Made by a program: the position numbers and the translations under genes
Virus record (IMG/VR): IMGVR_UViG_2974574300_000001
Span: 20,420 to 84,419 of that record
Source: a virus
Taxonomy: Duplodnaviria; Heunggongvirae; Uroviricota; Caudoviricetes
Direction: 5' to 3' (one strand)
DNA: 64,000 nt
Part shown: positions 1 to 64,000 of the stretch, piece after piece
Layout: the number at the start of each line of letters is the position of its first letter
Position numbering within the stretch: the stretch's first letter is position 1
Notes under the pieces: model-generated
What the model was told of the DNA's origin: nothing
Database searches by the model: none
What the model saw: the letters and a program-made list of their open reading frames with translations, nothing else

Positions 1-1
1 A

Positions 2-5694
<5,693 letters not shown>

Positions 5695-5696
5695 TA

Positions 5697-6863
5697 ATGG
5701 CAGTAGGTGAAATTCAAATTAGTGCCTTGCCTCAAGCAGCCTTACCAATTGACCTTAGTGATATCTTCCATCTTAAGCAGGGTATTGAGGATAAGAGATG
5801 TACTCTTGAGCAATTACTTGCTCCACACTCAAGCCTAAGAAATAACCCTCACGGTGTTACTAAAACACAAATTGGTTTAGATAATGTTATCAATGCTCTT
5901 CAGTTAGTTGCTGCAAATAACTTATCAGATGTTGCTAATGTCACTGAGGCAAGAGCAAATCTACAGATTATGTCTTCAGAAGAGGTTAATAGTCTTGTTC
6001 AACAGCATATTAATGATAAAAGTAACCCACACAATACAACTAAGGCACAGATTGGTTTGAGCAATGTCCAGAACTGGACAACATCTAATCTTTATAATGA
6101 AGATGCAGATAAGTACGCTACAGCAAGAGCAGTAAATAACTTGTACAAGGCTGTTCAGGCTTCTTATCCAGTAGGTACTATCCATCTCTCTATGAATCCT
6201 GCAAACCCTTCTACATATTTAATTTGTGGGGGTACTTGGGAGTTAGTTTCAAGAGGAAGAGCACTTGTAGGTTATGATAGTGATTCTAGGCCAGTTGGTA
6301 GTAACTTTGGCTCAAGTAGTGTTAGCTTATCTAGTAACAACCTACCATCACATAGCCATTCAATCTACCTAACTGGTGGTGGACACACTCATGGTGCTGC
6401 TATTACTATTGATGGCTTTGATTACGGCAATAAGAGCACAAACAGTTTCGATTATGGAACAAAGACCACTAATAGCACTGGTGCTCACACCCACTCAGTG
6501 AGTGGTTCAACAAATACCACAGGTAATCACACACATACTGTAGGTGGTCGTTATGGTGGTGACTCTATCGGTGGTAAACCGCGTGTTCAGGTATCTGGTA
6601 CAGAACAGGTTTCCAGTGTAGCTGGTGACCACTCACACACTATTAGCGGTTCAACAAATACCACAGGCAATCACCAACACACTGTTGCAATTGGTGCTCA
6701 CACGCATACTGTTGCAATTGGTGCTCATACCCATAAAGGCACAGTAACTTTGCAGTCATCTGAGCATACTCACTCAGGTACTACAGGTACTACAGGTGCT
6801 GGTCAAGCATTCAGCGTTGAACAACCATCCTTTGTGGTTTATGTATGGCAAAGAACCGCTTAA
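5697..6863 (+). CDS. tail fiber protein with C-terminal His-x-His repeat (metal-binding-type) tip
   Basis: 388 aa; C-terminus has many HxH motifs (SHSHS, GHTHG, AHTHSVSG, NHTHTV, DHSHT, NHQHTV, AHTHTV x2), as in T4 gp37/gp12-type fiber tips; shares a near-identical module with 8322..9257. Confidence 0.6.
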   Translation: MAVGEIQISALPQAALPIDLSDIFHLKQGIEDKRCTLEQLLAPHSSLRNNPHGVTKTQIGLDNVINALQLVAANNLSDVANVTEARANLQIMSSEEVNSLVQQHINDKSNPHNTTKAQIGLSNVQNWTTSNLYNEDADKYATARAVNNLYKAVQASYPVGTIHLSMNPANPSTYLICGGTWELVSRGRALVGYDSDSRPVGSNFGSSSVSLSSNNLPSHSHSIYLTGGGHTHGAAITIDGFDYGNKSTNSFDYGTKTTNSTGAHTHSVSGSTNTTGNHTHTVGGRYGGDSIGGKPRVQVSGTEQVSSVAGDHSHTISGSTNTTGNHQHTVAIGAHTHTVAIGAHTHKGTVTLQSSEHTHSGTTGTTGAGQAFSVEQPSFVVYVWQRTA

Positions 6864-6876
6864 AAATTCTTTTACA

Positions 6877-6898
6877 GGGGGCTGTACAGCCCTCTTTC
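6877..6898 (+). terminator. stem-loop plus T-rich tract between tail fiber genes
   Basis: gggct-gtac-agccc followed by tctttct; preceded by ctttacagggggct motif also present in the 51-54 kb cassettes. Confidence 0.3.
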
Positions 6899-6913
6899 TA
6901 GAGGACAAAAATA

Positions 6914-8275
6914 ATGGCAGATTACAAATTGAGTGAATTAAACTCAATCGATACAATCCGTTCAGACGACCTTCTTCATGTCAGGGTTAAAAAGAGACCT
7001 GAAATGCTGGGTGATGAAGACCGTCGAATGACCTATCAAGACTTCTTAGCATCTTTTAAGCTTGAAAGATTTGTTCAGATTGCTGGTAGTACTATGACTG
7101 GTGACTTAGGGATTGTTAAGTTACTTTATGGTGGTAAGGCAGTCTTTGACCCTACAGGCTCTTCCGAGATTACTATGGGGGATGTTTTAAAGACTTTTAA
7201 AATTAATGCAAATGGTCTTAAACTAACTATTGCAGATGCTTCAAGGTCTGCAACTGTTTATCATACTCTTAATAAGCCAAGTCCTAATGAGCTTGGGATG
7301 AGAACTAATGAAGAGAATGATGCAAGATATGCAAGGCTTGCTGTCACAAACACATTCTCTGGGACTCAGAACATTCAAGGTGATGTTAACTTACTTCGCC
7401 TTAGAAACCAAAATGCAAATAATGCACAATATATTGAAGGTGTAGACCTAGATGGCTCGGCTAGATGGTTGGTTGGTATTAGTAAAAATGGTTCTGATGC
7501 AGTGCAGTTGTACAATAATAAATATGACTCAGCTTTGACTATTGCAAGTAATATCTCTGTTAATAAGTCTTTAGCAATCACTGGTCAAGTCCAACCTTCG
7601 GATTTCTCTAACTTAGATGCTAGATACTTTACTCAGACAGTTGCTAATCAGAGATTTGCACAGTTAGCTGGGAATAACACTTTTACAGGTGCTAATACTT
7701 TCACTAACCTTGTTGTTAAGAAGAATGCTAATGCTATTACTTTGCAGAATACTGATGCAGGTACAGCACTTTATATTCTCGGTAAGAGGTCTGATGGAAC
7801 AAATAAATGGTATGTTGGTACAGATTCTGATGAGACACGTCTGAACATTTATAACTACCTTACAGGTTCACAGGTTTCACTAGGGACTACTATTGGTATT
7901 AATAAAACCGTGCAAATCAATGGTCAAGTTCAGCCATCTGATTGGACTAACATTGACTCTAGATATATTCCGGCAGCAACATTAAGTACAATTGCAAGAA
8001 CTAATGCACAAAATACTTTTAATGGTGCGCAAACAGTTGTTAGTGATGGCGAAGGTTTAGTTATTAAAAACTCTACTCAGAATAGGCCATTGTATATTCG
8101 TGGTAAGGACGCTGCCAATGTATCAAGATGGTGGTTAGGTGTTGGTGACCCAAATTCTACTGATGTAGCCTTAAACAACAGCTTCTCTGGCACTCAGTTA
8201 ATTTTAGGTAACTCATCTGCAAGTATCAATAAGACATTAACCCTAGCAGCAGATTCAACCTTCAGATTTCTCTAA
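6914..8275 (+). CDS. tail fiber protein with triplicated ~115 aa module
   Basis: 453 aa; internal repeats each ending GQVQPSD(F/W)(S/T)N(L/I)D(A/S)RY; third copy runs across the stop into the frame of the next ORF. Confidence 0.55.
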   Translation: MADYKLSELNSIDTIRSDDLLHVRVKKRPEMLGDEDRRMTYQDFLASFKLERFVQIAGSTMTGDLGIVKLLYGGKAVFDPTGSSEITMGDVLKTFKINANGLKLTIADASRSATVYHTLNKPSPNELGMRTNEENDARYARLAVTNTFSGTQNIQGDVNLLRLRNQNANNAQYIEGVDLDGSARWLVGISKNGSDAVQLYNNKYDSALTIASNISVNKSLAITGQVQPSDFSNLDARYFTQTVANQRFAQLAGNNTFTGANTFTNLVVKKNANAITLQNTDAGTALYILGKRSDGTNKWYVGTDSDETRLNIYNYLTGSQVSLGTTIGINKTVQINGQVQPSDWTNIDSRYIPAATLSTIARTNAQNTFNGAQTVVSDGEGLVIKNSTQNRPLYIRGKDAANVSRWWLGVGDPNSTDVALNNSFSGTQLILGNSSASINKTLTLAADSTFRFL

Positions 8276-8321
8276 CTTAGATGCTAGATATTACACGCAA
8301 TCTACCGCAAACTCTAGGTAT

Positions 8322-9257
8322 ATGCTTGCTTATTCTTCTGGCACTGGTACAGAGGTAGGTGATAGTGATGGCATTGCTTGGAATGCTAAAACTGGTCTGT
8401 ATAATGTTACAGGTTATAGTGGAGGCTCAACACAGCTTGTTTTCCAAATGTATCAGGGTGCAAGCTCTACTCCCTCTGCTCAATTAAAATTCAACTACAG
8501 GAATGGGGGTTTTTGGTATAGGTCATCAAGGGATGGTTTTGGTTTTGAAGAGGACTTCACACAAATTTATACAGAGAAGTATAAACCAACTCCTTCAGCT
8601 ATTGGTGCATACACTAAAGCAGAGACTGACCAGAAGATTGCAGAAGCGATTAGTGACTCTACAGACCTTAATAAAATCTATCCAGTAGGTATTGTAACGT
8701 GGTTTAACAGTAATGTTAACCCTAATACCGCACTTCCTGGATTAACTTGGACGTACCTGAACAATGGTGTAGGTAGGACAATCAGGGTTGCAGCAGCTAA
8801 TGGTTCAGATGTTGCTACAACTGGAGGCTCAGATTCTGTTACGTTAGCAGTTGGAAACTTACCTTCACACACTCATAGTTTCTCTGCGACAACCTCTAGC
8901 TTTGACTACGGTACTAAAACCACTAACACTACTGGTGCTCACACCCACTCAGTGAGTGGTTCTACTAACAACACTGGTGCTCATACACATACAGTTGGTG
9001 GTCGTTATGGTGGTGACTCTATCGGTGGTAAACATCGTGTTCAGGTCTCAGGGACTGAACAGGTATCTAGCTATGATGGTGCTCACTCTCACACTGTATC
9101 TGGTACTGCTGCCTCTAACGGAAACCATGCTCACACAGTTGGTATTGGTGCTCACAGTCATACAGTTAGTGGTAACACTGGTGGTACAGGTTCTGGTTCA
9201 GCATTTAGTGTAACTAACCAGTTCTATAAGCTGATGGCTTGGGTAAGAACTGCTTAA
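8322..9257 (+). CDS. tail fiber protein, HxH-tip paralog; frame open upstream from 8247 and possibly fused to 6914..8275
   Basis: 311 aa from first ATG; C-terminal FDYGTKTTNTTGAHTHSVSGSTNNTGAHTHTVGGRYGGDSIGGKHRVQVSGTEQVSS nearly identical to 5697..6863; upstream in-frame translation QQIQPSDFSNLDARYYTQSTANSRY continues the repeat of the preceding gene. Confidence 0.55.
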   Translation: MLAYSSGTGTEVGDSDGIAWNAKTGLYNVTGYSGGSTQLVFQMYQGASSTPSAQLKFNYRNGGFWYRSSRDGFGFEEDFTQIYTEKYKPTPSAIGAYTKAETDQKIAEAISDSTDLNKIYPVGIVTWFNSNVNPNTALPGLTWTYLNNGVGRTIRVAAANGSDVATTGGSDSVTLAVGNLPSHTHSFSATTSSFDYGTKTTNTTGAHTHSVSGSTNNTGAHTHTVGGRYGGDSIGGKHRVQVSGTEQVSSYDGAHSHTVSGTAASNGNHAHTVGIGAHSHTVSGNTGGTGSGSAFSVTNQFYKLMAWVRTA

Positions 9258-9336
9258 TCCCTTATTGACTGATTGTTAAGATGGTGTTAATATTCTTTAT
9301 GGGTATTCTCACCATCTTGGCTGATGAGGTGATTAA

Positions 9337-9531
9337 ATGCCTACAATCCTAGCAATTCTCCTAAAAAATCTAGGTAGCTTCTTCTGGAAACTCATTTTAT
9401 CCCTTCTAAGTGAATACATGATTGAGAAAGTGTTCTTTAAGCTTGCAAGATACCTTGCGGGTAAGACAGACACACCTATTGATGATGAGTTCGTAGATAA
9501 CTTAGAAAAAGCTTTTAAGGGGGAGAAATAA
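9337..9531 (+). CDS. small membrane protein
   Basis: 64 aa, hydrophobic N-terminal segment ILAILLKNLGSFFWKLILSLL. Confidence 0.35.
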   Translation: MPTILAILLKNLGSFFWKLILSLLSEYMIEKVFFKLARYLAGKTDTPIDDEFVDNLEKAFKGEK

Positions 9532-9897
9532 ATGAAGTGGCTAGAGGAAGCTTTTAAAAATAATATTGGTGCAATTGTTGTTGGTATTTTTAGTGTTATT
9601 GGGATGTATACCACGATGCAAGTTTCAAGTGGTAAGCAAGAAGTGTCTGTCACAACAAAGTTACAGCAGCTAGATAATTATTCCAGAAGTAACTATTCAG
9701 CTATTCGTGATTTACAGTCTGACATGAGACTGATTCAGCTAGGGATGGAGAACCAGAAAGTTCAGTTAGAGAATGTTAAGGGTGAAAACGCAAAACTTAC
9801 CAAAACCCTTGATAAATTCTCTGACAGTGTAAATAATCTGGCTCAATCAGTATCAGCCCTCCAAGCTATTACTGAGAAGAACACAAAAGAACACTGA
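9532..9897 (+). CDS. membrane-anchored coiled-coil protein
   Basis: 121 aa; N-terminal TM (IGAIVVGIFSVIGMY) then coiled-coil-like region. Confidence 0.35.
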   Translation: MKWLEEAFKNNIGAIVVGIFSVIGMYTTMQVSSGKQEVSVTTKLQQLDNYSRSNYSAIRDLQSDMRLIQLGMENQKVQLENVKGENAKLTKTLDKFSDSVNNLAQSVSALQAITEKNTKEH

Positions 9898-9910
9898 AAA
9901 TAAAATTTTA

Positions 9911-9940
9911 AGGCTCCTTTTTACGGGAGCCTTTTTGTTT
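9911..9940. terminator. bidirectional rho-independent terminator between convergent operons
   Basis: aggctcc-tttttac-gggagcct followed by ttttgtttt and preceded by an A-run. Confidence 0.6.
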
Positions 9941-10839
9941 TACTTACCTACTGACAAAGGTGCTTCAATCTTCCCTGCGTGTTTGTAGTTGTTAATACCA
10001 CCAATAAAATCACTCGCAGTAAGGTGTTTTAGGTCACTTAGCGTGTTAAGTGGTAGACCAATCTCAAAAGTTGGTGCATGGAACTCTTCATTATTCATCA
10101 ATTCATAAACCTGCTTCATATGGTTCTGATAAATCTGAGTATCCCCAAAGACACCTATCAAGTATCGTGGAGTGTACCCAGTCATCTTGCAAAGTACTTC
10201 CAGAATAAAACCATAAGATGCAATGTTAAACGGAAGTCCTAAAAAGGTGTCTACAGAACGTTGATACCATTGTAAGTCAACTTCACCCTCGTTAGTGATA
10301 TAAATCTGAAACAGAACATGACAAGGTGCTAAAGCCATCGAGTTGGATGCAATATCTGCTGCATTCCAAGCATTAACAAGCATGTAGCGGTCTGTGATAT
10401 CACCTTTCATCTTCGTTACTAAGGTCTCTAACTGGTCTACAACACAACCATTATGACCTTCAAAGTTTCTCCACTGAACCCCGTAGATTCTCCCACCTGC
10501 ATCTTCTAACCAATCTTGTTCAGAAGAATAATTAGAGCTTAACCAGCGTTTAAAATCATCTGACCAGATAGTCCAGCGTTCTCCATCATTTTCACCCCAA
10601 GTACGGTAACGGAGTTCACCAAGTTTATTCTCACCGTTCAGGAACCATAAAGCTTCCCCAATAACTTGCCGTGTAAACACCTGTTTAGATGTTAAGAGTG
10701 GGAAACCAGTACGCATATCAAAACGAAATTGTGGTGGAGCGAATGCAGAGATAACATCTCCAGTTCGTGTAGTACGCAGTTCACCAACGGATAAAACATG
10801 GTTCAGGATATTTTTGTAACTTGAATCTGCTTGTGACAT
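9940..10839 (-). CDS. thyA: thymidylate synthase
   Basis: 299 aa with FAPPQFRFDMRTGFPLLTSK, ALAPCH active-site region and GLPFNIASY motifs. Confidence 0.9.
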   Translation of the reverse strand: MSQADSSYKNILNHVLSVGELRTTRTGDVISAFAPPQFRFDMRTGFPLLTSKQVFTRQVIGEALWFLNGENKLGELRYRTWGENDGERWTIWSDDFKRWLSSNYSSEQDWLEDAGGRIYGVQWRNFEGHNGCVVDQLETLVTKMKGDITDRYMLVNAWNAADIASNSMALAPCHVLFQIYITNEGEVDLQWYQRSVDTFLGLPFNIASYGFILEVLCKMTGYTPRYLIGVFGDTQIYQNHMKQVYELMNNEEFHAPTFEIGLPLNTLSDLKHLTASDFIGGINNYKHAGKIEAPLSVGK

Positions 10840-10840
10840 A

Positions 10841-11386
10841 TCAAAAGTGTCCTTTTACTTGTGGAACATAGATTTCAAAGGTTGCTTTACCATCATCTGA
10901 AGGTCTTGACTGTACCTTTGCAAACACACGGCTATCATACAGTTTATCGAAGAAGTTTTCAAAAGGTAAATACACAGTGGCCTCTTCAGTAACTTTATGG
11001 AAAACTGTATGGAAAACTACACCAGCATACGGTAAAGCATCGACAAGAACACCTGCACCACCAATTACAAAGACATCTTCATCAATAGAGCTATCAAGAT
11101 ACTTCAAAAATGCTCCAAAGGACTCTTTGCTGGCCTTAGCATACATTACATCATCTTTGTCAAAGTCTATACCTAAATATGGTACAGAATTTGTTAAGAT
11201 GAGGTTTGTACGTTCTGGTAAAGGTTTACTACCCAGAGTCTTAAAAGTCTCATTACCCATCACTACTAAATTATCTTTAGTGAGTCTCTTAAACTCTTGC
11301 ATATCCTGTTTATGTCGAGGCCACGGCATACCAGTTGGAGTACCAAACTCTCCATTTTCACCACTTGCAAAGATTAATTTAATCAT
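10841..11386 (-). CDS. folA: dihydrofolate reductase
   Basis: 181 aa; N-terminal IFASGENGEFGTPTGMPW and LVVMGNETFKTLG match DHFR; adjacent to thyA. Confidence 0.8.
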   Translation of the reverse strand: MIKLIFASGENGEFGTPTGMPWPRHKQDMQEFKRLTKDNLVVMGNETFKTLGSKPLPERTNLILTNSVPYLGIDFDKDDVMYAKASKESFGAFLKYLDSSIDEDVFVIGGAGVLVDALPYAGVVFHTVFHKVTEEATVYLPFENFFDKLYDSRVFAKVQSRPSDDGKATFEIYVPQVKGHF

Positions 11387-11643
11387 TTTGTAAACCCTTT
11401 CTTAATGAACCAGTTGATAACATTCTTCACAGCTTTATTGCTATGGTAGATTAAGTGCGGTGTGGGTTGGTATGAACCATAAGCCCAGAAAGCAATGATT
11501 TCATTACATCCTGTACACCTTGTACTCTCTTCAGCAATATGACCGTTGGCTATTTCACTTACCTCACCTTGTAAGTCTGTACACCCACAATGTGGACATC
11601 GGATAGGTGTTCCGTCAGACTCACAGCAGTGTTCAATTTTCAT
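11383..11643 (-). CDS. small zinc-ribbon protein
   Basis: 86 aa with CPHCGC...CTGC cysteine pairs. Confidence 0.4.
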   Translation of the reverse strand: MKIEHCCESDGTPIRCPHCGCTDLQGEVSEIANGHIAEESTRCTGCNEIIAFWAYGSYQPTPHLIYHSNKAVKNVINWFIKKGFTK

Positions 11644-12159
11644 TTACTTAACCTCAAAAACTGGCTCAAGAACCAATATAAAGTCTACACAGTCATCTTC
11701 TTCATCCAGAATACCATCAAAGTTCTTAGGAACGAAGTCGAAGAGGCTCATAACAAAACAGTCAGAAGTGACCCTGATAGTTCCTCCCATGTTCTCTACA
11801 GTTAACACTGTACGACTTTCTTTTACCTCCCTCAGAAGATTACTCACAAAGTCATCTAAGAAATACTTCATTAGTGACTTGAAACCTTTAGGGTAATCTG
11901 TACCAGAGTATGTTTCAATCTGCGGTACAAGCTTAACATTTATACTAGTCTTTGTTAAGAATGTGCTAGAGAACATGCTATCAGGTAACTTACAAACAGT
12001 CTTTCCAGTACCTTCATGCTCAATCTCAACAAAACCAGCTTCATCGCCACATGTAACTATTTTAAAAGATGCTTCATTCTCATACTGTGAAGCCATAAAC
12101 TTTTTAAGCATCACTTTAAGGAAATCTGCATGAGCATCTTGTAAGTAGATATCAATCAT
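11644..12159 (-). CDS. hypothetical protein
   Basis: 171 aa ORF in co-oriented operon. Confidence 0.4.
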   Translation of the reverse strand: MIDIYLQDAHADFLKVMLKKFMASQYENEASFKIVTCGDEAGFVEIEHEGTGKTVCKLPDSMFSSTFLTKTSINVKLVPQIETYSGTDYPKGFKSLMKYFLDDFVSNLLREVKESRTVLTVENMGGTIRVTSDCFVMSLFDFVPKNFDGILDEEDDCVDFILVLEPVFEVK

Positions 12160-12172
12160 AGTTAATCACCTA

Positions 12173-12532
12173 TTATGGGAACAAGCACTTAATGTCATCG
12201 TTTTTGAAAACAAAACTTGTGTAGTTGTGACCGTCAACATCCAGCCAAACAGCCTGAACATCTACACCATCAAGATTCTGGTAAAGCTCTTTGATGAAGT
12301 GGTCTTTTACAATCTGACTGCTAGTTGTTTCCAGCTTAATGTTCGAGATTGCTGAACCTACAGCCATATAACCCATGACACGTTTCTTCTCAGTATGCTT
12401 AATCTTACCATCTTTGTAAGCCATAATGAGATTGGAAAGAATCTTTACACCATAATACTTTTCAAGGTGAGTAGGTACACCATAAAAGCCTAATGCGAAG
12501 TTTTCAGAGTGGATAATGTTTTCACGTTTCAT
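12173..12532 (-). CDS. hypothetical protein
   Basis: 119 aa ORF. Confidence 0.4.
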   Translation of the reverse strand: MKRENIIHSENFALGFYGVPTHLEKYYGVKILSNLIMAYKDGKIKHTEKKRVMGYMAVGSAISNIKLETTSSQIVKDHFIKELYQNLDGVDVQAVWLDVDGHNYTSFVFKNDDIKCLFP

Positions 12533-12533
12533 A

Positions 12534-12863
12534 TTAGTCTGCCAACCTTAAATTGAAATTAACACCAAATTTTTCACATACTTCCAACATATACTCAAGG
12601 GAAACATTACCAGTGAGGTGGATTATGTTGGATACACGAGCCTGAGAGATACCGCAAATTTTAGCAACTTGTTCTTGAGAAAGACCTCTGGATTTAATCT
12701 CTCTCTTAAAACGATGTGCAACGAAGTCTCTCATTTCGTCTACATCCATTGGACAAATATAACTCTCCATTTCAGCCTCTCTATCAGCCTCCCAATCATC
12801 TTGTGGGGCATAAGGGTCAAAAACATCATTCATCTTTCTTCTTCCGTTTGCGTGAAGTGTCAA
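12534..12863 (-). CDS. helix-turn-helix (XRE-like) DNA-binding protein
   Basis: 109 aa; LSQEQVAKICGISQARVSNIIH resembles an XRE-family HTH. Confidence 0.5.
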   Translation of the reverse strand: MTLHANGRRKMNDVFDPYAPQDDWEADREAEMESYICPMDVDEMRDFVAHRFKREIKSRGLSQEQVAKICGISQARVSNIIHLTGNVSLEYMLEVCEKFGVNFNLRLAD

Positions 12864-13038
12864 TCAATGAATCTATGTTTGTAGCCCTAACCTTTTCACG
12901 TTCATCGTTAAGATAATCATCAAGAACCTTTTCAATCTGTGAATCATCTTGACAGATAACTGTAAAGACTGTAAAGCCGTCTGTATCATCAATTATCTTA
13001 CCATAACCGCTTCTGGGATGTAACTTTTTAAGAGCCAT
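12826..13038 (-). CDS. hypothetical protein
   Basis: 70 aa ORF overlapping neighbour. Confidence 0.3.
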   Translation of the reverse strand: MALKKLHPRSGYGKIIDDTDGFTVFTVICQDDSQIEKVLDDYLNDEREKVRATNIDSLIDTSRKRKKKDE

Positions 13039-13039
13039 A

Positions 13040-13423
13040 TCAAATACCTGTGCAGCTTCTGTTTTCTAAGAAATACTCAACACCATACATAGCTTTTTGC
13101 ATCAAATCTTCTTTAAACTGGATACGATGGTTGCGCATAGCCTGTACATCAATATCATCATGGTGCTTCTCTTTAATATTTGCAGATTGCAGGAAATACT
13201 CTCCAAGAACGCGATACTGATAGTCAGTTACCTTATCAGTCATCTCTGTTAAAGACTCTTCAGAGATTGGTTTCAGTAGCTCACCATTAGCTAGAGCAAG
13301 ACCTTTAACAATCTGGCAAGTGTCTTCTGGAACACCTGATAAGTCCACATTTGGAAGTTCTGTTGCATTGACTGGTAAATTCATTGCCATAACCATTGCA
13401 GCAGCTAATAAAATCTTTTTCAT
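13040..13423 (-). CDS. secreted (signal-peptide) protein
   Basis: 127 aa; N-terminus MKKILLAAAMVMAMNLPVNA is signal-peptide-like. Confidence 0.45.
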   Translation of the reverse strand: MKKILLAAAMVMAMNLPVNATELPNVDLSGVPEDTCQIVKGLALANGELLKPISEESLTEMTDKVTDYQYRVLGEYFLQSANIKEKHHDDIDVQAMRNHRIQFKEDLMQKAMYGVEYFLENRSCTGI

Positions 13424-13705
13424 AATGACCTCAAAGTTATATTAAATTTTGTATTACATTGAGTATAAAAATAAGCTATAACACCTGACTTGTCAACAGA
13501 TTTTATAGCTTATTTGGCAGATTTTTTATAAGGCTACTGCCATCCTTCCATACCAGACTACGCCATGCCAGACCAGACTTCACATCACCTTACCGTGCAA
13601 TACATCGCTTAAAACCCTCTTAGAAGACTCTTAAGTGATGCTGGTGAGTACCCGTTGGTTCATGCTGCTCAGTATACTCACCAAATTTTCTATGTCAACA
13701 ACTTT

Positions 13706-14845
13706 TTATTCGTAATCTCGAATAACTAGCCCAACAGGGAACTGTAAAGACCCCTTACGAGTCATCTTCTGGAACTGAACCGTCAAAGGTTTCCCGATAA
13801 ACTCTTCAGGATGCTCAGCAAGATACTGTTTCTTCTCATGAGTAGTTTTCCATGAGACATCTACAAAGACGTTAGGAAGAGTCTCTACAACGAACTTGCC
13901 ATGACCACGTTTATCGGTCTTTACACCAGTCACTTTAAACTCTTCAGTGTGCATCTTCTTGTGCTTAATCAAGAAGTAGGAACGGTGACCACACTCGTAG
14001 AAAGATTCTTCAGAGATTGAGCGGTACATTGCACCTTCAAACTTAGCTTCAACCCACTTATCATGAGCTTCATCAAACTCTTCCCAAGAATTTACACGAC
14101 GAGACTTAACAGGAACAACTTTACAGCCGTCTCTAAAGTCATTCAATGGTGAAGTCTCAATAATATCTCTACGCTCAGGCCACGTCTTAGTACTGTCACA
14201 GATATCATACCAGTAAAACTTGAGTAGATGTCGGTCAGGATTGTCTTCATTTTTAATCATGGAGACAATATCTTCTAAGTCCAACCCATGAGCATAGATT
14301 TCACCATCAAATTCATCAACATCTTTATGGAGCCTCAACATTGCCATAATGTCAGGTATTAGCTCAGTAGGAATTTTATAAATAGTGTTCTCACGAGAAT
14401 ATGCTGTAAATACACTGCCAATACTTAAGTGTCTTGAAATTCTACAACGGACACCATCAAGTTTTGGTTGAGCATCAGCAGGGAACTTCAGATACTTTGC
14501 ATGGCTAACCTTTGCAGCATCATGAGCAAGCTGTACACCTACCTTCTCAGTATTCTGTGCAGACTCTTTTGTGTAAGCGTAACCTTTACGGTCTACTTGT
14601 TTCTTGTACTTAGCAGAAACTTCAAAGAGAGCTTGCTGTTCAGCGTTACGCTCATTCTTTTTACCGATGTTCTTAGGCTCTGCTGTGTACTCTTCAAACA
14701 TCATCTTGCCATTTTCTTTACCGTAGGTTGTAATAACTTTGTCACCTACAGCAACACATGACCAGACGTTAAAAGAGCCGTCTTTATTTTGTTTGTATAG
14801 GATTGTCATTTTATTCCTCTGAGTGATACCAAGTATTGCAAGCAT
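13706..14845 (-). CDS. ATP-dependent DNA ligase
   Basis: 379 aa with ligase motif I PKLDGVR, motif III FDGEIY, EGAMYRS and motif V LIKHKK. Confidence 0.7.
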   Translation of the reverse strand: MLAILGITQRNKMTILYKQNKDGSFNVWSCVAVGDKVITTYGKENGKMMFEEYTAEPKNIGKKNERNAEQQALFEVSAKYKKQVDRKGYAYTKESAQNTEKVGVQLAHDAAKVSHAKYLKFPADAQPKLDGVRCRISRHLSIGSVFTAYSRENTIYKIPTELIPDIMAMLRLHKDVDEFDGEIYAHGLDLEDIVSMIKNEDNPDRHLLKFYWYDICDSTKTWPERRDIIETSPLNDFRDGCKVVPVKSRRVNSWEEFDEAHDKWVEAKFEGAMYRSISEESFYECGHRSYFLIKHKKMHTEEFKVTGVKTDKRGHGKFVVETLPNVFVDVSWKTTHEKKQYLAEHPEEFIGKPLTVQFQKMTRKGSLQFPVGLVIRDYE

Positions 14846-15002
14846 TACATGCGTAAAGCTCTAAGTCATTTTTATCTGGTTTGTGGAAACAGTTGGCTCC
14901 GCAGTGGCAACGAAATGGCTTTCCACCAACTGTCAGGATGAAGGACTGAACCTTTCCATCAGGAGTTCGTACAGCATTTTTATGCTTATCTTCTTTGTTC
15001 AT
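14811..15002 (-). CDS. small zinc-ribbon protein
   Basis: 63 aa with CHCGANC and CNACN cysteine clusters. Confidence 0.35.
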   Translation of the reverse strand: MNKEDKHKNAVRTPDGKVQSFILTVGGKPFRCHCGANCFHKPDKNDLELYACNACNTWYHSEE

Positions 15003-15304
15003 TTTCTCTTACCACCAATCTCTACGTCGATAACTTGAACATCGCCAGCAACATCAAACTTATGAATGATGCTTTCAACAGTGTAAGTCCAACCATCAAT
15101 GCGAACCAGCTCACCTTCTCGTGGAACTATTGGATTACGTTGAGCTACGGTTGTAGTGGAGTGAACAGCATCATAACAGTAGATATAGTTTACTAGGACT
15201 TCCATCGTGAAAACCTCACTCAATAACCGTAGTATGTGATTCCCCATTTTTGCCATAGCTGTAAGATGTTGTTGTTTGAGAGTTTGGGCATCTGACAACA
15301 ACAA
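14999..15304 (-). CDS. hypothetical protein
   Basis: 101 aa ORF. Confidence 0.35.
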   Translation of the reverse strand: MLLSDAQTLKQQHLTAMAKMGNHILRLLSEVFTMEVLVNYIYCYDAVHSTTTVAQRNPIVPREGELVRIDGWTYTVESIIHKFDVAGDVQVIDVEIGGKRK

Positions 15305-15473
15305 TATCTCTGCTTATAGCATCACCATGTAACTTGTATACTCTGCAATCTTGCATCTCTGGTGGGAGGCTGTAAGAAGCATTTTTATCTTCATAAGAAG
15401 GGTTGCAGCCAGATAGAAAAATTACTCCAAGTGCAACCATTGCTTTCACACAACTCTTAACCTTATTGTTCAC
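15216..15473 (-). CDS. small lipoprotein (possible superinfection-exclusion type)
   Basis: 85 aa; signal peptide with lipobox LSGC, two further Cys in the mature part. Confidence 0.45.
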   Translation of the reverse strand: MNNKVKSCVKAMVALGVIFLSGCNPSYEDKNASYSLPPEMQDCRVYKLHGDAISRDIVVVRCPNSQTTTSYSYGKNGESHTTVIE

Positions 15474-15605
15474 GATAGTCTACCTCTCTGTATGTTTTTA
15501 AATAGTGAGTGATGAGTTCTGGTAATTCACTACGTTTAACGTTTGAACGAAGAAGTGTCCAGTCAAAACCTTTACCAACCCTTCCCCAGAGACTGTACAT
15601 TTTCT

Positions 15606-15839
15606 TCATAGCAACTCCAGAATATCAATACGTTCACCTTTGAGTACTCCAGTACGGTCTCTTGCAATCTTACCATCAACAATAAGAATGTGCGCAGACT
15701 TTAAAGCCTCACGATTAAAACCTTTTACGAACTTACTAGGCATCACTACAATGTACATCTCCTGAATCAACTCTGGAGTATAGCAATTGTCATGAAGTTG
15801 CTGAATAACGTCTGCAAGTGTCATTTTTGATGTCTCCAA
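15606..15839 (-). CDS. hypothetical protein
   Basis: 77 aa ORF. Confidence 0.35.
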   Translation of the reverse strand: METSKMTLADVIQQLHDNCYTPELIQEMYIVVMPSKFVKGFNREALKSAHILIVDGKIARDRTGVLKGERIDILELL

Positions 15840-16030
15840 TACTCAATGTCAATAAGTTCTTGTGCAATGCTTTTCAGATTACCTTTCAAGAAAACCTTCT
15901 CAGAACCTGAAAGAGATGAATTGTCAATTAACCTGTTCATCCTCTCAAACAACTTCTGCTTACGGTTCTTGATAGTTTCCTTTGAAGCACCTTTCATCAT
16001 TGCTGCATGGGTTCTTCCACGGTGGCTCAT
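15821..16030 (-). CDS. hypothetical protein
   Basis: 69 aa ORF. Confidence 0.3.
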   Translation of the reverse strand: MSHRGRTHAAMMKGASKETIKNRKQKLFERMNRLIDNSSLSGSEKVFLKGNLKSIAQELIDIEYWRHQK

Positions 16031-16081
16031 AAGCCCTCCTATATAAGATACAGTATAAGGTACTCTTCCCTGAGCACCTTG

Positions 16082-16597
16082 TCAACTTAGTTTTGCAAAC
16101 TCTCCGTGGAGTTTAATAGCAGCTTCACAGTAAGCTTTATGGGCTTCTTCTTCCGTTGTGTATGTTCCTATATGTATAGTCTTGCCATTATGGTTAATCT
16201 GGGCTATCCACTTACCAGACTTGCTTCTACTTGTACCTTTTAAGTTTTTTGATGTTCTGGGTTGTCTCCTATTAGACATGTTCTGCTCTTTTGTGGCCTC
16301 TCTTAGATTGTCCCAAGCGTTATTCAAACCATCTCCATCTTTGTGGTCAATGTGTTTATCAGGCCACTTACCTGTCATCCAGAACCAAGCAATTCGGTGA
16401 TTACCTGTCCTGTATCCTAAAATCTGTGTGTGCATATACACACCAGACCTTGTGCGCTTAATTGCTCCGGCTTGGCTTCCAATGACCACCCTACTACTAT
16501 GTGGAGGTCTCCCAATCCATGTTAAGACCCCTGTTTCGGGGTCATAATCTAACCAAGACTTTAACTGTTCATGTGTGAATCCACAATCTCTCATCAA
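16082..16597 (-). CDS. HNH homing endonuclease with AP2-type DNA-binding domain
   Basis: 171 aa; YDPETGVLTW N-terminus, IDHKDGDGLNNAWDNL HNH region, C-terminal EEEAHKAYCEAAIKLHGEFA; free-standing, directly downstream of the polymerase. Confidence 0.65.
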   Translation of the reverse strand: MMRDCGFTHEQLKSWLDYDPETGVLTWIGRPPHSSRVVIGSQAGAIKRTRSGVYMHTQILGYRTGNHRIAWFWMTGKWPDKHIDHKDGDGLNNAWDNLREATKEQNMSNRRQPRTSKNLKGTSRSKSGKWIAQINHNGKTIHIGTYTTEEEAHKAYCEAAIKLHGEFAKLS

Positions 16598-17148
16598 TGT
16601 ACCTCATACCAGCTCTTACCAACTTTACCAGTACCAGTTACAAGCGTTTCCTCCTTAAGACCTAAGTTTCTTGATGCCTGACCATACATCCAGTCAATTA
16701 CTGCTTTAACATCCTGTGTCATCTCTTCTGGGCACTCCCAACTATTCTCGTCGTGGTATGCTAAAAGCAATCTAGCACCAATAGCTGGTTTTCGACCATT
16801 CAGCTTTGTAAGACCCTCTTCACAAGCCCTTCTACAAGCAAGGTTGATAGCTTCATTCTGAACCTGACTTTCCGAACCCATGAGCAAGTAATTTAAAAGT
16901 TTGTGCGGAGATTTACACCACAACCATGCACCTGCTACCTTTACAAAACCACCCTTAGAGATTGCAGCAGTCTTACCAAACACCTCTTCAAGAGCCTTCT
17001 TAGTGGCTTTGAAGTCTGCTTCCAAATTATCTATCAACTTTTTAATCTTAGGAAGGCGTACAAAGTAAGTTTGCTTAGTTAAAGCACCCTCTTCAGTAGT
17101 TGCAGCTTTAATCGTCTTAGCAAACTTCTCGTCACCTGCCCCAAACAA
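16594..17148 (-). CDS. DNA polymerase (family A), 3' exon
   Basis: 184 aa with FGAGDEKF (end of motif B) and LLAYHDE (motif C); separated from upstream pol ORF by an ORF-bearing intron-like insert. Confidence 0.7.
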   Translation of the reverse strand: MFGAGDEKFAKTIKAATTEEGALTKQTYFVRLPKIKKLIDNLEADFKATKKALEEVFGKTAAISKGGFVKVAGAWLWCKSPHKLLNYLLMGSESQVQNEAINLACRRACEEGLTKLNGRKPAIGARLLLAYHDENSWECPEEMTQDVKAVIDWMYGQASRNLGLKEETLVTGTGKVGKSWYEVH

Positions 17149-17951
17149 TACATCTGGTCAATACACTCGCAAGGTGTACCAGTTCTCTTATGAACTTCTC
17201 CGCATTTCTACGGAGTGTCGGACTATATCACGTAGCAGTGCTGCTACCGTTGCGCTTGGGATGGTCATTAGCTTACCACCCTACTCTACTCAGTTCATAC
17301 GTTAAGTATGCTTTTCGATAGTCTCTGAACGTTTCTCTGTTAGGAATCTCTATAATCATGTTATTTACTCAGGTAGTCAATTGCCCTTTGCATATTATCA
17401 ACGCTATCTGCAAGCAACCCCAAAGCTCTATTGCAATTGTGGCACAACATACCTCTTACTTTTCCGGTTTTGTGGTCATGGTCAACGACAAGTTTAGCCT
17501 TATGCCGTGAGCTATTCATGATAAAACCTTCACCGCCACAAATTTGACATTTGTAATCACAGTTACGAAGTAGGGTTTCAACCTCTTCTCTTTCTAAACC
17601 ATATGTTCTCAGGTAGTAATTCTTAACTCTACCTTTCTCTCCGCAATGCGAAGAACAATAAACTTGCCTTGCTGTTCTAGGCATGAACACCTTCTCACAG
17701 CTAGGACATTTCTTAGTAAGAACCCTATGTTCTGCTCTTCTGTCAAATTTTAATACGCAACTTCTGCACCGTTTTTGATTGTATTGGTATGGTTTAAACT
17801 CTGCACCACACTCAGTACACAATCTCTCTTTGTAACCTGCCATTGTCTCTCTCCTTTGTTTTAGGAGTCCTAACAGAGACTTCGCTGCTGATTACCATGT
17901 CTTTACAGACTTAGGCTTCCAGCAATTCACAACGTTTTACATGCGCCACTG
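17149..17951 (-). mobile_element. putative group I intron in the DNA polymerase gene (boundaries approximate)
   Basis: ~0.8 kb insert with stops in all pol frames, carrying an endonuclease ORF; joining ...RKKAKNGIYA to LLFGAG reconstructs the pol-A motif B spacing. Confidence 0.5.
17361..17843 (-). CDS. intron-encoded endonuclease (endonuclease VII-like HNH)
   Basis: 160 aa with multiple CxxC pairs and VVDHDHKTGKVRGMLCHNCNRALG, resembling T4 endo VII-type HNH. Confidence 0.6.
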   Translation of the reverse strand: MAGYKERLCTECGAEFKPYQYNQKRCRSCVLKFDRRAEHRVLTKKCPSCEKVFMPRTARQVYCSSHCGEKGRVKNYYLRTYGLEREEVETLLRNCDYKCQICGGEGFIMNSSRHKAKLVVDHDHKTGKVRGMLCHNCNRALGLLADSVDNMQRAIDYLSK

Positions 17952-20124
17952 ACGCATAAATACCATTCTTGGCTTTCTTACGACCCTTACTAATTTCTTG
18001 AAGAAGGTTTGTATCCTGAGTAGCTCGACAAGTCAAGATATCTTCCTCTTTATTAAGGCTGAAGTAGATACTATTTAAAGTATGTGCATCAGTTCCTGAG
18101 TACACCACGTACAAGTCATTTTCCGAATCATAATGCAAATACTTGTCAATCTCTGGGTTTAGATACTGGTCAAAATGTTTACAATAGTATCTACCATCCT
18201 CTTGTTTGACAAACTCAACCTCTTCTTTACCCTCTGTCACTGCTTTGGTGAACTCTTTATCACCCATAAAGTTACACAGCAGTACAAGTTGCGCGCTATT
18301 CATATCTGCTGAAACAATATTAGTCCCTTCTTCACAAGTCCACACCTCCCGCATAGGTGCTCCATAGACAGCAGCACCAGATGGTACGTTTACAATACCA
18401 TATTGTGTCATACGCCCAGTTGAAGTACCAAACACCATTGCACCAGCACTAAGGCGACCATCAGGACGAATCTGGTTCAACCAACCTTTTTCATCATCCT
18501 TTGAGTTCTCAATAGTTCTGCGTCTGTGCATCAAAGTATAGTATTTAGCAATCTTCTGTCCAAGCTCACCTTCAATCGTATCATAAGATGATTCAGTAAG
18601 TTTTGGCGAAGTACGGATTAAGCAAGGCTCAAGCAAATCTGTGTACTTCTTCACAGACCAGTTATGCTCAATGTACTGGACACCTTCATGTTCAACATAA
18701 CTCAAACCACACCGCTCAACCATTTCCTGCCACTTAGGATGTTTTGTAATCATCTTTTTATTGTCTTTGAAACGACAAACTTTGACAGGACGACCATCTG
18801 AGTCTTTCTTGTAGTTCCAGTCATCTGGAATCCAACCAACTGATTTCAAGTAGTCTTTAACAACTGCTACCTGAGTCATACGAGAAACTTCGAACTCAAT
18901 TGGTGTATATGGTGCATCAATCAAACCTGTGTAGCGACTTGACTCAAGTTCAAAGTGGTTAACGACGTGGCTGTTATAGTACTTCACAGTTTTGACTGTT
19001 TTTACTGGTTTCCAGTCTTTGCATTTCTTACCAATCTTTGCGTTCAACTCATTGCAAATTGCACGAGCATCCTTCATTGCTACAAAGCCTTCCTTGTACT
19101 CTTCACCAGTTACAGTGTTGGTTGGTGTATAGCAATTTCTCTTTTCAATGTTAAAAATCTTTGTAGTTGGCTTACCAAATGGCTTGATTTCATAAGTTTG
19201 CATCTCACCGTTACGTACCTGCTGACGATACTTTGTTTTAGGGTACTTGGTAATTCTCTTCAGTCCATCTGCATGACCAAATGTTTCAACATACTCATTC
19301 CAAGCTTTTGCAAACTCTTCTCCAGTGACTTTACCTTTGGTCTTAATAGTTGGAGGAAGATGTGGTTCAACCTCTGAAGCAAGCTCATTAGTCAACTTGT
19401 CAAGTTCCTTCACATGGAACTCCATAAGCTCTTTATCAGCTTTCCAACCATTGATAGCTTGTTGACTCATCCAGAAAGATGTTTCTTTAGCTCGCATGTA
19501 GGTTTCATAAGTGTCTATGCCACACTTCTTAAGCTTGAGATACTCATTATCAAGTGCCCGTTTAGTTTTGGCGTTAATACGGATATCTTCTACAACACGA
19601 GTGAAGATTTCTGCATTCCACACACCCCAATGCTCAATCTCTGGTTTACGAACACCAACACGAGCACCCCATGCAGCCAAACCATGAGCACCTTTATAAC
19701 CCTTTGGAGTTGGTCTATCCATCCACTGAACACGAGACTGGATAAGAGAATCCTGAAAGAAATTACTCCACGGCTTACATTTTGGATTATCAAAGTTCCA
19801 TAAATCCGGTGCAATGTGATTGAAGACCCACCAGTCATAACCGAGGCCGTTATGGATACAAAGTCGTTTTGCCTTTAACGCAAACTCAACACCTTCACGT
19901 AAACCACCCTTAATGTACTTAGTGTACTTGTGACCGAGGATAGGCTCATCTGTAAAGACCCATACAGGTGGCTCTTCATCGTCAGATTTATAGTCTGCAA
20001 AGGCCATTACGTGAACTTTAGTGAACTCAAGGAGTAAACCATCAGTTTCTGTATCACCAACCAAATGTAAGTTTTTAAAATCTACGTTTTCCATTTTTAC
20101 TCCCTCTAAAATCATTAACCCCAT
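17952..20124 (-). CDS. DNA polymerase (family A), 5' exon with 3'-5' exonuclease region
   Basis: ORF 17911..20124 (737 aa); the last ~13 codons are probably intron sequence; C-terminus reaches the start of motif B (RKKAKNGIY). Confidence 0.7.
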
Positions 20125-20154
20125 ACATTACTGCAAAAAATTATAAAAAGCAAG

Positions 20155-20183
20155 TTGACAATACACTTGACAAGGTGTTAATC
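20155..20183 (+). promoter_or_regulatory. sigma70-like promoter in divergent intergenic region
   Basis: ttgaca-N17-ttaatc; a second ttgacaagg box lies inside the spacer. Confidence 0.3.
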
Positions 20184-20350
20184 TTTGCGAAGTGGGTTTT
20201 TACTTAAAAGGTTACTTAACAGTTTAACTATACAGATACTTTAAAACTCTTAAAAGATTATTTAATAGCTTTTAAAAAGCTTTAAAGTATAACGTATAGA
20301 ATACGTTAAGATAAAAGATTAAACTTAATAGTTACTTAAAAGAGGCTTAC

Positions 20351-20773
20351 ATGCAGAAAATGTTTGTTCACCCAGACATAGCTGACTTTGTTAGAGCTTT
20401 GCAGAAGTTGGAAGAACTTGACATTGCTGCTCAACGGGAATATGCTCACCATCACAGGAGAATGGTTGATATACAACATGAAATAGAGTTGTCTGAAAAC
20501 TATGAAGATGACTTAAAATGCTCTGTATTTGAGCATATGAAAGATGTTGCTACAGCGAGACGTAAAGCTAAAGACACAGTTGCTTTACTAGATTCTCTTA
20601 AAAAGAGGTTGCAAAGTGGTACAGACCTGTGTAATCTAGCGTCACTGATTAACGATGTTGAAACTTCTTGGGATAGGCACTATTATCCACGTTCTGAAAA
20701 GACACTTGACTTTTCTTCATCCGAAAACTTAAAATGTTCTAGAAAGAAACTTAACCAACTGAGAGAGAAATAA
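20351..20773 (+). CDS. hypothetical protein
   Basis: 140 aa ORF opening the + strand replication block. Confidence 0.4.
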   Translation: MQKMFVHPDIADFVRALQKLEELDIAAQREYAHHHRRMVDIQHEIELSENYEDDLKCSVFEHMKDVATARRKAKDTVALLDSLKKRLQSGTDLCNLASLINDVETSWDRHYYPRSEKTLDFSSSENLKCSRKKLNQLREK

Positions 20774-20774
20774 T

Positions 20775-21575
20775 ATGAATATCGATGTAGAAAAGATGCT
20801 TGAAGAAAAAGGTATTGACGAAGCGTTCTTAATCAATGCTGTAGAAAGCATGGCTATGATTCTTCGTGGTAACAACTACACAGAACAGTTTATGCCTGCA
20901 AGCTATAACTTGCCTGAAGACAAGTCTGATAACGGTGCTTTTGCAGAACAGGTTAACATGATGTTGACAGACACTACACTTGCTCTAGCATCTATTGCTG
21001 TTGGTGTTGATGCACTTGCTGAGTTTATTTTTTATGAAATGCAAAAGAATGACTATATCAGGATGTCAGACGAAGATAAGGAACTGTTACTGACTAAGGA
21101 TACTGATTTCCTTATTGACATGCTTATCTCATCAACAAGTGTTGTTATGGCTGCGCTTGAGAAGCGTATGGAAGAAAAGCTGTCACGATATGAAAAGCTT
21201 GATTGGGGCGTAGAAGAATTAAGCCCACGAATCAAAGAGATTATCCAGCAAACTAAAAAGTCTTTGGAAGAAGCTGTTGAAAATGACTCTGTAGCTGATA
21301 TAGAGCCACTTCAGGTGAAAGTTGCGCTAATGATTCCAGCTATCTCTACGATGATGAATATCGTTGCACTAATCCAACTTTCACAGATGATGGGTATGAG
21401 TATTGAGTTCATTGAGGAGATGACTGGTGGTGTTAGTATGCAAGCAATCAATGATGTTTTGGTGAATATTGGTGCTTCAATCATTGAAGAGAAACTACGC
21501 ATTAACTTCGGTGATGATTTTGTGAAGCAACTCTCAGCTATGGCTGAAAAAGAGTCTGCTGAGCAACTGCACTAA
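20775..21575 (+). CDS. hypothetical protein
   Basis: 266 aa ORF. Confidence 0.4.
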   Translation: MNIDVEKMLEEKGIDEAFLINAVESMAMILRGNNYTEQFMPASYNLPEDKSDNGAFAEQVNMMLTDTTLALASIAVGVDALAEFIFYEMQKNDYIRMSDEDKELLLTKDTDFLIDMLISSTSVVMAALEKRMEEKLSRYEKLDWGVEELSPRIKEIIQQTKKSLEEAVENDSVADIEPLQVKVALMIPAISTMMNIVALIQLSQMMGMSIEFIEEMTGGVSMQAINDVLVNIGASIIEEKLRINFGDDFVKQLSAMAEKESAEQLH

Positions 21576-21594
21576 GCCTTTATAAATCTTACAA

Positions 21595-21620
21595 GCCTCC
21601 TTAGTTGGGGGCTTTTTAGT
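21595..21620 (+). terminator. rho-independent terminator
   Basis: agcctcc-ttagttg-gggggct followed by ttttt. Confidence 0.4.
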
Positions 21621-21636
21621 AATTAATGGAGATAAA

Positions 21637-22380
21637 ATGAGTAAAATCATCGCATTTACTGGAAAGGCACGTTCTGGAAAAGACACCTCGTGCTCTATTG
21701 TGAAGAACATCTTAGAGGATGAGTACGGCTACAATGTTGCAGTAATGGCCTATGCAGACAACCTTAAGCTATCTGCATCAAAGATATTTGACCTGACTTG
21801 GAATGACCTGTATGGTGAAACTAAAGAGACTCCACAGGTTTTTGACTTATCATATCCTGAACTGATGTCAAAAGTTACGGAAGCTATGGAGTTCACCTTC
21901 AGAGATGAACGTTACCATATGGACTTCAAGCTTATGTCAGAGTTAACCGGACGATTGATTATGGAGCTTAAGAAGGTCGCTAAACCAACTCTATTGACAC
22001 GTCTGGGATTTAGCAAGAAGTATAAATTCTCATCAAGACAAATTCAACAGATTTGGGGTACTGAAGTTATCCGTAAAGTTATGGGTGACAAATTCTGGGC
22101 TAAAGACCTTGAAAAAAGAATGGTTAGATTCTATGAAATGTGCTCACTTAGAAATCAATATGGTTTTGTCTTAATCAGTGATTTAAGATTTGACTCTGAA
22201 GCTGAATGGCTGAGTAGATTTGCACACCAAACTATTGAAGTAAAAAGAGACAATGTGGACAAAGTTTCATCACATGTTTCAGAAAATGGGATTTCTACAA
22301 AATATGAGCGTGACATTATTCATAATAATGGTACTCTTGCAGACCTTGAGAACAAGCTAAGAGCCATCATTAAAGTTTAA
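21637..22380 (+). CDS. deoxynucleoside monophosphate kinase-like P-loop kinase
   Basis: 247 aa; N-terminal IIAFTGKARSGKDT P-loop like T4 gp1 dNMP kinase (GVKRSGKDT). Confidence 0.55.
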   Translation: MSKIIAFTGKARSGKDTSCSIVKNILEDEYGYNVAVMAYADNLKLSASKIFDLTWNDLYGETKETPQVFDLSYPELMSKVTEAMEFTFRDERYHMDFKLMSELTGRLIMELKKVAKPTLLTRLGFSKKYKFSSRQIQQIWGTEVIRKVMGDKFWAKDLEKRMVRFYEMCSLRNQYGFVLISDLRFDSEAEWLSRFAHQTIEVKRDNVDKVSSHVSENGISTKYERDIIHNNGTLADLENKLRAIIKV

Positions 22381-22388
22381 AAGAGAGA

Positions 22389-22589
22389 ATGAAGATGAGA
22401 GTAAAAGACAATTTTAAAGTTATTGACCACCGTTTAGTGGAACTCTCATCTCTTTCCAATGAGGTAATGATTGAACGTCTTAAGAGAGTTGAATCACGAA
22501 GGAAAGAGATTGCAGATGAAATTCATGAACTGGACAAGATTGAAAATGGATTGAAGGCAGAACTACAACGAAGAGGTGCTAATGTCTAA
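22389..22589 (+). CDS. small coiled-coil protein
   Basis: 66 aa ORF. Confidence 0.3.
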   Translation: MKMRVKDNFKVIDHRLVELSSLSNEVMIERLKRVESRRKEIADEIHELDKIENGLKAELQRRGANV

Positions 22590-24567
22590 AGGTCGTAAAT
22601 TGAAAGAGGCTGGTCAGTTTATTGGTCATTGTGCATGTCCACGTTGTGGTTCATCAGATGCTGGTTCAATCTACCATCATGACGATGATTCTTATTCGAT
22701 GACTTGCTTTAGCTGTAACAAAGGTTTCCCAGAGTGGGATTTTGATAAAGGACAAATCGTGAGCACTTATTCTACTGGTTCAGACAATAAAAACCGTACT
22801 TTCCGTGGAATGGATTTAGAAGATGTAAAAGAAAACCTTGAAGCAATGGACTTGAAAGACAGGAAGATTCCTGCAAAAGTTCTTGAGCGTTTGGGTATCA
22901 AAGTTGACATTGACAGTGACGGTGAAATTGACGCACATTTCTACCCAACTTACAAACGCAATGAAGATGGCAAGCTAGAGCACGTTGGTTACCGTGTACG
23001 TCATCGTTATCCAGAAGACCATCCAAAAGAACACCTACGAGGTAAGCTAAAAGACTTTTCAGGTGGTGTTGGAGACATTAAAGGTGAACTGGCAATGTTC
23101 GGTTCATGGATTGCTCCAGAAGGTGGTAACCGTCTATTCATCTGGGAAGGTGAGATGGAATGTGCGACAGCAATCTATATGACTTCTCTTGCGATTAAGG
23201 ACAAGTCTCGTCGTAAAAATTACTGTCACGTATCTGTTCCATCAGGTGCAAACATCAAGTCTATCAAAGATAACTATCAGTACATTACATCATTTGATGA
23301 AATCTACTTGTGCTTTGATAACGATGAAGCAGGTGCTAAAGCTACCAAAGAGGCTGCTGGCATTCTCCCTATCGAGAAGGTTCGTTTATTCCAGTATCCA
23401 GAGGGTGTAAAAGACCTTAACGAATGGTGGACAAAGTTCTATAAAGAGAAAGATACAGTTCTGGAAGGATTTAAGCAGCGTATCTACAATGCACCCCGTT
23501 ACTGCCCTGCTGGTATCAAGAACTTCGCAGATGGTTTTGAGGCAATGAAGAACCGTGGTCAGATTCCATTGATTCCTTTCCCAGAATCATTCGGAGATTT
23601 GAACAGACTGACTTATGGTGGTTATGGGCTAGGTGAGATTACAACTCTGGCAGCACCATCTTCAGTGGGTAAATCAGCATACACTCGTGAAATGATTTAC
23701 ACAGCTTGGAAAGATACCGATTACAATATTGGTGTAATTCCTGTAGAGGATACCTATGAAGAGTTGATGGAGATGCTCTGTGCAATCCACCTGAGCAAGC
23801 AGATTTCTGAGATTCCTTATGACGAACGTGATTGGGATGAATTGAAGGAAGCACACGCAGAACTATCTAAAGGTCGTCGTATCCACATCGTAGACCATCA
23901 AGGGGCAATTGACCAAGATAACTTGCTGGAGTTTGTTGACTATCTTGTTAATAGCCTTGATTGTAAGATTATTATTCTTGACCCTATTACGTTGGCTCTG
24001 TCACGTTCAGATACGGATGAAGAGGAAGTTTTGTCTGAGCTATTGCGCCGTTGCAAACGCTACCAGTATGCACAGGTGAACGTCTGCCACGTTCGTAAAA
24101 GTGCAGGTGGTCAGAAGGCTAACTCTGAAGGTGGAGATATCTCTGAAGAGGATATTAAAGGTTCTGGTGCGTATTTCCAGATTTCTATGAACAACATTCT
24201 GTTAATGCGTAACAAGGTTGACCCAGACCCTGTTAAGAAAAACCTGACAAAAATCAAGTTAACTAAATGTCGTCGTCACGGTAAGTCAACGGGTATTGCT
24301 GGTCATACTTGGTACAATCCAGATACAGGACGCCTCATCAAAGCATCTGGTTGCGGAGTTGACATTGATGGTGCAGCAGAGAATATTCGCCAACAGTTTG
24401 GTATTGGCGAAGCTGAAGACCATTACGATGACTCTTTGCCACATTATGAGGATGAAGTGTTTGACCGTGAGACTGGTGAAGTCTATACTGAAGAGCAGCG
24501 TCAAAGCTCAACGATTCCACCTGTATTAAGTGAGGATGCAGATGACTGCCCATTCGAAACTGAGTGA
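22576..24567 (+). CDS. bifunctional primase-helicase (zinc-finger primase plus DnaB-like helicase)
   Basis: 663 aa; N-terminal CPRCGSSD...CFSCNKGF zinc ribbon, central acidic primase-like region, Walker A LAAPSSVGKSAYT. Confidence 0.75.
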   Translation: MLMSKGRKLKEAGQFIGHCACPRCGSSDAGSIYHHDDDSYSMTCFSCNKGFPEWDFDKGQIVSTYSTGSDNKNRTFRGMDLEDVKENLEAMDLKDRKIPAKVLERLGIKVDIDSDGEIDAHFYPTYKRNEDGKLEHVGYRVRHRYPEDHPKEHLRGKLKDFSGGVGDIKGELAMFGSWIAPEGGNRLFIWEGEMECATAIYMTSLAIKDKSRRKNYCHVSVPSGANIKSIKDNYQYITSFDEIYLCFDNDEAGAKATKEAAGILPIEKVRLFQYPEGVKDLNEWWTKFYKEKDTVLEGFKQRIYNAPRYCPAGIKNFADGFEAMKNRGQIPLIPFPESFGDLNRLTYGGYGLGEITTLAAPSSVGKSAYTREMIYTAWKDTDYNIGVIPVEDTYEELMEMLCAIHLSKQISEIPYDERDWDELKEAHAELSKGRRIHIVDHQGAIDQDNLLEFVDYLVNSLDCKIIILDPITLALSRSDTDEEEVLSELLRRCKRYQYAQVNVCHVRKSAGGQKANSEGGDISEEDIKGSGAYFQISMNNILLMRNKVDPDPVKKNLTKIKLTKCRRHGKSTGIAGHTWYNPDTGRLIKASGCGVDIDGAAENIRQQFGIGEAEDHYDDSLPHYEDEVFDRETGEVYTEEQRQSSTIPPVLSEDADDCPFETE

Positions 24568-24637
24568 TAGTTATAAAAGAGAGGGGTTCACACCCTTCTT
24601 TGAAGAAAAAAGTTTAAATAAATTTCAGGAAGAGTGT

Positions 24638-24666
24638 TTGACAAAGATTGATAGGTTCTATAGAAT
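24638..24666 (+). promoter_or_regulatory. sigma70-like promoter
   Basis: ttgaca-N17-tagaat upstream of a small basic ORF and the SSB-like gene. Confidence 0.45.
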
Positions 24667-24819
24667 GCTCCTTATGAAATGCGATGGGGAAGTTGAGATA
24701 AAAGAAGATTTCCACCAAAGCATAATTACAGTCATCATTGCGCTGCCTCAGCATAATATTAGTTGGCTGTTTATAATTAAAGAAAATGTGTTTGAATATC
24801 AAGTATATCGGAGAATATC

Positions 24820-24969
24820 ATGAAACACTCTAAAGCATTTGAAAAAGTTTTTGGGGATTCCTTAAAAGCCACTGCTGGAAAACCAGCAAAATACTATGAA
24901 GAAAAACGTGTAAGAACTGGAAAAACTGCACGTAAAGCAGCTTCTAAAGATAAGCACAACTTCCAGTAA
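24820..24969 (+). CDS. small basic protein (not in ORF track)
   Basis: 49 aa, Lys/Arg-rich, ATG with ggag RBS 8 nt upstream. Confidence 0.3.
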   Translation: MKHSKAFEKVFGDSLKATAGKPAKYYEEKRVRTGKTARKAASKDKHNFQ

Positions 24970-25041
24970 TTAGTATTTGACAATAGAGTATCAACAAATT
25001 AGAATTGGTACTCTTCATAAATTGAGATAGAGGTTTAAATA

Positions 25042-25905
25042 ATGTCTAAAGTTGTTAAAATGAAAGCTCCGGTAGAGAAGTACAACGGTACTGAACGTCA
25101 AACTCTGCGTTACCTGCTGAAAGATGTCTGGTTTTATTACCTGAACACTTCACCACGTCCGGGAAAAGGTAAGTCTATTGATAAGAAATTCCCAGGAAAA
25201 GACTGTAACTACAGCGTATCAATTCTGGCAGAAGACGGTAACAAACTGTTTAAAGAGTTTACTAAGTCTAAGAAAAATCCAGAAGGCTGGGATAAAGTTA
25301 CTACTGAAGCAGTTGATGCAGATGACTTCGAAGAGAAGTTTGGTTGTAAACCACCTTTTGAAGCAGACACTTACTACATCTTGAAAGTAAGTCGTGCAGC
25401 AGCTTATAAAGATGGTGCTGTATGGACAGCTAAACAGTCATTCCCTGTTATGCTTATTGAAGAAGTAAATGGTAAGCGTGTAGCTGTTAAACAGCCGATG
25501 AAGAAAATCAAAGCTCAAGCATCTGATAAACATGAAGATGACAAGAACTATGATGTAATTCATCCAGATATTGCAGTTGGTAACGGTTCTTTTGGTAGTG
25601 TGATTCTTTCTACTCACTTCTACACTTTTGAGAACAATGTTCTGACAAAACCTATTCAGGAACAGTTTATCATTGATACTCTTGTACCTTACACTGGTGG
25701 TAACGGTGCTAATGGTGAACCTGAACTTGATGAAGATGAACTGGCTATGCTTGGTCTTGATGGTGTTGAAGATAACGGTGAAATCACTGAAGAAGACGCA
25801 ACAGACCATAAACCTTCGAATGCTTCTGATGATGGCGATGGCGATGACGAAGACTTGCCAGACCCAGATGACGAAGAAGATGAAGACTTCGATACAGAAG
25901 ACTAA
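25042..25905 (+). CDS. putative single-stranded DNA-binding protein with acidic C-terminal tail
   Basis: 287 aa; C-terminal ~50 residues strongly acidic (DDGDGDDEDLPDPDDEEDEDFDTED); sits between primase-helicase and flap endonuclease. Confidence 0.45.
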   Translation: MSKVVKMKAPVEKYNGTERQTLRYLLKDVWFYYLNTSPRPGKGKSIDKKFPGKDCNYSVSILAEDGNKLFKEFTKSKKNPEGWDKVTTEAVDADDFEEKFGCKPPFEADTYYILKVSRAAAYKDGAVWTAKQSFPVMLIEEVNGKRVAVKQPMKKIKAQASDKHEDDKNYDVIHPDIAVGNGSFGSVILSTHFYTFENNVLTKPIQEQFIIDTLVPYTGGNGANGEPELDEDELAMLGLDGVEDNGEITEEDATDHKPSNASDDGDGDDEDLPDPDDEEDEDFDTED

Positions 25906-25924
25906 TCTCTAAAAGTTACTTTAA

Positions 25925-25952
25925 AGCCCTGTACTTAGTATGGGGCTTTTTC
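25925..25952 (+). terminator. stem-loop terminator
   Basis: agccc ... gggct followed by ttttt. Confidence 0.3.
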
Positions 25953-25967
25953 ATATGGAGAGCCATA

Positions 25968-27014
25968 ATGGAGAAGTACACATTAACAAAACTTCCCGAT
26001 TCAGTTACACATGTTTTTATTGACTCTGACAGCATTGCCTATAAAGGTGCTTGTGTAGTTGAGAAAGCAAAATATAAATACGTCAATAAACTCACAGCAG
26101 AAGAATCTGAACCATTTGACAATGCGAAAGATGCTGCAAGATGGTTAGCAGACCAGAGAATCCTTGTGGAAGAACTTGGCCTGACATTTGATGAAGATGA
26201 ATGGGAAAGACAGACTTGGAAAGAAGCTAAGAGTGAGAAAGAAGCTATCATGGCGACTCAACAGGTGCTTCAGGAATGGCTTAAGGTTGTTGGGAAAGAG
26301 AGAACTTGGGTAGGTTATTTAACAGAGAAAGGTGTGCATAAACATAAAGACATTAAAGGTCTTGAGCACCAATATCAAGGTAACCGCAAAGATGCTGTCA
26401 CACCAACACACTTAGTTGCTTGTCGTGAGTATCTTCTGTCAAGACCAGAGTTCAAATTGATTCTTGATGGATTTGAAGCTGACTCTATCGTTATTGCTAA
26501 AGCTGAAAAAATGGGAAAAAAGGCTGCCTTAATGAGTATTGATAAAGACCTTCGCCAAGCTGAAGGGACTTACTGCATTGATATGACCTATGAAAAGTCA
26601 CCTTTGATTTTCATTGCTGACAACAACGTAGGTGAAATTTGGGATTGCCCAATAAAATCTACACCAAAAGCTAAGAAGACAGTCGGGGTAGGTTTTAAAT
26701 TTCTTTGCTATCAAGCCGTGGCTGGTGATAATGCGGATAATTATTTTGGCTTAAAGGGTGTTGGCAAGGTTACTATAATGAAAGCCCTTGAAGGTAAAAC
26801 CACCTACAAAGAGTGTCTTGATGCAATTTATGAGCTTTATGCTAAGAAAGAGTCATATACTTATGTCTCGTGGGATGGTCAAACAATTACCAGAACACCT
26901 TTAGAGTTAATGCAACAACACTTTTTCTTAGCTTATCAGGAAAGAAATAAGAAAGACGATTTCACTTTTGATAAGTATGGATGGACACCAAATGTTAACC
27001 CAACAAACTCTTAA
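25968..27014 (+). CDS. flap endonuclease / 5'-3' exonuclease (FEN family)
   Basis: 348 aa with GDNADNYFGLKGVGKVTIMKAL (H3TH-type motif) and acidic active-site residues. Confidence 0.65.
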   Translation: MEKYTLTKLPDSVTHVFIDSDSIAYKGACVVEKAKYKYVNKLTAEESEPFDNAKDAARWLADQRILVEELGLTFDEDEWERQTWKEAKSEKEAIMATQQVLQEWLKVVGKERTWVGYLTEKGVHKHKDIKGLEHQYQGNRKDAVTPTHLVACREYLLSRPEFKLILDGFEADSIVIAKAEKMGKKAALMSIDKDLRQAEGTYCIDMTYEKSPLIFIADNNVGEIWDCPIKSTPKAKKTVGVGFKFLCYQAVAGDNADNYFGLKGVGKVTIMKALEGKTTYKECLDAIYELYAKKESYTYVSWDGQTITRTPLELMQQHFFLAYQERNKKDDFTFDKYGWTPNVNPTNS

Positions 27015-27491
27015 AGAATACCTACACTATGACCCGAAACAGGGGTCTTTACTTGGTTAGTTGATAGAAAAGGTAAGGCCAAAGCTGGCTCAGTAGCAGG
27101 TTTTAAACACCATAGCGGTTATATCTATATAAAACTCTTCGGAAAAAGATATGCAGCACACAGGCTGGCATTCTTGTATATGAAAGGATACCTCCCAAAA
27201 TTTGTTGACCACAAGAATTGTATCAGATACGACAACTGGTTCGACAATTTGAGAGAGTGTAGCAGGTCAGACAACAACTGTAATGCAGTCAAAAGAAGAG
27301 ATAATAAGTCTGGTGTGAAGGGTGTATATTACCACAAGCAAAGAGGTAGATGGGCTGCACAAGTTAAGCATAATAAAGTTTGCTACCATCTAGGTCTATT
27401 TGACTCTGTTGCTGAGGCTGAAGAAGTTGTCAAAAAGAAAAGAGAAGAACTTCATAGAGAGTTTACAAATCACGGAGAAGCTCATGAATGA
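26992..27491 (+). pseudogene. HNH-AP2 homing endonuclease interrupted by a frameshift near 27033-27040
   Basis: ATG at 26992 gives MLTQQTLKEYLHYDPKQGSLLG then stop; next frame continues PETGVFTWLVDRKGKAKAGSVAGFKHHSGYIYIKLFGKRYAAHRLAF into ORF 27174..27491; YDPETGV(F/L)TW matches the intact paralogs at 16082 and 40416. Confidence 0.55.
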
Positions 27492-27988
27492 TTAAAGTTA
27501 AAGGTTTTGGGAGTTGTCCAACTTATGGACATTGGATTTCACTATGTGGTGAAGTTGACCCAGCAAAGCACTTTGGTTTTGTCTACCTAGTGTACTGCAA
27601 AAAGACTGGACAGTACTATTTGGGTAAAAAACAGCTTAACAGTGTGACCAAAAGAAAAGTTGCTGGTAAGACTCGGAAGAAGATAGTCACTAAGGAAAGT
27701 GATTGGATGACTTATGAGACTTCTTCTGAGTATATCAAAAAAGATATTGAAAGTTTTGGAAAAGAATTTTTTGACTTTTACATTATCCAAACCTACTACA
27801 CAAAAGGTGGTCTAGTTTATGGTGAAGCAAACCTTCAACATAAGTTCGATGTAATGACAAAAAGGATTGACTCGAAGCTCAGACTCTTCTACAATGCCAA
27901 TATTGCAGCAATTAAGTTTATTACCAAAGAAACTTATGAAGATGCTGAAAAAAGAATCCATAAGGTAATGAAAGTAAATTGTGCTTGA
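27488..27988 (+). CDS. putative GIY-YIG-like endonuclease
   Basis: 166 aa; FVYLVYCKKTGQYYLGKK resembles GIY-(x9-10)-YIG, then basic region. Confidence 0.35.
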   Translation: MIKVKGFGSCPTYGHWISLCGEVDPAKHFGFVYLVYCKKTGQYYLGKKQLNSVTKRKVAGKTRKKIVTKESDWMTYETSSEYIKKDIESFGKEFFDFYIIQTYYTKGGLVYGEANLQHKFDVMTKRIDSKLRLFYNANIAAIKFITKETYEDAEKRIHKVMKVNCA

Positions 27989-28009
27989 TAACTATTAAGA
28001 GAGAATAAA

Positions 28010-28258
28010 ATGTTTAACAAAAGTAAAGCTGTAAGTCATGTAGCAAAAGTTGACAGCAAGATTGAAGAACTTGAGCGCATCCTTGCAAATGCTAGAGAGT
28101 CAATAATTAAAGAAGTTGAAGCTGTTGAATCTCAAATGCAGCATCTAATGCTTAAACGTCAAGAGCTACGTGAGCATCTAGAATATATTGAAACACGAGA
28201 GCTAAAGGTTAACAAATATTTTAAGGAGTCCGAATGTTTAACTCAAGAGAATCAGTAA
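28010..28258 (+). CDS. small coiled-coil protein
   Basis: 82 aa, heptad-like pattern. Confidence 0.3.
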   Translation: MFNKSKAVSHVAKVDSKIEELERILANARESIIKEVEAVESQMQHLMLKRQELREHLEYIETRELKVNKYFKESECLTQENQ

Positions 28259-28989
28259 AAAACTGGAACCTTCGTTGTGGAAACACTCAAAAGCAACCTT
28301 ACAGTGATGAGTATTGGGAATCTTTAAAATCTCAATCTCTGTGTATGCTTGAAGAAGCAAAAGAACTTGTAAAAGCAATTGAAGAGGAAGACCCCATTGA
28401 GACACTGGATGCTCAGGCAGATTTACAATATGTTCTTGACGGCTTGATTTACCTGTCACAACATGACCATAACGGTGCTATGAAAGCTGTTTGTCATAAT
28501 AATGACCTGAAGTACACAGATGATTATGAAGAAGCTTTAAAACGTCTTGCAGACATTGAAAAGCGTACTGGTCAAGAGTGTATTATCAGAATGTCAGTAG
28601 TTGATGGTAAAGAGTGGTATGCGATTGTTCGTGCAGCCGATGGGAAGATTATGAAGCAATCAAATCTCCCTAAAGTACAGCTTGGTGAATACATTGTAGA
28701 GCTTGAAAGCCAAGAACTTTTTGTGGTAGTATCTGAGACATGCGTTATCTGCAAAGGTATTGTAGGTAGCTTAAAGGATTTGGGTGTAGATGGTTTTGTA
28801 GAAGTTAATCCAATTACCTCTAAAGCAGATAAAGATTTCTGTAAAGAGAACGGACTATGGATTGCAGATATTGTCTACTATGATGGTGAGCAGTTCCATG
28901 TAACCTCATACCCGAAACTGAATTATGATGCTAATAACCTGAAGTGCTGGTTAAAAGGGGTTGGTTATAATGGATTCACAGAACATTAA
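28234..28989 (+). CDS. hypothetical protein, possible MazG-like pyrophosphohydrolase N-terminal region
   Basis: 251 aa; LEEAKELVKAIEEEDPIETLDAQADLQYVLDGL resembles the MazG E-x-x-E...D helix pair; weak. Confidence 0.3.
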   Translation: MFNSRESVKNWNLRCGNTQKQPYSDEYWESLKSQSLCMLEEAKELVKAIEEEDPIETLDAQADLQYVLDGLIYLSQHDHNGAMKAVCHNNDLKYTDDYEEALKRLADIEKRTGQECIIRMSVVDGKEWYAIVRAADGKIMKQSNLPKVQLGEYIVELESQELFVVVSETCVICKGIVGSLKDLGVDGFVEVNPITSKADKDFCKENGLWIADIVYYDGEQFHVTSYPKLNYDANNLKCWLKGVGYNGFTEH

Positions 28990-29293
28990 TAAAGAGGGTG
29001 TGGCTCAGAAGAGCCACTTCTCAAACTACAATATTTCTATGACGGTGTTTATGAATGACCCGTTACTAGAAAAATATAGTGAGACTCCAGATACACTTCT
29101 GGACAATGAACAAGTTTTAAAAGCAGTCCTGTACAAATACGGGATTGATATTGAGAAAGAGTATTCCTTTGAAATCTGCCAACACAGGAATACTTTCGGT
29201 AAAGTTGTGATGGCTCCACTCTTTATGGGTGTAGAAAGGACTGACTATGGTTGGTTGTATCTAAAAAGAAACTTGGAGAAATACCGTGTCTAA
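28961..29293 (+). CDS. hypothetical protein
   Basis: 110 aa ORF. Confidence 0.35.
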   Translation: MVIMDSQNINKEGVAQKSHFSNYNISMTVFMNDPLLEKYSETPDTLLDNEQVLKAVLYKYGIDIEKEYSFEICQHRNTFGKVVMAPLFMGVERTDYGWLYLKRNLEKYRV

Positions 29294-29624
29294 AGCAAAA
29301 AAGCTATCTTATGATGACATTATCTCAGGTGCTAAATTAGGTGTTGATAGTATCGGACAAGATGTTAAGCACGGGGACACAGTTATGTACTGTGATGACC
29401 GAAGAGGCAGAAGTGCAATCTTGTTTGGAAGAATTGTTTGCAAGATGCGAGGTAATTACGTTGTTGCAGACATGGATGTGAACGTTACACAAAAACTTGA
29501 AACACTTATGGATGATAATACACCATCATGGTTCTCCCTGAATTGTATGCACACTTCTTCAGTCACAAGAGTAAGTGATAAGTTTTACGATATGTGGCAG
29601 AATGAGCAAATTTTCAAGATTTAA
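29286..29624 (+). CDS. hypothetical protein
   Basis: 112 aa ORF. Confidence 0.35.
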   Translation: MSKAKKLSYDDIISGAKLGVDSIGQDVKHGDTVMYCDDRRGRSAILFGRIVCKMRGNYVVADMDVNVTQKLETLMDDNTPSWFSLNCMHTSSVTRVSDKFYDMWQNEQIFKI

Positions 29625-29628
29625 ACTA

Positions 29629-29654
29629 GGGAGCCTCTTCGGAGGCTCTTTTCA
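29629..29654 (+). terminator. rho-independent terminator
   Basis: gagcctc-ttcg-gaggctc followed by ttttc. Confidence 0.6.
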
Positions 29655-29670
29655 TCTGTAGGATTCGAAA

Positions 29671-31905
29671 ATGATTAAGACAATTAAAAAATCAAACGGT
29701 ACAGTAGTAAGCTTTGACCCAGAAAGACTGAATAAGTGGGCATCATGGGCAGATAAGCGTGGAATTATCTGGTCAGAAGTCACTATGGAAGCCATGAAAC
29801 GTGTCTATGAGGGTTGCACTACAAAAGAGATGCACCAAGCCATGATTGATGTTTGTGTTGATAAACAAACTCAAGAGTACTCAGATATGGCTGGACGGCT
29901 GCTTTTGGGTATTATCTACAAAGAAGCCTTTGGAGGCTTTACTAAGGTTCCTACGCTGGTTACCTTCGTTAAAAATATGGAGAGAGCAGGACTTTGGGAG
30001 AAGATGGATTATTCACAGGAAGAGCTTGAATACCTGCAAGGTTACATCGTACACTCAAAAGATATCTCTTACGGTTATGCAGTCTTGAAACAGTTCAGAG
30101 ACAAGTATGGTATCCGTGATATTAAAACGGGAAGACTTTTTGAGTCACCACAATTTATGTTTATGGGTATGGCTATGAAAGCCTTTGAGAAGCAACCAAA
30201 GCACCGTAGACTGCAAGATGTTATCAAGCTGTACACTTACCTATCTGACCTGAAGATTAACGCTCCTACGCCTTATTTAAATGGTTTAAGAGCAACTAAA
30301 TCAGGTTATGCGTCATGCTGTTTGATTAAGGCAAATGATACTGCTGAGTCTCTCGGTATTGCTGCAAAGGTTGCTTATGATATGACCACAAAGCAAGCTG
30401 GTATTGGGATGCTGATGGAGACTCGCACTATTGGTGATGGTATCCGTCAAAATACGATTGAGCACATGGGTAAGCTACCTTATTACAAGCTTGTACGTTC
30501 ATCTGTAGAGGCAAACAAACAGAAGAGTCGTGGTGGTTCAGCTAATAACTTCTACACTGCTCTAGACCCGCAGATTGAAGATTTACTGCGTTTGAAGCAC
30601 CCTACAACGGTTCCTTCTAAACGTATTAATGAGATGGACTACTCATTCGGCACAAACGATTATTTCTGGCAGTGTGTTCAGTATGATACAGATTGGTTGC
30701 TATTCTCTTACAAAGATGCACCAAAACTCTATGACATGTTCTACACAGCATCTGCTGATGAGTTTGCTATGGCAGTTGGTCACGCAGTACATTCAGGAGT
30801 TAAGCACAGACGAGTAAAGGCTCGTGAAATTGCTAAGCTGTTTATTCAACAGCGTTATGCTACAGGTCGTGTGTATCCATTCTTCACAAATAATGCGAAC
30901 ACACATACACCATTTAAAGAACCATTGAAGATGTCAAATCTTTGTATGGAAATTGTGTTGCCAGTGTATGGTTTTGAGAAAGAGACAGACCTTTACAGAG
31001 ACGATGCTGTGAAAGAGGATGGTGAGGTGGCTCTTTGCTTCCTAGCTAGTTTGGTTGCAGGGAGAATTTCAGAAGATGAATACGCTGACGTTGCTTATTA
31101 TGCTCTTGCAATGGTTGACTCCGTTATTGACCTTATGGATTATCCGTATCCGTCGATGCGTAACCATGTTCAGAAGCGTCGTTCTGTTGGGATTGGCCTT
31201 ACAAATGTGGCTCATTACCTTGCGAAGAACTACGTGAACTACTCTTCACGAGCAGGTAAAACAAAACTTCATGAACTGGCAGAGATGCACTCTTACTATC
31301 TGCATGAAGCCTCTCTGAGACTTGCTAAAGAGCGTGGCGTTCCAGAGTACATGAAGTTCACTAAGTATCCTGAAGGCTGGGTTCCTCCAAAGACAGCTAA
31401 CAAGAAGATTGATGAAAAGCATGATGCAAAACTACGATATGATTGGGATGACTTAGCACAACGTATCAAAGAAAATGGTGGAATCCGAAACTCTGTATTA
31501 GAAGCTTACATGCCTAATGAGAGTTCTTCACTAGCAACTAATACGACAAATGGCTTGTACCCAATTCGTGACTTTATTTTAACTAAAAAATCTGCAACTG
31601 GTAACGTACTATTTATTGTTCCAGATTATGAAGAGTTGAAGTATGTCTATGAGATTGCTTGGGATATTGACACCTTTGATATGATTGATTGTTATGCAAT
31701 TGTTCAAAAGTTCACTGGTCAAGCTATCTCTTCAGACTTCTATGTTGACTATGCAAAGTCTAAGAAGGTATCATTGGCTCAAGCTTTGAAGTACATGATT
31801 TATGCCAACTCGGTAGGTATGAAAACCATGTACTACCTTAACAGTCGCATTGGTGTAGGTAAATCTGCACTGCAAGATGCTTATTGCGAGGGTTGCGGTG
31901 TTTAG
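29671..31905 (+). CDS. nrdA: ribonucleotide reductase class I large subunit
   Basis: 744 aa; N-terminal ATP-cone region, class Ia large-subunit length and conserved Cys. Confidence 0.85.
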   Translation: MIKTIKKSNGTVVSFDPERLNKWASWADKRGIIWSEVTMEAMKRVYEGCTTKEMHQAMIDVCVDKQTQEYSDMAGRLLLGIIYKEAFGGFTKVPTLVTFVKNMERAGLWEKMDYSQEELEYLQGYIVHSKDISYGYAVLKQFRDKYGIRDIKTGRLFESPQFMFMGMAMKAFEKQPKHRRLQDVIKLYTYLSDLKINAPTPYLNGLRATKSGYASCCLIKANDTAESLGIAAKVAYDMTTKQAGIGMLMETRTIGDGIRQNTIEHMGKLPYYKLVRSSVEANKQKSRGGSANNFYTALDPQIEDLLRLKHPTTVPSKRINEMDYSFGTNDYFWQCVQYDTDWLLFSYKDAPKLYDMFYTASADEFAMAVGHAVHSGVKHRRVKAREIAKLFIQQRYATGRVYPFFTNNANTHTPFKEPLKMSNLCMEIVLPVYGFEKETDLYRDDAVKEDGEVALCFLASLVAGRISEDEYADVAYYALAMVDSVIDLMDYPYPSMRNHVQKRRSVGIGLTNVAHYLAKNYVNYSSRAGKTKLHELAEMHSYYLHEASLRLAKERGVPEYMKFTKYPEGWVPPKTANKKIDEKHDAKLRYDWDDLAQRIKENGGIRNSVLEAYMPNESSSLATNTTNGLYPIRDFILTKKSATGNVLFIVPDYEELKYVYEIAWDIDTFDMIDCYAIVQKFTGQAISSDFYVDYAKSKKVSLAQALKYMIYANSVGMKTMYYLNSRIGVGKSALQDAYCEGCGV

Positions 31906-31960
31906 TTTTAACAACTATGAGGGTCGTAAAAGACCCTCTAAAAATAACTTTGGAGAGACC

Positions 31961-32218
31961 ATGAAAGATTTAATAGAAAAACATGAGCGACCAATATACT
32001 TGCTCCACAAGCCTCGGAAAACGATGTACTATGTGGGTAGCACAGACATGATGATAAAGCAAAATGATGACTCATGGGTTGCTGGTATCTCTTACATCTC
32101 TACAGCAGATGGTAAAATTTATGCAAGACCTTATGAGATGTTTAACAAAGAAAATTGGGAAGTTTTAGACAGAAAACAAGCCTTAGAAATGATAAAGAAA
32201 GGAGAAATCACACTATGA
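31961..32218 (+). CDS. small hypothetical protein between nrdA and nrdB
   Basis: 85 aa from ATG with ggagag RBS (track ORF 31877..32218 trimmed). Confidence 0.35.
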   Translation: MKDLIEKHERPIYLLHKPRKTMYYVGSTDMMIKQNDDSWVAGISYISTADGKIYARPYEMFNKENWEVLDRKQALEMIKKGEITL

Positions 32219-33288
32219 TTAACCAGCACCCAATCTTTTTAGGTGGTGAGAGAAAAACTTTTGACTCACTTAATAAACACTACCCAAAAATCTTTGAGCT
32301 TTATAAACAACAAAAAGCACAAGATTGGTCAGAAGATGAGTTCCCTTTTGAACAATCACGTCTTGATTTTGAGAGTGTCCCAGCATCAATGTCAGGTGTA
32401 ATGCTTGAGATTCTTAAGTGGCAATGGGAAGCAGACACTCAAGTTGCTAAGAGCTTGGCATTTGCCTTTGCACCCTTTATCTCTGATGACATCTATGCAA
32501 CTGCAATTATGAAGCAGTCTGAGATTGAAAACCTACATGCTCTTACTTACTCAGAGATTGTAAGACAATGTATTAAAAACCCTGAAACAATCTTAGATGA
32601 GATTAACCAGAATGTTGCTGTGCAAGACCGATTAAAAACTGTGAATCGTGTTCTTGAAGAATTACTGGATGAAGGGATAAACTACCGACTGAGTTATGTC
32701 CGTGATTCACTTCTGGACAAAGACCCTTTACACTTCCATAAAGTTATTCTGAAAGGTCTGTTTGCAGTGACTGCACTTGAAGGTATATCTTTTATGGCAT
32801 CCTTTGCATGTACCTTTGCACTTGATGCTCAAGATAAATTTCAGGGTATTGCTCAAGCTGTCCAGAAAATTATGCTTGATGAAATCCTTCACACTAAAAT
32901 TGATATTGAAGTTTTAAAAGAAACTTTAAGAGATGATGAGTGGCAGAAAGCTTTTCAACAAATTCTTCCAGAGATTAAAGTAATCTTAGATGAAGTAGTT
33001 GAAAGTGAAGAAAAATGGTCGTATTATATCTTCTCCGAAGGACGTGCTGTAGTAGGCTTAAATACAAAGCTTCTTCATGAGTGGGTTTACTATAATGCTG
33101 CCCCACTGTATGATATGTTTGGCATTCAAAGAGATTTTGTAGCTCCTAAAGAACCACCTTTGAAGTATATGATTAAGAAGATGGAAATTGATAAAGAGCA
33201 GAATGCTAATCAGGAGCAACAGAACGGTGCGTACCTATTGAATACTGTTGTAGATGATTTGAATAGTGGATTTTTAGAGGTTCCTTAA
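32215..33288 (+). CDS. nrdB: ribonucleotide reductase class I small subunit
   Basis: 357 aa from ATG with aaggag RBS (track ORF 32155..33288 trimmed); ferritin-like R2 character, directly after nrdA. Confidence 0.8.
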   Translation: MINQHPIFLGGERKTFDSLNKHYPKIFELYKQQKAQDWSEDEFPFEQSRLDFESVPASMSGVMLEILKWQWEADTQVAKSLAFAFAPFISDDIYATAIMKQSEIENLHALTYSEIVRQCIKNPETILDEINQNVAVQDRLKTVNRVLEELLDEGINYRLSYVRDSLLDKDPLHFHKVILKGLFAVTALEGISFMASFACTFALDAQDKFQGIAQAVQKIMLDEILHTKIDIEVLKETLRDDEWQKAFQQILPEIKVILDEVVESEEKWSYYIFSEGRAVVGLNTKLLHEWVYYNAAPLYDMFGIQRDFVAPKEPPLKYMIKKMEIDKEQNANQEQQNGAYLLNTVVDDLNSGFLEVP

Positions 33289-33530
33289 TGACTTATGTAA
33301 TTTACTCCAAAACTGGATGCCCTCAGTGCGAGACCGCAAAGAATTTTGCAAAAGCTCGTGGTATTGACCATGTTGTGAGAATGTTAGGGCAGGATTATGA
33401 GCTATCAGAACTAATGGATATTGCACAGATGCCAGTTCGTCAGATGCCATTCATCATGAAAACTGATGGACAAAACCTAAAACCTGTTGGGACGCTACAG
33501 AATTTTATGGCAGAGGTGAATAATGCTTAA
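33288..33530 (+). CDS. glutaredoxin/NrdH-like redoxin
   Basis: 80 aa with CPQC active-site motif near the N-terminus. Confidence 0.65.
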   Translation: MTYVIYSKTGCPQCETAKNFAKARGIDHVVRMLGQDYELSELMDIAQMPVRQMPFIMKTDGQNLKPVGTLQNFMAEVNNA

Positions 33531-33729
33531 ACGCCTTTGGGAAGGTTTGGTTGTTGATGCACCAGCTATTGTGATTGGTATGCTTATTGTTAACCTATTT
33601 ACTGACTTTGAACAAGGTTCATTGTTTGGAGCCATGTTACTATGGGTTATCTTTGAAATATTAGAGATACAGTTAGGTATCACTGAAAACCTAAGAGAAC
33701 TCTTTGCGAAGTTTTCTAAAAAGATTTAA
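33523..33729 (+). CDS. small membrane protein
   Basis: 68 aa, two hydrophobic segments. Confidence 0.3.
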   Translation: MLKRLWEGLVVDAPAIVIGMLIVNLFTDFEQGSLFGAMLLWVIFEILEIQLGITENLRELFAKFSKKI

Positions 33730-33736
33730 AATGAAA

Positions 33737-33758
33737 GGGTCTCTTCGGAGACCTTTTT
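33737..33758 (+). terminator. rho-independent terminator
   Basis: gggtctc-ttcg-gagacc followed by ttttt. Confidence 0.6.
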
Positions 33759-33777
33759 AGCATGTAAAGGGGCAATA

Positions 33778-34974
33778 ATGAACAAAGTACAGATTATTAA
33801 AAAGAATGGCTCACTCGAAGAACCTGATATCAAAAAAGTTTTAGCAGCAGTCACAAAGTCAGCTAACAGAGTTGGTTATAAAGAGCTTCCACCAGATGTT
33901 ACTCAAGCTCTTGAGTCAGCATTTATGAGGATTCTGGTAAAGTCCACTAAGCAGAATAATTTACTCATTTCAGTAAATGATATTCACAGTATTGTTGAGG
34001 GTGCTTTGGCAGAAGTCAATCACGAGATTTATGAGTCTTACTCAACATATAGAAATTACCGTAAAGAAGTTGCTCAGAATTGGGATGAACTCTACCAGAA
34101 GACCAAAGATACACTCTTCTTAGGTGACCGAGAAAACGCTAATTTTGACAGCAGTTTAATTTCTACAAAAGGTTCAATTATTCGTGGTTATCTGACTAAA
34201 GAAATCTTTAAACAGTACCATTTAACACCAGAGGAACTTGAAGCCATTGAAAAAGGGTTTATCTATATCCATGATTTAAGAGACCTAATTTTTGGTGGTA
34301 TCAACTGTTGCCTGTTTGACATTGGTAAAGTCCTGAAAGGTGGCTTTGAAATGTCTGGCATTGAATATTGTGAACCGAAGTCTGTACTGTCAGCCTTACA
34401 GGTTATTGGTGACGTAGTTCTTTCAGCAACTGCACAGCAATTTGGTGGCTTTACTTTAGCAGAGATTGATAAGGTACTTGTGCCGTATGCTAAGAAGTCT
34501 CTACGCTATCATGCTGAGAAAGCAACAGCTTATGGTATTCCTAAAGAACATTACCACAACTATGTCATGGAGCAGCTACAGATTGAATTAACTCAAGGTT
34601 TTCAGTCTCTTGAAATGAAACTAAATACTGTACCTTGTAGCCGTGGTGATTTTGCATTCACAACTTTGACATTCGGGTTGCTTGACTCAGATATGTCTAA
34701 TGAAGATAACCGACTGCAATACATGATTGCGAGCACTCTCCTAGATGTTCGTATGAATGGACAAGGTAAGAGCAAGAAGCCTGTTGTATTCCCTAAATTG
34801 GTTTATATTTATGACCAGAAGAGACACAATGAGAATATCTGTCAAGGCCACCTGTACAGTAAAGCTATTGAGTGTTGCTCTAAAGCTATGTATCCAGATT
34901 TCTTAAGTGTATCTGGACATGGTGCTGTAGCAGAGGCTTTTGAGCGTTCTGGCAAGGTAATTTCCCCGATGGGT
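33778..34974 (+). CDS. nrdD: anaerobic ribonucleotide reductase (class III), 5' exon
   Basis: 399 aa beginning with an ATP-cone-like N-terminus; frame ends ...VISPMG then stop at the proposed intron start. Confidence 0.75.
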
Positions 34975-35716
34975 TAACAGGCTCTATAGCTCATCTAAAA
35001 CGTGCCTAAACAGGGAAACTCTACAGATGTAGACAATCCTGTGCTAAATGATGTACGATGTAAGAAACTATACAACATAGGAGTCTTACATGCCAAACTA
35101 TCACGTCACTGAAGATGGAAAAGTCTTTAGGGAAAATGGTGTAGAGCTTACGCAGTGGAAATCCAACACTGGGTATATGAAAGTGAGGTTTTACGGTAAG
35201 AAGAATCGTGACATGTATGTCCACAGGTTAGTTGCTGAGAAATATGTACCTAACCCAAATAATCTTCCAATTGTAAAACATAAGGACGATAACAAACTAA
35301 ATAACCACGCATCTAACTTAGAATGGGGTACTCATTCTGAGAATGCTAAAGAAGGTTATGAGAACGGATGCTACAAGTTCCACAAGCGTTCATATGCCGT
35401 GAAAGCCACACACAAAGTGACAAAGGAAGTTATTGTTGCTAAGTCAATACGAGAGTTATCCAATATACTTGGACACAATCGCAAGACCATCTCTTCAATA
35501 TTGAAGGGTGTAAAAGAGCATAATAACTTCGAATATGAGTTTGAATACATCTAAATGCCGAACGACTAACCGTGATGAATGTAGCGGTGTAGGGTCAAGC
35601 GACTCGAAATGGTACGCTACTTAGAAATAAGTAGAAGATATAGTCTGGACTTACTGGCGACAGTAAGCAGCTTGAATAAAGCGGGGTAAGCTTAGCGAAC
35701 TTACCTGAACAACAAG
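34975..35716 (+). mobile_element. putative group I intron in nrdD carrying an HNH endonuclease ORF
   Basis: 742 nt insert; upstream exon ends in T, insert ends in G; splicing gives ...VISPMG-CRAFLSPYHNEYGEEFYVGRANIGAVSLNLP and a 714 aa product. Confidence 0.6.
35090..35554 (+). CDS. intron-encoded HNH homing endonuclease
   Basis: 154 aa with VHRLVAEKYV...KHKDDNKLNNHASNLEWGTHSEN (HNH-type His/Asn motif). Confidence 0.6.
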   Translation: MPNYHVTEDGKVFRENGVELTQWKSNTGYMKVRFYGKKNRDMYVHRLVAEKYVPNPNNLPIVKHKDDNKLNNHASNLEWGTHSENAKEGYENGCYKFHKRSYAVKATHKVTKEVIVAKSIRELSNILGHNRKTISSILKGVKEHNNFEYEFEYI

Positions 35717-36664
35717 TGTAGAGCATTTTTATCACCATACCATAACGAATATGGTGAAGAGTTTTATGTAGGTCGTGCTAACATTGGTGCTGTATCTTTG
35801 AACTTACCAATGATTTACCAGTATTCTAAAGAGAATGGCTTAGATTTCTGGAAAGAGCTTGATAAGTACCTAGAAATGATTCGCAGCTTCCACAAGAAAC
35901 GTTACGAAATGATTGCTAATATGCCAGCAAGTTCTAACCCTCTTGCATTCACACAAGGTGGTCTGTACAAAGGGAATAAGAAACCTACTGACAAGGTTGG
36001 CTGGGATATCGTGAAGTCCTTCACAGCTTCTTTTGGGGTTACTGCGCTTGATGAGCTAGATGTTCTTGCTGAAGGTAAACGACTTCATGAAGTTGGAAGC
36101 TGTAGTTTTGCATATGATGTTCTGGAATATATCAACATGAAGACTGAAGAGTTTAAAAATGAAGATGGCTTCTTATATGCAGTCTATGGCACTCCAGCAG
36201 AATCACTTTGTGGAACTCAGCTAAAACAGTTCAGAGATATGTTTGGCGTTATCAAAGGCGTTTCTGACAAGGAATACTTTACAAACAGCTTCCATATGAA
36301 TGTTGCAGCCGACATTACACCATTTGAGAAGCAGGACTTAGAAGAACCCTTCTTCCATATCTGTAGAGGCGGCAGAATCCAGTATGTAAGAGTGGCTAAT
36401 CCAGAAAACTTACCAGCACTTAAGAGTTGTATTACAAGAGGGATGTTGAAAGGTTTCTATCAGGGACTTAACTTTGACTTAGCAATCTGTGAGCATTGTG
36501 GCAACAGACCAAAGGCTGATGTTGAAGAATGTGAGGTTTGTCATTCACACGATATCTCTGTGATTAACAGGGTGTGCGGGTACTTGTCATTCACAAAAAT
36601 TAAAGGTCAGTCTCGAATGAATGACGCTAAGATGGCAGAAATTAAGGATAGGGTTTCTATGTAG
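35717..36664 (+). CDS. nrdD: anaerobic ribonucleotide reductase (class III), 3' exon
   Basis: Frame open from 35696; contains a four-Cys cluster and C-terminal glycyl-radical motif RVCGYL. Confidence 0.75.
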   Translation, partial: CRAFLSPYHNEYGEEFYVGRANIGAVSLNLPMIYQYSKENGLDFWKELDKYLEMIRSFHKKRYEMIANMPASSNPLAFTQGGLYKGNKKPTDKVGWDIVKSFTASFGVTALDELDVLAEGKRLHEVGSCSFAYDVLEYINMKTEEFKNEDGFLYAVYGTPAESLCGTQLKQFRDMFGVIKGVSDKEYFTNSFHMNVAADITPFEKQDLEEPFFHICRGGRIQYVRVANPENLPALKSCITRGMLKGFYQGLNFDLAICEHCGNRPKADVEECEVCHSHDISVINRVCGYLSFTKIKGQSRMNDAKMAEIKDRVSM

Positions 36665-36671
36665 AATACAA

Positions 36672-37229
36672 ATGAATTACGAACTAATATATAATGCAAT
36701 TATTAAGAAGGCACATTCTGAAAGGGGTGTGCCTCTTACATACTACAAATGTCAAGGTAAGGGTTATGAAAGACACCATATCATACCAGTGTGTCTAGGT
36801 GGCGATAAAATTAGTGGAGATAATATTGCTTTACTTACACCTAGAGAGCATTATGTAGCTCATAAATTACTGGTTAAGATGTATCCAAACAATCATAAGT
36901 TATGGTTTGCATGGAACAGGTTAGCTCATGATGGCCTAGATAGGAAAATATCATCCAGAGACTATGAAAAGGTAAGGGCTTTGAACTCGAAAGCTTCATC
37001 CATTGTGAATAAAGGTAGGGTTTTCACTGAAGAACATCGAAGACGATTAGGAGAATCTCAAATAGGTAATACAAAATCAAAAGGTTGTAAAAGGTCTATA
37101 GAAACAAGGAAGAGGATGTCAGAAGCCGGAAAAAAGCCAAAGAAAAAGAAAACTTGCCATCATTGTGGTATGACTGGTGGTGCTGGTAACATGACTCGAT
37201 ATCATTTTGACAATTGTAAGAAAAAATAA
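36672..37229 (+). CDS. free-standing HNH homing endonuclease
   Basis: 185 aa from ATG at 36672 (track start 36621 overlaps nrdD); GYERHHIIPVCLGGDKISGDNIALLTPREHYVAH HNH core, basic C-terminus. Confidence 0.6.
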   Translation: MNYELIYNAIIKKAHSERGVPLTYYKCQGKGYERHHIIPVCLGGDKISGDNIALLTPREHYVAHKLLVKMYPNNHKLWFAWNRLAHDGLDRKISSRDYEKVRALNSKASSIVNKGRVFTEEHRRRLGESQIGNTKSKGCKRSIETRKRMSEAGKKPKKKKTCHHCGMTGGAGNMTRYHFDNCKKK

Positions 37230-37242
37230 CCTTATGTAAAAC

Positions 37243-37272
37243 TTGACAAGGCGGTGTAGGTCTTGATAGGCT
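37243..37272 (+). promoter_or_regulatory. sigma70-like promoter upstream of nrdG
   Basis: cttgacaagg -35 box with a weak -10 (ataggc/taggct) 17-18 nt downstream. Confidence 0.3.
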
Positions 37273-37303
37273 TACATCACCTTTTTATTGGTGAGGTAAC
37301 TAT

Positions 37304-37789
37304 ATGAATTACATGGAGATTAGACCATTTGACACAGCTAATGGTGAAGGGGTTCGTGTAAGCCTCTTCGTAGCTGGTTGTAAGCATCACTGTGAAGGCT
37401 GCTTTAACAGGGAGTCTTGGAAGTTTAATGCTGGTAAAGAGTTTACTTATGCAAACCTTTACGGGATTCTAAGACTTTTGGAAGATGATTCTTTAAGTGG
37501 ATTATCTATTCTTGGTGGAGAACCACTAGATGACCGTAACGTTGAAGAGGTCACAAAGATTTGCCAGAAGGTAAAGTCTATCTACCCAGAAAAATCTATC
37601 TGGCTCTGGACAGGTTTTCAGTTACACGAAAAAATTCACCTAGATGTGATGAAATATGTTGACGTGGTGATTGATGGTAAGTATGATTCATCTAAACCAA
37701 CAGTTAAACCATATCGTGGTTCTGATAACCAAAACCTCTGGAGAAAAGAGTATGGGTGGCAAGGTGATTGTCAGTGGAGAGCCGAGTAA
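37304..37789 (+). CDS. nrdG: anaerobic ribonucleotide reductase activating protein (radical SAM)
   Basis: 161 aa with GCKHHCEGC (CxxxCxxC radical-SAM cluster motif); next to nrdD. Confidence 0.8.
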   Translation: MNYMEIRPFDTANGEGVRVSLFVAGCKHHCEGCFNRESWKFNAGKEFTYANLYGILRLLEDDSLSGLSILGGEPLDDRNVEEVTKICQKVKSIYPEKSIWLWTGFQLHEKIHLDVMKYVDVVIDGKYDSSKPTVKPYRGSDNQNLWRKEYGWQGDCQWRAE

Positions 37790-37826
37790 GTCTCGTCGTA
37801 GAGTAGGTTACGGAAAAGGTGAGATA

Positions 37827-38129
37827 ATGGTTCTTTCTTTTAACAGTGCTTTATTAGGTACTTACAAAGTTAAGACCGAACTCCTTGATGAGTGGAGAAA
37901 GTATACAAACTCACTTTTCGGTAATGTTGGAATGGAAGCCTTAGCAGAGATTGAGAAGGCTGGAACATTTGAAGTTGTCGGTAAAGGTAACTACACAATG
38001 TTCTACAAAACAAATTTAAACGTTGGTGACAGTATTGTTGGTGTCACTGAAGAAGAACTTAAAACATTTTGTGAAAAGATTGAGAGAGATACGAAATGGG
38101 ACTCTGGAACAGTTTTAAATCAAAAGTAA
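37827..38129 (+). CDS. hypothetical protein
   Basis: 100 aa from ATG with ggaaaaggtgag RBS (track ORF 37671..38129 overlaps nrdG). Confidence 0.35.
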   Translation: MVLSFNSALLGTYKVKTELLDEWRKYTNSLFGNVGMEALAEIEKAGTFEVVGKGNYTMFYKTNLNVGDSIVGVTEEELKTFCEKIERDTKWDSGTVLNQK

Positions 38130-38353
38130 AAGCAGCACTAGCTTCATTAGGTATGCTCACTGGTGTTGATGTGACTCATCTTATGCAGAACTTTAAGATG
38201 GATGAGAAGCTGGCTAATGAGATTATGAAAAGTATCTATGTAGGCCGTGGTAAAGGTGGTAAGAAACAAGCCCATCGTCCGTCTGGTGCAGCAGCTATTA
38301 AACGAGCAGCTAAGAAAGCTCGTAACCGTAAACGTAATAAGAAGGCTAAATAA
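38096..38353 (+). CDS. small highly basic protein
   Basis: 85 aa; C-terminal half Lys/Arg/Ala-rich (GRGKGGKKQAHRPSGAAAIKRAAKKARNRKRNKKAK). Confidence 0.4.
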   Translation: MGLWNSFKSKVKAALASLGMLTGVDVTHLMQNFKMDEKLANEIMKSIYVGRGKGGKKQAHRPSGAAAIKRAAKKARNRKRNKKAK

Positions 38354-38355
38354 TC

Positions 38356-38676
38356 ATGAGCAAAATCTATAACACTCGCAAATTACAGATTTTCGTACTG
38401 TGCCAGTTTATGGCTAAAGAATATAACTTCTACTATTGTGGTACAGGTTTTATTAGTGATGATGATGGTTCATATCTACCATTTAAAGAAGCTGTGAAGC
38501 TCTTTAATGAAGAGAAAAACTCTAAGAAAGATATTGAAAAGGTTAAGCTAACCTACAGCAAGAAAGATAAGAAGATTATCTGCCTAGATAACTTTGTAAA
38601 AGTTACTGGAGAAGCAAAAGAGTTTATGGATGAGAGTGAGATTTCATTCACAAGCATCTTGAAAGTAGCTCAGTAA
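38356..38676 (+). CDS. hypothetical protein
   Basis: 106 aa ORF. Confidence 0.35.
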   Translation: MSKIYNTRKLQIFVLCQFMAKEYNFYYCGTGFISDDDGSYLPFKEAVKLFNEEKNSKKDIEKVKLTYSKKDKKIICLDNFVKVTGEAKEFMDESEISFTSILKVAQ

Positions 38677-38689
38677 ACAGATACTATAA

Positions 38690-38715
38690 GGGAACTGTAA
38701 AGGTTCCCTTTTTAT
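38690..38715 (+). terminator. rho-independent terminator
   Basis: gggaac-tgtaaag-gttccc followed by tttttatttt. Confidence 0.55.
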
Positions 38716-38727
38716 TTTGGAGATAAA

Positions 38728-39243
38728 ATGTATCTGTCAAACCTGAAACGTTCGGCTGCAATGTCAGTCCTAAGACTCAGCTTTGAGGAACGTCAAGAGT
38801 TCATTGACTCCCACCAATACGACCCTTCTAACTCGAATCACATGGTTCTTTGGAATCGTGATAACTTCCGTGAAAGAGCACTTGTCCGTTATTACCCACA
38901 CTACACAATAGATAACCTGTATGAATGGTGTGTTGTGAAGAACACTATTGCAACACTGAACAATCTTTGCAGGTATACAGGTAAGCAAGCATTTACATTA
39001 GGCCACCACAAACCTGTTACAAAGGGTGGTGAGCATCACTGTGCAAACTGGTTTATCCAGACTAAGCTCGATAACCAGAAGCAAGGAGATAACCTTCTAA
39101 GCACACCTAAGATGACCTATGAAGAGCAAGAGAAATATATCAAAAATAATATGCCAGATGTGCTTGACAACAACTATACAGATTTGGCAATATCTCTCCT
39201 GTTGAAGTTCGAGACAGTTTATAGGGCAACTTATAATGGCTAA
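38728..39243 (+). CDS. hypothetical protein, possible HNH-like nuclease
   Basis: 171 aa; LGHHKPVTKGGEHHCANWFIQTKLDNQ loosely fits an HNH core. Confidence 0.3.
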   Translation: MYLSNLKRSAAMSVLRLSFEERQEFIDSHQYDPSNSNHMVLWNRDNFRERALVRYYPHYTIDNLYEWCVVKNTIATLNNLCRYTGKQAFTLGHHKPVTKGGEHHCANWFIQTKLDNQKQGDNLLSTPKMTYEEQEKYIKNNMPDVLDNNYTDLAISLLLKFETVYRATYNG

Positions 39244-39514
39244 AGAGAAGTGGAAGATTTTACCATTAGTCAGTGAAGGTGGTAATGGTTGTGAAATGTA
39301 CATGATACGTGGTCATGTTCCAGAACCAATTGCACTTGAGATGGTAAACAACTTTACAGATGGCTCTTACAAAGACTTAGGGGAGCCAACTATAAAGCAG
39401 CAATGGGTAAAGCCTGTACCAGACAGCACAGGTAACTGTAGTGTACTTTATCACGTTGTAGACCCTGCAAAATGCAAATCTGCAATGGCAGTAACAAACG
39501 TAACTTTTGATTGA
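39236..39514 (+). CDS. hypothetical protein
   Basis: 92 aa ORF. Confidence 0.35.
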   Translation: MAKEKWKILPLVSEGGNGCEMYMIRGHVPEPIALEMVNNFTDGSYKDLGEPTIKQQWVKPVPDSTGNCSVLYHVVDPAKCKSAMAVTNVTFD

Positions 39515-40407
39515 GAGAGAAAACTATGAAAACATCTATCCGTGTTACAGTTCATTCACCAACTAAAGGGACTCATGAAGAAGAGTTTAACATCGTCCAA
39601 TTTCCTTCTGGTGAGATTGGTGGACATTTTTCACCAGAGTTTGTTGATTTTACTGCTTATGCTGCATCATCCATCAACAACGTGATTATGATTGTAAAGG
39701 GTTATGACAAAGACACATTATTTGCTGTGGCACTTGCTAAAGAGGCAATTGATGATTTAGTACCTCATAAGTTTGCTATGAAGACTGCTATCTTTTACTA
39801 TTTGCCAAATGCACGTTACGACCGTCACATGTTTAAAGGCGATGCAGCAGCTTTGAAAGTGTTTGCACAACAGGTTAATGCAATGGGTTTTGATGCAGTC
39901 TGTGCAGTTGACCCTCATAGTTACGTTCCAGATAACCTTTTCAACTGCTTCCAGAGTATTCCTCAAAAGGAGATTGCAGTCCACTATGCAAATGACCCTC
40001 TGATTGATTACTTAGTAGCCCCAGATGCAGGTGCTTCTAAGAAGATTGCAGAGACTGCTAAAGAGGTGGATAAACCATATATCACAATGTCTAAAGTACG
40101 CAACCTTAAGACTGGTGAAATAACTGGTATGCGAATCCTTGATGATGTTGATTTGACAGATAAAACTGTCATGATTCTTGATGATATTTGTGATGGTGGT
40201 CGAACCTTCGTAGAAGCAGCGAAACATCTTCGTGAAGCAGGTGCAAAACGTGTGGAACTTTATGTAACACATGGTATCTTCTCTAAAGATGTTGAAAACC
40301 TTCTTGACAATGGTATCGACCATATTTACACTACAAACTCTTTAGGCGAAGCTAAAGACCGTGGCTTAACACATTACAGTCAAGTTACTGTAGCAAACCT
40401 TGATTAG
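39511..40407 (+). CDS. ribose-phosphate pyrophosphokinase family protein (Prs-like; candidate Adps-type)
   Basis: 298 aa; two-domain phosphoribosyltransferase-like architecture with PRPP-binding-loop-like VMILDDICDGGRT. Confidence 0.6.
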   Translation: MREKTMKTSIRVTVHSPTKGTHEEEFNIVQFPSGEIGGHFSPEFVDFTAYAASSINNVIMIVKGYDKDTLFAVALAKEAIDDLVPHKFAMKTAIFYYLPNARYDRHMFKGDAAALKVFAQQVNAMGFDAVCAVDPHSYVPDNLFNCFQSIPQKEIAVHYANDPLIDYLVAPDAGASKKIAETAKEVDKPYITMSKVRNLKTGEITGMRILDDVDLTDKTVMILDDICDGGRTFVEAAKHLREAGAKRVELYVTHGIFSKDVENLLDNGIDHIYTTNSLGEAKDRGLTHYSQVTVANLD

Positions 40408-40415
40408 GTAACAGT

Positions 40416-40907
40416 ATGAATAAGGGTTATTTTGAAAGATACCTAATATATGAACCAGATACAGGTTTATTAATTTGGAGAGTAACCCTTTGCAGTACCG
40501 CTATTGCTGGTAATGTGGCTGGCACAAGGTCTAAGAAGGGTTATATCCAAGTCCAGATAAATAAGAAGAGGTACTATGCACATAATATTGCATGGATTAT
40601 GTCTGGAGGTGAGATACCAAGTGGATATGAGATAGACCACATAGACCTTGATAAATCTAATAATAAGTTGGAGAATTTAAGACTTAGCACAAAGTCACAA
40701 AATCAGAGGAATAGGGGTATATACAAGAATAATAAAACTGGTGTGAAGGGTGTAAGTTTTTGTAAACAAACAGGTCTTTACAAAGCAAGAGTCATGCTTT
40801 ACCATAAAGAATACTTTTGTGGAAGATTTAAAACGGTAGAAGAAGCAAAAGAAGCTGTAATTAAAAAGCGAATAGAACTTCATGGTGAGTTTGCAAGACA
40901 TAACTAA
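40416..40907 (+). CDS. HNH homing endonuclease with AP2-type DNA-binding domain
   Basis: 163 aa; YEPDTGLLIW N-terminus, YEIDHIDLDKSNNKLENL HNH region, C-terminal EEAKEAVIKKRIELHGEFA; sits between the Prs-like and NAMPT-like genes. Confidence 0.65.
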   Translation: MNKGYFERYLIYEPDTGLLIWRVTLCSTAIAGNVAGTRSKKGYIQVQINKKRYYAHNIAWIMSGGEIPSGYEIDHIDLDKSNNKLENLRLSTKSQNQRNRGIYKNNKTGVKGVSFCKQTGLYKARVMLYHKEYFCGRFKTVEEAKEAVIKKRIELHGEFARHN

Positions 40908-40921
40908 GAGAGAGATAAAAT

Positions 40922-42703
40922 ATGAGTAAGTCACTTTACGCAGTACCAGCAGGTCTTAATGCAGATGCTTACAAGGCATCACATATATATCAGTATCCAG
41001 ATGCTACGCAATATCTTATGTTGAACCTGACACCACGTAGTGATAAATGGTTTAACAGTCCTTTAGCAATTGACGGTGTAGTGGCTTTTGGTATTCAACG
41101 TTTTGTTAAAGATTACTTGATAGACCACTGGAACGCCACTTTCTTTGAACGTGATAAAAAAGAAGCAATTGATGAAATCTTAGAAGTCATGAATGGTGTT
41201 CTGGGTAAAGATGCTATCGGTCGAGAGCATTGGGAAGCACTTCACGACTTAGGTTATCTACCAGTTGAAGTATACGCTGTAGAAGAAGGCACAGTTGTCC
41301 CTATGCGTGTTCCAATGATTGTCTTCCAGAACACTGTTTCAGGTTTCCATTGGGTAGCAGGTTATCTGGAAGATGCTTTCTCTGCTGAGATTTGGAAGGC
41401 TTGCACCATTGCGACTATCGCATTGCACTACAAACGTATCTGTAAGAAGTGGGCTGACCTTACTTGCGACAACGACTTACATTTACCTTATCAGTGCCAT
41501 GACTTTGCTATGCGTGGTATGTCCGGCTTTACTGATGACGCATTTAATGCTGTAGGTCACTTAACCAGCTTTAAAGGGACTGATAGCTTCCCTGCTGTAT
41601 ACACAGCTAAACGTATCTATGGACAGTCTTGCCCAATCTCTGATATTGGCAGTTCTGTACCAGCCACTGAACACTCTGTGATGTGTGCAAACATTGCTTG
41701 GGAAGGTGGTAACGAGTTGGTTGAAGAAGAAAGACGATTTAAAGGTGAGTTGCAAACCTTCCGTCGTTTCTTAACAGAAACTTACCCAACTGGTATTGCA
41801 AGTATTGTTTCAGATACTTATAACTTCTGGAGAACTGTGTCAGAAATCTTACCAGCACTTCGTAAAGAAATTATGGAACGTGATGGTAAGCTGGTAATTC
41901 GCCCTGACTCTGGAGACCCTGTACATATTGTCACAGGTTATAAAGCAATCCACTTAGAGTGTGCTAAAAAGGCTTACTACGAGCACCTAAGCAAGCTAGA
42001 GGCAAGTGATACAATGCTGAACTCTGTCCTGAACATGAAGCTTGAAAACATTAGTTACGGTATTGCTGGATGGCTACTGTCAGAAGGCTACGAGATGGTT
42101 GTTGACAGAGAAGACTTTGGAGTTGCTGATACAGTGATGTTGAAAAATGCTTATATGGTTGGTTCTGCAAACGTTGTAACACGTCCTGTAGCTGAAATTG
42201 ATGGAGCTATTAAGACACTGTACAACATCTTTGGGGGAACTATTAACTCTAAAGGATTTAAGGTACTTGATGAGCACATCGGCCTTATCTATGGTGACTC
42301 TATCACGCTGGAACGTGCAAACGAAATCCTGAAGCGTCTGTATGAAATGGGTTTTGCAAGCTCTAACGTAGTGTTTGGTGTAGGCTCTTACACTTACCAG
42401 TACATGACTCGTGACACCTTTGCATTTGCTGTCAAAGCAACTCTTGCAAGCATTGGTGGTAAAGAGATTATGCTTGCAAAAGACCCTAAAACAGATAGTG
42501 GTGTTAAGAAGTCTGCCTTTGGTGGTGTAGCACCCATGTGGGATGGTGATAAGCTGAAAGCTGTAGATGGCTATGGATTCCGGAGTTTTGCAGATGTACT
42601 TGACCACCCAGCTTGTGCTTTACGTTTAGTCTTTAGCGACTCTGAGCAGTTCGGTTATACAACTCTTGGTGATATTCGAAACAATATTGACAAGCAGCTT
42701 TAA
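40922..42703 (+). CDS. nicotinamide phosphoribosyltransferase family protein (NAMPT-like; candidate Namat-type)
   Basis: 593 aa; NAMPT-like N-terminus (GLNADAYKASHIYQYP), ~100 aa longer than typical NAMPT. Confidence 0.6.
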   Translation: MSKSLYAVPAGLNADAYKASHIYQYPDATQYLMLNLTPRSDKWFNSPLAIDGVVAFGIQRFVKDYLIDHWNATFFERDKKEAIDEILEVMNGVLGKDAIGREHWEALHDLGYLPVEVYAVEEGTVVPMRVPMIVFQNTVSGFHWVAGYLEDAFSAEIWKACTIATIALHYKRICKKWADLTCDNDLHLPYQCHDFAMRGMSGFTDDAFNAVGHLTSFKGTDSFPAVYTAKRIYGQSCPISDIGSSVPATEHSVMCANIAWEGGNELVEEERRFKGELQTFRRFLTETYPTGIASIVSDTYNFWRTVSEILPALRKEIMERDGKLVIRPDSGDPVHIVTGYKAIHLECAKKAYYEHLSKLEASDTMLNSVLNMKLENISYGIAGWLLSEGYEMVVDREDFGVADTVMLKNAYMVGSANVVTRPVAEIDGAIKTLYNIFGGTINSKGFKVLDEHIGLIYGDSITLERANEILKRLYEMGFASSNVVFGVGSYTYQYMTRDTFAFAVKATLASIGGKEIMLAKDPKTDSGVKKSAFGGVAPMWDGDKLKAVDGYGFRSFADVLDHPACALRLVFSDSEQFGYTTLGDIRNNIDKQL

Positions 42704-42716
42704 AAGTATATGATAA

Positions 42717-42740
42717 GAGGCTCCTACGGGAGCCTTTTTA
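42717..42740 (+). terminator. rho-independent terminator
   Basis: gaggctcc-tacg-ggagcc followed by ttttt. Confidence 0.6.
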
Positions 42741-42756
42741 ATTTCTGGAGAAAGAC

Positions 42757-43092
42757 ATGAAAATCAAAGAGATGAATATTAACGTTGTCTTGGAAGAACG
42801 CTGGGAAAACATTAAGAAACCTGAAGATGGTAAAAAGTTTCTTAACAAAATTTTAGTAGCAGCTAAAGAAGAACTGACGGGTAAGGTTGCAGCAGCAATC
42901 ACAATAAAGGTTTGTGTAAAAGGTCTTCCACAACATCACCAATTTGCACTTGACGAGTTTAAAGAAAGCTTCTACAATCCAAACAAACAGATGCTTGAAA
43001 GTAACTTTGCAGTGTCTACAAGTATCGTCCATGACAGAAGCTTTATCCTTTACAAAAACATGAGAGGTGAGTCATGCAAGCATATTGGATAG
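42757..43092 (+). CDS. hypothetical protein
   Basis: 111 aa ORF. Confidence 0.35.
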   Translation: MKIKEMNINVVLEERWENIKKPEDGKKFLNKILVAAKEELTGKVAAAITIKVCVKGLPQHHQFALDEFKESFYNPNKQMLESNFAVSTSIVHDRSFILYKNMRGESCKHIG

Positions 43093-43250
43093 AAATTTTA
43101 CTGTCACTTGGTAGTGTAGCAGTATTTGTTTACCTTCTTTGCAAGTACTATGCAGAGCACAAGAAGTGTGACTACTGCAACGGAGAAGGGTATACAAGAG
43201 CAGGTTGTTGCCCTATGTGTGGCGGTTCTGGTAAAATGTTTAATAAGTGA
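43074..43250 (+). CDS. small membrane-anchored zinc-finger protein (not in ORF track)
   Basis: 58 aa; N-terminal TM (ILLSLGSVAVFVYLL) then CDYCNGEGYTRAGCCPMCGGSGK (two CxxCxGxG-type units); gaggtg RBS. Confidence 0.35.
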   Translation: MQAYWIEILLSLGSVAVFVYLLCKYYAEHKKCDYCNGEGYTRAGCCPMCGGSGKMFNK

Positions 43251-43278
43251 TTTAACAGTAAACTAAGAGGAAAGTATT

Positions 43279-45645
43279 ATGCGCATGGTAAACGACCACG
43301 CAGAAGTGATTAAGAGTTCAACTTCTTTAGAGACGTCTCAAGCACAGATTACAATGACACCTGAAATGTTCAGCCTTCTGAGTTCTGGTGTATACACATT
43401 CAAAGAAAGGGCAGTGATTCGTGAGCTGTCATGTAATGCAGTAGATGCTCAGAAAGAAGCTGGAAAAGAGAACATCCCATTCCATGTGCATTTACCTACT
43501 CGATTTGAGCCTTACTTTGAAGTCCGTGACTTTGGAACTGGTTTAACCCATGACAAAGTAATGAGTTTGTACCTGAACTACGGGGCTTCTACGAAGAACG
43601 ACTCTAATGACTACATTGGTGCAATGGGTATCGGCTCAAAGTCACCGTTTGCAATTGCTCAGTCATTCACAGTATCTAGCTATGTTGATGGTGTTGTTAA
43701 TAAGTACTCTGTTTACCTTGAGAATGGTATCCCTCAAGTGACTAAGCTTACTACCAACCCAACAAATGAACCTAATGGCTTAGCTGTACGTGTGGCAGTT
43801 GCTGACCATCGTATTTCAAAGTTCTTTGAAGAGGCTGGTAACGTATACTCATACTTTGCTGTAAAACCAGAAAGTAATATTGTATATGATGATGTATTAG
43901 CAGACATGAATGTCATTGCCCGTGAAAAAGGTGTTTATGATGCTATGATTCATAAGCAAAGCTGGCGTTCTAGTGGCAACAGGACAGATTTTAATGTGGT
44001 AATGGGTAATATTGCCTATCCAGTTAATATGGAAGCATTACTTGGTGATGATTTCTTCAAAGTCTTGCCAGAATTTTTCCGTAGGAGCGTAGACCTTGTA
44101 AACATTTACATGCCTATTGGTTCAGTTGCTATTGCTGCTTCTCGTGAAGCATTGCAGATGAATGATACGACAAAAAATGTTATCATTGAGGCTACTAAAA
44201 AGATAACTGAAGCAATTACAAAGGATGTTATCAAGAAAGTTAATAGCCAACCTACACTTATGGATGCTGCACAGGCTTATGCGGAGTTGCGTTTGAACTC
44301 ACGAGAAATGTTTAATGCTGTGTGTCCAAAGCTAGAGTGGGGTGGTGTTAAACTTGATACTCTGGAAGAAGAATTACTAAACATTCGTCGTGGGATTATC
44401 TACGCAGAAGACGGCTCAATCATTTATGAACGTGACGGTAAAGGTAATATTAAGGTTGATAGGAACGGAAACAACATCCCTAAAGTAGATTATCTTTATA
44501 ACCCAGTTGCTTATGTCAAGTTCAACTCTTTAGAGAGCAAGATTCGTGCAACAGCACTTTCCTACACTCAAGAGGCAAGTATGTTCAATATCTTTGGCGC
44601 AATGCGTAAAAGCCAAATTGAACAGTTTTTGTTCGTGATTAATGACCGTCGCAATAAAAACGGTACTGAGAAGACTGTAGGCCGCAATCAGATTCTGCGT
44701 GGTGCATGTCGAGACTATGCCAACGAATCAAGTCTGTTTCACAGATACAATGGTATTGTGTTTGTATTCTCGACTGAGAAAGAGTTAGATGATTTAATCA
44801 ATCTGCACAAACTTGATAAAAGCTTGTTAAAGATTGTGAAAATGTCTGATAAGGAACACCATTACCAGCGCAAAGAAGCTGTAAGGGGTGTTGTAAAACT
44901 CTGGAAAGCAGTTCCAGCAGAATCTGTAGCTTCATACACAGAGGTGTCAGAAGACTTAGACACAATTGAAGAACCCCAGCTTTACATTAAGGCAGTAGGT
45001 GACACAGTTGACAGCGAATGTTTTTGCTCATCTCCAGAAGATGTAGCTAAGTCAGTTGCTAATGTTATAGGGAAGACAGTCTATGTTTTCCGAAAAGCAA
45101 ATTGGAAAAAGATACCAGAAGACTGGATTGAAGTAGATGAGAAGCTCTTGAACGACAGCTTAACTGATGTTCATTGGATTAATCATAACAGGTATATGAC
45201 ACGCATCTACATGAATGGTGTTCTTGACCTTACAAGCAGTTGGATTATTGCCAGAAACTTTACATTCAATAACAGGAAGATTTCTCGTGGTTATTGCTAT
45301 TCACGAGATACTAGCAAAACTATCTTCCTAGAGGGTAACGAAGAGGCTGTAGAGGCAATTTTCGGTAAAATCCAGTATGTTGCTGCACCATTTGCATACA
45401 CTTACACTATTAGTGTCTTGCAAACTCTGAAAGGGTGTCTTGACAATAACACAAAGCTTTACAAGAAAATCAGGAAAGCTGGTGACCGTATGGTTATTAA
45501 GGTGACAAACTACCTTTCAAAAAGAAAACAAGAAAACTTCTTGCTTTCCCATTTAGATTGGAATAAAGTGTCACCTATTGAAGTGAGTAAGTTTTTGGGC
45601 TTTAATGTGAAATGTGTTCCAGAAGGTACAACAGTTTACGATTAA
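43279..45645 (+). CDS. rIIA: rIIA protein
   Basis: 788 aa; N-terminus TMTPEMFSLLSSGVYTFKERAVIRELSCNAVDA closely parallels T4 rIIA, followed by GIGSKSPF ATPase-fold motif. Confidence 0.85.
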   Translation: MRMVNDHAEVIKSSTSLETSQAQITMTPEMFSLLSSGVYTFKERAVIRELSCNAVDAQKEAGKENIPFHVHLPTRFEPYFEVRDFGTGLTHDKVMSLYLNYGASTKNDSNDYIGAMGIGSKSPFAIAQSFTVSSYVDGVVNKYSVYLENGIPQVTKLTTNPTNEPNGLAVRVAVADHRISKFFEEAGNVYSYFAVKPESNIVYDDVLADMNVIAREKGVYDAMIHKQSWRSSGNRTDFNVVMGNIAYPVNMEALLGDDFFKVLPEFFRRSVDLVNIYMPIGSVAIAASREALQMNDTTKNVIIEATKKITEAITKDVIKKVNSQPTLMDAAQAYAELRLNSREMFNAVCPKLEWGGVKLDTLEEELLNIRRGIIYAEDGSIIYERDGKGNIKVDRNGNNIPKVDYLYNPVAYVKFNSLESKIRATALSYTQEASMFNIFGAMRKSQIEQFLFVINDRRNKNGTEKTVGRNQILRGACRDYANESSLFHRYNGIVFVFSTEKELDDLINLHKLDKSLLKIVKMSDKEHHYQRKEAVRGVVKLWKAVPAESVASYTEVSEDLDTIEEPQLYIKAVGDTVDSECFCSSPEDVAKSVANVIGKTVYVFRKANWKKIPEDWIEVDEKLLNDSLTDVHWINHNRYMTRIYMNGVLDLTSSWIIARNFTFNNRKISRGYCYSRDTSKTIFLEGNEEAVEAIFGKIQYVAAPFAYTYTISVLQTLKGCLDNNTKLYKKIRKAGDRMVIKVTNYLSKRKQENFLLSHLDWNKVSPIEVSKFLGFNVKCVPEGTTVYD

Positions 45646-45650
45646 AGTGT

Positions 45651-45680
45651 TTGACAAGGGGCTTTGAAGCCCCTTAGAAT
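45651..45680 (+). promoter_or_regulatory. sigma70-like promoter with a hairpin in the spacer, upstream of rIIB
   Basis: ttgaca-aggggctttgaagcccc-tagaat; spacer forms ggggc/gcccc. Confidence 0.4.
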
Positions 45681-45724
45681 AGCCTCACAAAATGATTTAT
45701 TAACTAACAAGAGAGAGTAATAAG

Positions 45725-46834
45725 ATGACTACTAAAACTAAAGCACAGATTGACGCAGAAATTTACAAACTGGTTAAAGAAGGTAAGCTGACTAAAACAG
45801 CTATTGCACAGAAATTTAATACTTCAACCCGTTCAGTTGGTCGTGCTGTAGAGCGTCATGAAGCAACCTTAAAAGGGGATAAGAAGGTGACTTCTACACC
45901 AGCTACTAAGACTTTGAAACAAGTTGCTAAGACTTTTAAAAAGAAAGCTGACAAACCAGTTGAAAAGGTTGTTAAAGAGTCTGTACAGAAAGCTCCAGTA
46001 AATAAACTACATGAAGCTATGCAGAAAGATGACAAGATTGAGTACATGATTACTGGTGACTCTGTAATTATGACTTACGGTTCAGAATCTGAAATTGTTG
46101 AGTCTACTCATCCGAACTATCAAGGGATTGTAGTTCATGTTGTGAAAGGTGAGTTCAAAAAAGCCTTTGAACTGATGAACATTCGTAAGTCTATCGAAAA
46201 CTTCACTCAGGGTGCTATCACAATCAAAGGTGACAAGTTATTCTACGGTGCTGTTGAGATGCGTTCTACTCTGGTTGACCGTATTCTTCACATGATGAAG
46301 ACTGGTGATAAAGGTTTTGAACGACTTGTAATGTTCTTCGAAAAACTGATGGAAAACCCATCTAAAGATTCTGTAGAACAACTTTGGGGCTTCGTATCTC
46401 ACCTTGATGTTGAAATTGATGAAGAAGGATACATCATTGGTTGGAAGAAAGTCTCTACTCGTGAAGGCAAGCTGGTTGACTCCCACACCTACAGAGTACC
46501 TAATGATTTAGGCAACATTGTAGAAATGCCACGTTGGATGGTTGATAATAACCGTAACGTGACTTGCTCTCAAGGTCTTCACGTTGGTGCTTGGGATTAT
46601 GTTCGTTGCTTCTCAGGTGATACAATTCTGAAGGTTCGTGTTCATCCACGAGATGTTGTATCTGTTCCAACTGATTACAACGATATGAAGATGCGCTCGT
46701 CTCGTTATGAAGTTGCAGCAATCGTTGATAATCAACGTAAAGTACTGAAAGCATGGGATGGCAAGACTGAAGCTTTGCATGTCATCGTTGGTACTGCTGG
46801 AGAACTTATCTCCCAACGTAAACGTGAAATCTAA
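45725..46834 (+). CDS. rIIB: rIIB protein
   Basis: 369 aa; LFYGAVEMRSTLVDRIL, EEGYIIGWKKV and PRWMVDNNRNVTCSQGLHVGAWDYV parallel T4 rIIB. Confidence 0.85.
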   Translation: MTTKTKAQIDAEIYKLVKEGKLTKTAIAQKFNTSTRSVGRAVERHEATLKGDKKVTSTPATKTLKQVAKTFKKKADKPVEKVVKESVQKAPVNKLHEAMQKDDKIEYMITGDSVIMTYGSESEIVESTHPNYQGIVVHVVKGEFKKAFELMNIRKSIENFTQGAITIKGDKLFYGAVEMRSTLVDRILHMMKTGDKGFERLVMFFEKLMENPSKDSVEQLWGFVSHLDVEIDEEGYIIGWKKVSTREGKLVDSHTYRVPNDLGNIVEMPRWMVDNNRNVTCSQGLHVGAWDYVRCFSGDTILKVRVHPRDVVSVPTDYNDMKMRSSRYEVAAIVDNQRKVLKAWDGKTEALHVIVGTAGELISQRKREI

Positions 46835-46850
46835 TAAGTAATTTCTTAAA

Positions 46851-46875
46851 AGGCTGCTTCGGCGGCCTTTTTTAT
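46851..46875 (+). terminator. rho-independent terminator
   Basis: aggctgc-ttcg-gcggcct followed by tttttt. Confidence 0.55.
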
Positions 46876-46934
46876 TTGTATTTTGTGCAGAGTGCTGTAT
46901 AATTGTTGTCACGATAAACTAAACAGGAGAACCA

Positions 46935-47483
46935 ATGAAGAAATTGATTCTAGGTTTGTGCTTAATGTTTACAGCACACTTATCTTATGCAGTTGACTGC
47001 CCAGAGCTATCAATTAGCCAAAAAGTAAACATGTTAAAAGCTTACCAGTATGGTGAGAATAACATGGGTAAAGGTTGGGGTATTACTCTAGCAGCTATAG
47101 CCTTACAAGAGTCAGAGTTAGGTCTGAAGGTAGAGAATAAAAAGACCCATGACTATGGTATTTTCCAGAATCACTTGAAGACTGTTGTAAAGCGTAACAA
47201 AATTAGCCCTAATGTGGCTAAAAAGAAACTCTTAAGAGATTTTGATTATGCTGCGAAGGAAACGCACAAAGAGCTTGAGTTTTGGACAAAGGTACATGGT
47301 CAGCCAAAGTCAAAGAAGACTTTACAAAAAGTTTTAGCATCATATAATGCTGGGTATTCGTACAGAATCCCTAAAGCTAAGAAATATTCTCAAGATGTTT
47401 ATAACAATATGAAAGTAATTGCTCAATGTGAATTTGCAACAAACATTTCTAAGGTAAACCATGAAAAAATTAAGAAAGTCTGA
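46935..47483 (+). CDS. secreted lytic transglycosylase-like protein (SLT family)
   Basis: 182 aa; signal peptide MKKLILGLCLMFTAHLSYA; SLT-like motifs AIALQESELG, YGIFQN and ASYNAGYS. Confidence 0.55.
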   Translation: MKKLILGLCLMFTAHLSYAVDCPELSISQKVNMLKAYQYGENNMGKGWGITLAAIALQESELGLKVENKKTHDYGIFQNHLKTVVKRNKISPNVAKKKLLRDFDYAAKETHKELEFWTKVHGQPKSKKTLQKVLASYNAGYSYRIPKAKKYSQDVYNNMKVIAQCEFATNISKVNHEKIKKV

Positions 47484-48156
47484 TGAAGTATTGTGCCATG
47501 CTTATGACTTACAGCCTCATGAGTTAGGACTTGATTCCTGTGTATGGACTCCAGAACAGTGCAGGGATTTTGAAGACACCGCAAGAGAAGTTGTATGTTC
47601 ACTTGAAGAGTTCCACATATCAGAACCAATTGTGAACGTTGTGGACAAAGAGACTGGGCAATCCATAGGTGTAAAACGTGATAGCTTAGTCATAGTCAAC
47701 AAAGACCTTGTAGAGAAAGGTAATCTTATCTTAGCAGATATTGATGGAGTTCTTACAAATTTTAATCACGAAGATTGTTCAACGGAATTGACTGATGGTT
47801 CATTTTCACAGTACACTAATCTTCTTGATTCTGTAAGAGCAAAACCAACGTATGTTTTCAATATCATTGATGCAATTGCTAATCATGCTGCCGTTGGACT
47901 CTTGACAGCGAGAGGTGAATCTCAGAGAATACCCACTGAGATGTTTTTAAGGCATAACACGGAGCATGACTACATGCTTTTTATGCGTGGTTTTGGGACT
48001 AACTCTATAAGTGCAGAAAGTTTGAAAGTGAGGATGATTCAGTCTTGCATTCTGCCTTACTTTAATATAGTATGTTTTATAGAAGACACAGAGAAGAATG
48101 TGCAGAAGGTGAACAGAATCCTTCCACACATCAAAACCATGTTAGTTAAACATTGA
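47461..48156 (+). CDS. hypothetical protein, possible HAD-like hydrolase
   Basis: 231 aa; LILADIDGVLT resembles HAD motif I but is not N-terminal; weak. Confidence 0.3.
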   Translation: MKKLRKSDEVLCHAYDLQPHELGLDSCVWTPEQCRDFEDTAREVVCSLEEFHISEPIVNVVDKETGQSIGVKRDSLVIVNKDLVEKGNLILADIDGVLTNFNHEDCSTELTDGSFSQYTNLLDSVRAKPTYVFNIIDAIANHAAVGLLTARGESQRIPTEMFLRHNTEHDYMLFMRGFGTNSISAESLKVRMIQSCILPYFNIVCFIEDTEKNVQKVNRILPHIKTMLVKH

Positions 48157-48166
48157 GAGAAAACTT

Positions 48167-48631
48167 ATGAACAATATCATTACGGTAGCACTGGACGTTA
48201 CGGCAAACAAATCTGAAGTAGTTCGTAACATTATCAAGAGCAACTTTGAGGGTAAAATCTTCCGTGCTGTCAATGTAAAAGCAGACGGTAACATTCGGGA
48301 GTATCGTGCCCTTTTGAATGTTAAGAAACACGTCAAAGGTGCTGGTTCAACGACTGCACACAAAGAAAACCTGATGACCATCTATGATATTGGGATGGCT
48401 TCAGAATTAGGTGCTGAAGGTATCGTTAAAGAAGGTGCTCCGTATCGCTCTTTCAATCTGGAAACTGCTCTCATGCTTTCCTTTACAAGTGGTTCTAAAA
48501 CAACTACTTATCTCTTTACTGATGCTGCAACGGTATCTGCTATCAAGGATAGCACTGTCAAAGCTGGGGTAGCTGCTGCTGCAAAAGCTTCTTCGATGGC
48601 TGCAAATGTCCTTGCTAAAGTCCTCGGTTAA
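48167..48631 (+). CDS. hypothetical protein
   Basis: 154 aa ORF with Ala-rich C-terminus. Confidence 0.35.
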   Translation: MNNIITVALDVTANKSEVVRNIIKSNFEGKIFRAVNVKADGNIREYRALLNVKKHVKGAGSTTAHKENLMTIYDIGMASELGAEGIVKEGAPYRSFNLETALMLSFTSGSKTTTYLFTDAATVSAIKDSTVKAGVAAAAKASSMAANVLAKVLG

Positions 48632-48642
48632 GGTTAAGATAC

Positions 48643-48666
48643 AGGCTCCTTCGGGAGCCTTTTTCA
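48643..48666 (+). terminator. rho-independent terminator
   Basis: ggctcc-ttcg-ggagcc followed by tttttc. Confidence 0.6.
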
Positions 48667-48683
48667 TTTCAGGAGATTGTTAA

Positions 48684-49031
48684 ATGACATTTAAAGAGTT
48701 CTGTCAAGCCACTTTCATAATTGTTTTCTTAGTTGGGGCAGGTGTCTGGGGAGGATACTCTTACAGAGACTGTCAAGTTGCTGAAACTGAGCTAAACAAT
48801 CAAAAGCTCATAAGTGTTGCTAAAGATGCTTATCAGGAAGGATTAGTCACACTGAGCACCAATTACAAAAATGATTTGAAAGATGTGCTTGCTAAGAATA
48901 AGCATACAAAAGAGGTACTAACATATGAAAAAACTAAGCCAGAGTTTTATAATGTTTGTGTTACTGATAACTATGTCAGGGTGTTCAACGAACAAAGTGA
49001 ACAGTACATTCAAAAACTCCCAAGTAAGTGA
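48684..49031 (+). CDS. putative i-spanin (inner-membrane spanin subunit)
   Basis: 115 aa; N-terminal TM (ATFIIVFLVGAGVWGGY) and charged periplasmic domain; 3' end overlaps a lipoprotein ORF in another frame. Confidence 0.45.
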   Translation: MTFKEFCQATFIIVFLVGAGVWGGYSYRDCQVAETELNNQKLISVAKDAYQEGLVTLSTNYKNDLKDVLAKNKHTKEVLTYEKTKPEFYNVCVTDNYVRVFNEQSEQYIQKLPSK

Positions 49032-49194
49032 GAGCGATAAGTACACTCAAGAAGAGTCACAGTATATCATCAAAGGCAACACAGGCAGTGATGTAGCAGC
49101 AGCCCTTGAGTTCTATCGTGACGGCTTTTACCAGTGTACAATCAAAGCTAATAACCTTATTGACATGATTTTATTAGGGAATAAGCAGCAATGA
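48925..49194 (+). CDS. putative o-spanin (outer-membrane lipoprotein spanin subunit)
   Basis: 89 aa; signal peptide with lipobox ITMSGC, one further Cys; start embedded in the 3' end of 48684..49031. Confidence 0.45.
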   Translation: MKKLSQSFIMFVLLITMSGCSTNKVNSTFKNSQVSESDKYTQEESQYIIKGNTGSDVAAALEFYRDGFYQCTIKANNLIDMILLGNKQQ

Positions 49195-49460
49195 CAGAGA
49201 ATCAAGATACTTTCTATGTAGAAGGTTACTTACTGTTACCACGACCAAAAGAAACTTATATGCGAATTGATTTCTCACCAACCATCATGGATAATGTGAT
49301 GTGCCATATCTTTATGCAAGGTGTCACAGCACAACTTAAGCATGTTGGCAAAGAGTGCAAAATAAAGGTTGACACTCATCCAGAAATCAAAGAAAATCAC
49401 TACACATGGTTCTTACCAGACTCTAAAGAAATCTTAGCAGTTCTTAAAACGAGGAAGTAA
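49191..49460 (+). CDS. hypothetical protein
   Basis: 89 aa ORF. Confidence 0.35.
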   Translation: MTENQDTFYVEGYLLLPRPKETYMRIDFSPTIMDNVMCHIFMQGVTAQLKHVGKECKIKVDTHPEIKENHYTWFLPDSKEILAVLKTRK

Positions 49461-49462
49461 CT

Positions 49463-49786
49463 ATGCAGATTAATGGAAGAGACTTTGTAGCCGTTTACTA
49501 CGAGAAAGGTAAAGAGGTTGGTGTAGCACAAGTAACTTATGGCAATGGTAAGTGGCTATATGGAACAATCGCAGTAGTAGGAACAAGAAGTGATACAAAA
49601 ACTTTTAAAGATTGTGTTGACCTTCTTGAAGAATCCATCCAGAATCATTGGTGTCTGATATGGATGACTGATAACGAAGTGATGGAGCGTTTCAAAAAGA
49701 TTGATATCAACATTGACAGTATTGAGCATGTTGATTTATATGAGCTAACTGAGAAGGTAAACTATGAAAGCTCTAGAGGTAATTGA
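49463..49786 (+). CDS. hypothetical protein
   Basis: 107 aa ORF. Confidence 0.35.
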   Translation: MQINGRDFVAVYYEKGKEVGVAQVTYGNGKWLYGTIAVVGTRSDTKTFKDCVDLLEESIQNHWCLIWMTDNEVMERFKKIDINIDSIEHVDLYELTEKVNYESSRGN

Positions 49787-49991
49787 TAAAGACACTGGAG
49801 AAGTTACATCAGCATGTGTTTTCGTTAGTAACGACACAGTGATACCATTTTACAATCTCGATAGTTTTAGTTTTACAGGGATAACTCCAGAAGAATACTT
49901 TGAAGACCTTACCTTTGCCAGAATTTCTATAGATACATTCTATAAATGCTTCTATGATGAAGGTAAAGAATTACGAGAAACTGAACTATAA
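49764..49991 (+). CDS. hypothetical protein
   Basis: 75 aa ORF. Confidence 0.3.
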   Translation: MKALEVIDKDTGEVTSACVFVSNDTVIPFYNLDSFSFTGITPEEYFEDLTFARISIDTFYKCFYDEGKELRETEL

Positions 49992-50003
49992 GGTGTAAAT
50001 TAC

Positions 50004-50204
50004 ATGGCTGACTTCTGCAAAGATTGTTCTATCGAGATGTTTGGACGTGATACAGGTGACTTAAAAGGTCTTATCACTGAAGATGACTTTAAAGCTGGTT
50101 ATGCAATGCCAGTAATATGTGAAGGTTGTGGGTGCATCTGGGTAGACCACGAAGGGCAACGTGTAAAACCTTCAGAAGATAAAGAATCTTGGGAGAGATG
50201 TTAA
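50004..50204 (+). CDS. small zinc-ribbon protein
   Basis: 66 aa with CKDC ... CEGCGC cysteine clusters. Confidence 0.35.
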   Translation: MADFCKDCSIEMFGRDTGDLKGLITEDDFKAGYAMPVICEGCGCIWVDHEGQRVKPSEDKESWERC

Positions 50205-50984
50205 ATGGGTATTGTAAAAGTTGTGAAAGGTAACTTACTGGCTGCCTTCAAAAACACAGATATTGAGTTAATTGCTCATGGTTGCAACTGTCGTAACCTC
50301 ATGGGTGCTGGAATCGCTCAAAAAATTGCTAAGATTTTCCCAAAAGCTGAAGAAGCTGACCGGAAATTCCATAAAAAGTTTGGCTACAGTGCTCATGATA
50401 TCGGATACCAGATGGTCGGTGAGGTGTCACATGCTCGAACGGAGTATGGTTACATTTTTAACCTATATACACAGTTGGATGTTGGGAAGTGTGCATCATA
50501 CCGATACTTAGTGGAGTCACTAGAAAAACTCCGTAAATTTTGCTGGCTGCACAACATTCGTAAGATTGGTTTACCCATGATTGGGGCAGGTATAGGTGGT
50601 TTAGATGCACAAGCTGTGAAAAGCCTCATTAATAGTGTTATGTATAACGTTGATGTGTACCTCTACGTCTATGATGAAACAATGGCAAGTGTAGTTACCC
50701 CTAAGTATGCTACCTCAGCACCACAATTCTATGATGGTGTCGTGCTAAGTGACGGGAAGACTAATCAAGTTACCCTCTATCAACTTGTTGAAGGTAAGGT
50801 CGAGGTTAGTTACCCTCTGGTTAGTGAGATGGGTATGTGCAACAGTGAAATGTTCCCAGTTGACCCGTTTGGAAGATATGAAGGTGTATTCTTTGATAAC
50901 TACCCAGCAGCGTACATCTACACAACAAATCAGGATGAAGTTCACTACTTGCTGTATTCTAAAAAGTTCAAATTCATAAGCTGA
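50205..50984 (+). CDS. macro-domain-like protein (ADP-ribose binding/processing)
   Basis: 259 aa; ELIAHGCNCRNLMGAGIAQKIAKIFP resembles the macro-domain glycine-rich loop of the OARD1/TARG1-like subgroup, as recalled. Confidence 0.45.
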   Translation: MGIVKVVKGNLLAAFKNTDIELIAHGCNCRNLMGAGIAQKIAKIFPKAEEADRKFHKKFGYSAHDIGYQMVGEVSHARTEYGYIFNLYTQLDVGKCASYRYLVESLEKLRKFCWLHNIRKIGLPMIGAGIGGLDAQAVKSLINSVMYNVDVYLYVYDETMASVVTPKYATSAPQFYDGVVLSDGKTNQVTLYQLVEGKVEVSYPLVSEMGMCNSEMFPVDPFGRYEGVFFDNYPAAYIYTTNQDEVHYLLYSKKFKFIS

Positions 50985-51130
50985 TTAGTACTTCACAGTA
51001 TCTGTAAGGTATTTAAGAAGGTCACCTAACCCATTGAAAAATTTAAGGTAAGGTGGCCTTTTTCATTTTCAATTCGTGCAGGTATCTGTATAGGTCTGTA
51101 CAGATATCTCCAAAAATCTCATCGCCGGAT

Positions 51131-51201
51131 AGAAAAATCATTTTCAAAACGTGCAGACCCCGCTCAGGTCGGGCAAGAAAAATCATTTTAGAATTGTGCA
51201 G
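51131..51201 (+). repeat. two ~25 bp direct repeats with a third partial copy at 51061-51081
   Basis: agaaaaatcattttcaaaacgtgcag and agaaaaatcattttagaattgtgcag. Confidence 0.5.
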
Positions 51202-51220
51202 GTAGGTTTTTATAGAGAGC

Positions 51221-51259
51221 CAGCCCAGCCCCTCTCCCCCTCTTACTCCCCCTCTCCCC
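51221..51259. repeat. C/T-only tract, G-rich on the minus strand
   Basis: cagcccagcccctctccccctcttactccccctctcccc; at least five C-runs of 3 or more in 39 nt. Confidence 0.5.
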
Positions 51260-51380
51260 AAAAGTCAAGAGAAAAATTTGTAGCGGATTGAAAAATAATT
51301 CTTGATTTGCGTTCTGTTTTGTGGTAGTCGTGTGCGCCCGTTCATTTCCCAACCTTACAAAAAATATTTAATAAAAACCG

Positions 51381-51409
51381 TTGACACGCCAAACAAGTTT
51401 ACGTACTAT
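51381..51409 (+). promoter_or_regulatory. sigma70-like promoter for the small-ORF cluster
   Basis: ttgaca-N17-tactat, then ggag RBS and ATG at 51459. Confidence 0.5.
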
Positions 51410-51458
51410 TTGCATCAGACGGGCAAGCAAGCCCACTTCCTAAACTGGAGAATCGAAA

Positions 51459-51665
51459 ATGCTTTACAGTCGTGAATTGATGGCTACAACTAACGTTAAC
51501 ACAAATGCAAAACGTTTTTACATGCAAATTTGTGGCGTATGGTCTAGAATATCAGAAGCTGACTATTGCAACTATGTAGAAACAGCTATAAACTCTAATT
51601 GCTACCTTACAAGAAATACTAAGAAGTTTACAAGGCAAACAGCGATTTACTATTACGATAAATAA
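51459..51665 (+). CDS. small early-type protein
   Basis: 68 aa; ATG with ctggag RBS. Confidence 0.4.
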   Translation: MLYSRELMATTNVNTNAKRFYMQICGVWSRISEADYCNYVETAINSNCYLTRNTKKFTRQTAIYYYDK

Positions 51666-51753
51666 AAAGTACTTTACATGGGGCTTAAAAGTCTGTAAAG
51701 TAAGCCCCAGATAAAGAGCTTTACCACTCAATCCTAAATTGGAGAACTTAAAA
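51666..51753 (+). promoter_or_regulatory. cassette A copy 1 (stem-loop plus conserved leader)
   Basis: ctttacatggggcttaaaagtctgtaaagtaagccccagataaagagctttaccactcaatcctaaattggag then ATG. Confidence 0.5.
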
Positions 51754-52134
51754 ATGGCATACCGCGCACCGAAATTCATCAATAAAGAAAATTTTCGTAA
51801 TGTATTAGAGAAGGCGCTTGATGAAAAATTTAACGGCAAAATAATTGTTGTTCACTCGTTCAATTTCAAGTATGATATCAACGGGAATAAAATCAACCAT
51901 TACACGGCAACCATGTTAGATGGCACTCTTTCAAGTGAAAAAACAATTCTCCATGCACTTGCTGGACGTGGAAAAAACCTGATAAGATGCGATAAGAGAC
52001 GTTATCAAGGTGGCGCATATGGTTATGATGATGCTATTTATCATCTTGAAAATATGGGCTATCAAGTAGAAAAAGCTGGAGTATCACAAATCATCGGGAG
52101 TGATGGTTATGTAACAACTTTCAAAATTAGATAA
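51754..52134 (+). CDS. small early-type protein
   Basis: 126 aa from ATG after the cassette (track start 51739 is an alternative start inside the cassette). Confidence 0.4.
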   Translation: MAYRAPKFINKENFRNVLEKALDEKFNGKIIVVHSFNFKYDINGNKINHYTATMLDGTLSSEKTILHALAGRGKNLIRCDKRRYQGGAYGYDDAIYHLENMGYQVEKAGVSQIIGSDGYVTTFKIR

Positions 52135-52223
52135 TAAAGTACTTTACAGGGGGCTTATAGTTCAATAAAGTAAGCCCCAGATAAAGAGCTTTACCACTAA
52201 ATCCTAAATTGGAGATTCAAAAA
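52135..52223 (+). promoter_or_regulatory. cassette A copy 2
   Basis: ctttacagggggcttatagttcaataaagtaagccccagataaagagctttaccactaaatcctaaattggag. Confidence 0.5.
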
Positions 52224-52514
52224 ATGGCTATTATCAAAAACGTTGTAATTCCTGCAAAAACTCGTGATGACGCTCGCATCATGGCGAAAAAGTTAGGCGG
52301 GAAAGTGGTTGACAATGGGAAACAATCTGCTGTAAGGTGGGGCGTGAAGGTTGATAAACAGTTGAAGTTAAAAAATTCACCAATAAACCTTTTTACATGT
52401 GTAAACACTATCGGGAAGACAAATGTATACACGAAAAAGGCATATATTAGACGCGTAGCCTTAACATCTCCCATTCGTACAATGAGAAGCTATGCAAAGC
52501 TAAAAATTAACTGA
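52224..52514 (+). CDS. small early-type protein
   Basis: 96 aa from ATG at 52224 (track 52209 trimmed). Confidence 0.4.
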   Translation: MAIIKNVVIPAKTRDDARIMAKKLGGKVVDNGKQSAVRWGVKVDKQLKLKNSPINLFTCVNTIGKTNVYTKKAYIRRVALTSPIRTMRSYAKLKIN

Positions 52515-52601
52515 TAAAGTACTTTACAGGGGGCTTAAAAGTTGATATCTTAAGCCCCAGATAAAGAGCTTTACCACTAAATCCTAAATTGGAGATTCAA
52601 A
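52515..52601 (+). promoter_or_regulatory. cassette A copy 3
   Basis: ctttacagggggcttaaaagttgatatcttaagccccagataaagagctttaccactaaatcctaaattggag. Confidence 0.5.
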
Positions 52602-53114
52602 ATGAAAAATGTAGACGCTACCTTTGAAGTTGTAAAAGAAAAATTTTCCATCATCTACGAAGCGGTAAATTGCTATGAAGCAAGCCATAATCTTGATAAT
52701 TGGAAGTTTACAGATGACCATCAAGGCGGCGTGACTGTTAAAAATCCTAACTGTCAGTATAATGAATTTAAATATGCAATCCCTTTGCATTACAGCCTTA
52801 AACAGCTTTCAAGTGACTATGCAAAACAAGGCCGGGAAAATCCATCAAAAGATGCTTACATTAGCTTACAGAAAGAATTAGAAAGAGATTTAGAGGCTTC
52901 AGAATACGACCTTGCCGCGAAAGTTGTCGATGCAAATGGCAACACGGTTTTAGAGAGTTTTTATCTAGGATATGCCTTTGACTGGTGCTATAGTGACGGT
53001 GATGATTTAGAGGAAAGACTAAAAGAAGAGGTGAGCAATTCAGACGCAGAAACTGAAGTATTAGAACGTTTGGAATCATTAAAAGACTCAGTGATGAATA
53101 TCTTTAAGAACTAA
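52602..53114 (+). CDS. small early-type protein, acidic
   Basis: 170 aa ORF directly after cassette A copy 3. Confidence 0.4.
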   Translation: MKNVDATFEVVKEKFSIIYEAVNCYEASHNLDNWKFTDDHQGGVTVKNPNCQYNEFKYAIPLHYSLKQLSSDYAKQGRENPSKDAYISLQKELERDLEASEYDLAAKVVDANGNTVLESFYLGYAFDWCYSDGDDLEERLKEEVSNSDAETEVLERLESLKDSVMNIFKN

Positions 53115-53200
53115 AGAGATTTCTTTACACGGGGTTATCAAGCTGATAAGATAGCCCCAGATAAAGAGATTTATCAACTGTCCTAAACTGGAGATTCAAA
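53115..53200 (+). promoter_or_regulatory. cassette A copy 4 (diverged)
   Basis: ctttacacggggttatcaagctgataagatagccccagataaagagatttatcaactgtcctaaactggag. Confidence 0.45.
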
Positions 53201-53497
53201 ATGAAATTATCAAATAAAGTTCGTGAAAATCTAAGCAAGTTACTAAACAAAATTGATTTCATTGAAACATCAAGGAATAATCATGATGTTATGGAATGGT
53301 TACATGGAAAAATAAAAGGCCGTCGTGTAGTGATTTGCTTATGGAATAGTTGCAGGGAGTATAAAAAACCTGTATTGCAAGTCAATATTTATGATGACAC
53401 TTTTAAAAGTCCAGTAAAGTCTAAAAGCGATTTATTAGAATCCTATGAGATAACTGTAAATGGCAAAGTATCACGTAAAGAGGAAACACCATGTTAA
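53201..53497 (+). CDS. small early-type protein
   Basis: 98 aa ORF after cassette A copy 4. Confidence 0.4.
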   Translation: MKLSNKVRENLSKLLNKIDFIETSRNNHDVMEWLHGKIKGRRVVICLWNSCREYKKPVLQVNIYDDTFKSPVKSKSDLLESYEITVNGKVSRKEETPC

Positions 53498-53823
53498 TGA
53501 CTGGTATCACTGCAATCATTGCCATTTTCGCGCTATATAAGGCATATAAAGCCTATAATCTAGCAAATAAGGCAATCACGCAACAGGTTAGCAATAGCCT
53601 TGTAGAGAGCTTTCTAGAGCGCCTCAGTGATGAGCAAATAAAGCGGCTAGAGATGAGCTTCAGATATAAAGCGAAAACCTATCAGATAAGTGACATCTTC
53701 AAAGATGATTTTCAGTTAGTCGATGATTATAATTCACTGATAAATGCTTTAAATATCAGTGACTTAAAAGACTACTACGCTGTAATTGTTCAAGAATTGA
53801 GCAAACGAAAACAAAGTGTTTGA
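53491..53823 (+). CDS. small early-type protein
   Basis: 110 aa; start overlaps upstream stop; hydrophobic N-terminus. Confidence 0.4.
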   Translation: MLMTGITAIIAIFALYKAYKAYNLANKAITQQVSNSLVESFLERLSDEQIKRLEMSFRYKAKTYQISDIFKDDFQLVDDYNSLINALNISDLKDYYAVIVQELSKRKQSV

Positions 53824-53913
53824 CACTGGTTTTTAGATAGATTAAATTACACATCAACGGGGAGGGAATGACCTTCCCCACTAAATAAAGTCCTTAAACT
53901 AGGAGAGTCTAAA
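53820..53913 (+). promoter_or_regulatory. cassette B copy 1: sigma70-like promoter, leader stem-loop, RBS
   Basis: ttgaca-ctggtttttagatagat-taaatt, then ggggagggaatgaccttcccc hairpin and aggag before ATG 53914. Confidence 0.55.
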
Positions 53914-54186
53914 ATGTATACTACTAACAATGGTCGTACTTTAAATGTAACTTTACGTCACTATGTAGACGGTGTAATGCACTTTGAGGATTTACGGGCT
54001 GAACAACATATCTTAGATTGGCAAGTAGCAGGACTCCAAAAAACTGCTACGGGATACGGTAAAAAGATTCCAACCAGTTGGAAAGTACACTACGAAGGAC
54101 GTTTGCGCAGAATTTATCAAGATGTATGTAGTAATAGTGCATCAAGTTACATCATAGTAAAAGGTAAAAAGCTGCATTTAGTATAA
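53914..54186 (+). CDS. small early-type protein
   Basis: 90 aa ORF after cassette B. Confidence 0.4.
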   Translation: MYTTNNGRTLNVTLRHYVDGVMHFEDLRAEQHILDWQVAGLQKTATGYGKKIPTSWKVHYEGRLRRIYQDVCSNSASSYIIVKGKKLHLV

Positions 54187-54271
54187 AGTACTTTACAAGG
54201 GGCTTAAAAGTCTGTAAAGTAAGCCCCAGATAAAGAGCTTTACCACTAAATCCTAAATTGGAGATTCTAAA
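54187..54271 (+). promoter_or_regulatory. cassette A copy 5
   Basis: ctttacaaggggcttaaaagtctgtaaagtaagccccagataaagagctttaccactaaatcctaaattggag. Confidence 0.5.
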
Positions 54272-54676
54272 ATGGCTATTAACAACCGTGAATTAGCAAT
54301 CTTAAAAGCACGTTTGACCGTTAACCGGATTAATGTTATTACGTCATCAGCACCGGATGAAACATTGCATAACATTATTGGGAAGATTCAAAGTGTTATC
54401 TTAGACGTTGAAAATGTAAAAAGCTCATTGGCTGACGTTGCAGCAGGTATCACGCTAGACGGCGCACAATATGAAATGTCCGACATGTTAGGCAAATCAA
54501 AGGTAATGAATAAAGAATTAGACTTGAAAATGTTTCGATTTGCTGTCAAAGTGTGGCTATCTGTCGAGTATGACGCTAATTTTGCAATCGCTGATTTCTT
54601 TGCCACTTGGTTACAACGTAATTTGACAAATCACGATTTTCGTGATGTCTGTGATGCAATTTATGCAGAACTCTAA
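54272..54676 (+). CDS. small early-type protein
   Basis: 134 aa ORF after cassette A copy 5. Confidence 0.4.
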   Translation: MAINNRELAILKARLTVNRINVITSSAPDETLHNIIGKIQSVILDVENVKSSLADVAAGITLDGAQYEMSDMLGKSKVMNKELDLKMFRFAVKVWLSVEYDANFAIADFFATWLQRNLTNHDFRDVCDAIYAEL

Positions 54677-54684
54677 AAATTTTG

Positions 54685-54779
54685 TTGACACTGGTTTTTA
54701 TATAGATTAAATTACTAATCAACGGGGAGGGAATGACCTTCCCTACTAAATAAAGTCCTTAAACTAGGAGATTCTAAAA
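54685..54779 (+). promoter_or_regulatory. cassette B copy 2: promoter, leader stem-loop, RBS
   Basis: ttgaca-ctggtttttatatagat-taaatt, then ggggagggaatgaccttccc hairpin and aggag. Confidence 0.55.
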
Positions 54780-55127
54780 ATGGCTTATGTAACCGTAATT
54801 ACTGATAAAGCTGGCGCATCTTGGTCAACTCAGGTTAGTGATAAGATGTCACCTATGCAGTGTCTAAAATACTTTGAGCAATGGAATAAAGGCGAAGATG
54901 TAAGCCCCTTTCAAGTGATGCAGGTTATCCATGTAGATAACGAAGGGAATAAAACGACCTTAAATAGTGAGTACTACGCAAGCCGTTTTGAAACGAGAAG
55001 TAAAGCAATGAAGCTCTTACGTGAGGCCGGATATGGTCACATTGCCGCGATAATCTGGGATGACCTTCTAAAAAGTCAACGTATCAGCTATGTAAAACCT
55101 GAAAAATATTCATCAGTTAATCAATAA
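54780..55127 (+). CDS. small early-type protein
   Basis: 115 aa ORF after cassette B copy 2. Confidence 0.4.
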   Translation: MAYVTVITDKAGASWSTQVSDKMSPMQCLKYFEQWNKGEDVSPFQVMQVIHVDNEGNKTTLNSEYYASRFETRSKAMKLLREAGYGHIAAIIWDDLLKSQRISYVKPEKYSSVNQ

Positions 55128-55152
55128 CTTACAAAAAACTTTTAAAAAATTG

Positions 55153-55343
55153 TTGACAATACCCCTTGACATTGGTAACTTTGTTCGAGGGGGTTTATCT
55201 AAAAGGGATTCACTTAAAAGATTCTTTATAGATAAGCTTAAAAAATTGCTTGCAATCAGCTATCAAAAATCTGTAAATTACTAATCAACGGGGAGGCGAT
55301 AACCTCCCCACTAAATAAAACCCTTAAACTAGGAGATTCTAAA
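55153..55343 (+). promoter_or_regulatory. cassette B copy 3 (extended): tandem ttgaca boxes, then B-type -10/stem-loop/RBS
   Basis: ttgacaataccccttgacattgg; later ttgcaa-N18-taaatt, ggggaggcgataacctcccc hairpin, aggag before ATG 55344. Confidence 0.45.
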
Positions 55344-55592
55344 ATGGCTACTATCCGCGCAACTGTTAACGAATTTGGCTTCTACTCTCTGGATGTTAAA
55401 TTTGACATTGCAGGCACTGATAACGCCTTTGAAATGGTGAAAGGCCTTATCAGTCAGACCATCAAAGATTATAATCCTTCGGATGAGTTCTGGGAGGAAA
55501 CAAAACAAGAAGTTCTCAAGGATGGCTATACTTATCACTATTGGGGAGAAAAAATCGTCTCCCTGTACTACAATAAACAAGATTATAACTAA
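55344..55592 (+). CDS. small early-type protein
   Basis: 82 aa ORF, last of the cassette-framed array. Confidence 0.4.
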   Translation: MATIRATVNEFGFYSLDVKFDIAGTDNAFEMVKGLISQTIKDYNPSDEFWEETKQEVLKDGYTYHYWGEKIVSLYYNKQDYN

Positions 55593-55612
55593 ATAGCCCC
55601 AGATACCTTTAC

Positions 55613-55637
55613 AGCCCCTTCATAGGGGCTTTTTTAC
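55613..55637 (+). terminator. rho-independent terminator ending the small-ORF array
   Basis: agcccct-tcat-aggggct followed by tttttt. Confidence 0.6.
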
Positions 55638-55978
55638 GTCTATCGAATCTTTATACAATCCCTTTTCCTCGCCTTTCTAGAATCTTACTAGACCTTAAAA
55701 AGCAATAACTCTATAGCCTACTCTATAGCCTTTTATCAAATCAACTTAAATATAAGCCATAACCCGAAAGGGAAGGGCAACCACTAAAACGCTCTATAAC
55801 GCTCTATAACAGCCTTATCAACCTAACTTAAGCAATCATATTAACCCACCCTAAAAAGCCCTTTATAAAGCTTCTTAGAGCCTTAAAAGAATCTTATAAG
55901 GGTGTAAGCTTTATTATCTCGTTAGTTATCTTGTGAACTACTAAAAAGGGCTTGGTAGCTCCTTTAAAGTATGTTATA

Positions 55979-56133
55979 GGGGCTATGAAGTTACTTCAAA
56001 GTAACGTAAAAGGGGCTTAAAAGTTACTTCAAAGTAACGTAAAAGGGGCTATGAAGTTACTTCAAAGTAACGTAAAAGGGGCTTAAAAGTTACTTCAAAG
56101 TAACGTAAAAGAGGTTATAAAGTTACGTAAATG
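55979..56133. repeat. tandem array of a 33 bp unit (4 full copies plus a partial), each with a short palindrome
   Basis: ggggct(atgaa/taaaa)gttacttcaaagtaacgtaaaa repeated; internal inverted repeat gttac-ttcaaa-gtaac. Confidence 0.7.
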
Positions 56134-56141
56134 CTAGCCCC

Positions 56142-56193
56142 CTTAACATTTTCTTAACATTTTCTTAACATTTTCTTAACATTTTCTTAACAA
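56142..56193. repeat. 11 bp tandem repeat, about 4.7 copies
   Basis: cttaacatttt repeated head-to-tail. Confidence 0.7.
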
Positions 56194-56222
56194 ATCCTAC
56201 ATAGTTATGCTTTTAAGCAACT

Positions 56223-56752
56223 TGTTAGCCCCTTGTTAAATCTCTGTTAAGACCACGTAAAAGCCTTGTAAGAGTCTTTGACATAGCCTTAAAAGCCCCT
56301 GTAAAGCCCTATAAAGAGCTATCCGTACAGTTGAGGGGTAAATACTAGGAAGAGACTTAAAAGAGCCTATAAAGAGCTATAGAGGGCTTTTAAGAGGTAT
56401 GTTTAAGGAATCACTAAGAAAGGAAAGGGAACGATAAGAAAGAAGAGTTGTGTTTGTAAACAACCACTGTGACCATGTTAATAGCTTGTTAAAAAGATTA
56501 AACACTTGTTAGGAACTTGTTAATTATCTTAACAAAATAACTCTTTAAAATTAACTAATTAACTCTTGTTAGTCATCTGTTAAGCCTCTGTAAAGACTAT
56601 GTATCAACTGTTAAGAAACTGTTACACCCTTGTTAGTTCTGTTAAGAATCTGTTAAGACCTTTGAAGAGTTGTTAAGAAGATGTGAGAACTGTTAAGAGA
56701 TTGTTAAGGATATTTTAAAATTCTGCAAAGGGGGTGTTAAGGGGCTGTTAAG
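56223..56752. repeat. cluster of TGTTAAG / TGTTAG heptamers (iteron-like), many phased about 11 bp apart
   Basis: at least 17 copies; spacings of 11, 11, 9, 11 and 20, 20, 11 nt between successive copies in 56609-56752. Confidence 0.6.
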
Positions 56753-57125
56753 GGCTACCAAGCAGATATACATCCTCTACAGATATTTTTCAGTTCCTTC
56801 AAAGACCCTAAAAAATGACTTGATAGTCCTATTTTATAAAAATTTTAAAATTCTGAATAATTACCTATACAGTCTTTCTAAAATACAGGTGATAACAGGC
56901 TTATAAGATACCTTGTTAGTACCGTGTTAGACCTTGTGAGATAAGGTCTGTAAAGATATTCCTGTTAAGTTTGTTAAAACAGTCTATATAGAGGCTTAGT
57001 AATACCGAGTGAACACCTATAGAGGGTCACATAGCTAACCTAATGGGTTACTGTTAAGTAACACAGATAACCCAGAGATTAAGAGGTGTATAGGAGCTTC
57101 TAAGAGGGTATAGAGAGGTGGTTAA

Positions 57126-57167
57126 GGTGATTGTATAGGTTGTTAAGGTGATTGTATAGGTTGTTAA
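57126..57167. repeat. perfect 21 bp direct tandem repeat
   Basis: ggtgattgtataggttgttaa x2, flanked by more gttaag motifs. Confidence 0.7.
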
Positions 57168-57363
57168 GATGGCTTGTTAGAGGGCTAGTTAGAAGGGTTA
57201 TACAGAGGGCTATTAAGACCACTAGATAGTTACTAAGATACTATATAGTACTATATAACTATATAGAGAGTAAGATTAAGAAGGTTGTTAAGAAGGATAG
57301 ATATTTTGTTCACATATGATGGTGACCCAGAGGTTGGGACAACCGATAAAATTTTATAAAAAT

Positions 57364-57392
57364 TAAAAAGCCCCCAATTAAGGAGGCTCTTA
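57364..57392 (-). terminator. rho-independent terminator for the minus-strand cluster
   Basis: minus strand reads agcctcc-ttaatt-gggggct followed by ttttaattttt. Confidence 0.5.
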
Positions 57393-57399
57393 AGATATT

Positions 57400-57951
57400 T
57401 TAAATCAGTGTTTCCAGAACTGTTTTTAATGATGACTTGGTTGTCTGATAAAAATGAGTGAATCCATTGTTGTTATCAAATATCTGCATCATAACAGCAT
57501 CTCCCTTGATTGGGTACACTCGGATATCATAGTGAAACCCATTAAAGACACAAGACCCATTACAGAATGCACTAAAGTCATCCACTGAGATATACTCTTC
57601 ATGACCTGTGATTTTTATACAGACACCTTTACTTGGTCTCTTAGGGTTGATATCTTCCATCACAGACATACTCTGTCCACCAAGAGATACCATCGTGACC
57701 ACTTTACGGTTCTTCTGTTTAAAGTACATTTTAACTTTCTGTAAAGTGTCTTCATAGAACGGATAAGACTTTTCTACAAAGATTCCTTCAAGTGGCTCTT
57801 TACCATTTCTAACTTCTCTGATATGTCGTACTGAGAAAATAAGTTGCTCTAGTATGTCAAGACTTTCTTTGGAGAGTGCTTCTCGAACATCACTCCAATC
57901 AAGAACTAGGTAGTTACCTTCAACTTCTTTTACATCCATAAGCTCTTTCAT
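57400..57951 (-). CDS. hypothetical protein
   Basis: 183 aa ORF; no confident motif. Confidence 0.4.
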   Translation of the reverse strand: MKELMDVKEVEGNYLVLDWSDVREALSKESLDILEQLIFSVRHIREVRNGKEPLEGIFVEKSYPFYEDTLQKVKMYFKQKNRKVVTMVSLGGQSMSVMEDINPKRPSKGVCIKITGHEEYISVDDFSAFCNGSCVFNGFHYDIRVYPIKGDAVMMQIFDNNNGFTHFYQTTKSSLKTVLETLI

Positions 57952-58005
57952 TCCGCTACCTTCTAAGTTTCTATAAAGGGGCTATCAAGTAACCCCCTCA
58001 AGTTA

Positions 58006-58230
58006 CTACTCAGACTTTTCAGTCTTCTTATCGGATTTCTTACTAGTCTTCTTCTCAGCTTTCTGCTCAGGTTCCTTCTCAGAAGTTGCCTTGATAACCA
58101 TATCAAGAAGTTCTGATAAGTCACTCTTCAGAAGTGTTACAGGCTGCTCATTATAGAAGTTTTTGTCAAGATAAACTTTAAACTCTTCTATAGAAGGAAA
58201 TCCAAAAATTGGTACAGGTGTCTTAATCAT
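58006..58230 (-). CDS. small acidic/basic-tailed protein
   Basis: 74 aa; C-terminal Lys/Glu/Ser-rich tail. Confidence 0.3.
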   Translation of the reverse strand: MIKTPVPIFGFPSIEEFKVYLDKNFYNEQPVTLLKSDLSELLDMVIKATSEKEPEQKAEKKTSKKSDKKTEKSE

Positions 58231-58306
58231 TACTTAGTCTCTCCATAGGCATCTTTTAAGATTGCCTTGTTAATCATTTCAGCGATTGCAAAACGAACAC
58301 ATACAG

Positions 58307-58840
58307 CTATAATTGTAGGTTGCATTCTTTACTTACCTCTTCAAGTTTAACCTCAGAGTCCTTAAGTCGTTTCTTATGAACTCTGAACCTCATTAGTGAG
58401 ATGATGATACCAGCTAAAGGAACAGCATACAAGTACCAAATATCGTGTATCTTTGTAGTAATCTGTGTAATTGTCAAATCTTGAGCTGTGTAGCTGATTA
58501 CTGATACTGCCAGTAACGTTGCTAAGAAGAATGCTAGTACCATAATAATACTCAGGCATCCTCTGGCATGGTGTTCATGCTTAATGCACTTATTCTTTTC
58601 GTCAACGACCCTGTTGTAGTCATTTGTAAAGTCTCTGTAGAAAGCTTTCAAGTATTCTTGAGTGTAGCCTTCAAAGCAACCTGTACCATACCAATAATCA
58701 CCACCAAAATGTGCGATGATACCAGTATCTCCATTTGGTTTCGTCACTCTTAAAGAAGTGTGATGGCGAGTATCCTGAAAATCTATCTTGTATCTTTCTT
58801 CGTAAATCATTTTCCAACCCCTCTCAATCGTTTGTTCCAT
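58307..58840 (-). CDS. membrane protein
   Basis: 177 aa with two hydrophobic segments. Confidence 0.4.
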   Translation of the reverse strand: MEQTIERGWKMIYEERYKIDFQDTRHHTSLRVTKPNGDTGIIAHFGGDYWYGTGCFEGYTQEYLKAFYRDFTNDYNRVVDEKNKCIKHEHHARGCLSIIMVLAFFLATLLAVSVISYTAQDLTITQITTKIHDIWYLYAVPLAGIIISLMRFRVHKKRLKDSEVKLEEVSKECNLQL

Positions 58841-59025
58841 TCAAGGCCAACAAATCTTTGCAGAACTTTCCCTCTAGGTGTTACGCCTTTTAAATCTGCA
58901 TCATAGCAATGGTAAAAATCACCTTCAGCGTGCTTACCATAGCATTTTCTGATATTCTGGCTTCTGCGATACTGTTCTAACAGGGAAAGTTTGTAGTAAT
59001 CTTCAACTGTAGTTAACTTTTTCAT
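58807..59025 (-). CDS. hypothetical protein
   Basis: 72 aa ORF. Confidence 0.3.
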   Translation of the reverse strand: MKKLTTVEDYYKLSLLEQYRRSQNIRKCYGKHAEGDFYHCYDADLKGVTPRGKVLQRFVGLEWNKRLRGVGK

Positions 59026-59108
59026 TCTTTTACCATGTCTCTTATCTAGAAACTAAAAAGGGAACTACCTCTCGATAGCTCCCATCATAAGCAGTTTTGT
59101 ATACTCGG

Positions 59109-59690
59109 TCAAGAGTATTTTTTAGGCAGTAATGCACTGCGCTTGTTACTCTCTTCACTCAATAGTGCGATAAAATCATCACTTTTACCTTTCCACGGGC
59201 TGAATGAAGGGATATGTTCGCGGATAGCCTCAATCACTGTTTTAAGTGCTGTGTTCTTCATCCACCAATCAGAATCTGCTGATGCTACCACGTAGTATCC
59301 ACCGTCATCAGTTAAAATTGGCTCTGAAATACATGGTGAAATCAAAGTGGTGATAATTGAACCGTTGTTCATGTAGTATGTACGCTTCATAACCTTTTCA
59401 AGAAGCTTGTGAAGGTCACCAAACAGTGTTACAAGTTCTTTATGGTCAATATCTTTTTCGAGACTAGCTCGATACTTCAAAAGTGCAGCATCAACTTCTC
59501 TGTCATTAAACTTGAAGTACTGGACTTCATCAACAAGGCAAACACTGATATTGTTAACGTTCATAGTCAACTTGCAAACTTTTACAGGAGAATTGATGTT
59601 TGGTTGAAAAAGTGCAACACACCCTTCAATATTTCCAAAGTGTTGTACAAGTGTTACTTGTGGAATGATATCCTGTTGCTCTTCGGACAT
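59109..59690 (-). CDS. hypothetical protein
   Basis: 193 aa ORF. Confidence 0.4.
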   Translation of the reverse strand: MSEEQQDIIPQVTLVQHFGNIEGCVALFQPNINSPVKVCKLTMNVNNISVCLVDEVQYFKFNDREVDAALLKYRASLEKDIDHKELVTLFGDLHKLLEKVMKRTYYMNNGSIITTLISPCISEPILTDDGGYYVVASADSDWWMKNTALKTVIEAIREHIPSFSPWKGKSDDFIALLSEESNKRSALLPKKYS

Positions 59691-60034
59691 TACAGTTTCC
59701 TCATTAAATACTTTTTAAGTTGTGTGTTAGGTTTCTCAAAAACTTCTATAGAAGATATCTTGACAGATTCACCACGCATACCAGTATGTTTGAATATGTA
59801 ATACTCTAGCATCCCTATGTACTTTGCTGGTAAATCATATTTGACATACACCGTCACAGAATCTTCAAATTCAACGACCTTCGTACCATCTTTGTAGTTG
59901 AACTCTTTAGGATGGTTGTAGTTGTCTATGTCATACATTAAAAAGAGTCTTTTACGTTGTAAGTCAAGCTTATTTGTTAAAGACTCTTTGATATCTGAGA
60001 AGTTTTTGTACACTGTGACATGGAGCTTACTCAT
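59690..60034 (-). CDS. hypothetical protein
   Basis: 114 aa ORF, coupled to neighbours. Confidence 0.35.
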   Translation of the reverse strand: MSKLHVTVYKNFSDIKESLTNKLDLQRKRLFLMYDIDNYNHPKEFNYKDGTKVVEFEDSVTVYVKYDLPAKYIGMLEYYIFKHTGMRGESVKISSIEVFEKPNTQLKKYLMRKL

Positions 60035-60320
60035 CGTTAAACTCTCTGACGAAGAAATAGTTGACTTTGTTATTGCCTACCATAAGGTCAAAACAGGTAT
60101 TCTCAAAAGGTTTGTTGTAGGCATCATAAGAAGTATATGTATCAGCTACTTGTTTAGTATTGAGCTTTTTACTTGATGGGTTTAAGAGGCCACCATACAG
60201 TTTCTTGATAGCCTCTTCTACAACAGACCAGATAATTTCGTCAGTAATTTCTTCGTACAGGTCAAGTTCACGCTCTAGTGAGAAGTCACAAATAGGGAAA
60301 ACAACCTGTACTTTACTCAT
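60027..60320 (-). CDS. hypothetical protein
   Basis: 97 aa ORF. Confidence 0.35.
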   Translation of the reverse strand: MSKVQVVFPICDFSLERELDLYEEITDEIIWSVVEEAIKKLYGGLLNPSSKKLNTKQVADTYTSYDAYNKPFENTCFDLMVGNNKVNYFFVREFNDE

Positions 60321-60715
60321 TAACGAATAACCTGTGAGACTTGAATTGCTTCGGTTACTGACAAGTCACCTACTTTCTCTTCTTTGATAAAAGTGAAGGT
60401 AAGTTCAACGGGTTCTTGCTCTTCTTGCTCAACTGGAATACCGTTAAGCTCATCAAAGATTGCTTGAGTAGTCCAGTCTTCCCCACCATCTGGGTAGTGG
60501 ATTGCATAAAGAGGTAACTCTAAATTATAACAAGCAAAAACAGGACAACCATCTACATCATCTCGACATCTGTGTAGACATGTGTTTGTGCATTCAAAAT
60601 GTAAATGAAGATTACCATTCTTCTCATAGAGAATCGCATCTCGCAGGTCTAATTCTTCATCTCCACTGTAACGGCTAACATCGACTTTAACTTTAATCTG
60701 ACTGATATTATTCAT
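60320..60715 (-). CDS. hypothetical protein with Cys/His cluster
   Basis: 131 aa; HLHFECTNTCLHRCRDDVDGCPVFAC. Confidence 0.35.
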   Translation of the reverse strand: MNNISQIKVKVDVSRYSGDEELDLRDAILYEKNGNLHLHFECTNTCLHRCRDDVDGCPVFACYNLELPLYAIHYPDGGEDWTTQAIFDELNGIPVEQEEQEPVELTFTFIKEEKVGDLSVTEAIQVSQVIR

Positions 60716-61106
60716 AAAAACCTCTCTCTGCTTGTTCGATTTTTGCTCTTAAAGTTTCGCAATGCTGTAAATGGTAGTTAGCTTCTTGTTCATGTGTTGC
60801 TAACTGCCTTTCCAGAACAGTTTTATAATAACTTGCAAGTTGCTCTTTTGTCAATGGGTGCTCTGAAATAATATCAAGTCCACTTTCACCAAGAGGGTTG
60901 AATTGTCCATGTTCGTTGACATTGTAAGTCTCAAACTTGAACAGGCCATTGTTCACAGACTCAATAGGTGACAGTTCAACAAGCTCTACAGTAAACCGTG
61001 TATATACCTTGTCACCTCTTGAAACCACATTGTTCCCGACAATGCGTACAAGCGAGCCATTACGAGTGTACTTAAAAGTTCCAAAGTCACTAGCCCAAAG
61101 TTTCAT
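60708..61106 (-). CDS. hypothetical protein
   Basis: 132 aa ORF. Confidence 0.35.
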   Translation of the reverse strand: MKLWASDFGTFKYTRNGSLVRIVGNNVVSRGDKVYTRFTVELVELSPIESVNNGLFKFETYNVNEHGQFNPLGESGLDIISEHPLTKEQLASYYKTVLERQLATHEQEANYHLQHCETLRAKIEQAERGFYE

Positions 61107-61119
61107 AGTTTTCTCCTTA

Positions 61120-61146
61120 GAAAATAAAAAGGCTCCCGAAGGAGCC
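61120..61146 (-). terminator. rho-independent terminator downstream of the endolysin
   Basis: minus strand reads ggctcc-ttcg-ggagcc followed by tttttatttt. Confidence 0.6.
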
Positions 61147-61156
61147 TATGAAGATA

Positions 61157-61621
61157 TTACTTTGGGTATACACTGTCAAGATAAATGTCAGCTTCCATTC
61201 TACGTCTGTTTTTCAGGCCGTTTGAAGTGACCTTCTTACCTTTGACTGTAACCTTGTTCCACCACTGCATAGCTTCTGCACAACCTACCTTATTACCAGC
61301 GTTGTGGCGCTTGATAAATGTAGAATCCTGCATAGCTGTGATACCGATGTTGTATGTTTCACTTACAAGTGCATCGAACTCGTTCTGAGAAGTTGGAACC
61401 TTGATGGCTTTGTTCACCGCTGCAACGAACTTCTCAACATCTGCGAGAAGATACTGTTCAGCTTGTTCAGCCGTAATTTTCATACCCATCTTAACAGGTT
61501 TTCCGTCAATACGGATTGTACCATACCCGATTGTTGGGATTCCGGCAGAATCTTCGTAAGCCTCTAGCTTAAGACCTTCAAAGAACTTAATAGCTTCTAA
61601 ACCTTTTCTTGAGAGTTGCAT
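61157..61621 (-). CDS. endolysin, phage lysozyme (GH24-type)
   Basis: 154 aa; N-terminal GLEAIKFFEGLKLEAYEDSAGIPTIGYGT matches the phage-lysozyme E...D...T(I/L)GYG signature. Confidence 0.8.
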   Translation of the reverse strand: MQLSRKGLEAIKFFEGLKLEAYEDSAGIPTIGYGTIRIDGKPVKMGMKITAEQAEQYLLADVEKFVAAVNKAIKVPTSQNEFDALVSETYNIGITAMQDSTFIKRHNAGNKVGCAEAMQWWNKVTVKGKKVTSNGLKNRRRMEADIYLDSVYPK

Positions 61622-62505
61622 TATGCCTCCCCTGCTGGGTTAACAGTAACTGTTGCTGCGTTAGATGTTACAGAGCCACCTGCACCAGTAACTACACAGG
61701 TGTAGCTTCCTGCATCAGCAGTGGTTGCACCTTCTTTGGTGTAAGTTGCAGTAGTTGCATCGAGGATGTCTTCCTCCCCTTTCTTCCACTGGTAACCTGT
61801 CGCACCTGTTGCAGTCACTTCCAAGTTAATGCTTCCACCCTCATTGATGGTCTGGCTAGAAGGTTGCTGTGTAATCACAGGCAGTGCGTTGACAGTAACT
61901 GTTGCCGCATCTGAGGTAACACTTGTCCCAGCCTCTCCAGATACAACACAAGTATAGGAGCCAGCATCAGAAGGTGCTACAGACTGTTTTGTGTAGGTTG
62001 CAGATGTGGCACTAGTGATATCCTCACCACCCTTTTTCCACTGATATCCAGTGGCATTGGTTGCAATAACGCTTAGGGTAAGTGTGTCACCTTCATTTAC
62101 TGTTTGATTGGTTGGCTGCTGAGTGATTGCTGGTGGCTTGATAGCATCCTTCAACTTAGCATTCAACATTGAGAACGGATTAACCCTTACCAGCCATTCA
62201 CAATAAATTGTATCAACGTCTTTACCATTGATAATTGCATATTGTAAGTCCATGAAGAAGTCAGAAGTTCTCATTTGAGCACCGATGCTGTAAAGCAACT
62301 CATCACTAAATGGAACTTTGTAGTCTGGTTTGTAGTCAAACTCCTCAACTTCTGCAATATCAGCTTCAGGCCAATACGAACTATAGGTAAGCGGTAAAAT
62401 AGCCTCTTGATATGTTCTAAAATCATATCTCTTACCAGCTTTTACGTTTGCAATGAAGCCCTTCACAAACTCTTTGAAGTCTGGGTAAGTCTTTGCTTTA
62501 ATCAT
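61621..62505 (-). CDS. protein with N-terminal domain paralogous to 62502..62873 plus two tandem Ig-like repeats
   Basis: 294 aa; C-terminal half has two ~85 aa repeats (ITQQP..NEG..L.V.ATGATGYQWKKG.EDI..AT.ATYTK...AGSYTCVV.G..GSVTS.AATVTV). Confidence 0.45.
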   Translation of the reverse strand: MIKAKTYPDFKEFVKGFIANVKAGKRYDFRTYQEAILPLTYSSYWPEADIAEVEEFDYKPDYKVPFSDELLYSIGAQMRTSDFFMDLQYAIINGKDVDTIYCEWLVRVNPFSMLNAKLKDAIKPPAITQQPTNQTVNEGDTLTLSVIATNATGYQWKKGGEDITSATSATYTKQSVAPSDAGSYTCVVSGEAGTSVTSDAATVTVNALPVITQQPSSQTINEGGSINLEVTATGATGYQWKKGEEDILDATTATYTKEGATTADAGSYTCVVTGAGGSVTSNAATVTVNPAGEA

Positions 62506-62873
62506 TTCTTTTTAGCCTCTAAATGTGCGTTTAGTCTAAAATAACCTTTGTGATGCGGAGATACATCACCAACAACAATACCTTTAACCTTATAACCTTT
62601 ACCAATTACATACTGGATATCCATAAGGAATCTTCCAAGTCCAACAATATGGAACATTGGATATAATAGATTCTCAGAGTCTGGAATATTGATTTCGGGT
62701 TTGTAGGTACGCTGTTCGATTGTTGGTGTAATATCTTCTTCAGGCCATTTGCTGAGTCTCCATGTCAAAGGTGTTGGGATAACATCATTAAGGCTGTACC
62801 TTTCACCATTTTGCACGGAATTGATATAGGATTGTAGGAAGCAATAAAAGTCTTTTGCACTCTTAGCTTTCAT
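62502..62873 (-). CDS. paralog of the N-terminal domain of 61621..62505
   Basis: 123 aa; shared features KAK..(Y/K)(P/D)F..F...I.NV..G.RY, WPE.DI and FLMDIQY/FFMDLQY. Confidence 0.4.
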   Translation of the reverse strand: MKAKSAKDFYCFLQSYINSVQNGERYSLNDVIPTPLTWRLSKWPEEDITPTIEQRTYKPEINIPDSENLLYPMFHIVGLGRFLMDIQYVIGKGYKVKGIVVGDVSPHHKGYFRLNAHLEAKKK

Positions 62874-62919
62874 TAAATATCCTTATAAATAGTTAAAGGG
62901 GCATCAGCCCTATTCACAC

Positions 62920-63510
62920 TTAAGCTTTGGTCTTAAGTAGGTTCTTAAGTTTTTTAAGATTCATACTCTCATCAAACTTAAAACCAAATCCATTGACATA
63001 ATCAATGAACTCGGATTTCTTACTGAGTGACAATGCGTAACTCATATCAAAGTTCTTACTTGTTTCTGCGTCTGGACTAGAGTTCACATCAAATGAAATT
63101 TCTGTAGGCTCTTGCTTACTTTTTCTCATATTATCAATCAACAAACATGTATAGTTTGCTGGATAGAAATTTACACTACCATCAACGTAGCTGTACTTAT
63201 TATTATGGATAAGGTTGGAAAATACCTTAAGGAATGTTTCTGAGTCGTGGCAAACAAGTTTGAATTGGCTGGACTCTCCAAGCGCAACTAATGAGTACGG
63301 ACTTTCACTATCAAAGTCATAGTTTGGATTTGATGCCGTCACTGTTACACGCATCAAGTTATTAGCAATAGTCTTCTGTTTAAAAGAATTTTGAACATAG
63401 TGAAGACCCCTCTCACACTGATTGACTAGCTCTTTAAGTAGGTCATTTGCATATGGTGAGTTAATTGATACAGAGCCGTCACTATTGTAATTAAAACTTA
63501 CTGTTAACAT
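62920..63510 (-). CDS. hypothetical protein
   Basis: 196 aa ORF. Confidence 0.4.
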   Translation of the reverse strand: MLTVSFNYNSDGSVSINSPYANDLLKELVNQCERGLHYVQNSFKQKTIANNLMRVTVTASNPNYDFDSESPYSLVALGESSQFKLVCHDSETFLKVFSNLIHNNKYSYVDGSVNFYPANYTCLLIDNMRKSKQEPTEISFDVNSSPDAETSKNFDMSYALSLSKKSEFIDYVNGFGFKFDESMNLKKLKNLLKTKA

Positions 63511-63737
63511 TTTTCAGTTCTCCTGCGATTTATAATTTTGCTGCAATAGAGAAACGAAGTAAACTCACTGGAAGAAACCACTAAGTGTTGTTCACTAGAT
63601 TGAGCCATTGCCCTGAAATACATTCCAGTCAAAGCATCATAGTGACTATTCTTTCCAATTGAGGTTATATAGCCATGACTCTTTGCAGTTTGATATAAAT
63701 CTATAATATCTGCGATTTCTAATTGGGAACTACACAT
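63504..63737 (-). CDS. hypothetical protein
   Basis: 77 aa ORF. Confidence 0.3.
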   Translation of the reverse strand: MCSSQLEIADIIDLYQTAKSHGYITSIGKNSHYDALTGMYFRAMAQSSEQHLVVSSSEFTSFLYCSKIINRRRTEKC

Positions 63738-63901
63738 AGATAATCCTCTTGTCTTCTGTAATTTTGAAAGAACAGGTACAGACCAATTTCAGAGGATGAA
63801 TAGTAGATTAATTCTACCCTTTTTGATTCCTTACAGTGATTGGTATTCTTACCTTTCTTCGGTTTATTTGATTTTCTCATTAAGTCTCCTTTGTAGAACA
63901 A
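63719..63901 (-). CDS. small basic protein
   Basis: 60 aa ORF, Lys-rich. Confidence 0.3.
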   Translation of the reverse strand: MFYKGDLMRKSNKPKKGKNTNHCKESKRVELIYYSSSEIGLYLFFQNYRRQEDYLCVVPN

Positions 63902-64000
63902 GGCAGACCTACAGCTTTAAGTAAGATGGTACAGTAATCCATACAACAAGTCAAGAACTATTGCAAGTTAAAAAAGTTGTTGACAAAGTACTTGACAAGG

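Follow-up and report, generated by a model that had tools for sequence, protein, structure and literature searches.

Mirror-image boundaries and a phased heptamer array at the probable genome-end junction of a Felixounavirus

Chromosome ends of Felix O1-type phages and the non-coding region

The direct terminal repeat (DTR) of Felix O1-type phages is already known. In the sister phage UAB_Phi87, it was mapped experimentally, as a 608 bp repeat, by a combination of Bal31 mapping and run-off sequencing (Bardina et al. 2016, PMC4837284, Fig. S1), and the Felix O1-like TerL was placed in a DTR cluster of its own (PMC4837284). The termini of two further relatives were called with PhageTerm, yielding DTRs of 580 bp in E9 (PMC11737134) and 581 bp in Pr103Blw (PMC8303462). 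The published work on these three phages gives the length and sequence of the repeat only, not its motif architecture. Two-site recognition and repeat duplication by terminases that generate short DTRs are poorly understood outside T7.

We analyzed a 64,000-nucleotide stretch (hereafter, the window) of the IMG/VR record IMGVR_UViG_2974574300_000001, which is identified as Felixounavirus, and concentrated on positions 55638-57400. An earlier note on this DNA had described this interval as a candidate replication origin or packaging/regulatory hub. The packaging part of that description stands, because the heptamer-rich core of the region corresponds to the DTR and the physical ends, by homology, map inside the interval, so that the 'terminase pac site or genome-end-associated repeats', listed there among the alternatives, was the right choice; the origin part finds no support. 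The 254 phage records that match the region are all Felix O1-like, except for one that is probably chimeric. The features of the region are as follows.

55613-55630, plus strand: Rho-independent terminator with a 7 bp stem (5 GC pairs) and a T-run, also annotated in AYO145A
55638-56136, unstranded: left flank of the junction, situated directly before the right-hand DTR copy in E9, NBEco005, SPJ41 and SLAM_phiST56
55709-55808, plus strand: CTCTATA cluster, four copies (55709, 55721, 55792, 55802) of the seven in the window
55978-56126, plus strand: 33 bp tandem array, 4.5 copies with 88% matches (TRF)
56120-56136, plus strand: AAGTTACGTAAATGCTA, just outside the left DTR boundary, the same in the four DTR phages and nearly invariant in three genera
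56137-56759, unstranded: DTR of 623 bp, predicted from homology to the repeats of relatives and to the UAB_Phi87 DTR
56142-56192, minus strand: 11 bp tandem array CTTAACATTTT with five CTTAACA (TGTTAAG on the minus strand), 4.6 copies at 100% (TRF)
56223-56752, plus strand: heptamer array, about 25 TGT(T/A)A(A)G sites within the DTR, with count and period conserved in 10 phages
56760-56800, plus strand: AAGCAGATATACA…CAGATATTTTT, just outside the right DTR boundary, nearly invariant
56760-57365, unstranded: right flank of the junction, situated directly after the left DTR copy in E9 and other DTR phages
56987, 57018, 57109 and 57262: four TATAGAG in the right flank, the mirror partner of the CTCTATA cluster
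57116-57168: 21 bp repeat in the right flank, 2.5 copies at 96% (TRF)
57239-57267: ACTATATAG run in the right flank
57366-57391, minus strand: Rho-independent terminator with a 10 bp stem, also annotated in AYO145A

Transcription of the gene blocks on both sides proceeds outward, toward the genome ends, and stops before the junction. The plus-strand hairpin (55613-55630) closes the early-gene block heading to the right genome end, and the minus-strand hairpin (57391-57366) closes the block heading to the left end, in agreement with the convergent terminators that had been described as the bounds of the region. Also borne out is the claim that no open reading frame (ORF) of at least 60 aa overlaps 55638-57400, the longest ones being 42 aa and 40 aa. 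In several GenBank records, short 'hypothetical proteins' are annotated in this region.

These annotations would fit the presence of micro-ORFs that escaped annotation here, or else the region could be a source of small non-coding RNAs, as had also been suggested; indeed, the 33 bp array, as single-stranded DNA, shows a somewhat stronger fold than shuffled sequences (z = -2.85). However, this fold signal comes from tandem palindromes that are not conserved in relatives, and no ORF of at least 35 aa is conserved in position across the 10 phages compared. There is no Rfam match to the region (E < 0.1), with sub-threshold hits only on the two terminators, the neighboring transcription units both stop before entering, and promoter-like sites show no enrichment. 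We consider both the RNA and the micro-ORF explanations extremely unlikely.

The terminal repeat and its boundaries

Four relatives carry exact repeats at both ends of their records, namely, E9 (580 bp), NBEco005 (651 bp), SPJ41 (613 bp) and SLAM_phiST56 (611 bp). The left boundary, AAATGCTA/GCCCCCTTAACA, and the right boundary, TGTTAAGGGCTACC/AAGCAGATA (with the slash at the end of the repeat), are each identical in these four phages and are present in the window; the same holds for TGTTAAGGGCTACC/AAGCAG at the right boundary. Among the phages compared, the length of the DTR varies from 559 to 651 bp and the boundary strings are fixed, which argues that sequence, and not distance, determines where the cuts are made. 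The predicted 623 bp length of the DTR in this phage is due to the 11 bp unit, present in five copies at the left edge as opposed to 2-3 in relatives. The two segments that adjoin the repeat on the outside are candidate recognition contexts, AAGTTACGTAAATGCTA for the left cut and AAGCAGATATACA…CAGATATTTTT for the right cut; the latter segment (56760-56800) is invariant across three genera, save for a 25 bp insertion in some phages.

The experimentally mapped repeat leads to the same place. The 608 bp DTR of UAB_Phi87 aligns over its whole length to positions 56167-56761 of the window, and its run-off ends are 8 nt (left) and 2 nt (right) away from the boundaries shared by the other phages. The UAB_Phi87 junction had to be located internally because the GenBank record does not begin at the physical end. 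The terminal SpeI fragments predicted from this location, 2751 and 4431 bp, agree within about 100 bp with the published Bal31-sensitive bands of 2819 and 4322 bp.

Thus, judging by homology, 55638-57400 would be the site where both physical ends of the Felix O1-type chromosome meet. The left flank (about 0.5 kb) would be unique subterminal DNA of the right genome end, located just inside the right DTR copy in the virion, and the right flank (about 0.64 kb) would be the corresponding DNA of the left end, just inside the left copy. The DTR, which is duplicated at both ends of the DNA of relatives, occurs once here, so that the window apparently represents the concatemer-junction (or collapsed-assembly) form, in which the right-end flank is followed by one DTR copy and the left-end flank.

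Two additional records were considered as evidence of the DTR and set aside: RPN213 has no terminal repeat and is broken arbitrarily at window position 56837/8, and KMM2 shows only a 64 bp assembly overlap, although its record terminates close to the right boundary. The breaks of the humlepung and BPS15Q2 records, located within the 11 bp and 33 bp arrays, are probably assembly artefacts.

The heptamer array and its possible role

The junction is densely populated by heptamers of the TGTTAAG type. The region contains 15 TGTTAAG, whereas the rest of the window would predict 0.44 (about 35-fold enrichment), and about 40 sites of this type in all, with some 35 on the plus strand across the junction and the minus-strand copies confined to the left DTR edge. 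The segment 56223-56752, for which the earlier note counted at least 17 TGTTAAG/TGTTAG, strictly holds 10 exact TGTTAAG and 4 TGTTAG, and reaches that count only if the 5 near-variants, TGTTAA[A/T] or TGTTAC, are included. The spacing of about 11 bp reported for these sites is confirmed, 11 bp being the commonest distance (13 of 35 gaps). Within the DTR, runs at this spacing are interrupted by 9/20 bp corrections, resulting in a mean, long-range period of 10.4 bp, for which the spectral power is 0.33. This is roughly 10 times stronger than in any of the 99 other tiles, which do not exceed 0.023; shuffled sequences reach 0.030.

The array changes strand at the left edge of the repeat. The 11 bp tandem repeat noticed previously (56142-56193) is recovered by TRF with an end one nucleotide shorter, and its unit contains the same heptamer on the opposite strand. 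At the other end, the last two heptamers of the DTR (56735 and 56746) abut the right boundary. Owing to this inversion of the heptamers at the left DTR edge, the cut sites are mirror images of one another, with terminal copies flanking both in mirror orientation; the symmetry is imperfect, with 6 nt separating the cut from the first TTAACA at the left boundary and 8 nt at the right one. The array is not limited to the repeat: further plus-strand TGTTAG/TGTTAAG sites are found in the right flank at 56914-57286. A role purely in marking the boundaries does not explain why, on only one side, the heptamers run for about 500 bp past the DTR. The layout of the terminus, with phased and mirrored motifs, appears to be undescribed.

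The flanks contain additional repeats. The CTCTATA cluster is located 212-440 bp to the left of the DTR in each of the 10 phages that were compared. Each unit of the 33 bp array contains AAGT(T/A)ACGTAAAAGGGGCT, the AAGTTACGTAAA element also found next to the left cut site and the GGGGCTA element of the DTR boundaries, and the unit is complementary to the left DTR boundary. The array had been given as 4.7 copies at 55979-56133, slightly more than TRF delineates, and can also be read as a 66 bp unit in 2.3 copies at 96% (TRF); its copy number differs between phages, with low conservation at 55993-56092. The GTTAC-TTCAAA-GTAAC palindrome described in this array is present but particular to this phage; relatives have AAGTTAC direct repeats in its place. 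We considered the GTTACTTCAAAGTAAC palindrome as a hairpin primer, by analogy with T7, and rejected it as a general feature because the repeats of relatives are direct, not inverted. The 21 bp repeat, previously described as perfect and spanning 57126-57167, is longer and slightly imperfect in the TRF delineation, and the two A/T-only runs, previously given as 56831-56855 and 57341-57366, are present at 56830-56852 and 57346-57369, the second one being the T-tract of the minus-strand terminator.

The junction is conserved well beyond the genus. The non-coding DNA is 80-87% identical (aligned positions) to that of Mooglevirus and Suspvirus, compared to 68-72% for the adjacent genes; in the left flank, the identity to these two genera is 86-87%, and in the right flank, the identity to other genera is 84% (aligned positions in both cases). 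The columns of the heptamer motif are more conserved than the spacers (0.91 vs 0.80), and each phage has 17-22 TGTTA cores, with the count, the enrichment, the 10.4 bp period, the strand polarity and the left-edge inversion kept in 10 phages from three genera. Because this non-coding DNA is more alike than the adjacent genes, and the motif columns more than the spacers, the junction is under functional constraint. A search for distant relatives with a flanking protein retrieved the same approximately 250 records from three genera, with no diverged-motif junction in which co-variation could be tested. The PhageMaP tables for Felixounavirus Bas63 consist of per-gene values and include no intergenic insertions.

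Conservation of non-coding DNA, together with the many same-strand short repeats spaced by about one helical turn and the AT-rich conserved element at 56830-56852, would also be compatible with a replication origin, alone or alongside the terminus function, in which the heptamers are iterons and the A/T-only stretches are unwinding elements, as the earlier note had it. There is a precedent in T7, where secondary origins adjoin the terminal repeat. However, the cumulative GC skew, a measure confounded by gene orientation, has its maximum, not its minimum, at 57-58 kb; the minimum lies at about 20 kb, where the DNA polymerase and primase/helicase blocks diverge. None of the 21 one-mismatch DnaA-box matches in the window falls in 55638-57400, and the seven flanking ORFs encode no Rep, initiator or other recognizable domain, with no Pfam match above the gathering cut-off and a single sub-threshold DUF. 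The second of the putative unwinding elements is a terminator tail, and the exact coincidence of the array with the DTR and its mirror-image boundaries is not expected of an origin. An origin at this site accordingly seems very improbable; the region is most probably a DNA-packaging and end-formation site and not a demonstrated replication origin.

The DTR, single in the assembly, would also be single in replicating concatemers and would be present at both ends in the virion. We infer that the terminase recognizes two sequence-defined mirror sites, with the proposed cuts at 5'-TGCTA^GCCCCCTTAACA in the top strand and 5'-TGCTT^GGTAGCCCTTAACA in the bottom strand. It would cut or nick the opposite strands about 0.6 kb apart, and strand-displacement synthesis through the repeat would then leave every daughter genome with a complete DTR, following the Watson/T7 model. 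The TGTTAAG-type sites, which number approximately 40 and are helically phased and strand-polar, are proposed to form a loading array along with the mirrored CTCTATA/TATAGAG clusters. On this array, a putative DNA-binding packaging factor, equivalent to a small terminase, would contact the DNA from one face and direct the nuclease to both boundaries. TerL of the relative AYO145A is a standard nuclease-ATPase (Terminase_6N/6C); the terminase gene lies outside the 64 kb window. No recognizable small terminase was found adjoining TerL, where the upstream ORF is 66 aa long. Taken as a whole, the terminus, or concatemer junction, of a Felix O1-type genome, coupled with such a terminase mechanism, is very probably the best explanation of the region.

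One could go further and suggest, tentatively, that the Ounavirinae terminus is an undescribed kind of packaging signal, in which the approximately 40 phased heptamers, the inverted copies and the outer clusters nucleate a nucleoprotein wrap on one face of the DNA. Such a wrap, made up of the putative small-terminase equivalent, possibly the 66 aa protein encoded upstream of TerL, would present two mirror nick sites about 0.6 kb apart that define the repeat by sequence. We regard this scenario as possible but doubtful.

Alternatively, the DTR could be correctly identified and the array unrelated to the terminase, serving instead a host nucleoid protein, a phage end-protection or end-synapsis protein or RNA polymerase, or else providing curved DNA for ejection or as the last DNA packaged. 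The lack of a recognizable small terminase, the extension of the sites well past the cut sites into the left-end flank, and the 10.4 bp phasing, which fits any DNA-wrapping protein or intrinsic curvature, are all compatible with this possibility; furthermore, CTTAACA contains the -35-like TTAACA, and a promoter scan picks such hexamers repeatedly. The analogous T7 repeats, to our knowledge, have never been tied to the terminase. Conversely, promoter-like hits are not in excess (11 vs 8.4 ± 3.3 in shuffled sequences), and no IHF, CRP or DnaA consensus is evident. Moreover, the terminal heptamers lie 6-8 nt from both cut sites in mirror orientation, an arrangement that is invariant in three genera and ties at least these copies to end formation. 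On balance, a function of the array separate from the terminase appears unlikely, albeit not far-fetched.

Interpreted as the terminus, the window is a junction-spanning (circularized or collapsed) view of a linear genome with terminal repeats of about 0.6 kb, which matters for genome orientation, length and annotation: many GenBank relatives carry spurious micro-ORFs here or open the genome arbitrarily. The invariant mirror boundaries and the phased array, shared by three genera and about 250 genomes, offer clear cis elements that are ready targets for footprinting and mutagenesis. In the engineering of Felix O1-type phages for therapy or diagnostics, a rebooted or synthetic genome must retain the junction intact.

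Comparison with known terminus, packaging and origin regions

The closest counterpart is the DTR of UAB_Phi87, which by homology is the same element, with boundaries within 2-8 nt, in the same ORF-free gap between convergent gene blocks; the 608 bp length was obtained by run-off sequencing, and the 623 bp length in this phage is predicted from homology. Iteron-type origins of plasmids and lambdoid phages resemble the junction in having direct short repeats at approximately helical-turn spacing near AT-rich DNA. Iterons are usually 17-22 bp long, 3-7 in number, and located beside or within the initiator gene. In contrast, here there is no initiator gene and no DnaA box, the skew is wrong for an origin, and the array coincides with mapped genome ends.

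In multi-site terminase regions, repeated short motifs, often in bent DNA, serve to load the small terminase subunit and to position the nuclease of the large one, as exemplified by the TGATCA/G hexamers on both sides of the cut in P1 pac, the pacL/pacR boxes of SPP1 and the R sites of lambda cosB. In all these cases, motif repeats lie beside the cut, and by analogy, the heptamer array is proposed to act alike. However, those regions have 3-7 sites with demonstrated binding, compared to about 40 candidate sites here, and specify one double-strand cut (initiating a headful series or producing cos ends), whereas two cuts 0.6 kb apart are proposed for this phage.

The junction resembles in layout that of T7, in which a short exact DTR in non-coding DNA is likewise accompanied by a one-strand heptamer array that extends from the right-end flank through the DTR to the left-end flank. 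In the T7 concatemer junction, CCTAAAG occurs 13 times on one strand and 0 times on the other. The short-repeat arrays that flank the T7 terminal repeat were reportedly named SRL and SRR by Dunn and Studier in 1983; a literature search on these names, TGTTAAG and CCTAAAG found nothing relevant, and we know of no proven function of the T7 heptamers. In both phages, packaging is expected to require that the DTR be duplicated. The differences are nevertheless substantial. There is no sequence homology between the two junctions, the motifs are distinct, and the T7 spacing is 13 bp and not helical, as opposed to the 10.4 bp period here. The T7 DTR is 160 bp long, so the DTR of this phage is about four times longer, and T7 lacks inverted copies at the DTR edge, in contrast to the inversion at the left edge here. 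Promoters of the phage RNA polymerase (phiOL, phiOR) and host promoters flank the T7 junction, whereas here both neighboring units read into the junction and promoters are not enriched. Finally, this phage, unlike T7, has a myovirus virion and a TerL of the Terminase_6 type, as judged from a relative. Because the motif and the period differ and there is no promoter enrichment, the junction is an analogue of the T7-type concatemer junction, not a member. If the terminus is indeed a packaging signal of the wrap type, these two heptamer arrays, with the one at the T7 ends as the second case, would represent a general principle of DTR-defining arrays.

Genome ends and the direct terminal repeat

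The records of four Felix O1-like phages carry an exact repeat at both ends (E9, 580 bp, with termini called by PhageTerm, PMC11737134; NBEco005, 651 bp; SPJ41, 613 bp; SLAM_phiST56, 611 bp), with a common left boundary, …AAAGTTACGTAAATGCTA|GCCCCCTTAACA…, and a common right boundary, …GATGTTAAGGGCTACC|AAGCAGATATACA…. Both boundary strings are found in the window, which places a direct terminal repeat (DTR) of 623 bp at 56137-56759, its greater length being due to five 11 bp units compared to three in the relatives. By this sequence comparison, the core of the repeat-dense region 55638-57400 is almost certainly the DTR and hence the genome terminus, so that the window would represent the junction form of the genome. 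Genome-end-associated repeats or a pac site, which the earlier note listed as an alternative to a replication origin or a packaging/regulatory hub, thus move to the fore, given that the DTR boundaries shared with relatives map within the region.

Parts of the junction and its flanking hairpins
55613-55630, + strand, terminator-like hairpin
55638-56136, predicted inner side of the right genome end, by homology to DTR-bearing relatives
56137-56759, predicted DTR, one copy, 623 bp
56760-57365, predicted inner side of the left genome end, by homology to DTR-bearing relatives
57391-57366, - strand, terminator-like hairpin

Independent experimental evidence comes from UAB_Phi87 (Felixounavirus), in which Bal31 digestion marked two SpeI fragments as terminal and the virion DNA yielded a 608 bp DTR on run-off sequencing; its sequence, printed in Figure S1, has AACATTTTCTTAACAA… as the first and …GATGTTAAGGGCTACCAA as the last bases (PMC4837284). 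This published DTR is the same element as that of the window; it aligns as far as 56761, with its left and right ends lying 8 nt and 2 nt, respectively, from the boundaries common to the four relatives. Applied to the UAB_Phi87 record, the common boundaries yield a 614 bp repeat and predict that the terminal SpeI fragments measure 2751 and 4431 bp, compared to the published 2819 and 4322 bp. PhageTerm gave a 581 bp DTR for Pr103Blw (PMC8303462), and 'short terminal repeats' had already been inferred in the Felix O1 genome paper (PMC3185647). The genome terminus and its DTR are already known for the genus, published sequence included.

A database sequence search matched the region to 254 phage records at 76-94% identity, all Felix O1-like myoviruses of Salmonella, Escherichia, Shigella and Citrobacter, with the single exception of a Staphylococcus phage record. 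That record (GU169904.1, Staphylococcus phage SA1, 147 kb) matches the Felixounavirus DTR at 90.8% over 135889-136464, with a matching flanking gene, and is probably chimeric or contaminated. The window keeps the Felix O1 gene order (tail-fibre, DNA ligase, DNA polymerase, primase/helicase, ribonucleotide reductase, NAMPT, rIIA), and both neighbouring gene blocks are transcribed outward to the physical ends, stopping just short of the junction. In many GenBank relatives, the record starts or stops inside the region interval. In the record of Escherichia phage humlepung (MN850564.1), the first 69 nt duplicate positions 63-131 in inverted orientation, and the last bases fall within the 11 bp array; the BPS15Q2 record breaks in the 33 bp array. 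These features look like assembly artefacts caused by the physical end together with the tandem repeats.

Content and conservation of the junction

Much of the earlier description of the region holds. No ORF of at least 60 aa overlaps 55638-57400 (the longest are 42 and 40 aa), and the convergent terminators are represented by terminator-like hairpins on both sides, each also annotated in the relative AYO145A. Tandem Repeats Finder recovered the 33 bp array at 55978-56126 (4.5 copies), the 11 bp repeat as a perfect array of CTTAACATTTT at 56142-56192 (4.6 copies), and the 21 bp repeat at 57116-57168. The array of 33 bp units to the left of the DTR reiterates two elements, AAGTTACGTAAA, which adjoins the proposed left cut, and GGGGCTA, which is part of the boundaries; the palindrome noticed in this array is a real feature of the sequence but is specific to this phage. 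The second of two supposed A/T-only elements is actually the T-tract of the minus-strand terminator. Two further strings recur: TTTTAAAATTCTG at 56713-56727, inside the DTR, and at 56841-56855, 80 bp past its right boundary; and TTTTATAAAAATT at 56832-56844 and again at 57352-57364, in the minus-strand terminator tail.

We aligned ten junctions from Felixounavirus (the window, FM4b, Felix O1, AYO145A, E9, NBEco005), Mooglevirus (Mijalis, Sf17, KMM2), and Suspvirus (SUSP1). The left and right boundary contexts are nearly invariant across the three genera, whereas the phages compared have DTRs of anywhere between 559 and 651 bp, which indicates that the ends are set by sequence rather than by measured distance. 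All ten junctions contain 17-22 TGTTA cores per DTR with a 10.4 bp period, 2-5 inverted heptamers at the left DTR edge, four copies of CTCTATA to the left of the DTR at a distance of 212-440 bp, and 3-4 copies of its reverse complement, TATAGAG, to the right at a distance of 227-506 bp; the region holds 9 of the 14 copies of these two motifs in the 64 kb window. At aligned positions, identity to Mooglevirus/Suspvirus is 86-87% in the left flank, 80% in the DTR, and 84% in the right flank, compared to only 68-72% for the protein-coding genes on either side and 47-54% for the downstream protein. Within the DTR, conservation is 0.91 in motif columns versus 0.80 in spacers, and no small ORF is conserved in position among the junctions compared. 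Together, these patterns show that purifying selection acts on the entire 1.7 kb as cis-acting DNA. Given this lack of a conserved ORF, the absence of Rfam hits in the region and of any enrichment of promoter-like sites there, the suggested source of small non-coding RNAs, or one of micro-ORFs, is very improbable. Non-conserved micro-ORFs are annotated within the junction in several other relatives' records.

Repeated intergenic cassettes lie amid small plus-strand genes at 51653-55344. They look like early promoter/terminator modules; in Felix O1, their counterparts are the published 57 bp and 39 bp repeats (PMC3185647).

Intergenic cassettes
51653, 52123, 52503, 54172: ~100 nt, four copies; GGGGCTTAAAAG…TAAGCCCC hairpin, then AGATAAAGAGCTTTACCACT
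53820, 54685, 55250: ~95 nt, three copies; sigma-70-like TTGACA-N17-TAGATT promoter, GGGGAGGG…CCTTCCCC hairpin, ribosome-binding site

Heptamer array, mirrored boundaries, and packaging

The 1.76 kb region contains 15 copies of TGTTAAG, where the density of this motif in the remaining 62 kb of the window would predict 0.44. Close variants included, ~35 plus-strand heptamers span 56223-57286; on the minus strand, the only notable sites are a single copy at 56528 and the five CTTAACA copies within the 11 bp array. The array reported earlier is therefore present, but with 14 exact TGTTAAG/TGTTAG copies in 56223-56752 instead of at least 17. The claimed spacing of about 11 bp is indeed the commonest, and interruptions by steps of 9 or 20 bp bring the long-range period to 10.4 bp. 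The spectral power of this period is 0.33, whereas the highest value reached is 0.023 among 99 other tiles of 623 bp from the window and 0.030 among shuffles.

The two DTR boundaries are mirror images when read inward along the strand whose 5' end is created: 5'-TGCTA^GCCCCCTTAACA-N4-CTTAACA on the left and 5'-TGCTT^GGTAGCCCTTAACA-N4-CTTAACA on the right. Short exact DTRs arise from concatemers with one repeat copy per junction, as established for T7-like phages, where this route is said to have been described by Watson in 1972 and by Chung and Hinkle in 1990; the repeat thus needs to be duplicated during packaging. On the simplest reading of the mirror symmetry, the terminase nuclease would be positioned twice, in opposite orientations, with one nick at 56136/56137 in the top strand and the other at 56760/56759 in the bottom strand, and strand-displacement synthesis from both 3'-OH ends across the 623 bp would provide each genome with a full DTR copy. 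The helically phased, strand-polar heptamers would form a putative loading array for a DNA-binding packaging factor on one helix face, and the mirrored outer motifs (CTCTATA/TATAGAG) could belong to the same putative complex. We rate the chances of this specific mechanism (two opposite nicks, strand displacement, heptamer loading array) as about even; the overall account, which joins the terminus identity to these steps in conditional form, is highly likely to hold. A serious, if rather unlikely, alternative is that the interior and right-flank heptamers bind a factor other than terminase.

With regard to the terminase in the proposed packaging mechanism, the large subunit (TerL) is encoded outside the window and in AYO145A is a standard Terminase_6N/6C protein; no recognisable small subunit (TerS) is annotated in the Felix O1-like group. 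Directly upstream of TerL in AYO145A, where the TerS gene is expected, lies orf052 (66 aa, 9551-9751 of its record), a small conserved protein (phrog_4397) with no Pfam family.

A replication origin, in addition to or instead of a terminus, appears improbable. The array bears only a superficial resemblance to iteron origins, there is no DnaA box in the region, none of the flanking ORFs has a recognisable domain, and the cumulative GC skew peaks at 57-58 kb with a minimum near 20 kb, the opposite of an origin signature, although gene orientation confounds this pattern. The skew minimum coincides with a 226 bp divergent gap (20125-20350) that separates DNA polymerase (-) from the plus-strand block running on to primase/helicase; this gap is a more plausible origin site than the junction.

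Comparison with known packaging systems

In the accessible parts of the literature on Felixounavirus and the DTR, no description of the motif phasing, mirror-image cut sites, or flank symmetry is evident, so this seems to be a new description of a known kind of element. Although unsurprising to a specialist, the region offers a clean and useful model of site choice by short-DTR terminases.

The T7 concatemer junction, which we rebuilt from NC_001604 with its 160 bp DTR for motif counting, has an analogous architecture, with 13 copies of CCTAAAG on one strand and none on the other: two lie to the left of the DTR, three within it, and eight to its right, mostly at 13 bp intervals. The two junctions nevertheless share no sequence homology and differ in repeat period, and, unlike the window junction, that of T7 lacks inverted copies at a DTR edge and is flanked by promoters; the window junction is thus an analogue of the T7 type and does not belong to it. 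TATAG(A/G)G-type and CTTAGAG/CTAAGAG-type strings occur near the terminal repeat in both T7 and the window (56987-57270), which may reflect chance or a shared requirement. The multi-site terminase recognition regions P1 pac, SPP1 pac, and lambda cosB could serve as a functional model for the window array, although each directs a single cut, unlike the two proposed at the window DTR.

Follow-up and report, generated by a model that had tools for sequence, protein, structure and literature searches.

The minus-strand gene at positions 61621..62505 of the 64,000-nucleotide stretch of DNA analysed here (the window) is identified by its sequence as encoding the Felixounavirus hexamer-centre decoration protein, the ortholog of Bas63 Hex-Dec and Sf14 gp20, and the adjacent shorter gene at 62502..62873 on the same strand, referred to as S, is by the same comparisons an old duplicate restricted to the anchor domain. 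The role of the long gene is already known, i.e. that of the previously described Hoc-like decoration protein composed of an anchor and two Ig domains. For S, the most plausible guess is an accessory protein that the phage can do without, that is not part of the virion and that targets the capsid or Hex-Dec. As a whole, the explanation in which the long gene is Hex-Dec and the short gene an old anchor-only duplicate is considered highly probable.

The window is of Felixounavirus origin, with 99% identity to Salmonella phage SPT-1 and 98% to Felix O1. The long gene (Hex-Dec, 294 aa; Felix O1 gp36/ORF36) and S (123 aa, a stand-alone paralog of the capsid-binding domain, CapBD, with no Ig domains; Felix O1 gp37/ORF37, Sf14 gp21, bas63_0125) had the exact coordinates and strand proposed for both ORFs in the initial annotation, and the pair was also placed correctly, directly upstream of the endolysin: a Phage_lysozyme gene (GH24, Pfam E=6.6e-41) at 61157..61621 on the minus strand directly follows Hex-Dec through a TAATG overlap. 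On the basis of synteny among relatives, the endolysin is the third member of a conserved triad of S, Hex-Dec and endolysin. A Shine-Dalgarno-like AAGGA was read from the sequence 6 nt 5′ of the ATG of S (62880..62884, minus strand), and a small GC hairpin (GGGCTGATGCCCC, then TTT) is located on the minus strand at 62895..62910, between a 196-aa upstream gene and S; phage Mordin has a terminator annotated at the homologous position, and the hairpin was not recovered by a consensus terminator scan. Within the 3′ end of S (62506..62519, minus strand) lie the Shine-Dalgarno sequence of Hex-Dec, GAGG, and the ATGA in which the stop of S overlaps the start of Hex-Dec, and this junction is kept in 13 phages, the divergent L015 lineage included. 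The unit of S, Hex-Dec and endolysin ends in a strong intrinsic terminator (AGGCTCCTTCGGGAGCCT, then a T-run) at 61130..61147 on the minus strand, and the equivalent terminator is annotated in Mordin. A frameshift fusion of S into Hex-Dec, by way of T_AAA_AAG at the 3′ end of S with Hex-Dec in the -1 frame, was considered and rejected, because T_AAA_AAG is not conserved (Mooglevirus, ESCO56, mistaenkt, L015) and the GAGG Shine-Dalgarno site is conserved instead.

In phmmer searches of the PDB, the long protein matched chains 9ncf_S (E=1e-245) and 9c2d_S (E=3e-189), and it matched phrog_3995 from end to end. The gene is syntenic with Felix O1 ORF36, and gp36 of Felix O1 differs from the long protein at 8 of the 294 residues. 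Its CapBD (aa 1-120; 62146..62505, minus strand) was 95.8% identical to that of Bas63 and 85% identical to that of Sf14. By cryo-EM, Bas63 Hex-Dec (9NCF_S) and Sf14 gp20 (9C2D_S) are Hoc-like monomers that occupy the T=9 capsid at 60 hexamer centres, those of the pentamer-proximal hexamers (PMC12609058, PMC11821841), and in Sf14 the residues Arg79 and Arg107 are salt-bridged to MCP Asp221 (PMC11821841). Both arginines are present in the long protein and invariant in 13 orthologs, the surroundings of Arg107 having V106 and N109 in the window protein versus A106 and K109 in most relatives. For a check of Asp221, the MCP was sought in the window, where the large ORFs considered as candidates proved to encode ribonucleotide reductases, the MCP gene being located outside. 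As in Bas63 and Sf14, the long gene is situated between the small paralog gene and the endolysin, directly upstream of the latter and far from the structural module, from which the decoration gene has been reported to be separated by more than 10 kb (PMC12609058, PMC11821841). The initial annotation had proposed a capsid decoration or fibre protein; orthology to the cryo-EM-solved Bas63 Hex-Dec and Sf14 gp20 upholds capsid decoration, and the fibre part falls, as this is a head protein, neither fibre nor tail. The expected presence in virions also agrees with published data, as mass spectrometry of Felix O1 virions recovered gp36 at 44% coverage (PMC3185647). Nothing was found that contradicts the Hex-Dec assignment of the long gene.

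The C-terminal part of the long protein comprises two internal units of ca. 84 aa with 70% identity (E=5e-38), both containing GYQWKKG and GSYTCVV, and thereby agrees with the two tandem repeats of about 85 aa with these motifs described beforehand. Repeat 1 (aa 124-207; 61885..62136, minus strand) is of the I-set/Ig_3 type, with Pfam Ig_3 over residues 124-189, and repeat 2 (aa 208-291; 61633..61884, minus strand) is of the I-set type. The anticipated Ig-like fold is supported by Pfam, as Ig_3 (PF13927; 80.7 bits against a gathering threshold of 30) and I-set (PF07679; 63.3 bits against 23.7) each matched two stretches and Ig_2 likewise scored above its gathering threshold, and by the AlphaFold2 model, in which the repeats have pLDDT of ~95 and find their best Foldseek matches in tandem Ig domains of Robo, titin and MuSK. 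Among relatives the number of Ig repeats is 1, 2, 3 or 4 (two in the window protein versus four in Bas63 and three in Sf14), so that the variation in repeat number for which a check had been suggested does exist. Repeat 2 is the closer of the two to the single Ig of one-repeat orthologs (EC6, 87%). Tandem Repeats Finder detected no DNA repeat with a 252-nt period, because the units are too diverged; a DNA-level tandem repeat as a sign of recent expansion was thus rejected, the repeats being old and ~30% diverged.

The usual GenBank and PHROG label for the long protein is tail protein ("major tail subunit"), which is present in Felix O1 and many relatives; phrog_3995 itself is labelled "tail protein", and matches to major-tail-protein PHROGs were obtained as well. 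These matches (phrog_158, 853, 3575), together with the HK97-type matches, are confined to the Ig region, residues 95-208. Outside the Ig region, the protein has no tail-tube or other tail structural domain, its N-terminal domain being the capsid-binding domain whose structure on the capsid is known in situ from two relatives (9NCF, 9C2D), and the tail annotation has explicitly been called an error by the Bas63 authors. The probability of a tail protein is therefore vanishingly small, and this reading is already refuted by the two cryo-EM structures.

With regard to known decoration proteins, the closest in architecture are Bas63 Hex-Dec (9NCF chain S) and Sf14 gp20 (9C2D/9C3A chain S), in which, as in the long protein, the anchor is N-terminal and the I-set Ig repeats are C-terminal. 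T4 Hoc is a functional analogue, being similarly a monomer at hexamer centres with a projecting Ig-like string, i.e. a non-essential acidic stalk. Its anchor, however, is C-terminal whereas that of Hex-Dec is N-terminal, and is topologically distinct from CapBD without detectable homology (PMC12609058); Hoc also decorates every hexamer of T4, as opposed to 60/80 for Hex-Dec. The PHROG "Hoc-like head decoration" matches cover only residues 121-292 (Ig region) of the long protein, and the N-terminal domain had no match beyond Ounavirinae proteins. Because of the reversed domain order, the restriction of Hoc-like matches to the Ig region and the exclusively Ounavirinae matches of the N-terminal domain, the long protein works like Hoc and is not a member of the Hoc family. 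T5 pb10 (5LXK, 8ZVI) is also a monomer at hexamer centres, and the Ig domains match in sequence (E=3e-10), but the match is limited to query residues 132-290, the anchors are unrelated by sequence, and pb10 has a single Ig. The CapBD-Big_2 proteins of Kolesnikvirus (Erwinia phage phiEa104 / Fifi318 gp116) share the CapBD family of the long protein (profile E=1e-5 to 2e-7, Foldseek probability 0.98), and the order of upstream-gene homolog, CapBD gene and lysin is as in the window; their display module, in turn, is one Big_2 domain instead of I-set repeats, and each genome has a single CapBD place and no stand-alone paralog.

By analogy with Bas63 and Sf14, the CapBD of the window protein would dock as a monomer into hexamer centres via Arg79 and Arg107 to MCP Asp221, and the two C-terminal I-set Ig domains would project outward as a flexible, acidic stalk. 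Judging from T4 Hoc, the stalk probably lets the particle adhere weakly to surfaces, mucus or cells, or controls the aggregation of particles.

The paralogy of S and the N-terminal ~120 aa of the long protein, also recognised in the initial annotation, was supported by BLASTP (38% identity over 101 aa, E=2e-16; about 40%), by the PHROG families of the two proteins matching each other, and by a common capsid-binding domain, S matching residues 3-117 of 9ncf_S (E=8e-12). The AF2 model of S, which has two predicted helices, is of moderate confidence (pLDDT 66.7), and Foldseek with this model returned only 9c2d_S and 9ncf_S (probability 1.0, TM 0.57–0.59). Because it has no Ig display domain, S is a relative of the anchor domain and not a Hex-Dec. 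At the positions aligned with the contact arginines, S has Gly and then His/Gln in 11 orthologs from sequenced phages, and the divergent L015 copy has Gly at the first position and Arg at the second. NCBIfam and Pfam gave no match for S. In a word-indexed search for wider anchor-domain homologs only S orthologs (≥67% identity) were retrieved, and an exhaustive profile search of 1.84 billion representatives produced just 9 anchor-domain clusters; all clusters that could be placed, on the strength of sequence identity, contig context or kinship to a named phage, were Ounavirinae-like. Foldseek queries against PDB and BFVD identified no relative of the anchor fold outside Ounavirinae.

S is found beside Hex-Dec in Felixounavirus, Mooglevirus, Suspvirus and one uncultured 87-kb contig, is intact in ~230 of 251 genomes, and is retained across lineages at only 45% identity. 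In the neighbour-joining tree the divergent lineage is represented in both the S clade and the clade of the long protein. The median dN/dS was 0.13, and 0.08 in the C-terminal half, with synonymous divergence saturated, values that place S under purifying selection (dN/dS about 0.13). The omega of 0.13 compares with 0.05 for the Hex-Dec CapBD, and between the window and Sf14 identity was 76% for S versus 85% for the CapBD. In one viable lineage (REP12, Z31, EcF-vB) S is a pseudogene; because REP12, without S, keeps an intact Hex-Dec, S is not an obligate chaperone. Charge complementarity as a pointer to the partner of S was rejected, since pI ranges over 5.3–9.1 among orthologs and net charge is not conserved.

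In Felix O1, ORF36 and ORF37 transcripts peak at 60 min, and those of ORF35 and ORF38 at 25 min (PMC3185647). The product gp37 is absent from the Felix O1 virion protein list, in which the cut-off was at least 25% coverage (PMC3185647). For VpaE1, the running text implies that the S counterpart, gp40, was not among the virion proteins; the list is inferred from this text because the corresponding table is a figure. The Sf14 supplement does not list gp21. S is encoded by both Bas63 (bas63_0125) and Sf14 (FDI99_gp021), neither structural paper mentions it, and no density on other hexamers is reported in either capsid map (PMC12609058, PMC11821841). Taken as negative data, the two virion proteomes and two capsid maps speak against S, the putative "truncated partner" of the initial annotation, being a stable constituent of the virion. 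CsCl purification could strip off a protein that is small and weakly bound.

Several explanations for S were weighed against these data. The pseudogene lineage and the lack of any known domain might suggest that S is a chance ORF or a duplicate in decay that has lost its function, but the gene is intact in nearly all genomes, is kept across deeply diverged lineages under a low dN/dS with saturated synonymous sites, has a conserved Shine-Dalgarno site and is transcribed; this reading, very improbable in our estimation, is already refuted by the selection analysis. An equally remote idea places S in the baseplate of Bas63, as the C3 density that surrounds the puncture-apparatus tip, since one map component is unassigned, with "two helices visible every 120 degrees", and S, likewise unassigned and late, is predicted to contain two helices. 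Nothing connects S to that density, which the Bas63 authors ascribe to a baseplate-module gene, and S is undetected in virion proteomes and dispensable for the viability of phages.

S could also be a genuine second capsid decoration, either a "blank cap" on the 20 true three-fold hexamers or the pentons, or a competitor of Hex-Dec tuning display density, missed as small, substoichiometric or weakly bound. Its fold is that of a proven capsid-binding domain, its expression is late and together with Hex-Dec, its best-conserved part is the equivalent of the capsid-contact region, and three-fold hexamers are left empty by Hex-Dec. Still, such a function is quite unlikely in view of the replacement of both contact arginines, of the failure to detect S in Felix O1 virions, in which smaller or rarer proteins were found (gp23 at 9.7 kDa, baseplate proteins), of its apparent absence from the VpaE1 virion proteins as implied by the text, and of the two cryo-EM studies, which report no density on other hexamers and describe the Hex-Dec density as clean, single-orientation and at 3.1 Å. 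Unlikely, too, is neofunctionalisation away from the capsid, by which the anchor fold would have acquired another target, e.g. a host factor, or would serve as a decoy where a defence system senses the Hex-Dec anchor. The faster evolution of S relative to the Hex-Dec CapBD, the S-specific invariant motifs FYCFLQ, VGLGxFLMDxQY and SPxHKGYFRLNA that replace capsid-contact residues, dispensability in the laboratory and absence from virions are in its favour, whereas expression late in infection and close linkage to Hex-Dec are more in keeping with morphogenesis than with host takeover, and S has no match to any PADLOC-independent family besides its empty NCBIfam and Pfam results.

Our tentative preference, for which we claim rather less than even confidence, is a non-virion, late accessory protein that binds the capsid lattice or Hex-Dec transiently during head assembly and is not a second stable decoration. 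S would be made late, with Hex-Dec; the face equivalent to the capsid-contact face, which is conserved, would be used for binding; and the target may be the capsid lattice, e.g. immature or unoccupied hexamers, or Hex-Dec itself. A more specific and fairly unlikely version is that S, made from the transcription unit it shares with Hex-Dec, transiently occupies hexamer centres or Hex-Dec, governs where or how densely the Ig-bearing decoration loads, e.g. by contributing to the restriction of Hex-Dec to 60 of the 80 hexamers, and then leaves the particle.

For the long gene the value of the analysis is corrective, as a database "tail protein" is a head decoration protein with 1–4 Ig repeats among close relatives, and the variation of the repeats bears on phage display and engineering and on ideas of phage adherence to mucus or cells. 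The sole part that is new relative to the literature searched is S, a conserved, selected and late-expressed anchor copy without the display module. It provides a testable handle on what directs decoration proteins to only some of the quasi-equivalent hexamers, and a natural S knockout lineage (REP12, Z31) exists for comparison. S also bears on the fate of duplicated structural domains and, if the proposed role is true, would define a class of accessory factor in capsid decoration that has so far gone unrecognised, namely an anchor copy devoid of the display module.

The adjacent minus-strand genes at 62502..62873 and 61621..62505, here termed S (123 aa) and L (294 aa), overlap by ATGA and are followed, as third gene, by a Phage_lysozyme endolysin at 61157..61621 on the same strand, according to the ORF listing and Pfam. 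The initial annotation had placed a paralogous pair just upstream of the endolysin, and both its coordinates and strand and the paralogy hold, as S could be aligned to the N-terminal 100 residues of L (38% identity; E=2e-16, pairwise alignment). Salmonella phages SPT-1 and SBA-1781 share the region at 99% identity and Felix O1 at 98%, and it is present in ca. 250 Felix O1-like genomes; a 96.8% identical segment also occurs in GU169904, the 147-kb 'Staphylococcus phage SA1', a record that is probably chimeric or contaminated. Neither a major capsid protein (MCP) gene nor tRNA genes were found in the window, and its large plus-strand block is devoted to nucleotide metabolism, not to structural genes, with homologs of the ribonucleotide reductase beta subunit (32155-33288, +) and of anaerobic ribonucleotide reductase (33778-34977, +). 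The Felix O1 equivalents are gene 12/ORF36 (L), ORF37 (S) and ORF35 (endolysin). In Felix O1, L is labelled as "tail protein", and earlier as "HK97 major tail subunit", a label that, like the PHROG matches to tail proteins, arises from shared Ig domains only.

L is a known Hoc-like head decoration protein. In phmmer searches of PDB sequences it matched chain S of the Bas63 capsid (9NCF, "Immunoglobulin-like domain protein", 460 aa, E=1e-245) and chain S of the Sf14 capsid (9C2D/9C3A, 372 aa, E=3e-189). The Bas63 ortholog is named Hex-Dec and sits as a monomer at the centre of the 60 pentamer-proximal hexamers of a T=9 capsid, its anchor being followed by an Ig-like string too flexible to be resolved; the other hexamers show no density (PMC12609058). 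Sf14 gp20, detected by mass spectrometry, gives the same picture: its N-terminal 118 aa form the capsid-binding domain (CapBD), three MCP subunits are contacted at Asp221 by salt bridges from Arg79 and Arg107, and the protein is confined to pentamer-proximal hexamers (PMC11821841). The CapBD of L is 95.8% identical to that of Bas63 and 85% to that of Sf14, with both arginines kept. Only 8 of the 294 residues distinguish Felix O1 gp36 from L, and peptides covering 44% of gp36 were recovered from virions purified on CsCl (PMC3185647). The capsid decoration role, one of those proposed for the long copy, is thereby supported. Docking of the anchor at 60 hexamer centres via Arg79 and Arg107, with the Ig stalk pointing outward, is largely shown in the orthologs, and a stalk role in adhesion or aggregation control may be supposed by analogy with T4 Hoc. 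In the window L, Val106 and Asn109 flank the contact Arg107 (62185-62190); these two residues are Ala106 and Lys109 in Felix O1 and in almost every other ortholog.

The two tandem Ig-like repeats predicted for L were likewise recovered. Residues 124-207 and 208-291 share 70% identity (E=5e-38), both exceed the Pfam gathering thresholds for Ig_3, I-set and Ig_2, the AlphaFold2 model has a pLDDT of ca. 95 over both, and their best Foldseek PDB matches are the tandem Ig modules of Robo, titin and MuSK. Divergence between the units is too great for them to be detected as a tandem repeat in the DNA. As anticipated, repeat number varies among related phages, the sampled loci having one Ig domain (EC6, mistaenkt; 210 aa), two (window, Felix O1, Moogle, VpaE1), three (Sf14, Pr103Blw, ESCO56) or four (Bas63); the lone domain of EC6 resembles most the second repeat of L. 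A metagenomic Hex-Dec variant, P0052 (209 aa), has a frameshift in the first Ig repeat and an out-of-frame tail, representing either a further loss of Ig display or an assembly error.

With every testable defining feature present, L is a member of the Hex-Dec/gp20 family. Functionally it resembles T4 Hoc, yet it stands outside the Hoc family, the domain order being reversed and the anchor unrelated, and it shares the architecture of T5 pb10 but not its anchor. The anchor-domain family of S is that of Hex-Dec, but two defining features of a Hex-Dec are lacking in S, namely the arginine pair that contacts the capsid and the display part. Overall, the initial interpretation was essentially right and the finding real.

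S had no Pfam or NCBIfam match and forms its own PHROG (phrog_4463, unknown function), which cross-matches that of L. In sequence it corresponds to residues 3-117 of the two CapBDs solved in Bas63 and Sf14 (E ca. 1e-11), and its AlphaFold2 model (pLDDT 66.7, pTM 0.66) retrieved by Foldseek only the Bas63 and Sf14 chains in PDB (probability 1.0, TM 0.57-0.59) and only Ounavirinae proteins in BFVD. Since both solved domains match in sequence and predicted fold, S is a stand-alone copy of the anchor domain. It is encoded in both structurally studied phages (Sf14 FDI99_gp021, Bas63 bas63_0125), yet goes unmentioned in both structural papers, from which the words "paralog" and "gp21" are absent (PMC12609058, PMC11821841).

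When 1.84 billion representative proteins were searched exhaustively by profile, only nine clusters came up for the whole CapBD family: three S-type (118-123 aa), four L-type with I-set repeats and two L-type with Big_2 instead, the latter from Erwinia phages (Kolesnikvirus). In Kolesnikvirus the order is upstream-gene homolog, single CapBD gene and lysin, and S is absent. In a divergent 87-kb metagenomic phage (L015) the order is the same as in the window, i.e. 195-aa gene, S, L and lysozyme, with 45% identity to the window's copy for S and 58% for the L CapBD. As this lineage falls within both the S and the L clade of a neighbour-joining tree, the S/L duplication is, judged from the tree, older than its split, and absent from Kolesnikvirus. 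The upstream 196-aa gene of the window (62920-63510, minus strand; phrog_4034, unknown function) keeps synteny with the CapBD gene and lysin as far as the Erwinia Kolesnikviruses at 27% identity, and may share a functional module with them.

Directly upstream of L, S was present at 73-100% identity in ca. 230 of 251 records (tblastn; Felixounavirus, Mooglevirus, Suspvirus). Its median dN/dS among 11 phages (Nei-Gojobori) was 0.13, with 0.08 in the C-terminal half, against 0.05 for the L CapBD; by this measure S is clearly under purifying selection, though faster-evolving than L, which rules out a non-functional duplicate.

S has a good Shine-Dalgarno sequence (AAGGA), and its 3′ end holds a conserved GAGG site for L; a small GC hairpin lies upstream of S, its equivalent being annotated as terminator in Mordin, and a strong terminator follows the endolysin. 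A programmed S-L fusion, in which the near-slippery T_AAA_AAG in the 3′ end of S (62506-62517, minus strand) would shift ribosomes to the Hex-Dec frame, is unlikely, because the motif is not conserved in Mooglevirus, ESCO56, mistaenkt and L015.

By RT-PCR, Felix O1 ORF36 and ORF37 are both of the 60-min (late) class, with ORF35 and ORF38 peaking at 25 min, and the virion proteome comprised 17 proteins down to 9.7 kDa, including gp36 and missing gp37 (PMC3185647). In VpaE1, the 22 virion proteins reportedly match the Felix O1 set except gp54, gp58 and gp68, a statement that excludes the S ortholog gp40. On the available evidence S is expressed late, like L, and does not become a stable virion component, the proteome data being negative and their thresholds coarse. 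A second capsid decoration, weakly bound or substoichiometric, would agree with the anchor fold and is improbable; at the positions aligned to the contact arginines, which are Arg in every I-set L, S has Gly and Gln/His in 11 orthologs from sequenced phages. The Bas63 virion has one unassigned C3 density around the puncture-apparatus tip, with two helices per 120 degrees (PMC12609058, Fig. 3E/S11); that this density is S is highly improbable. The substituted contact positions would also suit neofunctionalisation towards a non-capsid target, e.g. a host factor or defence decoy, which we consider rather unlikely; the motifs around them (HIVGLGxFLMDIQY and DVSPxHKGYFRLNA) are nearly invariant, and the L015 copy has Arg at the second position. 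We tentatively favour S as a dispensable late accessory protein that would use the conserved face equivalent to its capsid-contact counterpart in Hex-Dec to touch the capsid lattice or Hex-Dec transiently during head assembly.

S is a relic in REP12 (L004, 2306-2497), Z31 (L003) and EcF-vB (L005), with start codon loss, frameshifts and a ca. 220 nt internal deletion, whose identical junction in all three points to a single ancestral loss; ca. 19 records seem to share this state. As REP12 keeps L intact, S is dispensable for plaque-forming phages and no obligate chaperone for L. In Z31, Hex-Dec is itself broken in two, with one ORF of 134 aa that holds the CapBD alone and another of 55 aa (L003, 2498-3070); should the sequence be right, Z31 would lack both S and Ig display, though a sequencing frameshift may be responsible instead.

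L was already known, from proteomics in 2010 and a structure described in 2025. A literature search for decoration proteins with a separate paralog of their capsid-binding domain yielded no papers, and the conserved, anchor-only S is the remaining novelty. Its function is cheaply testable, with the S-less lineage as a natural knockout.
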